Made by a program: the position numbers and the translations under genes. Shown in pieces: positions 1 to 32,000 of a stretch of 32,000 nucleotides of DNA. The stretch is taken from contig NZ_CP006932.1 in the NCBI RefSeq assembly GCF_000582535.1, positions 480,001 through 512,000 on the forward strand. Reading direction: 5' to 3'. The notes under the pieces are model-generated. The model was not told the DNA's origin and did no database searches. It worked only from the letters and a program-made list of their open reading frames with translations. The stretch comes from Candidatus Saccharimonadota bacterium (GTDB lineage Bacteria; Bacillota_I; Bacilli_A; Mycoplasmatales; Hepatoplasmataceae). Numbering within the stretch: the stretch's first letter is position 1; each line of letters opens with the position of its first letter.

Positions 1-752
1 GTTTCATCTCTTAAATTAAAATTAATTATATTTGTTATTTTAGATTCATTTTTTGTTAATTGCTCAAGAAAAGATTTTAAGCCATCGGGATAATGAAATA
101 AATATTTATTCTCATTTTTTAAATCATAATATTCAATTTTTAATTTTGGATTTAAATATGAAATCTCTTTTATTCTTTCTAAAATTTCATGAGAACTAAA
201 ATTTATTGTTGAAAAGATATTTTTATCTGCTTTAAATTCAATTTCTGTTCCCGTTTGATTAGTATTTCCTAAAATTTTTAATTCACTTACTTTTCGTCCC
301 CCGTTTTTAAATTCAATTTGATATTCTTTATGATCTTTTCAAGTTTTTACAATCAAATATTCAGAAAGTGCATTTACTACTGAAGCACCAACTCCATGTA
401 GTCCTCCTGAAATAAAATATCCAGAATTTTTTCCTCCAAATTTACCACCAGCATGTAATACAGTAAAAATTGTTTCAATTGTTGGTTTTTTTGTCTTAGG
501 ATGAATATCTATAGGAATTCCTCTTCCATCATCTCTTATAATAAGAGAATTATTTTTAGTAAGAGTTATCTTGATTTTAGTTGCAAATCCAGCAAGATGT
601 TCATCTACTGAATTATCAATAATTTCCCGAAATAGTTGATGTAATCCTTTTGATCTTGTATCACCTATATACATTCCTGGACGTTTACGTACAGCATCTA
701 AATTTTCAATTACTTCGATTGAATTAGCATTATAGTCTTTTATTTTTTCCAT
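1..752 (-). CDS. parE: Type IIA topoisomerase ATPase subunit B, N-terminal ~250 codons (ParE favoured over GyrB); 3' end runs off the window
   Basis: ATG at 750-752. [30 protein letters not shown], then GHKL-ATPase motifs [38 protein letters not shown]. Track ORF 339-752 ends at TGA 339-341, and the frame stays open to base 1 if TGA=Trp. ALSEYL and FKNGGRKV, plus a yneF-family gene just upstream, resemble Firmicute ParE more than GyrB (from memory, not aligned). Family call is about 0.95; the ParE-vs-GyrB call is about 0.6. Confidence 0.85.
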
Positions 753-767
753 ATTTTATAAAGCATA

Positions 768-1262
768 TTAAACAAATTTTAATAATTTTGAATCATAAAA
801 AGATTTATTTATTAAAATTAAAAAGGCGTTGAAATTTCTAACTCTTGTTTTTAAAAGAGAATCTTTTAAATTAAGATAAAAATTTAATAATTTATATTCA
901 TTATCTATAGTAAATTGATTACTATTTTTATAATCAAAATACGCATCTAAAAAAATTTCAAATTCTTTTTTATAAGTAAAATTTTTATTATAAAAATTAA
1001 AGACATTAATAATAAAAAGAGCTTTATTATTAATGTCTAGATCTAAAATTTCTTTTGCAATTAGATCAGAAAAATTTTCTTTTATACTTATATTTTCTGA
1101 AATTTGATAAATATAATATTCAAAAAAATGATTATTAAATTTTTCCTTTTTGATTGTAAGATTTATTAATTTTGTAATAAAAGAAAATTTATAAAAATAA
1201 TCTTGCTTTTTTAATCATTTTTTAAAATTTTTATCTTTTTTATAATTACTTAAATTATTCAT
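768..1262 (-). CDS. Hypothetical protein, 164 aa, Asn/Lys/Phe-rich, no TM segment
   Basis: ATG 1260-1262, TAA 768-770, one in-frame TGA (KKWLKK). Absent from the track because TGA splits it. Starts 2 nt after the yneF stop and ends 15 nt before the parE start, so operon placement supports coding. No motif recognised. Confidence 0.55.
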
Positions 1263-1264
1263 AA

Positions 1265-1504
1265 TTATTTTCGTTTTTTATATGTTTGCTTATTTTTCCC
1301 TTTTAAAGCATTCATTGTATTACGAATTTGTGCTTCAGAGGGTTTTCTTCCCATTGATTGAAACATTGCTCGTATCTGTTGTTCTGATATTGGTGGATTT
1401 TTTTTAATTTGTCTTTCAATTAATTTTTTTGTAAAATAAAATGTAAAAAATATAGTAATTGGAAATAAACAAATAAAAACAATTGCAGTAATTTCTCAAG
1501 CCAT
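1265..1504 (-). CDS. yneF: UPF0154 / YneF-family small membrane protein (79 aa)
   Basis: MAWEITAIVFICLFPITIFFTFYFTKKLIERQIKKNPPISEQQIRAMFQSMGRKPSEAQIRNTMNALKGKNK. One N-terminal TM followed by the family-typical NPPI..E..R.M..QMGRKPS..Q core. Codon 3 is TGA=Trp. Not in the track. Confidence 0.8.
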
Positions 1505-1507
1505 AAT

Positions 1508-1990
1508 TTATTTTTCCTTTTTATTATTATTAGATTTTTGTGATTTCTCTTTTTCTCTTTTAATTTGCTCTTTTAATTCTTGTTGTTCTTTTTTAAGTTG
1601 AATTTTCAATTCTTTACGTTCTTCTTTTGTTTGTATTTTTTGCTCTTTCTTAGTTGATTTTAATTGAATTTTGCTTTCCAAATTTTTAACATTTTTTTGA
1701 TAATTAATCTTTTCTTTTTGTATTGCTAAAAGATCTTGTGCTGATTGTGCTTGTTGTTCTTTTTCTTGTAATTGACTTTTAAATTCAACATTTTCAATTA
1801 CTGCTCCTCTTTGCACTTTTGGTTTATTTTTATCAAAAATTGATTTTGTTTTTGCTTTTCAATTTTTAGTTTTATTGTTTAATTTTGGACCATATATTTG
1901 TCAACGAGCGAAAATAATAATTAAAATTAAAAGGAAAATTATTCCTAAAAAGAACATATGCAACAATAAATACTGTGCTCATAATTCCAT
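1508..1990 (-). CDS. Membrane-anchored coiled-coil protein (160 aa), K/E/Q-rich C-terminus
   Basis: ATG 1988-1990. MELWAQYLLLHMFFLGIIFLLILIIIFARWQIYGP (TM), then the long heptad-like QLQEKEQQAQ...KELKIQLKKEQQELKEQIKREKEK. Three in-frame TGA codons join this N-terminus to track ORF 1508-1816, whose apparent start is an internal GTG. Confidence 0.6.
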
Positions 1991-1993
1991 GAG

Positions 1994-3013
1994 TTAATTA
2001 TACATTTTTTCAATCCCTTTATAATATTTTGTATTTTTACTAAGTCTTATAAAATCAACTAAACTTTCTTTATTTTTCATTCAATAAAGCTTTGAATAAT
2101 CAATAAAATTTTGATCAATATAACTAACTTTTGTATTTGGGATTTTTTGTTCAGGAGAATAGCGAAAATAACGTTCTTTAAGTAAAATTGAAGCACAAAA
2201 ATTATCAAAATTTTGATTTACAAGCAAAGAAGAAGAAAAAAGAGATGAAAATTGATTATTTTTGAAACTATCAAAATTAATCATTTTTTTAATTTCAAAC
2301 TCTAAATTTTCTACAAATGTTTGTCCAAATGAAAGAACTTCAATATCTTCAATTTTAATATCCAAATCACCCAATGCAAGAATTATTCCAACCATTGCTG
2401 GGTTATTTGATCATATTCCTCCATCAGCAAAATAATCTTCTGCAAATGAAGATTTGATTGGTTCAAAATAAAAAGGAGCTGCGCATGAAGCATATATTGC
2501 ATTGCGAACTAATTCTTTACGATTTTGTTTGTTTATACTTGAAAAATTTTTTGAAGCAAAAATTACAGGTTTTCCATTAGTTACATTAGAAGCACAAAAA
2601 ACAAAAAATTTATTTACTTTTTTTTCAAAATCATCAAAATTAAGATCTCCTAATTCTTCTGATAGTGATTTTTTTAATTCTTCTGAATCAAATTGTGGAA
2701 AAAATGGTTTTCGTGTTTGCGAAAGAATATCTAATCTTTTTGAAAAAATACGATTAGGAATCTGTTCATATTCTTTATAATATTTTTCAATATCTAATTT
2801 AAGTAAAATTAAAAGAGCAATTATTGATCCTGTTGATGTACCTACAATCATATCAAAATAATCATAAAGATCAATTTGATATTCATCCATAAGTCCCTTA
2901 ATCGCTTTTAATGTAAAAAAACCTTTTACTCCTCCTCCATCAATTGAAAGAATACGGAATTTTTTTGCATTTTTGATATTTTTTTTTGCAATTTCATAAT
3001 TATTTTCATTCAT
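1994..3013 (-). CDS. Patatin-like phospholipase (339 aa)
   Basis: Track ORFs 2411-3013 and 2081-2395 plus a 29-codon tail join through TGA at 2411-2413 and 2081-2083. Oxyanion-hole motif SIDGGGVKG, nucleophile elbow GTSTGS, and catalytic Asp motif FADGGIWSNNP, where the W is a TGA codon. Confidence 0.9.
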
Positions 3014-3028
3014 TTTAATTTCCCTTTT

Positions 3029-4732
3029 TTATTCTATTTTAGTTGGTCCACCCATCATTTCATCTGTTCCTTTAGAAGATTTTGGAAATGCTATTATTTC
3101 TTTAATACTATCAATTTTTAACATAATTGCAATTAATCTATCAAGCCCTAAGGCTATTCCTCCATGAGTAGGAATTCCATATTTTTGTGCTTCCAATAAG
3201 AAAGCAAAATCATTTTCAATTTCTTTCTTTTTAAGATTTAAAATTTCGAAAATTCTTTTCTGAATTATTGGATCAATTATCCTTAAAGCTCCTCCACCAA
3301 TTTCTATACCATTTAAAACAATATCATAAGCTTCAGAATTTAATTTTAATAATTCTTCTTTTTCATTTATCTTTAAATTTCAAAAAAGATCAAAATCATC
3401 TTTTTTAAAATTTGTAAATGGATTATGCATTGAACCTAATTTTAGATCTTTTAATAATTCGAATAAAGGAAAATCTTCAACTCAAACAAAATTAAATTGA
3501 TTTTGATCAAATAATTTATTATCAATTGCTATCTTAATTCTTAATTTTCCTATAATTTCTTTTGCTTTTAAATCCTTATCTTTAATTAAAATTAATGAAA
3601 ATTGCTTACTATTTTTCAAATTTTGCTTTTGTAAGAAAATAAAATTAAGAATTTTCTGATGATTTATGTTTTTTAAATTAGTATTAATTAATTTATTTTC
3701 TTTAAAAGCAAGAAAGCTAAAATCACTTTTTGCTTTAATTTTTAAAAGGTAATTTTTGATTTTTGATTCACTTAAAATAAAAGGAAAATAAATTCCAATT
3801 AGAGATTGATCATTTTGCAAAGAAATATTTAAATCTTTTTTTAATAAATTAAAATTATAAATTTTTTCTGGATATCTTAAATCTGGTTTATCAATTCCAT
3901 AATTATCAATTGCTTCTTGATATTTTAAAGTTTGAAATGGTTTTTTTACTTTAATTTTTAATAATTTATCAAACAAATTAACTAAAAGATTTTCAATTAT
4001 TTCTTTTATTTCTTCTTTTGTTGTAAATGATTTTTCAAGATCTAATTGTGTAAATTCTAATTGTCGATCTTTTCTTAAATCTTCATCGCGATAACATCTT
4101 GCAATTTGATAATACTTTTCTATTCCTCCATACATAAGTAATTGTTTATAAATTTGAGGAGATTGAACTAATCCATATTGATAACCAGGATGATTTTTTG
4201 ATAAAACTCTAAATTCACTTGCACCACCAAAAGTTAATTTTGTAATTGTTGGTGTTTCAATTTCCAAGAAATCTAGTTTATCAAAATAGGTGCGAATTAA
4301 TTTATTAAAATTAGAACGGAATTTTAATATGTTGTAAACATTATTTCTTCTAATATCAAGATATCGATAACGCATCCTTAATGGTTCTAAGCCATCTGTT
4401 TGATCAGCAATTATAAAAGGTAATGTTTTTGCTTTTGAGATTATATTTAAATTATCAGCAATTATCTCAATTGTTCCTGTTTTTAAATTTTTATTAATAT
4501 TTTTTCGTTTATTTAAAACTCCCTCTACTAAAATTACATCTTCTTTTGTAAGATTTTTTGCAATTTTATAAATATCTTCTGTTTTATTAGTAACAACAAC
4601 TTGAATGATTTTTCCTGAATTTCGTAAGTCAAAAAAAATTAAATCACCAAGTTTACGAATTTTATCAATTCAACCTGTCAATTTAATCTTTTTATTTATA
4701 TCTTTTTCTGTAAGATTAAAATTATTATTCAT
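3029..4732 (-). CDS. aspS: Aspartyl-tRNA synthetase (567 aa)
   Basis: ATG 4730-4732. N-terminal OB fold (KIKLTGWIDKIRKLGDLIFFDLRNSGKIIQVV), class II motif 2 region FRVL...SPQIYKQLLMYGGIEKYYQIARCYRDEDLRKDRQLEFTQLD, and motif 3 PTHGGIALGLDRLIAIM. Several in-frame TGA=Trp codons. TAA 3029-3031. Confidence 0.95.
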
Positions 4733-4749
4733 AATAATAATTATATTTT

Positions 4750-5310
4750 TTAATTAAAAAATTTTACTAATTGATCAGCAAATTTAATTGCTGTACGAAA
4801 ATCAAGTCCAGTCATAATATTACCATCAATTACAATTGAACATTCTTGATCTGCTTTACAATTTAAATTTTTTATTCTTGCGCCATTTGCAATTAAAATA
4901 CTTTGATATTTTTTAGCTGGATAACAAATAGCATATTTTTCTTTTAAATATCCACGATTTGCAAGTAAAATAGGTGCTGCACAAATTGCTGCAACCTTTT
5001 TGTTTTTTTTAACAAAATGTTCAAGAATTTTTGAAGTATATTCAGATTTATCAAGTCTTGAAACATTTGCATCTCCTCCCGGAATCATTAAATAATTAAA
5101 ATCATTTAGCTTTGCAATTATTGATTGTAATGTTTCTTTTACTAATACATTAAGACCAGATGCAGAAGTAACATAATTTTTATTGTCTTCTAATAAATAA
5201 GCAACCTCAACATTAAATCCTCATCTTTTGAGAATATCAAAAGATGCTGTAAATTCTAAATCTTCATAACCATTGGCTACAATTATTAAAACATTATTAT
5301 TTTTACTCAT
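4750..5310 (-). CDS. DJ-1/PfpI/ThiJ-family protein (186 aa)
   Basis: MSKNNNVLIIVANGYEDLEFTASFDILKRWGF...LMIPGG...VAAICAAPILLA (nucleophile-elbow Cys). One TGA joins the N-terminus (ATG 5308-5310) to track ORF 4750-5088. Confidence 0.85.
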
Positions 5311-5497
5311 TTTTGTCCTTCATATCAAAATTATTATCAAGATATTTTTTTTCATCTTCTTTTAATTGTTTACGATCATGTCTTTTAATAATAAAGGCGA
5401 ATAGTAAATAAAAAAATATAAAGATTAACAAAAAAACAGAAAGTGCAATCATTACATATGCAGCAGCACCAATTTGATAATTTTTCTTCATTTTCAT
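5303..5497 (-). CDS. Small single-pass membrane protein (64 aa)
   Basis: Start taken at the internal MKMKKNYQIGAAAYVMIALSVFLLIFIFFYLLFAFIIKRHDRKQ. The longer track start at 5560 would overlap the upstream gene by 50 nt. The 3' end overlaps the DJ-1 start by 8 nt. No homology recognised. Confidence 0.45.
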   Translation of the reverse strand: MKMKKNYQIGAAAYVMIALSVFLLIFIFFYLLFAFIIKRHDRKQLKEDEKKYLDNNFDMKDKNE

Positions 5498-5510
5498 TAT
5501 TTTGTAATTT

Positions 5511-5846
5511 TTATTGTTCTCTTTGTTCTTTTTGAAGTTTTTGAATTTTCTTAACTTCATCAGGTGTTAATTTCATTGATGCATTTACTAAATTTGCATG
5601 AAACTTAATAATTTCATCTTCTGCTTTTTTAAGTTCTTCTTCAGTTTGATCTTTTGGATTTACAGAAAAAACACGATAATAAGATTCATCATAATTCATT
5701 AAAATTTTTACTTCAAATTTCTTTAAATCCGCACGAATTTCTCTTATTTGCTCATAATTAAAAATTTGAGCAGCAATCTCAACATCACCCTTCGCAAGCA
5801 ATATTAAAGAATTTTTAGACATAAATATTCTTCTAAAGTTTTCCAT
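5511..5846 (-). CDS. Hypothetical soluble protein (111 aa)
   Basis: The ATG at 5844-5846 directly abuts the hisS stop (TAA 5847-5849). Charged, helical-looking C-terminus (TEEELKKAEDEIIKFHANL...KKIQKLQKEQREQ). No family recognised. Confidence 0.55.
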   Translation of the reverse strand: MENFRRIFMSKNSLILLAKGDVEIAAQIFNYEQIREIRADLKKFEVKILMNYDESYYRVFSVNPKDQTEEELKKAEDEIIKFHANLVNASMKLTPDEVKKIQKLQKEQREQ

Positions 5847-7100
5847 TTATATTTTGTCGATTGATATTTCCTTTTCTTTTTTTGATTTTATATCTTTCAA
5901 TATAATTTTATTATTTTTTATTTCATTTCCAACAATTATCGCAAAATCAAAATTATTTTTAATTGATCAAAGTAATTTTTTATTAAATTTTTGTTTATTG
6001 TAATTTATATAAACATTTTTATTTTTATTTCTTAAATATTGTCCTAATTTATAACCTTTTTCATAATATTCTTCTGAAATAGGTAATATTACATAATATA
6101 ATTCTTTTGAATAATTTTTTTCAATATAATCATTTGCAATTAACATTAATCTTTCAATTCCTAATGCAAATCCAATTGCTTTTGCATCTTTTGTATGATC
6201 TAAATTATTCAGAAGAGAATCATATCTTCCTCCACCAATAATTGTTGCTTGTGCTCCCAATATATTATTCTTATCACCAACAAACTCAAATACTAAATTA
6301 TTATAATAATCAAGTCCTCTTACTAAAAAGGGATTTATTTTATAATTTATTTTTTTTTCTTCTAAAAATTTAATAATTAAATTTAAATCATCTTTTTCTT
6401 CTTTTTTTAAATAATCTATAATTTTAGGAGCATCTTTTAATAATAAAAGATCATTTTGATCTTTTGTATCTAAAATTCTTAAAACATTATTTTCAAATCT
6501 AATTTTTGAATCATTTGATAACTCAGCTTTTTTTGTTTGCAAATAATTTTTTAAATCTTTAATATAATTTTTTCTTGTTTGTAATGAGCCTATTGAATTT
6601 ATTTCTAAATGGTAATTTTTGATTTTAAATTTTTCTAAAATAGTAATTGCTAAATCTAAAATTTCATAGTCTGAATAAATTGAAGAAGAATTTATAAATT
6701 CAACACCAAATTGTAAAAACTCTCTTTGTCTTCCTTTTTGGGGTCTCTCATATCGGAACATATTTTCAAAATAAAAAAATCTTAAATCATTTTGTTTATT
6801 TTCTAATAATTTATTTTCTAAAATTAAACGCATAGTTGATGCTGTTCCTTCTGGTTTAAGAACAATCTTACGATTTTTTCGATCCGAAATTTGATACATT
6901 TCCTTATTTACAATATCTGTATCATTTCCAACAGTTTTTTGAAATAAACTCTGATACTCTAAAGTTGGAAGTTTAATTGGTTTAAAATAATAATTTTTTG
7001 CAATTTCTCTTAATTTATTATTTACAAATTCTAATTTTAAAGCTTCTTCAAAATAATAATCTCTTGTTCCTTTAATTTTTTGGTAAACTATTTTATTCAT
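5847..7100 (-). CDS. hisS: Histidyl-tRNA synthetase (417 aa)
   Basis: MNKIVYQKIKGTRDYY..., LKPEGTAS, RFFYFENMFRYERPQKGRQREFLQFGVE, GGGRYD. Start chosen at ATG 7098-7100, just after the upstream stop; the track's 7121 start overlaps the upstream gene. TGA at 5967-5969 is read as Trp, adding 40 codons of anticodon-binding domain (WSIKNNFDFAIIVGNEI...). Confidence 0.95.
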
Positions 7101-7101
7101 A

Positions 7102-10100
7102 TTAATCATTAATCCCTTCAATTATTTCCTCAATTACAACATCTTCTTGTTTTGCTAAAATTTGATCACGTTCTTTTCTTCTATTTTTATTTTCTTTAAA
7201 TCTTCGTTCTAATTTGTTTACAATTGTTGGATAAACAAAAATTGTCGAAATAAGTGAAATAATTGTAAATATTATCGTATATACAAAAATAATTAAACTT
7301 ATTTTCCCTAGTATAATCATTGCAAAAATTGAAAGTAAAAAGTTTAAGATAAACAATAAAAATATTACTAGTAAAAAATGATCTTTAAATTTATATTCTT
7401 GTTCTTCTGTTTTTTTAAGAATTAAAAATTTTGCAAAAAAACTCATAAAAATTGAAAGCAATATTGCAAAAATAATCATATTTGCAAAAGGCGTAAAAAT
7501 AAGTAATGTAAATGTAATAGCAAATAAAACTTCTAGAATAACTGTTATTAAACTAGAAATTGTAACAGCAAAGCGATACATAATTACTCCAAAGAAAAAA
7601 AATGATATTAAAATTAAAAGAATTGCTAAAAAAATATTTAAAGTTTGATAATTTAATGTTGTATCTTTTAAATTATTCACAGAATAATCTAGAAGATTTA
7701 AATCATTAAAATATATTGTAGGAGCTAAAATAATTCCTTCTTGTTGATTTAAGTTACTAGAATTATTATCATAACTATCCTTATAATAAGTTCTTCAATC
7801 ATCATTTGCTATTGAAAGTGAGGAAGTAGGGATTAATTGATAATAATATTGATAATCGTAATAAATAGGAGAATTTTGCAATTGTCCATAATAAGCATAT
7901 TTTAAATTATATTGTTCATCTGCTGTATTATAAATATTTTGATAAAGATCATTGTTTATTGCAAGAAACATTTCTTCTGTAATTTCTGTGCTAGAATAAA
8001 TGGCAATACCATATGTAAATTGATAATCATAATGAACAATTGTACTTTCTTCATTTTCATCTGGCTTATATGTATTTTGATAAATAAGTTTATCATAACG
8101 AATAATTTGATAATGATTAACATTTACATTATTTTCTTCGAAAATATCAATAATATCATCAATATTTTCTTTTAATTCATTAATATGATCTTTTTGATTT
8201 TGTGGATCTTGCAAACGTTCAATAGATGTTAATTCATCATTATCTTGATAACTTGCATATGTATCTTTTGTTGAAGTTTGATAGGTTTTTACAATATCAT
8301 ATCGATAATAGGAGTCATTTAAAAATCTTGTATTAACACCACTACCATTTTTATAATGATTTAATGTAAAAGCTGCTCCAAATAAAATTGAACTTATCAT
8401 TGTTAAAATAAATAAAACTTTAAATGAGTTTGTATTTTTTTGTACTTTAATTAATTTTTTATCATTATAAAATTTATTATTTTTAAAAATTCTTTCTTCG
8501 TTTATTCCAATAAAATAATTTCATATTTTGTTTTCTTTTGTAAAATTAATATCTGTAAAATTTGTAATAGAATCAATCAAAAATATTATAAGAGGTAAAA
8601 TTAAATAATTAATAATTAAAAAGTAAAATATTGCAAATACTAAGAAATAAACAAATAATTGAACACTAATTGGTAATAAAATTCCACCAATCAAAAAAGA
8701 AATTAAAATAACAAAAATTGAAGGTAAAAAGGCAATTGAAAATTCTTGCATTACTTTTTTATATTTCGTTTTGTGATTTCATAATTTATTATCAATTTTC
8801 TTATATCTTTGTAATAAATAAAATGTAAATAAACTAGAAATTAAAACAATAATAAAAAGAGCAGCAATTAAAGCAAATGAAATTGGAAGAGCAAATAAGT
8901 AAATGAAATAAGCAAACAATAATCCAAATAATAAATTATTAGATGAAGCTATAACTCCTAATAAACCAAATCAAATAAAAAAGAAAAAAGCAACTAAAAT
9001 CACAAAAGTAATAAAAAGTCAAAAAATTCATCCCAAATCCTTAATTGAATTATTTTGATAAATTAAATTATAATTTTCTATTTCTAAATCAAAATATTGT
9101 TCTGTATTGGAAAAATTAATTCTTTCTACAATATTATTTGCTTTTGCAACAGTAAAATCACCAGTAATTGCAAAATAATCATTATATACACTAGAAGAAT
9201 TATTTTGAATTTGACCAATTGTAACAAAATAAGGTTCAGCAATTTTTTTTGTTAATTCTTGTGTTGGATTTCCTTCTGAATCTTTATGAGTATAAGTATA
9301 AACATTCTCTTGTGGTTGCTCTCCTGTTGGATCATAATCTGAAGGAACATAATCGAATATCCCTTGATCTGTTCCCTCGAGTAAGATATTTTCTAATTGA
9401 CTATAATCAAATCAAATTGTTCAATAAATAGCATTAGGATCACTAGATAAACCCGAAGCAGCTTGCTCTTCATATCAACTTAAAGCATCACGAAAAATTG
9501 CTGAATCTTTTGGATAAATTTTAATATAAGGATTACCTTGTGAATAATCTACTTCTGCTTTTGCAATTAAATTACCTTGAGAATTTGTTGCTTCTAAATT
9601 ATTTTCATAAGATGATACATCTTCCGAATTAGTAATTGGAGGTTCTACAAATTGTTGTCCATCAGGAAATAATAATTCACCATTATAACTTCTAAATTCA
9701 AGATAACTTTGATTTATAAGTGTTGCTTGTAAATAAATTATTTCTTCTAATAATGCAATTTGTGCATCATCAGAAAAAGGTTTATCTACTAATTCATCAC
9801 CATAATTTCCATTTTTTATAGATGTAATTGGCATATTTATTAAAATAGTATCATCATCAACAACATAAACTTCACTATTATAATAATCTTTATTTTGTTC
9901 TAATTGATCATTAAAATAATTTGCTAATTTGTAAATCTCTTTTTCTTGATTAACATCTACACTTTTTCAGTCTACCCCAATTTCAAATTGATAATAATTT
10001 TTAAAATTACTACTAACTTGATAATGATTTGGATTACTGTAATTTAACAAACCAAAAACAGAACCAACAAGAATTAAAAGAAAAAAGAAAAAAGAAAAAA

Positions 10101-10164
10101 ATATAGTAATTATTTTTCTTTTTTCTTTTTGATCTTTATTTCTGCTTTTTGATTCACTTTTCAC
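7102..10164 (-). CDS. Large 12-TM membrane protein with SecDF topology (1020 aa); putative, highly diverged protein-export membrane protein SecDF
   Basis: Five track ORFs (9967-10164, 9475-9834, 8521-8751, 7795-8400, 7102-7680) and the gaps between them form one frame when TGA=Trp. I walked every codon from 8752 to 9477 and across the other gaps and found no TAA or TAG. Topology is TM1, ~330-aa exo-domain, 5 TM with a basic loop after the third, then TM, ~250-aa exo-domain, 5 TM with a charged loop after the third. That is the SecD+SecF pattern. It sits upstream of hisS-aspS as secDF does in Bacillus. The only start available is GTG 10162-10164, with an in-frame TAA at 10174-10176. I could not recognise conserved SecD/SecF residues by eye. 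Confidence 0.55.
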
Positions 10165-10216
10165 GATTATAAATTAAAATTATTAATCAAATAATAATAT
10201 ATTTATTATTATAAAT

Positions 10217-11170
10217 CTATTTTATTGCAGCTAATGCTTTTTTAGTTGTCTCTTTCAAAATAGAAACAGATTTTTTAAATTGTAATAATTCTTCCTTTGA
10301 TAATGGAAATTGATATGTACAAACAATTCCATTTCTACCAATAACTGAAGGAACCCCAGCATAAACACCTTTTTCTCCATATTCTCCGTTTAATAAAGAA
10401 CCTGTAGAAAAGATTTTTCTTTCATCGCGAATAATAGATTGAGAAATTTCTGCTAACACAGCACCAATTCCATAAAAAGTTGCTCTTTTTCTATTAATTA
10501 TTTCATAAGCTTTCATATAAACTTTTTTATGAATTTCTGCTTTTTTACTAGCATCTATTTTTTTATCAGCATAATGATCTTTTAATGGAATCCCATTTAA
10601 AGTTGCAAATTCAAGTGTTGATACTGATGAATCTCCATGTTCACCCATTACAAACATATTTAAATCCTTAGGATTTACATTGAATATTTTTGAGAATTCA
10701 AATTTTAATCTGTTTGTATCTAATGTACATGAAGAAGAAATAACTTTTTTAGAATCAAAATTAGTAACATATTGATAAACGGTTGTCATTACATCAACAG
10801 GATTTGATGCGATTAATGTTATTCCATCAAATTTTGCTTTTTTTACTTCTAATGCAATTTGTTTCATTATTTTTGCATTATCAGCAACCATTTCTAAACG
10901 TGTTTCTCCTGGTTTTTGTGGACGCCCTGCCGTAATAACAACAAGATCAGCATCTTTTAAAAGACTATAATCTCCACTCTTTACAGAAAAAAATGATGGA
11001 GCTGAAGGAGAAGCATCTTCGAAATCTAGTTCTTGTCCTTTTGCCGCATCTTTATTTACATCAATTATTGCATATTCATCCGCTACACCTTTAGACATTG
11101 CTCAATAAAGAAACGATGTCCCTACTGCACCAGCACCAATTAAAACAATTTTGTTTGTTGTTTTCTTCAT
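10217..11170 (-). CDS. ldh: L-lactate dehydrogenase (317 aa)
   Basis: MKKTTNKIVLIGAGAVGTSFLYWAM (Rossmann GxGxxG; W=TGA), ITAGRPQKPGETRLEM (Gln at the substrate-specificity position, so LDH rather than MDH), NPVD, GEHGDS. Confidence 0.93.
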
Positions 11171-11301
11171 AAATAAATCTTTTAATTTTCTCCTTATTTA
11201 ATAATCTAAAATTAATATTACAAATATATTTTAAAACAAATAGGCAAATAAATATAATTTATTATTAAAAGATATAATTTTAAAAATAATGATTTATTAT
11301 A

Positions 11302-11724
11302 ATGGCTTTTAAAAAAATTCATAACAACAAAACAAGATATTATTTTTTTGTAAAAAATAAAAATACAGAAATATATTTAACAAGAATTATAAATTTTACT
11401 GATTATAAAAATAATTTAATTAAGATTAAGGAATTCCCTCCAAATTTTGGCTATTTTATTTTTAATCCAAAGGGATTTAATTCTTTTTTAATAAATGAAA
11501 AATTAGATATTATTTTTACAGATTGAGATAATCATATTTTCCATTTAGAAAAAAACTTTAAAACAAATAGTTTTACAAAGGGTTTTAAAAATGCTAAATT
11601 TCTTTATATTCTTCCACAAAAAACAATTGATAATTTTAATATAAATTTAAATGATATTATTACACATCGTAGGATGAGTAATAAAAAATGAAGAAAAATT
11701 GAATTTAGAAAAATTAGCTACTAA
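11302..11724 (+). CDS. Hypothetical protein (140 aa); the only plus-strand gene in the window
   Basis: ATG 11302, two in-frame TGA codons (11524-11526 and in KKWRK), TAA 11722-11724. A TATAAT at 11273-11278 lies 24 nt upstream of the ATG. Basic, Asn/Phe-rich. No family recognised. Confidence 0.5.
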
Positions 11725-11729
11725 TAATA

Positions 11730-12374
11730 TTAAATTCTTTTATTTATATATTTAATAATTTTTTTTGTAACTTCATTAATAGCAAGATAATCTGTATCAA
11801 GTTCAAGATATTTTTTTGAATATTTACGAAAAATATCTTTATTTGCTTTTTTTGCATAATATCGATAATATAAGTCCTGTCAATATTCTCGATCAAATTT
11901 TTTCTCTTGTTCTCTATTTCTTTTTTCCATTCTTTTCATAATTACATCAAAAGAAGCACGAAGAACAATAAAAAAATCAGGTTTTTCAAACAAATTAATT
12001 TTATCAAGCATTGAATTATAAATTTGTTTATAAGCTTTTCCTAATTTATCTGATCTTGTTTTTTTAATTAGTCTTAATTCAGAAAAAATTTTATCCTCAA
12101 TAAAATGACGATCATAAATAATAATTATATTTTTATCATTTTTGTATTTTTGTTCAACTTCTATAAATTGATGAAATCTTTCAAATAAAAAATCTATTTG
12201 AGCAAGAAAACTTCAATTTATAAAATCATTAAAATAAAGATCAAAATATGGAGATTCAATTAATATTTCTCCCATAATGATTACTTTTTTTCCTTTTCGC
12301 TGATAGTAATTTTTTAAATTATTAACAGTTGTGCTTTTGCCAACTCCAGTTGTTCCACTGATAACTATCTTCAT
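11730..12374 (-). CDS. Deoxynucleoside kinase family protein, paralog 1 (214 aa)
   Basis: P-loop MKIVISGTTGVGKST, NPYF-like ESPYFDLYFND..W.F.AQIDFL, DRH motif IIYDRHFIEDKIF, Arg-rich lid MKRMEKRNREQEKK. ATG 12372-12374, TAA 11730-11732. Confidence 0.85.
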
Positions 12375-13008
12375 AATACTTTCCTTTTTTTATTATTTTT
12401 AAAATATCATCTAAAATTTTTCCCTTCGCTTGATCAGCATTTATTAAGAAAAAATAATCACTATTTTTTTTGAAATAATTTTTAATTTCAGAATCTTGAT
12501 AATATTTTTGATAGAGACTTCTTCAATATAAATTAAGTTTTAAATCTTGCTCTGATTCTCTTCCTCTTTTTTTAATTCTTAAAAGAGTTGTTTCAAAATC
12601 ACTTATAAGCAAGAAAAAATAAATTTTTTGTTTACGATAATTTATTCTTTCTAATAATTCTTGATTTATTCTTTTATAGATATTAAAATTAAAAGAAGAC
12701 ATTGATTCTTTTATTAGCGAAAGGGAAGAGAAAACATAATCATCAAGAAAATGACGATCATAAATATTAATATAATCATCATTATTATTAATAAAAACAG
12801 ATTTAAATCTCATTCTTAAAAAATCAATTTGTGTAAGAAAAGATCATTCTTCTTTATTTTTATAATAAAAATCAAGATAAGGGTTTTCATCTGCAATTTC
12901 TTTTATTAAATTTACTTTTAAATTTAAATCCTTTTTAAATTTAAGATAAAGCATTTTCGAAATAGTTGATTTTCCAACACCAACTGTTCCACTAATAATT
13001 ATGTCCAT
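12322..13008 (-). CDS. Deoxynucleoside kinase family protein, paralog 2 (228 aa) with a read-through C-terminal tail
   Basis: MDIIISGTVGVGKST, ENPYLDFYYKNKEEWSFLTQIDFL, IYDRHFLDDYVF, lid LLRIKKRGRESEQD. ATG 13006-13008. The first TAA/TAG in frame is at 12322-12324, so the last 53 nt overlap paralog 1 out of frame. Confidence 0.8.
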
Positions 13009-13014
13009 AAATAT

Positions 13015-13680
13015 TTATATATTTTTTTCTTTTTTAAGATAATTTAAAATCTCTTCCATTACAATTTCTGGGGTTTTATTATTTGTATCAATTACAATAA
13101 ATTTTTCAACATTTCTTTTAAAATGATTTTGAATCATTGGTCTTTTATAATAATTATGAAAAAGATCTTTTCAATATTCTAAATCAACATCTTTTTCTGC
13201 TTTTCGATTTCGATCTCTAAATCTTTCAATTACAGTATTAAAATCTGCTGTAAGCAAAAAGAAATAATCTGGTCTTGCATTCAAAAAATTCATTTTATCA
13301 ATTAATTCTTTATAAATTGCTTGATAAGTAATTGAATTTATATTAGAAATATTTTCCTTAATTGTGTGTAATTCAGCAAATACATAATCATCAAGAAAAT
13401 GACGATCATAAAGAGTAATATAATTATTTTTATTATTTTTTACAAAAAGTTCACGCTTTTTTTCATCTAATAATCACTGTTTAAATCTTCCTAATAAGAA
13501 ATCTAGTTGAGAAATAAATGCTCATTCTTGTGGATCTTTATAATAATAATCAAGATAAATTGATCTAACAGTCTCTTCCTTCAATAAATTTAAGTGATTT
13601 GTTTTTTTTAATTTTTTAAATAATAGTTCAGATACAGTTGATTTCCCAACACCAACTGTTCCAGAAATTACAATTCGCAT
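13015..13680 (-). CDS. Deoxynucleoside kinase family protein, paralog 3 (221 aa)
   Basis: MRIVISGTVGVGKST, SIYLDYYYKDPQEWAFISQLDFL, LYDRHFLDDYVFAEL, lid VIERFRDRNRKAEKD. ATG 13678-13680, TAA 13015-13017. Absent from the track because of four in-frame TGA codons. Confidence 0.85.
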
Positions 13681-13706
13681 AATAATCTTTTCTCCTATTT
13701 TTTTAT

Positions 13707-14276
13707 TTATGAAAGTTTAGAAATATATTTTTTTGTTTCTGTATTTATCAAAACTTTATCAGAAATGTTTATAAACTGAGGAACATCTATTTCAAGACCT
13801 GTTTCTAATTTTGCTTTTTTAGTTGCGTTTGTTACTGTATCACCTTTTATAGCATCAGTAGTTTCAATAACTTCTAATATAATATTTTTAGGAATCTCAA
13901 TATCTATTAAATGATCTTCAAAAAATAATAAATTTAAAGTTGTTTCAATTCCTAAAAAATCACGATTTTTTTCTATTTTTTGATCATTTATTTCAATTTG
14001 ATCAAAATTTTTATTATCCATAAAAAAAGCTTTATTTCCCTCAAAATAAAGAAATTGCATTGATTTTTTTAGAATATAAGCTTTTTCTACTTTTTCCCCA
14101 CCAACAAATGTTATATTTTGCAACGAATTTGTAAAAAGATTTTTTGCTTTTACTTTTACGTGGGCTTGCCCACGACCTGATTTTGCATGATTTGCTTCAA
14201 TTACTTGATAAACTTGATTATTTCTTAAAAAAGTAATTCCTTGCTTAAAATCATTTACATTAATTTGCTCAGCCAT
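13707..14276 (-). CDS. efp: Elongation factor P (189 aa)
   Basis: Intact track ORF. VNDFKQGITFLRNNQVYQVIEANHAKSGRGQAHVKVKAKNLFT matches the EF-P N-terminal KOW-like domain and the modified-residue loop (K/R-G-Q-A). Confidence 0.93.
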   Translation of the reverse strand: MAEQINVNDFKQGITFLRNNQVYQVIEANHAKSGRGQAHVKVKAKNLFTNSLQNITFVGGEKVEKAYILKKSMQFLYFEGNKAFFMDNKNFDQIEINDQKIEKNRDFLGIETTLNLLFFEDHLIDIEIPKNIILEVIETTDAIKGDTVTNATKKAKLETGLEIDVPQFINISDKVLINTETKKYISKLS

Positions 14277-14358
14277 ACTTTCTCCTATGTATTTATTAAT
14301 GATAAAGATAAAATTATTATTACATTTTAAATTAAATTTAAAAAATATAATAATTCTA

Positions 14359-15411
14359 TTATATTTTTAATTGGATTGGAGAATCATTTAAAATTTCATA
14401 TCCATTTTCTGTTACTAAAATATCTTGTTCTATTCTTACTCCAAATTCATTTGGAAGATATATTCCTGGTTCAATTGTTATTATCATTCCTTTTTTTAAA
14501 GTTAAATTTGTATTAGAACTTACAGTTGGGGCTTCATGAATATTTAAACCAACTCCATGTCCTAATGCATGAATAAAATATTTTTCATAACCTTCTTGCT
14601 TAAAAATTGTTCTTACAATTTCATCAATTTTTTTAATTTCTATTCCTGGTTTAATAGCTTCAATCGCTTTATTTAAACCATAATTAACAAGATTAAAGAT
14701 TTTTGTTTGCATTTTAGTTACATTTTTACCAATTAAAATAGTCCTTGTCATATCTGACTTATAACCCTTATAACTAACTCCAAAATCAATTGTAACAAGA
14801 TCTCCTTTTTTAATCGTATAATTTGTTGGTTCAATATGAGGATTTGAACTATTTTTTCCTGCTGCAATAATTGGAGAAAAAGCTGATTCACAATCCTTAT
14901 ATTCAATTAATAATTTTAAAAGTTTTTGTTTTACATCTTTTTCTGTTCTTCCTGCTTTTATATATTGTAAAATTCCTTTATAAATTTGATCAGTAATTAA
15001 ACAAGCTTTTTTAATTAAAGCAATTTCTTCATCATCTTTAATCATTCGCATATAATTAAATGATTCACCCTTAATTTTAAGTAAAGGATAATTAGCTTTA
15101 AGATAATTAAATTCTTTTAAACTTAAAAATTCATCATCTACTGATAATGGTTTTCCTGATTTTAATATTTCTGGAATTAAAATATTTTTAAAAGGTAAAG
15201 TAATTGCATTTAAAACATTTATTTTTTTTAATTTTTCCTGTGCTCTTTTAAAATATCTATCATCGGTAATTGCATATCAATTTTTATTAATATAAAATAA
15301 ACTTAAATTAGTTGATTTAAATGATGTAAGATAATAAACATCTTCAGGATTTGTAAATCAAATATTTTTATTATTTATTATTTTTTTTAAGTGATTTTCA
15401 TTGATTTTCAT
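14359..15411 (-). CDS. pepP: M24-family Xaa-Pro aminopeptidase/dipeptidase (350 aa)
   Basis: Metal-ligand motifs VTIDFG...YKSDMTRT, HALGHGVGLNIHE, ITIEPGIY, RIEQD. The creatinase-like N-terminal domain is recovered by reading two TGA codons. ATG 15409-15411 overlaps the upstream gene by 14 nt. Adjacent to efp as in Bacillus (yqhT-efp). Confidence 0.88.
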
Positions 15412-16579
15412 GATTATTTTTTGTATTATAATAATAATTTTTTAAAGCTTTTTTTCCTTTAATTTTTAAAACATAATGAATATAAGCTTCTTTTGTATTT
15501 TTATCCAAATTTTCAAATTTAATTCCGTTTTCTACTAATCTTTCAACTTGTTTTCTTAATAGTTTTTCAAAAGTAAAATCAAGGTTTTTATATGCTTGTT
15601 TTCTTTCTTGTCCAATTTCTCTCCCTTTGCGATCAGAAGCAATTTTATCAGCAACATAAATTATTTTATCTAATTTAGACATTTTTTTTGATGCTGTTGT
15701 ATGTTTTTTTATTGCTTTTAAAAACTTCTTATCTTTCATCTTATACATTTCTTCTAATCAATAAGAGCAAGCATATCCATGCATTGCAGGAAATGGGGGT
15801 AATTCTTCATTTGCTTTTAAATTTTTTTTTACATATTCAATTAAAAAATTCTTAGAATGATATTTAAAAAGGTCATGAATTAAACCAGCATAATAAGCTC
15901 TTTTTCAATTGTAATATTTATTTTCTTTTGCTAATCTTTTAGCATGCGAAGCAACAGAAACAGAGTGTTGATATCTTTTAAATTTCAAATTGTTGAAAAC
16001 AATTGTTTTCAAATAGAAATATTTTTTTGAAATATATTTTTTTGTTGGCTCTAAAAGCTCATCTCACCTTAAATTTTGTAAAATATCAGTAGATGAAATA
16101 TCATATATAATTTCATCAAAAAATTCAATATATTTTTCATCAATATTTTTATTATGACAAGATCCATTTATGAAACGTCTATAAACAATAATATTTGCTA
16201 GATTTTGAATATCTTTATATCTATATCAAGTATGAAAAGTTCGATAACGATCTTCTCCCATAATAAAATAAAATTGTTTTTCTGGATATTTTGTATTCAA
16301 TTTTAATAAAGTATCATAAGTATATGAAATATTATGATTTTTAATTTCAATATCGATTAATTTTATTCAATTAATTTTTAATTTTTTAAGAGTATATTTT
16401 ATTATTTTATATCGATCTTTTGCAGAAATATTTTCAATTGAAAAACTTTTATCAACAGTAATATAAGTAGGAATTATTCAAATTTGTTTTAATCCAAATT
16501 CTTTTTTTATATTTCTTACAATATTAATATGTCCTTTATGAAAAGGATTAAAAGTTCCTCCCAATATTCCTATTTTCAT
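15398..16579 (-). CDS. nadD: Fused nicotinate-nucleotide adenylyltransferase (NadD) + YqeK-type HD phosphohydrolase (393 aa)
   Basis: N-terminal half: MKIGILGGTFNPFHKGHINI (HxGH) and ISSTDILQNLR (ISSTxxR). C-terminal half: RYQHSVSVASHAKRLA...GLIHDLFK (H...HD) continuing into track ORF 15398-15748. One uninterrupted frame with six TGA=Trp codons. Confidence 0.85.
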
Positions 16580-16581
16580 TT

Positions 16582-17295
16582 TTATCCTAAATTTGTATAT
16601 ACATTTTGTACATCATCATTGTCTTCTAATATATCTATTAATTTTTCAACTTTTTCAAGATTCTTTTCTGATAAATTAATATAAGATTTAGGAATTTTTA
16701 AAACTTCAGAAGATAAAAATTCTGTAATTTTTGCTTTCTCTAATGATTCCTTTGTTTTAATTAAATTAGCAGGTGATACTTCAATAACTATTACATTATC
16801 TTCATTTAAGAAATCGATAATATCTAAATCTAATAATTTTGCAAAAACTTGGTCTGGATTATATTTTTCTTGATCTAATACAATTTGTCCTTTTACATCA
16901 AATAAATAAGAAACAGATCCTGTTGTTCCCAAATTTCCTCCTAATTTATTAAATACAGCCTTTACAAAAGCAGAAGTTCGATTAAGATTATCAGTAAGAC
17001 ATTCCACTAAAAAAGCAACACCATTTGGGCCATAACCTTCATAAGTTACTTCTGTAAAATTTTTTCCATCTTTTTCATTTTTCGATAATAATTTTTTAAT
17101 ATTATCGTTCGGCATATTTTTTGCTTTTGCTTTTTCAATTGCTAATCTTAAACGAGCATTTTTTGTTGGATCATTTCCCCCTTGTTTAATTGCAACTAAA
17201 ATCTCTTTTGCAAATTTTTGAAAAAGATTTGATCTTTTTGTATCTTGTGCTGCTTTTTTATGCTTAATATTTGCTCATTTTGAATGTCCAGACAT
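16582..17295 (-). CDS. yebC: YebC/PmpR-family DNA-binding regulatory protein (237 aa)
   Basis: MSGHSKWANIKHKKAAQD...NARLRLAIEKAKAKNMPNDNI...YEGYGPNGVAFLVECLTDNLNRT. The invariant W of GHSKW is TGA at 17275-17277. Confidence 0.92.
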
Positions 17296-17329
17296 AATAA
17301 TTAATTTTTAACCTTATCAATAGTTTATT

Positions 17330-17998
17330 TTAATATGAACTCTTGCCTTCTAATCCTTTTACAATATCAATTCCATTAGATGTTCCAAGTCTATCTGCTC
17401 CAGCTTTTATTAATTCTTCTGCTTGATTTAAAGTTCTGATTCCTCCTGAAGCTTTTATTTTTGCTCTTCCATCAATTATTTTTTTCATAAGTTTTACATC
17501 TTCCACTGTCGCTCCACTAGTATTAACAGCTGTTGATGTTTTAATAAAATTAAATCCAGCCTCTACTCCTAATTTTGTAGCTAATTCTTTTTCTTCTTTA
17601 TTTAAAAGTCCTGTTTCAATTATTAATTTAATTATTTTATTTTTTGTTATTTTTCTTAATAAAGCTAATTCTTTACGAAGATAATCTTGATCTTTTTCAT
17701 GTAGCTTACTTGCATTAATAATAAAATCTAGTTCATCCGCCCCATCTTTGATTGCTTGTTTTGCTTCAAATGCTTTTGTTCTTGCTGATTGTTGCCCATA
17801 AGGAAATCCAATTACAGTAACAACTAAAACATTATTTTTATGTAATTTTTCTTGGACATGAGAAACTCAAAAAGGAGCAATACATAAACCTTTAAATTTA
17901 TATTTTATTGCATCATTTATCGCTTGATCAATTTCTTTTGTTAATACATCTCTTTTTAGTAAAGTATGATCTATATATTCATTTATATTTTTTTCCAT
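17330..17998 (-). CDS. deoC: Deoxyribose-phosphate aldolase (222 aa)
   Basis: YIDHTLLK, VIGFPYG, DELDFIIN, Schiff-base Lys region FNFIKTSTAV, KASGGIRT. ATG 17996-17998, TAA 17330-17332, one TGA=Trp. Not in the track. Confidence 0.9.
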
Positions 17999-18031
17999 TT
18001 TAATACCTAACCTTTATAACTTTTAGTAAAA

Positions 18032-18055
18032 ATAATCTTATATTAATAAGATTAT
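18032..18055 (-). promoter_or_regulatory. Perfect 9-N6-9 palindrome (candidate operator) overlapping the deoC-proximal -10 box
   Basis: ATAATCTTA (18032-18040), TATTAA, TAAGATTAT (18047-18055): 9/9 complementary arms. The right arm overlaps 5 nt of the -10 hexamer at 18051-18056. Confidence 0.45.
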
Positions 18056-18058
18056 ACA
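18051..18058 (-). promoter_or_regulatory. Extended -10 promoter element TGTATAAT, deoC-proximal
   Basis: The minus strand reads TGTATAAT, about 55 nt upstream of the deoC ATG and downstream of the terminator. No good -35, but the TG extension compensates. Confidence 0.45.
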
Positions 18059-18085
18059 TAAATTAACAATCATTATAATTTTAAG

Positions 18086-18118
18086 AAAATAAAAAGCCAC
18101 AAACCGGAGTTTATGGCT
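18086..18118 (-). terminator. Rho-independent terminator (minus strand)
   Basis: Minus-strand RNA AGCCAUAAAC-UCCG-GUUUGUGGCU followed by UUUUUAUUUU. It is a 10-bp stem with one U.G wobble. On the plus strand the same position would be a C.A mismatch with no following U-run, so it is strand-specific. It is the only GC-containing hairpin of this quality I saw in the window. Confidence 0.75.
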
Positions 18119-18233
18119 ATTTCTAAATTTTTTAGTACTTATCTCTTTGATTGAGTCATCAATTCTTCATTCTAAAGTCTAATGTCTAAATTCTACTATC
18201 TTATGATTGTCTATTATTCTACTTCCCAATCAA
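18119..18233 (-). ncRNA. Candidate structured leader RNA or sRNA (unclassified): P1 stem enclosing UAG heptad repeats, ending in the terminator at 18086-18118
   Basis: Predicted start is about 7 nt downstream of the -10 box at 18239-18244. The 5' arm UUGAUUGGG (18233-18225) pairs with CUCAAUCAA (18155-18147): 9 bp including one G.U, enclosing 69 nt. No ORF longer than 12 codons on this strand. Confidence 0.35.
18161..18221 (-). repeat. Phased UAG/TAGA repeats (7-nt period)
   Basis: Minus strand: TAGAATAA TAGACAATCATAAGA TAG TAGAATT TAGACAT TAGACTT TAGAATG AAGAATT. Four consecutive in-phase heptamers occupy 18168-18195. There are seven UAG triplets in 54 nt. Confidence 0.7.
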
Positions 18234-18238
18234 ATATT

Positions 18239-18267
18239 ATTTTAGCATAAAATTTATAAAAAAACAA
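18239..18267 (-). promoter_or_regulatory. Sigma-70-type promoter: TTGTTT-N17-TAAAAT with TG extension
   Basis: The minus strand reads TTGTTT (18267-18262), a 17-nt spacer ending in TGC, then TAAAAT (18244-18239), giving TGCTAAAAT as an extended -10. It lies 16-44 nt downstream of the Zn-ribbon gene stop. Confidence 0.5.
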
Positions 18268-18282
18268 ATTTTATTTTAAAGT

Positions 18283-18564
18283 TTATTGTTGTGGTTCTGA
18301 AGCAGTTTCGCTTCATCTTTCAAGTTCTGGAAGTTTTTTATTATACATATTTATCATAAATTTTGGAAAATGTTTTTTCTTCATTTCTTCTGCATTTTTA
18401 TCTTGCATATCTTTTACAGTAAAATTTGGACTTGTAAATTCTCCATTTTTATAACAATATGAACAGTATTTTTCAGATGGTGATCCATCTTTTTCTTTTG
18501 CTGGACCGTTTTTATCCCTTTTCAAAGGCATTCCACATGATTGGCAAATTTTTTGATTACTCAT
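18283..18564 (-). CDS. Zinc-ribbon domain protein (93 aa)
   Basis: MSNQKICQSCGMPL...EKYCSYCYKNGEFT: CxxC-N21-CxxC, then a basic helical tail. It resembles the 'putative zinc ribbon domain' proteins of Firmicutes (ICQSCGMP...YC.YC...G.F). The TGA at 18313-18315 is read as Trp, giving 9 more residues before TAA 18283-18285. Confidence 0.7.
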
Positions 18565-18609
18565 TTTTTATCCTTTTCTTAATTAAAAATATAAATTAAT
18601 TATAATAAA

Positions 18610-19509
18610 TTAATTTATAAAATCACGATAATTTTTTCCTTTTAAAATAATTTCTCCGTACAACAATCCTTTTATTCTTTCTATTATTCGCATTATATTT
18701 TTATTTTCAAATAAATCTTGTTGCTTTTTATTTCCAATTTCATTTTTAAGAATCATTTGATATTGTTTTAATGAATAATTTGAAACAAAAAAAGTTAATT
18801 TATTTGCTTCTAATCGATGATTTACAATCGGAAGTAAAAAATTATTGCGAATTCAACTATTTGATTTTTCTGCCCCGATATCATCAATTACTAAAACCTC
18901 TGCATTTTTCAAATAATTAAATTTCTGGGCACTAGAAATTTCACTTGTATTAGAAGAGATATTATTCTGATAATCAATAATAAAATCAGGTCAAAAAATA
19001 TAAGCTACTTTAAGATTTAAATTTTTTGCAACAAAATTTAAAAAAGCAATCATTATATAACTTTTGCCAACACCAAAATCACCAGAAATCCAAAGACCCT
19101 TACCTCTTTTTTTATTTTTTAATTTATTCAAAATCTCAAAGAGATTTTTTTGTAAAACAATTCGCTCTTTTGTTCAATAAATATCTTTATCAATATCAAT
19201 TAAATAATTATATTTATCAGGAAGAGAAAAATAATAATTACCTGAAATTTTACTAATAATTAATTCTTTATTTCGATCCACATCTTTTATCGAAAAATTA
19301 AAAACAAATTGTTGATTTTCAATTGAAAGATTTAAATTATATTTTTTAAGGTTATCATTTTTTTCTTCATATTGATCAATATATTTTAATAAAATATTTT
19401 GATTTTTAAGAATTTCTTGTTCAGAAATATTATTTTTTTGTATTTCTAAAAATAAATTCTTGTCTATTTTTTCTATTTTTTCTAATAAGTATTCTGAATT
19501 ATTTTTCAT
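18610..19509 (-). CDS. dnaI: Primosomal helicase-loader DnaI (AAA+; 299 aa)
   Basis: Walker A ISGDFGVGKSY and Walker B VLVIDDIGAE in the C-terminal half, recovered by reading TGA 19174-19176 as Trp. The start overlaps the upstream dnaB-type gene by 11 nt, the Firmicute dnaB-dnaI arrangement. Confidence 0.85.
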
Positions 19510-20701
19510 TTTTTATTAATATATCTTTAAAAAAACTTTTATGTTCTAAAGGAATATTATCTAAAGATTTGATAATATTTAAATCTTCTTTCTTGATCTC
19601 TCTTGTTTTAATAAGATAATCATTTTTAAAACGAAAACTTTGTTTTAAATAATTGATTAAATAAATTGGATCATTAATATTTTCTTTTTTGATTGAGTCG
19701 GCTATCTTTAAAATATAATTTTTTACAATTTGATGATTATTTACTAAATAAGAATAATCTAATAAAATATTTATAAAATAATCAGAAAAATTATATTTTT
19801 CCCTTAAAATTATAATTAATTTTTGATGAGAATTAATTAAACTATCAATATTTAATAAATTTAATAAAAATTTCTCAGGTGTGATAATTTGCAAATGTTT
19901 TCATTTTAATTTTTCTTTTTCTAAAAAAGAATCATAATAATTATTTAAAATCCTTCTTTTATAATTATTAATTATTATTTTATTAAATTTCTCTAAATTA
20001 AATCCATTAGAAAAATCATATGCCTCCGAAATAATTCTTGCAAATTCAAAATTATCTAATTTATAAATATTTATATATTCATTTAATAATTTTTTAAATT
20101 TAAAATCAAAAAAATTTTCATATTTAATTCCTTTTTGCTTTAAAAGCAAATATAACATACTAAAGTTATAATTATCTTTTTCTTGATTCAAATAAGAATA
20201 ATTATCTTTTTCTTGATTAATATTAGATGAAAAATCATTAATTAATTCAAAATTATCATTATCTTTTTTTTCTAAAAATTTTTCTTGTAAAAATTTTAAA
20301 TTGAGATCATAATTTTCTTTTCCAATTTTAGCAATCAAAAGATTTGCAAAATAAGTGTTTTGAAAAAATAATTCACAATCAAGTGGTTTTATTAATTCAT
20401 AAATATATCTGTTTTTAATTCGATCAAAATATATATTTAATAAATTTAATTTCTCAATTACTGAAAAAGCTTCAATTAATTCATTTTGATTTAAATTTAA
20501 ACTATCAGCTATTCTAGCTGATGGTACAAATAAATTATTTATTAATTTATTTTCACTTTCAGCTAGTAAAAAATAAAATAAAAATAAACCTTTTTTTCCC
20601 AAAAGTAAAGAATAAGTATATTTAAAAAAAGGTTCAATTAAAATTGCATAAGAATAATTAAGGTGAACTTTATAACTAGAATTGTATTTAAATTTTTTCA
20701 T
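19499..20701 (-). CDS. dnaB: Replication initiation / membrane attachment protein (Firmicute DnaB/DnaD-domain family, not the replicative helicase; 400 aa)
   Basis: Track ORFs 19901-20701 and 19499-19894 join via TGA 19901-19903. The C-terminal DnaD-like segment ITPEKFLLNLL...LIIILREKYNFSDYFINILLDY and the translationally coupled dnaI downstream support the call. The sequence is otherwise very diverged. Confidence 0.55.
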
Positions 20702-20715
20702 AATTATCTTTTATA

Positions 20716-21258
20716 TTATTTTTTGAATAAATTTTTAATATATTCTATATCTTTATTTTTAATATTATTTGTTGTATCAATTACATAATCAAATTTAACA
20801 CTTAAATTATCTCATTTATTAATCATTTCTTCAATAAAAGGATAATAAGATTTATTATCTTTTGCTCTTTTGATAATTTCTTTTTTATCAGCTTTTATTA
20901 AAATTAATTTATCATATTTAAATCTAATTGGAGAAGATGAAATAATTGGTAATTCTGCAACATAATTATCCTTATTTTCAAGATAATTTTTTATTACTGG
21001 GTGAATAATTTCATTTAATTTTTGTAATTGTTCTTTATCCTTTGTAACAAATAAACCTAATTTTTTTCGATCTACTTCTTTTTCATTTACAAATTGATCA
21101 CCAAAATATTTTTTAATTAAAAAATACCCTTCATGATCTTTTGTATAAATTTTTCTAACAAAAGAATCTGCATGAAAAACTTTAATATTATTTTCTTGTA
21201 ATTTTTTTAAAACTGTTGTTTTCCCTGAAAAAGGTGAACCTACTAATACTATAATCAT
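20716..21258 (-). CDS. coaE: Dephospho-CoA kinase (180 aa)
   Basis: MIIVLVGSPFSGKTTV (P-loop), VFHADSFVRKIY, LNEIIHPVI. TGA 20812-20814 is read as Trp, adding 31 residues before TAA 20716-20718. Confidence 0.8.
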
Positions 21259-21455
21259 TTCAATATAAATTTTCTCAATTCAAAAAATATCTTTAATTAT
21301 ATAATAATTAATTTAATAAACAAATTAAATAATTTAAATAATTTAACATTATAAATTTACTAGATTAAAAAAATTATTAATTTATTGGGGTAAGTCAGAA
21401 TTGATAATAAATATTTAGAAATTTTTATAATTAAAATTATTTCAAAAGATAAATA

Positions 21456-22877
21456 TTAAATTGTACTTTCGAGGACAATAAATAAAATTAAAATAGGAGT
21501 AATTAATGCAAAAATTCAATCTAATTCTTTTCATCTTTTTGTAAAAATCATCATAAATGCATAAATAATTAATCCCAAAATAATTCCATCTCCAATTGAA
21601 TAAGTAAGAATTGAAAAAATAATAATTGAAAAACTAGCAACTAATATTGCAGAATCTTTTAAATTAATTTTTGTAATATTTTTAAACATCAAAAATCCAA
21701 CAACAAATAATGCTCCAATTGTAACTGAATCCGTAATAAGAGGAATAGTAAGAGGAATGATTGGAATAATAAGTAAAAATAAAATTCCTGTAGTAAGTGA
21801 GGTTAATCCTGTTTTTCCTCCATAAGCAACTCCTGTAGCAGATTCTGCAAATACAATTGTGTTTGTAGATCCTATAAGTGATCCTGCTGCAATTGCAGTT
21901 GAATTTACAAAAAAAGTCTTATTACTTTTTTTCGGATCAACTTGATAATTTGGATCATCTTCTAATTCTTTTTCAATCATAAAAATTGTTCCCGAACTAT
22001 CAAGTAGCGAAATTAAAAATAAAATAAAAATAATAATATAAAAATTAATATCTTTTCAAGTAGAACTATCTGTAAGGGCATCTCAAAATAAAAAACTAAA
22101 ATCAGAAATTCCTGTAAAAGAATCTTTATAACCTGAAAAATTAAAATCAACCCATGGTAATTCTTGATTTATTTCAGAAGTAAAATTTAAAATCAAATTA
22201 ATAAATAAACCAATAATAATTGAAAAAATTATCCCATAGAGAATTGCTCCTTTTATATTATTTGCTCATAAAATTGCTGTAAAAATAAGCGTAAGCAAAC
22301 TAACAAAAGTAACTCAATTATAAAGATCACCGAGCATTGTAGGAGTTCCTTCTCCAGGTACTATAATTCCTGTATTATAAAGTCCTACATAAAAAATAAA
22401 AGCTCCTATTCCTACGGTAATTGCTAATTTTAAATCATCAGGGATTGCCCTCAAAAATCTCTGTTGTGTTTTTGTAAAAGCAACTATCATCAAAAATATT
22501 CCTGAAATTAAAATTGCAAGATAACTAGCAAAAGGTCCAATTAAAGGCATAGCATTATATGCAATAAAGGCATTTACTCCCATCCCTGAAGCTATTCCAA
22601 CCGGAAAATTTGCATAAATTCCAATTATAATTGTTGCAAAGGCAGCAACTATTGCTGTAATAATCATAATTGATCCTTTATTATAATTTAAAACTTGATC
22701 AGGATTTTGTTGATTTCAAATATCAATTCCCTCTCCTAAAATACTAGCTTGTACAAAAATTATATAAAGCATTGAAATAAAAACAATTAATCCTGAGATT
22801 AATTCTGTTCTGATATTTGTATTATTATCGTTCAAACGAAAATAATTACTAAGAGAAAATTTAGAATATTTAGACAT
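21456..22877 (-). CDS. NCS2/AzgA-family purine (guanine/hypoxanthine/adenine) permease (473 aa)
   Basis: The N-terminus FRLNDNNTNIRTELISGLIVFISMLYIIFVQASILG matches the AzgA-type signature (F.L....T..RTE..AG.TTF.TM.YI..VNP.IL). Multi-pass TM throughout. Track ORFs 22314-22667 and 21531-21980 are joined by many TGA=Trp codons. ATG 22875-22877, TAA 21456-21458. Confidence 0.8.
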
Positions 22878-23721
22878 TTAAATTTTTATATTTTAAAACT
22901 TGTTCTTGTGGACAAAAATATGTTCCTCTTCCAGCAACAACTATTTTTTCAATTGTGGTTCTACAAATTTTACAAGGAAGTCCTTTTTTTCCATGAACCA
23001 TTAATTTATTTTGAAAATTTCCTTTTTCCCCAAAAGATTTAAATGTTTTAATTGTTGATCCTCCATCTCTAATTGAAGCTTTTAAAATTAAAATAGCAGA
23101 ATCAATAATTTTTTTAAAATCTTTTTTTGCAATATTTTTTGTCATCTCTTGTGGATGAATTTTAGCAGCAAATAAAACTTCATCTACATAGATATTTCCT
23201 AATCCAGATATATATTTCTGACTTAATAATAAACTCTTAATTGTACTTTTACTATTTTTTATTTTTTGATAAAAATTTTCAAAATCAATATCTCAAGGTT
23301 CAGGACCAAGATTTTTAAAAAATGTATTATCTTTAATTTGTTTATTATTATCAAATAGATCAATTGTTGCAAATTTGCGATGATCATTAAATAATAATCA
23401 ATTATTATTATTTAATTTAAAACTTACAATTGTATGGATTAAATCAATTTTTGTTAATTCTTCCTTATTTAAAAATTTAAAGTTTCCTTCCATTCGTAAG
23501 TGTAATATTAGATATTTACTTTCTGTTTCAATTACTAAATTTTTTGCAATTTGAAAAACATCAATTGGTTTTAAATTTTTTAAATTCTCTAATTCAATTT
23601 TTTCTGCATTTCTTAAAGATTTTTGATAATAAAGATTAATTTGATTAATTCTTTGATTATCATTAAGTAAAATTGCTCTTAATTGTTTTGCAACAACATT
23701 AACTTCTGGTAATTCGGGCAT
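22870..23721 (-). CDS. mutM: Formamidopyrimidine-DNA glycosylase (283 aa)
   Basis: N-terminal MPELPEV (catalytic Pro2/Glu3), H2TH region LLLSQKYISGLGNIYVDEVLFAAKIHP, C-terminal finger CKIC-N16-CPQE. Three fragments are joined by TGA at 23398-23400 and within 23146-23397. Confidence 0.9.
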
Positions 23722-23739
23722 CTTATAATTCTCCTAATT

Positions 23740-24654
23740 TTAATTATTATTTTCTAGTGCTAATTTTTTAAATTTATTTGCTAAGGTAAATACTTCTTTT
23801 TCTTCAAAAAATTTAATTAAATCCGCAAAATTGTCTGGTTTTTTATATATAAAATCACTTAATTTAAATTTAAAATGATCATCCTTAATTTTAATTGTTG
23901 CAAGATTTTTATCTCTTAGTGCTAAATCCTTATATTCTAATATCTTCTCTTTTAAAGGATTTTCTAATTTATCAACATTTTTAATAATTGTTTCTAAATT
24001 ATTATAATAATTTAGAAGTTTAATTGCCCCTTGTGGACCAATTCCTTTAATTCCTAAAATATTATCAGATTTATCTCCTGCAATTGATTTAAAATCAGGA
24101 ATCTGAATTGGACTTAAATTATTCAGTTTTTTTGCAAAATTAAAAATATTAAATTCCTCTAAATCTTGTACTCCTTTTTTTGCAAGATAGATATTTACAT
24201 TTTCATCTACTAATTGCAAAAAATCATTATCTGTAGTAATAATATTTACAATATAATTTTCCTTTTTTGCTTTATTTGCAACAATTCCAATTAGATCATC
24301 TGCTTCATTATAAGGATCATTTGCTGCATTTATCCCATATAATTTTAAAAATTGATAAGCCATCGGGATTTGTAAAATTAAATCCTTAGGTGTTTCTTTT
24401 CTTGTTGCTTTATAAAAATCATACTGATGTCGATATGTTTTTTTTTCTTTTGAATCAAAAGCAATAAAAATTGATTGTGCTTCTTTAAAAATTTCTTGTA
24501 ATTTTAAAATCATTAATGAAAACGATCTTAAAGCATTAACTGGTTCATTTTTTGAATTGTAGCCTTTTTTATTTTCAAGCATTTTTTGTGTTCCAAAAAA
24601 TGATTTAAATAATAAAGAGTTTCCATCAATTAATAATATTTCTTTGTTTTCCAT
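23740..24654 (-). CDS. 5'-3' exonuclease (Pol I N-terminal/FEN domain only; 304 aa)
   Basis: Intact track ORF. LLIDGNSLLFKSFF, YDFYKATR, ADDLIG, and the H3TH segment PDFKSIAGDKSDNILGIKGIGPQGAIKLL. No polymerase domain follows. The exo-fpg pairing is typical of Mollicutes. Confidence 0.9.
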   Translation of the reverse strand: MENKEILLIDGNSLLFKSFFGTQKMLENKKGYNSKNEPVNALRSFSLMILKLQEIFKEAQSIFIAFDSKEKKTYRHQYDFYKATRKETPKDLILQIPMAYQFLKLYGINAANDPYNEADDLIGIVANKAKKENYIVNIITTDNDFLQLVDENVNIYLAKKGVQDLEEFNIFNFAKKLNNLSPIQIPDFKSIAGDKSDNILGIKGIGPQGAIKLLNYYNNLETIIKNVDKLENPLKEKILEYKDLALRDKNLATIKIKDDHFKFKLSDFIYKKPDNFADLIKFFEEKEVFTLANKFKKLALENNN

Positions 24655-24687
24655 ATCTTTTCTAATTAATTATCAATTGATAAATTA

Positions 24688-25086
24688 CTAACCAACTAAA
24701 ACTAATATTCCTCCTATTAATGAGCAAAATAATCCCAAGATTCCTGCTGCAATTTTATAATTACCATTCCCTGAAAGCAAAGTTGCATTAAAATAAATTG
24801 CTGGAATTGTATAAATCAAAGTAATTATAAAAAAACTTATAAGAACTCCGAATACAATATTTATAATTGCTCCTGCTTTTACAACAGCAGAAACTTCTTC
24901 TTTATATATTACTTGTTGATGATTATATTGCTCAAAATTATTTTGCTCATTTTTAGGATGTTTTAAATCATAATCTTTTAATAATTTAATCATCTCTTCG
25001 CGCTTAGTTTTTTCCTTATCAAAAGAAATTTTCTTTGCTGTTAATTGCTCGATTAATTGTTGATCTGTAAGTACATCATAATTCAT
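24688..25086 (-). CDS. Hypothetical membrane protein (132 aa): N-terminal helix-extension-helix-like segment + 2-3 TM
   Basis: Intact ORF. LTDQQLIEQLTAKKISFDKEKTKREEMIKLLKDY resembles SAP/HeH (Rho-N-like) modules. The C-terminus AGAIINIVFGVLISFFIITLIY...AAGILGLFCSLIGGILVLVG is hydrophobic. Confidence 0.55.
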   Translation of the reverse strand: MNYDVLTDQQLIEQLTAKKISFDKEKTKREEMIKLLKDYDLKHPKNEQNNFEQYNHQQVIYKEEVSAVVKAGAIINIVFGVLISFFIITLIYTIPAIYFNATLLSGNGNYKIAAGILGLFCSLIGGILVLVG

Positions 25087-25122
25087 AATTTTAATATATC
25101 ACAAAAATTATAATCAATAAAA

Positions 25123-25437
25123 CTAATATTTTTTTAATAAATTAAAAAAATCATCTTGAAGATCTTGATCTTTAATTTTCAAAATTAATTTAAGCAATTT
25201 TTTATTTTGATAATTTAATTTTAATTTATCTTCAAATTGAATAAGATTTTTTTCTACTGATTTTAAAATATCATGAATTGTTGATCGTGCTACTTTACGA
25301 TTATTTGCAATTTCAGAAAGCGAAAAATCTTCGAAATAATATAATTCAAATATTTCTTGTTGCAAATTTGTAAGAAGCAATTTATAGAGATCATAATACT
25401 CTGTAAGTTTTGATAATTTATTTATCTTTTTATTCAT
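25123..25437 (-). CDS. ylxM: YlxM/UPF0122 helix-turn-helix protein (104 aa)
   Basis: YYDLYKLLLTNLQQEIFELYYFEDFSLSEIANNRKVARSTIHDILKSVEKNL is the family-typical sigma-70 region 4-like HTH. Positioned directly after ftsY, with an 8-nt overlap. Confidence 0.85.
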   Translation of the reverse strand: MNKKINKLSKLTEYYDLYKLLLTNLQQEIFELYYFEDFSLSEIANNRKVARSTIHDILKSVEKNLIQFEDKLKLNYQNKKLLKLILKIKDQDLQDDFFNLLKKY

Positions 25438-26455
25438 CTTCTAATAGATCAGAAAGTAATGCAATAAGATATTGATTTAAATCAAATTCAGCAAAATCAG
25501 TGATCTTTTCACCCATTCCAATAAATTTAACAGGAATATTAAATACATCCTTAATTGCAATAATAATTCCTCCTTTTGCACTTGAATCTGTTTTTGTAAG
25601 AATAATTCCTGATAGATTTAATAATTTATTAAATTCTGAAGCTTGATTTATTCCATTTTGTCCAATTGTTGCATCTAGTACTAATAATTTTTCTTGTGCT
25701 TTAATTTTTAATAACTTAAAAATTACATTATCGATTTTTTGAAGCTCTTGCATTAAATTTGCTTTATTTTGCAATCGTCCTGCAGTATCAATAATTAAAA
25801 CATCTGCTTTTTCCTCTTGTCCTTTTAATATAGCTTTATAAACAACAGAAGCAGGATCTTGTCCTACTTTATCAGGAGAAACTACATTTATCTTTAATCG
25901 ATCTCCTCAAATTTTTAATTGTTCTACTGCTCCTGCACGAAAAGTATCTGCTGCTGCTAATAAAACTTTTTTATGATCTTTTTGTAAATAATTGGCAAGC
26001 TTTGCAATTGATGTTGTTTTTCCTGTTCCATTAACTCCAATTACTAAAATAATATTTAATTTATCATTCAAATTTAAATTAAGAATATTTTGATCTTTTT
26101 TCTTTTTATCGTTTTTTAAATAAGAATCAAATAAATAATCAATGATAAATTGATTAATTTCGTTTCCATTTTTAATTTTATTTACTTTAATGTGATCTTT
26201 AAGTTTTAAAATTAAATTGTTTGCATATATTGCACCAATATCAGCAGAAATTAAAATATTTTGAAGTTCATCGAAATATTCTTGATCAATTTTTACTTTT
26301 CTTGCTGCTAATTTTTTTAATCTAAAAGCAAAAGATTGATTAGATTTTTTTAATGCTTTTTGATATTTTTCTTCGATTTGATCTTGCTTAGATTCTTTTA
26401 TCTTTTCTAAAACTTGATCTTGTTTTTTCTTTTTTAGAAATTTAAATATTGCCAT
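25430..26455 (-). CDS. ftsY: Signal recognition particle receptor FtsY (341 aa)
   Basis: G1 [32 protein letters not shown] (W=TGA at 25907-25909), G3 IDTAGRL, G4 [10 protein letters not shown]. Track ORFs 25907-26455 and 25430-25774 lie in one frame. Confidence 0.93.
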
Positions 26456-26465
26456 TTTCTTCCTT

Positions 26466-29309
26466 TTAATTTATAAATTCTTCTTTTACTTTATCTAAAC
26501 TAACATTAAAAATACTTGTAACACCTTTTTCTTGCATTGTAACACCATATAAGATATCTGCTTTTTCCATTGTTCCTGGTCTATGAGATACAATAATTAA
26601 TTGTGTTTGATTATTTAAAATTTTAGCAAAATTTGCAAATCTTTCTACATTTGCTTCATCTAATGCTGCTTCTACTTCATCCAATAATAAAAGAGGAAGA
26701 TTTCTAATTTCATTAATTGCAAAAATTAAAGAAATAGCAATCAATGATTTTTCTCCTCCCGAATATAAGGAAAGATTTTTTACAGATTTTCCAGGAGCAG
26801 AAGCTCTTATTTCAAGTCCAGATTCCAATAAATTATCTGGTTCAATAAATTCAATTTTAGCATGTCCACCTCTAAATAATGTTTTAAAAATGGCATCAAA
26901 ACGATCATTTATTTTTAAATAAGTATTTTTAATTCGCTTGATCATTTCTTGATCCATAATATCAATTGTAGAAGTTAATTTTTCTTTTGCTTCTGTTAAT
27001 TCTTTAATTTCATGATCTAATTTTTGATATTCTGCAGTTAATTCTTGATATCTTTTAATTGCTTCTTGATCAATATATCCAATTGCTCGTAATTCTTTTC
27101 GATATTCTTGTTGTTTAATAATAATTTCATCAATTGGTTCTTTTAATTTTTTAAAATCCTTTTCTAAAAGGTTTTGATAAGTTAATTGATAATCTTTATT
27201 TAAAATATCGGTATTTTCAGAGATTAATCTTTCGATTTTATCAAGATTAATCTCTGAATATTGAATTTTTTGTAATAAATCTTGTCATTTTTTATTTTGT
27301 AATTGTTGATTATCTTGTGAATCTATTATTTTTAGTGATAATTGATGTTTTTTTTGATTTAAATTTCTTATTTGATTATTTATTTTTTCTAGTGATAAGG
27401 GTTTTTTAAGATCTTTTTTAATTTCTAATTTTTCTAAATCAAATTCTTCCTTAAAAATTGTATGATAACTTTCTAATAATTGTTGAAGATCTTTTTCTAA
27501 AAAATGTAATCTTTCAGCATTGCGAATATTTCCTTTTTGAACAATATCTCTTTTTGCATTAAAATCTAAAATATTATTTTCCAGATTATCAATCATTATT
27601 TCATTTTTATTAATTACTTTTGCTAATTTTTCTTTTGCTAATTGATATCTTTCAAGTTCAAATTTTTTAATATTTTTATTGCTAAATCCTCCCTTTACTG
27701 TAAAACCAGGATAAATAATATCACCCTCTAAAGTAACGATTGATAAACGATATTGAATAAATTTAGCAGCAAGAAGAGCAGAATCTAAGTCATTAAAAAT
27801 AACAATATTTCCCGCAAGTGAAGATACTACTTTTTTAAATTTAGAATCTGCTTTAATTACATCACTTAAAATAGAATTAAAACCACTAATTTTAATAATT
27901 ACACTTTTAAGTTCATCAATAATAAATTTTTCCTTTACATTTTCCGCAGGAATAAAAGTAGCAATTCCTAATTTATTTTTTTTCAAAAAAGCAACTGTTT
28001 CTTTTATTGTTTTTTCATTATTTACAACAATATTTTTAAATTTTGATCCAATTGCAGTTTCTAGTGCTAATTCATATTGTGAATCTACTTTAATTAAATC
28101 TTTTACAGTTCCATATACTAAATTAAATATTAATTTATTATCTAATATTGATTTTACTGCTTGATTATAATTTTTATCAGCATTTTTAAGATTATCTAAT
28201 TGAAAATTAACTTGATTTAATTTAGCAATATAATTTTCAGTTTCTGATCTAAGTTCAAACATTTTTGTTTTTAAACTACTAATTTGCTTATTTAAATCTT
28301 CTTCTTCATTTTCTGTTTGCTTAATAATATCTTTTAAATCATTTATTCCATAAAGAGAATATTTAATTTTATTACTAAACTCTTTTTTATCACCATTGAA
28401 ACTTATTTTCTTATTTAAATTATTTTGCAAATCATTTTGGATTGTATGTAATTTGGTAATTTCTTGATCTAAATCTAATAATGTAACTTGATCTTCTTTT
28501 AAATCTTTTGCTAGTTTATTAAGAATTTTTTCAATTAAAATTTTTTCTTGTTTTGATTTTTCTTCTAGATTTTTTAATTCGTCTTGTTTATTATATCCAT
28601 CTAATAAAAGACTTTTTATTAAAGGTAATTCAATTTTAGTAAGTTCTTCTTTTATCTTAAGATAATTTTTAGCTTGTTCACTTGCTTTTTTAAGTGGAGC
28701 AATTTGTTTTTTTAATCCATTTAATTTAACTTCAAAAATCTCTAAATTAGTTGCTACTTTTTCTAATTTTAAAACTGCTTCTTTTTTATGAATTTGATAT
28801 TTACTTACACCTGAAGCCTCTTCTAATAATAATCTCAAATCTTGTGGTCTTGCTTCTGCTATTTTTGCAACCGATCCTTGCGAGATAATTGAAAGATCAG
28901 TATTTCCTAATCCTGTATCTAAAAAAAGATTTTTAACATCTTTTCTTCTTACTTTTTCTCTATTAATAAAATATTGATTTTCATTTTTTTTACGATACAA
29001 CTTTCTCGTAATTATTATTTCATCTTCTTCATGTTCTAATAATTTATTACTATTATCAAAAAAAAGATTAACCTCTGCAAAAGAAGCAGCTTCTTTTGTA
29101 TGTGATCCACTAAAAATCATATCATCCGTTTGTTTTGCACGTAAAGTTTTTTTTGATGATTCTCCCAGAACTCATTTTAAAGCATCATTAATATTTGATT
29201 TTCCTGAACCATTTGGACCAACAATTACTGTAAGTCCTTTTTTAAATTCAATTACTGTAGGAAAAGCAAATGATTTAAAACCTTTGAGCTCAATTTTTTT
29301 TAGAAACAT
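26466..29309 (-). CDS. smc: Chromosome partition protein SMC (947 aa)
   Basis: Walker [21 protein letters not shown], hinge [24 protein letters not shown], signature [16 protein letters not shown], Walker [13 protein letters not shown]. Three pieces are joined by TGA codons; I translated 26958-27287 and found no TAA or TAG. The ATG at 29307-29309 overlaps the rnc TAA by 1 nt (TAATG). Confidence 0.93.
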
Positions 29310-30001
29310 TATTTTAGATCCACCCTTTTACTAATTGCATTTTTTGCTGCTTTTTGTTCTGCTTCTTTTTTTGAATTACCTATTCCTTCTCCCAATTTAT
29401 TATTATCATGAAAAACAGCAACAGTAAAAATATTTTTATTTCCTTCTCTTTTTTGCTTAATTACTTGATAAAATGCCGTATTCCCTCCATCAGCTTGTAA
29501 ATTCTCTTGTAATCTTGTTTTATAATCTTTGAAAGTAGATTTTTCTTTTAAATTCTTTTTAAGATCAATCAAAATATTTTTTGTAACAAATTTTTTAGTT
29601 GCTTTTAATCCAATATCAAGATAAATTGCCGCAATTAATGATTCAAATACATCTTCATAAACTGAATCAGAAGGTTGATTTTTTTGTTCTCCTAATCCTC
29701 GATAAATATATTTTTCAAATTGTAATTTTTTTCCTATTTTTGAAAGATTAGTTTTATCAACATGTTTTGAACGAATTAGTGTCATTTCTCCTGGTGGTAA
29801 ATTTTTGAAATTTTTAAAAATATATTCACCTACAATATAACCTAAAATTGAATCACCTAAAAATTCTAAGCGTTCATAACTTTCCGCATTATCTTTTGAT
29901 TCATGACTAAAAGACATATGCGTAAAGGCAATATGATAATAATTAATATTTTTAAATTTAATACCATTTTTTAATAAAAAATCCTCAAAGCTATTTTTCA
30001 T
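29309..30001 (-). CDS. rnc: Ribonuclease III (230 aa)
   Basis: Intact ORF. RNase III signature [12 protein letters not shown] and a C-terminal dsRBD ([19 protein letters not shown]). Confidence 0.95.
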
Positions 30002-30980
30002 TTTTTAGTTTATTTTTAATATTTTCTAATAATTTATTTTCTAATAATTGTTTTCCTAAAATTAATGAATTTAGAAAATATTTTGTATCAGACCCTCCGT
30101 GTACTTTAATAAGTAAATGATTTAACCCTAATACAATTGCTCCACCTATATCATCACCACTAAAAGCATTTTTAAATCTTTTTCGTAAATCTTTTGCAAA
30201 TAACAAACCTATTTTTGTAAGGAATGATTTATTTGCACTTTCTTTCATAATTCCATAAACAAGATTAAATGATCCTTCATATGCTTTAATTGCAATATTT
30301 CCACTAATTCCATCTGAAACTATTATATCTTCATCTCCATATAATAAACGATCAGATTCAATATTTCCTAAGAAATTAATTCTTTTCTCAGCTTTTAATT
30401 TTTGATGAGTTTCTTTTAATAAATTATTCCCTTTGGATTCTTCTTCTCCAATATTAAGTAATTTAACACGTGGTCTATTTGAAATCCCTAGTGCTTTAAA
30501 ATATTCTGTTCCCATAATTGCATAAGTTACTAAGGTATCAGAATCAGGATTTGCATTTGCTCCTCCATCTATTAAAATTTTTTTATCACCAAAAATATTT
30601 TTAAAAATTGGTGAAAAAGCAGGTCTTAAATTTGCATTAATTGTCCGAAAATAAACATATCCGGCCGTAACTAAAGAACCAGAAGAAGCAGCTGAAACAA
30701 CAAGATCAGCTTCTTTTGATAGAACACTTTTAATAGCTTTTATTAAAGTGGAATCCTCTTTTCTTTTAATTTGCATCGGTCCATCGGTTTGTGAAATTAT
30801 ATCTTTACATATTACAAATTTAATATTTTGATTGTAAACAACTGGAATTTCGATTTCCCCTGTAACAAATGCGATTATTTTATAATCTTGATTTTTACTT
30901 AAAAATTCTTCTGCTGCATTAAAAGCAGGTTCAAATCCTTTATCTCCCGACATTAAATCAAATGCGATTATTTTTTTCAT
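29991..30980 (-). CDS. plsX: Phosphate acyltransferase PlsX (329 aa)
   Basis: Intact ORF. MKKIIAFDLMSGDKG, LVSAASSGS, ILIDGGANA, KVHGGS. Overlaps the rnc start by 11 nt. Confidence 0.93.
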   Translation of the reverse strand: MKKIIAFDLMSGDKGFEPAFNAAEEFLSKNQDYKIIAFVTGEIEIPVVYNQNIKFVICKDIISQTDGPMQIKRKEDSTLIKAIKSVLSKEADLVVSAASSGSLVTAGYVYFRTINANLRPAFSPIFKNIFGDKKILIDGGANANPDSDTLVTYAIMGTEYFKALGISNRPRVKLLNIGEEESKGNNLLKETHQKLKAEKRINFLGNIESDRLLYGDEDIIVSDGISGNIAIKAYEGSFNLVYGIMKESANKSFLTKIGLLFAKDLRKRFKNAFSGDDIGGAIVLGLNHLLIKVHGGSDTKYFLNSLILGKQLLENKLLENIKNKLKNEK

Positions 30981-30982
30981 AT

Positions 30983-32000
30983 TTACTCCATAAATAATAA
31001 GATATGATAAATATCTTGACCACCATAAGATAACTCAAATTCTACATCTTTAAATTTTTTAAAAATTGTCTTTTGCATTTTTTTAATATCTAATTTTGAA
31101 ATTTCATCATTATAAAAAATTGTTACAACTTCAATTTTTTTATCAATATATTTATTAAATACCTTTTCTAGTATTGTTAATAGGTTCTCTTCTGCAAAAA
31201 CGATCTTCTTTTCTGTAATTGCAATAAAATTATCTTTCTTAATATCTAGATCATTTTGCTTTGTATCTTTAATTGATTTTGTAATAGAAACTTCTTTTAA
31301 TTTATTTATTTTTGCTTTTAATTCTACTTGATGTTTCTTAAAATCAACCATATTTTCTTTATTAATATTATATAAAGCAAAAATTCCTTCTTGAATTGTT
31401 TTTGTTGGTAAAATATAAATGTTTTTATCATCAATATTATTTTTTACAGCCTCTACAGTAAGAATAATATTTCCATTATTTGGTAAAAGTAAAATATTAC
31501 GATAATTTAAATTATTAATCTCACTAATAAAATCATTTACTGAAGGATTAAATGATTGTCCTCCACTTATTACAGTATCAACTCCAAGATCACTAAATTC
31601 TTTATCTAATCCAATTCCATCTGAAACAGCAATAATTGCTAATCGATCATTAATTAAATCATTTTTAGGATTTTTTGGTTGATATTTAGTTACTCCTGAA
31701 AGAGTAACAACATGACCGGCCTCTTCCGCTTGTAAAGCCATATTATCAGCTTTTATTTTTGTAAATTCTCCATATTTTTGAGCGATATTAAAAATTTCTC
31801 CTGGCTCTTTTACATGGACATGAACTTTTAATATATCTTCTTCTTGAATCATAACTAAAGAATCACCAATTTTTTTCAATAAAGTCTTAAATCTATTATG
31901 AGGAAATTTGCTTGGTTGTTTTAAAGTTAAAATAAATTCAGTACAATAACCAATATTTTTATTAGGATCTGCTTTTAAATTAGTTTTTTTACTTGTTTTT
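30983..32000 (-). CDS. fakA: DAK2/DhaL-domain fatty-acid kinase subunit (YloV/FakA), C-terminal ~339 codons; 5' end outside the window
   Basis: The frame is open from 32000 (...NIGYCTEFILTLK..., the GYCTEF motif) through track ORF 30983-31879, whose 'M' is an internal TTG. yloV-plsX synteny as in Bacillus. Confidence 0.8.
   Translation of the reverse strand, partial: KTSKKTNLKADPNKNIGYCTEFILTLKQPSKFPHNRFKTLLKKIGDSLVMIQEEDILKVHVHVKEPGEIFNIAQKYGEFTKIKADNMALQAEEAGHVVTLSGVTKYQPKNPKNDLINDRLAIIAVSDGIGLDKEFSDLGVDTVISGGQSFNPSVNDFISEINNLNYRNILLLPNNGNIILTVEAVKNNIDDKNIYILPTKTIQEGIFALYNINKENMVDFKKHQVELKAKINKLKEVSITKSIKDTKQNDLDIKKDNFIAITEKKIVFAEENLLTILEKVFNKYIDKKIEVVTIFYNDEISKLDIKKMQKTIFKKFKDVEFELSYGGQDIYHILLFME

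What the first reader, a model, noticed from the sequence alone, without database searches (positions are those of the whole stretch)
18086..18267. Orphan promoter - stem - phased UAG heptads - terminator unit upstream of deoC (candidate novel leader RNA or sRNA)
In a genome where most genes abut or overlap, the 282-nt gap between the Zn-ribbon gene and deoC carries a complete minus-strand mini transcription unit. It has a promoter, TTGTTT-N17-(TGC)TAAAAT, at 18239-18267. A 9-bp stem (18225-18233 with 18147-18155) begins at the predicted +1. Its 69-nt loop is dominated by UAG repeats, four of them in perfect 7-nt phase (UAGAAUU UAGACAU UAGACUU UAGAAUG, 18168-18195), plus a fifth degenerate unit and three more UAGs upstream. 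The unit ends in the only strong intrinsic terminator in the window (18086-18118). That terminator is functional only on the minus strand, where the imperfect position is a U.G wobble rather than a C.A mismatch. UAG-N4-UAG-N4-UAG is the spacing recognised by the Bacillus anti-terminator HutP, and (G/U)AG repeats with shorter spacers are bound by TRAP. So the layout suggests a protein-dependent attenuator controlling read-through into deoC, or a trans-acting sRNA or 3'-UTR element of the dnaB-dnaI-Zn-ribbon operon. I do not recognise any known riboswitch core here, and no HutP/TRAP homolog is in this window. Nucleoside-salvage genes are enriched nearby: three dNKs, deoC and a purine permease.
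Basis: partly seen in the sequence, partly recalled or inferred. Interest (0 to 1): 0.72.

Follow-up and report, generated by a model that had tools for sequence, protein, structure and literature searches.

The report
Conserved AGA-repeat small RNA in Hepatoplasma
The gap upstream of deoC in this isopod-gut Mollicute holds a real, undescribed ~146-nt small RNA gene whose conserved core is six AGA triplets spaced every 7 nt, probably a protein-binding platform and not a switch controlling deoC.

Summary
The window comes from Candidatus Hepatoplasma crinochetorum (22% GC, genetic code 4). Comparison of nine syntenic loci from at least six lineages shows a conserved minus-strand transcription unit. 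Its promoter is TTGnnn-N17-TGnTAAAAT. The RNA is about 146 nt (18231 to ~18086). Its terminator stem has diverged completely in sequence but stays paired, with six compensatory pairs. The constrained repeat is AGA, not UAG. Six AGA triplets at 7-nt period (18201-18160) are invariant at 18 of 18 positions, while the 4-nt spacers vary at 12 of 24. Four phased UAGs alone are within chance (97% of simulations); six phased AGAs are not (0 of 300). A 30-nt block before the terminator is also invariant. No Rfam family matches. The deoC-attenuator reading is not supported. No antiterminator exists. A separately conserved promoter-like block with a perfect palindrome lies between the terminator and deoC. 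More distant relatives have deoC without this RNA. The best reading is a free-standing small RNA, also the 3' end of the dnaB-dnaI-Zn-ribbon operon, that displays a single-stranded triplet array for an unknown oligomeric RNA-binding protein. No expression data or partner protein is available. It is a novel RNA family with a narrow distribution.

The parts
18262..18267 (-). -35-like hexamer (TTGTTT; TTGGAA or TTGGAT in relatives)
   Evidence: ATTTG is invariant and the 17-nt spacing to the -10 is kept in all nine loci.
18239..18247 (-). Extended -10 (TGC-TAAAAT), within the invariant block TTTTATGnTAAAATAA
   Evidence: Invariant except the n position in nine loci, while the sequence just upstream is 47-67% identical.
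18086..18231 (-). Predicted ~146-nt small RNA, from the G of GAUUGGG (7-8 nt after the -10) to the terminator U-tract
   Evidence: Covariance model R1 matches this span end to end in eight syntenic loci at 152-176 bits, one copy each. The transcript ends are inferred, not measured.
18225..18231 (-). P1 5' arm (GAUUGGG)
   Evidence: RNAalifold consensus. 100% of cells paired across 8 sequences; the only change is A-U to G.U.
18149..18155 (-). P1 3' arm (CUCAAUC)
   Evidence: This arm is invariant.
18204..18207 (-). P2 5' arm (AUCA; ACCA or GUCA in relatives)
   Evidence: U-A to C-G compensatory change plus A-U to G.U. Short (4 bp) and rests on few events.
18158..18161 (-). P2 3' arm (UGAU; UGGU in relatives)
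18160..18201 (-). Array of six AGA triplets at 7-nt period (AGAUAGU AGAAUUU AGACAUU AGACUUU AGAAUGA AGAAUUG)
   Evidence: AGA positions invariant at 18 of 18, spacers at 12 of 24 (Fisher p = 2.4e-4). A run of 6 occurred in 0 of 300 simulations. Offsets are identical in 7 of 9 sequences, with one 10-nt or one 6-nt slip in the others. Predicted mostly unpaired, P(paired) 0.27-0.38.
18210..18220 (-). Two further conserved AGA motifs (three in the other clade) in the 17-nt internal loop between P1 and P2
18117..18146 (-). Invariant 30-nt block AGAGAUAAGUACUAAAAAAUUUAGAAAUAG
   Evidence: 97-100% identity, against 66-74% at third codon positions of the flanking genes. Predicted largely unpaired.
18095..18118 (-). 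Intrinsic terminator hairpin (AGCCAUAAAC-UCCG-GUUUGUGGCU)
   Evidence: Sequence identity is only 36-44% between clades, yet it is always a hairpin of -12.8 to -16.9 kcal/mol. Six pairs have changes on both sides.
18085..18094 (-). Terminator U-tract (UUUUUAUUUU)
18030..18065 (-). Separately conserved promoter-like block for deoC (TTTATG-TATAAT), overlapping a perfect 10-4-10 palindrome ATAATCTTAT-TAAT-ATAAGATTAT (18055-18032). Adjacent to the RNA, not part of it.
   Evidence: 92-94% identity, against 26-47% for the spacer before it. The only variation in nine loci is in the central 4-nt spacer.

Best explanation
The gap holds a free-standing small-RNA gene of about 146 nt on the minus strand.

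Transcription (inferred): it starts from its own extended -10 promoter at about 18231 and stops at the strong intrinsic terminator at 18095-18118. That terminator also ends the upstream dnaB-dnaI-Zn-ribbon operon, so the same RNA could also arise as that operon's 3' end.

Fold (from comparative analysis): a 7-bp stem P1 and a short inner stem P2 close a large loop. The loop displays six AGA triplets at a 7-nt period, with two to four more nearby, in single-stranded form. A 30-nt invariant, unstructured block follows, and then the terminator.

Mechanism (inferred): only the AGA triplets are constrained, the spacers drift freely and the period is kept. The array is therefore most likely a multivalent binding platform for an oligomeric RNA-binding protein that reads one triplet per subunit. 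HutP (XAG, 7-nt period) and TRAP use this logic on their leader RNAs. Here the array sits in a stand-alone RNA, so it would act in trans as a sponge or scaffold, and would not switch the adjacent terminator.

Shown: the conservation pattern, the covariation, the absence of an antiterminator and the independence from deoC. Inferred: transcription, the protein partner and the trans action.
For: - Source and synteny: the window is Ca. Hepatoplasma crinochetorum. Nine syntenic loci from at least six lineages were recovered.
- Uneven conservation against a neutral yardstick of 66-74% third-codon identity. The promoter -10, the 5' end and the 30-nt block are 93-100% identical. The terminator stem is 36-44% identical but always a hairpin. 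The spacer after the terminator is 26-47% identical.
- Structure: 98% of cells paired, against 37-50% for slid controls. Seven pairs carry compensatory changes, six of them in the terminator.
- Closest strain: of its three differences, two are pair-preserving changes in the terminator stem.
- AGA array: 18 of 18 invariant positions against 12 of 24 for the spacers. A six-fold phased run occurred in 0 of 300 simulations and nowhere else in 442 kb of held DNA.
- The array is predicted to be mostly unpaired.
- Indels of 1-2 nt in CAAUCA(A)(A)GAG exclude a conserved small ORF.
- One copy per locus and no paralogue.
- The HutP grammar (XAG read at 7-nt period, spacers sequence-independent) is documented in PMC2425495.
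Against: - No expression data: the transcript ends are inferred from the promoter and terminator only.
- No candidate partner was identified. No HutP- or TRAP-like ORF was seen among the window ORFs scanned. The adjacent Zn-ribbon protein has no informative structural neighbour. The full genome could not be searched.
- P1 is supported only by A-U to G.U changes. An alternative local pairing of the 5' end is the MFE choice in 3 of 8 lineages.
- Two lineages carry a slip in the period (10 nt, 6 nt), which a rigid ring protein might not tolerate.
- The array model does not explain the invariant 30-nt block, which looks more like a base-pairing seed or a second binding site.
- The lineages are few and related, so the Fisher and shuffle statistics overstate independence.
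Confidence: 0.45

Rival explanations
1. A base-pairing trans-acting small RNA. The invariant 30-nt single-stranded block (18146-18117), and possibly the 5' GGGAAGUAGA, act as a seed that pairs with one or more mRNAs or a stable RNA elsewhere in the genome. The AGA array would then be an accessory feature, for example a stability or RNase-recognition element.
For: A contiguous 30-nt block with no substitution across clades that differ by about 30% at silent sites is typical of a seed paired to a conserved target. The block is predicted largely unpaired. The layout, with its own promoter and a Rho-independent terminator, is that of a classical sRNA.
Against: No start region among the 32 genes in the window shows complementarity above shuffled controls, although that is only about 5% of the genome. 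This reading does not explain why AGA triplets alone are invariant at a fixed period while the spacers drift. Mollicutes are not known, to my knowledge, to have Hfq- or ProQ-type matchmakers.
Confidence: 0.22
2. A cis-acting leader or attenuator of deoC. Transcription from the 18239-18267 promoter reads into deoC only when a protein bound to the triplet array suppresses the terminator.
For: The unit lies directly upstream of deoC on the same strand in all nine loci. The XAG triplets at 7-nt period match the HutP recognition grammar. Nucleoside-salvage genes lie nearby.
Against: - No antiterminator: the upstream 30 nt are invariant although the terminator arms changed completely, and the best competing duplexes are weak and inconsistently placed.
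- The array is about 45 nt upstream of the hairpin and does not flank it, unlike HutP sites I and II.
- A conserved TG-TATAAT block with an operator-like palindrome sits between the terminator and deoC.
- deoC in H. vulgare, L067, L062 and L063 has short upstream gaps with a plain promoter and no such RNA.
Confidence: 0.12
3. It is only the structured 3' UTR and terminator of the dnaB-dnaI-Zn-ribbon operon, for example an mRNA-stability or processing element, with no independent transcription. The promoter-like sequence would be conserved for another reason.
For: No terminator lies between the Zn-ribbon stop codon (18283) and 18118, so operon transcripts must run through the element. The RNA and the Zn-ribbon gene share the same narrow distribution.
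Against: TTG-N17-TGnTAAAAT is conserved in sequence and spacing, while the 15 nt between it and the stop codon are only 47-67% identical. The motif TTTTATG is shared with the deoC promoter-like block. This reading differs from the best explanation only in how the RNA is made, not in what the array does.
Confidence: 0.1
4. A DNA-level element (protein-binding iterons, TCT at 7-bp period) or chance AT-rich repetition.
For: The genome is 22% GC and full of weak tandem repeats. Four phased triplets are common by chance.
Against: Six phased AGAs occurred in 0 of 300 simulations and are unique in 442 kb of real DNA. They are conserved across lineages while the spacers change. The flanking terminator has strand-specific G.U pairs and compensatory changes that only make sense as minus-strand RNA. 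A 7-bp period does not place sites on one face of duplex DNA (inference from B-DNA geometry).
Confidence: 0.04

Closest known systems
HutP-binding hut leader/terminator RNA of Bacillus subtilis
   Same: A short purine triplet with an AG core (XAG) is repeated at exactly a 7-nt period. The spacers are sequence-independent and the sites are single-stranded and accessible (PMC2425495).
   Different: [quoted passage not shown] Here six triplets are contiguous, closed off by P1 and P2, and about 45 nt upstream of the terminator. A third invariant base (AGA) is present. No hutP or hut genes are seen. The downstream gene has its own promoter-like block.
TRAP-binding trp leader and trpG/trpP sites (Bacillus)
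   Same: A ring protein reads one NAG triplet per subunit along a single-stranded array, and only the triplets are conserved (from my own knowledge and the discussion in PMC2425495).
   Different: TRAP sites have 9-11 (G/U)AG repeats with 2-3-nt spacers (a period of about 5 nt) and overlap an antiterminator. Here the spacers are 4 nt, there are six core repeats, X is U, A or C, and there is no antiterminator.
Protein-sponge small RNAs (CsrB/RsmZ for CsrA; CrcZ for Hfq/Crc)
   Same: A stand-alone RNA with its own promoter and terminator carries many copies of a short motif displayed unpaired, so that it can titrate a protein (architecture inferred here; the families are cited from my own knowledge).
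   Different: Those motifs are GGA in hairpin loops or A-rich CA motifs, without a strict linear period. Their cognate proteins are known, and none is known in Mollicutes. No sequence or Rfam similarity was found.
3'-UTR-derived small RNAs with an internal promoter (DapZ/MicL type)
   Same: It lies at the 3' end of an operon, shares the operon's terminator and has its own promoter just downstream of the last stop codon.
   Different: Those RNAs act through Hfq-dependent base-pairing seeds. No target or chaperone was identified here.

Membership tests
HutP-responsive hut antiterminator RNA | XAG triplets at 7-nt period with sequence-independent spacers | tested here: met
   Six AGA triplets (preceded by U, A or C) at 7-nt period. 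The triplets are invariant and the spacers variable. Grammar taken from PMC2425495.
HutP-responsive hut antiterminator RNA | [quoted passage not shown] | tested here: not met
   The six triplets are contiguous and lie 18160-18201. The terminator is at 18095-18118, separated from them by P1 and a 30-nt block. There are no XAG clusters 3' of the stem.
HutP-responsive hut antiterminator RNA | A HutP protein encoded in the genome (upstream in the same operon in Bacillus), with hut genes downstream | tested here: inconclusive
   The upstream genes are dnaB, dnaI and a PF12674 Zn-ribbon gene, and the downstream gene is deoC. No HutP was seen among the window ORFs scanned. The whole genome could not be searched with these tools.
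TRAP-regulated leader | 9-11 (G/U)AG repeats with 2-3-nt spacers overlapping an antiterminator | tested here: not met
   The spacers are 4 nt, there are six core repeats, and no antiterminator exists.
Any Rfam 15 family | Score at or above the family's gathering threshold | tested here: not met
   No hits at gathering threshold in the 32-kb window. Only chance-level hits at E up to 10 in the gap. Sub-threshold STnc40 hits (21-24 bits against a threshold of 45) fall on the terminator portion in L002 and L057.
Rho-independent (intrinsic) terminator | G+C-containing hairpin followed directly by a U-tract, maintained by compensatory change | tested here: met
   Six covarying pairs; -12.8 to -16.9 kcal/mol in all lineages.
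Stand-alone bacterial sRNA gene | Own promoter, discrete transcript and own terminator | tested here: inconclusive
   The promoter and terminator are conserved in sequence, spacing and structure. The transcript itself is not testable with these tools, as no expression data are available.
Protein-sponge sRNA (CsrB/CrcZ class) | Multiple unpaired copies of a motif bound by a cognate protein | not testable with these tools
   Motif multiplicity and accessibility are met. The cognate protein is unknown.
Transcription attenuator (terminator/antiterminator switch) | A mutually exclusive alternative pairing that involves a terminator arm | tested here: not met
   The best upstream duplex with either arm is -3 to -7.5 kcal/mol and falls at different positions in different lineages. 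The terminator has P(paired) of 1.00.

The most novel reading that the evidence does not exclude
A stand-alone small RNA that uses the triplet-per-subunit grammar of HutP and TRAP (AGA every 7 nt, six to ten copies) to titrate or scaffold a still-unidentified oligomeric RNA-binding protein in a ~0.65-Mb Mollicute genome. This would be the first sponge-type RNA built on a phased triplet array, and it would reveal a new RNA-binding regulator in minimal bacteria. The co-distributed PF12674 Zn-ribbon protein encoded immediately upstream is one testable candidate partner.
Probability: 0.25. Interest if true: 0.7.

Novelty: new variant of a known kind. Interest (0 to 1): 0.45.

Why it matters
Mollicutes have very few known regulators and almost no characterised small RNAs. 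A promoter-to-terminator RNA gene kept intact in a ~0.65-Mb genome is therefore likely to do something the cell needs.

Its conservation pattern is unusually legible: the triplets are frozen, the spacers are free and the period is fixed. That pattern predicts a specific kind of partner, an oligomer that reads one AGA per subunit, and it gives a clean mutational test (AGA to ACA, or a change of period).

If confirmed, it would extend the HutP/TRAP recognition logic from cis leaders to a trans-acting RNA, and it would point to an unrecognised RNA-binding protein family.

The limits are these. It is known so far only from the crinochetorum/scabrum clade of an uncultured isopod symbiont. There are no expression data. 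The function is inferred.

Tried and rejected
- Rfam at gathering and permissive thresholds on the window and two orthologues gave nothing meaningful.
- Two metagenome scans, one with the invariant 27-mer and one with a degenerate composite pattern, gave 0 hits.
- Model R1 found no second copy in the window and no copy in the deoC loci of other Mollicutes or Firmicutes.
- The DnaI search, meant to reach the dnaB-dnaI locus of H. vulgare, returned only the same clade plus relatives at 39% identity or less. L068 was uninformative.
- The small-ORF reading was rejected because of 1-2-nt indels within the only conserved frame.
- The alternative 5' hairpin (UGRUUG with YAAYCA) is supported by an A-U to G-C change but has an A.C mismatch in three sequences, L001, L057 and L065. 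It is kept only as a possible competing fold.
- The invariant block showed no complementarity above shuffles to the 32 start regions in the window.
- For the Zn-ribbon protein, Pfam gave PF12674 only and NCBIfam and PDB sequence searches were uninformative. The AlphaFold model was good (pLDDT 83), but Foldseek found no neighbour (best E about 5).
- Phage and plasmid searches gave only 33-nt chance matches inside phage nrdE.
- The Hepatoplasma genome papers and one supplement do not mention an ncRNA, HutP or TRAP.
- Literature searches for AGA-repeat RNAs or Mollicute sRNA families found nothing relevant.

Full report
**Source and gene map.** The window is 22% GC, and its reading frames are only intact under genetic code 4 (TGA = Trp). 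All genes lie on the minus strand. Its deoC product is 100% identical to a protein on a 657,101-bp record named Candidatus Hepatoplasma crinochetorum. The finding lies in a 284-nt gap (17999-18282) between a 93-aa Zn-ribbon ORF (18283-18564, PF12674) and deoC (17330-17998). This is the largest non-coding gap in the window. The apparent 245-nt gap at 1263-1507 holds a 79-aa ORF.

**Checking the observation.**
- Promoter: TTGTTT-N17-TGC-TAAAAT at 18267-18239.
- Stem: 9 bp, 18233-18225 with 18155-18147.
- Repeats: four UAG heptads at 18195-18168, plus more UAGs upstream.
- Terminator: hairpin 18118-18095 followed by a U-tract.

The terminator was found by the consensus scan. It is the strongest terminator-like hairpin in the 32 kb at -15.5 kcal/mol.

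Taken alone, the window does not make the case:
- Promoter-like matches are as frequent as in shuffles (117 found, 106 expected).
- The period-7 array scores only 36 in TRF.
- A run of four phased triplets arises in 97% of composition-matched simulations.

**Comparative evidence.** A deoC-based scan of species-representative genomes returned two congeners, L001 (H. crinochetorum Ps) and L002 (H. scabrum). Homologues of the Zn-ribbon protein and of deoC led to seven more syntenic loci in Logan assemblies: L055, L056, L057, L058, L065, L066 and L069. All keep the order dnaB, dnaI, Zn-ribbon, gap, deoC, yebC.

Third-codon identity between the window and the other clade is 66-74%. Against that yardstick the gap is a mosaic:

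| Segment | Identity to the window |
|---|---|
| Stop codon to -35 | 47-67% |
| ATTTG-N17-TTTTATGnTAAAATAA (promoter) | nearly invariant, with fixed spacing |
| 5' GAUUGGGAAGUAGA | 93-100% |
| 30-nt block AGAGAUAAGUACUAAAAAAUUUAGAAAUAG | 97-100% |
| Terminator stem-loop | 36-44%, yet always a hairpin |
| Spacer after the U-tract | 26-47% |
| Block over the deoC -10 | 92-94% |

**Structure.**
- The RNAalifold consensus has three parts: P1 (7 bp, 18231-18225 with 18155-18149), P2 (4 bp, 18207-18204 with 18161-18158) and the terminator.
- On eight sequences, 98% of cells are paired, against 37-50% when partners are slid by 1-3 columns. Seven pairs carry compensatory changes, six of them in the terminator.
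- The window's U.G is C-G in L055, L066 and L069. Other lineages carry U.G and G.U pairs that would be mismatches on the plus strand. The hairpin is therefore selected as minus-strand RNA.
- The closest strain, L069, differs from the window at three positions in 290 nt. Two are pair-preserving changes in this stem.
- P1 is supported only by an A-U to G.U change. P2 is supported by one U-A to C-G event and one A-U to G.U event.
- A competing local hairpin of the 5' end is the MFE choice in three of eight lineages. The fold of the body is therefore plausible but not proven.

**The repeat.**
- The constrained unit is AGA, not UAG. Counted from the 5' G, AGA starts at offsets 30, 37, 44, 51, 58 and 65 in the window, L055, L056, L066, L069, L057 and L058.
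- H. scabrum has one 6-nt step. L001 and L065 have one 10-nt step.
- The base before AGA is U, A or C. L066 turns one UAG into CAG while keeping the AGA.
- All 18 AGA positions are invariant, against 12 of 24 spacer positions (Fisher p = 2.4e-4). The lineages are related, so this overstates independence.
- Six phased copies of a non-homopolymer triplet occurred in 0 of 300 simulations. They occur nowhere else in 442 kb of held DNA, of which 159 kb is below 30% GC.
- Two to four further AGAs lie in the P1-P2 internal loop and just 3' of the array.
- The array is predicted mostly unpaired, with P(paired) 0.27-0.38.
- Indels of 1-2 nt in CAAUCA(A)(A)GAG rule out a conserved small ORF.

**What it is not.**
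- It is not a known RNA family. Rfam gave no hit at gathering threshold. Only chance-level or sub-threshold hits appeared, such as STnc40 at 21-24 bits against a threshold of 45, on the terminator portion.
- It is not mobile or phage-derived.
- It is not repeated in the sequence held.
- It does not behave as a deoC attenuator, for four reasons:
  1. No segment can compete with the terminator. The best duplexes are -3 to -7.5 kcal/mol, against -13 to -17 for the hairpin, and fall at inconsistent positions. The 30 nt preceding the terminator stayed invariant while the stem sequence was replaced, which excludes a co-evolving antiterminator.
  2. The array is about 45 nt from the hairpin and does not flank it. 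HutP works by binding two XAG sites on either side of the G-C-rich stem (PMC2425495).
  3. Between the terminator and deoC lies a separately conserved TTTATG-TATAAT block. It shares the TTTTATG motif of the RNA's own promoter and overlaps a perfect 10-4-10 palindrome (18055-18032). The palindrome's only variation in nine loci is in the central spacer, so it looks like a promoter with an operator.
  4. In H. vulgare (L060), L067, L062 and L063, deoC follows obg or rpsD with only 65-105 nt upstream. Those gaps hold a plain promoter or an ordinary terminator and no such RNA.

**Most likely mechanism.** I read the element as a stand-alone small RNA of about 146 nt. It is transcribed from its own promoter and ended by the terminator that also closes the dnaB-dnaI-Zn-ribbon operon. 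That operon has no terminator of its own.

Frozen triplets, free spacers and a fixed period are the signature of a protein that reads one triplet per subunit. HutP reads XAG at a 7-nt period with sequence-independent spacers, and TRAP works similarly. The array here sits in a free-standing RNA that cannot remodel its terminator. The simplest function is therefore trans-acting sequestration or scaffolding of an oligomeric RNA-binding protein.

This step is inference. No partner was found:
- None of the ten window ORFs scanned resembles a known RNA-binding regulator.
- The adjacent, co-distributed Zn-ribbon protein gave a confident model (pLDDT 83) but no structural neighbour.

The invariant 30-nt block is not explained by the array model and keeps a base-pairing role open. 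It showed no complementarity above shuffles to the 32 start regions in the window, which is a weak test.

**Novelty and score.** The Hepatoplasma genome papers do not mention this RNA. Literature searches found nothing similar. It is a new RNA family with a new arrangement of a known recognition logic.

So far it is found only in the crinochetorum/scabrum clade of an uncultured symbiont. Two metagenome scans found nothing further. The conservation evidence that it is real is strong. The evidence for its function is indirect. I score interest at 0.45.

Noticed in passing
window 18030-18065 (palindrome 18032-18055), minus strand: A perfect 10-4-10 palindrome, ATAATCTTAT-TAAT-ATAAGATTAT, overlaps the TATAAT just upstream of deoC. 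It is 92-94% conserved in nine loci, and the only variation is in the central spacer (T/C). It looks like a repressor operator on the deoC promoter. It is absent upstream of deoC in H. vulgare and the rpsD-deoC lineages.
   Followed up: partly
window ~1002-1037, minus strand: A perfect 16-bp hairpin made almost entirely of A-U pairs (GACAUUAAUAAUAAAG-CUCU-UUUUAUUAUUAAUGUC, -13.6 kcal/mol), followed by UUUAAUUU. It lies inside the 164-aa ORF 768-1262, which has no Pfam match. It is the only other terminator-like hairpin of comparable strength in the window.
   Followed up: no
window 1265-1504, minus strand: The apparent 245-nt gap between ORFs 768-1262 and 1508-1990 holds a 79-aa ORF (MAWEITAIVFICLFP...) with a hydrophobic N-terminus. 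From memory it resembles the YneF/UPF0154 family, but I did not test this.
   Followed up: no
window 18283-18564 (Zn-ribbon ORF) and proteins P0001-P0019: This PF12674 Zn-ribbon protein is found in the same Hepatoplasma clade as the RNA, and no H. vulgare homologue was returned. Its next relatives, at about 50% identity, come from other phyla; the only one carrying an organism name is a Phocaeicola MAG. That may indicate horizontal acquisition. Invariant residues are CQSCGM...C..C...G.F...L.RW. The AlphaFold model is confident, but no PDB neighbour was found.
   Followed up: partly
L060, L067 (obg-deoC); L062, L063/L064 (rpsD-deoC): The genomic context of deoC differs among Hepatoplasmataceae. 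In L063/L064 an ordinary terminator, AAAAUGAUUCUAGUAUACUAGAAUCAUUUUUU, follows rpsD, and a TG-TATAAT promoter precedes deoC.
   Followed up: partly
window 21259-21455, minus strand: This is the second-largest non-coding gap (197 nt), between the purine/xanthine permease and coaE. It is extremely AT-rich. Model R1 found no copy there and Rfam found nothing. I did not examine it comparatively.
   Followed up: no
whole window: The tools translate with table 11, but this genome uses code 4.
   Followed up: yes
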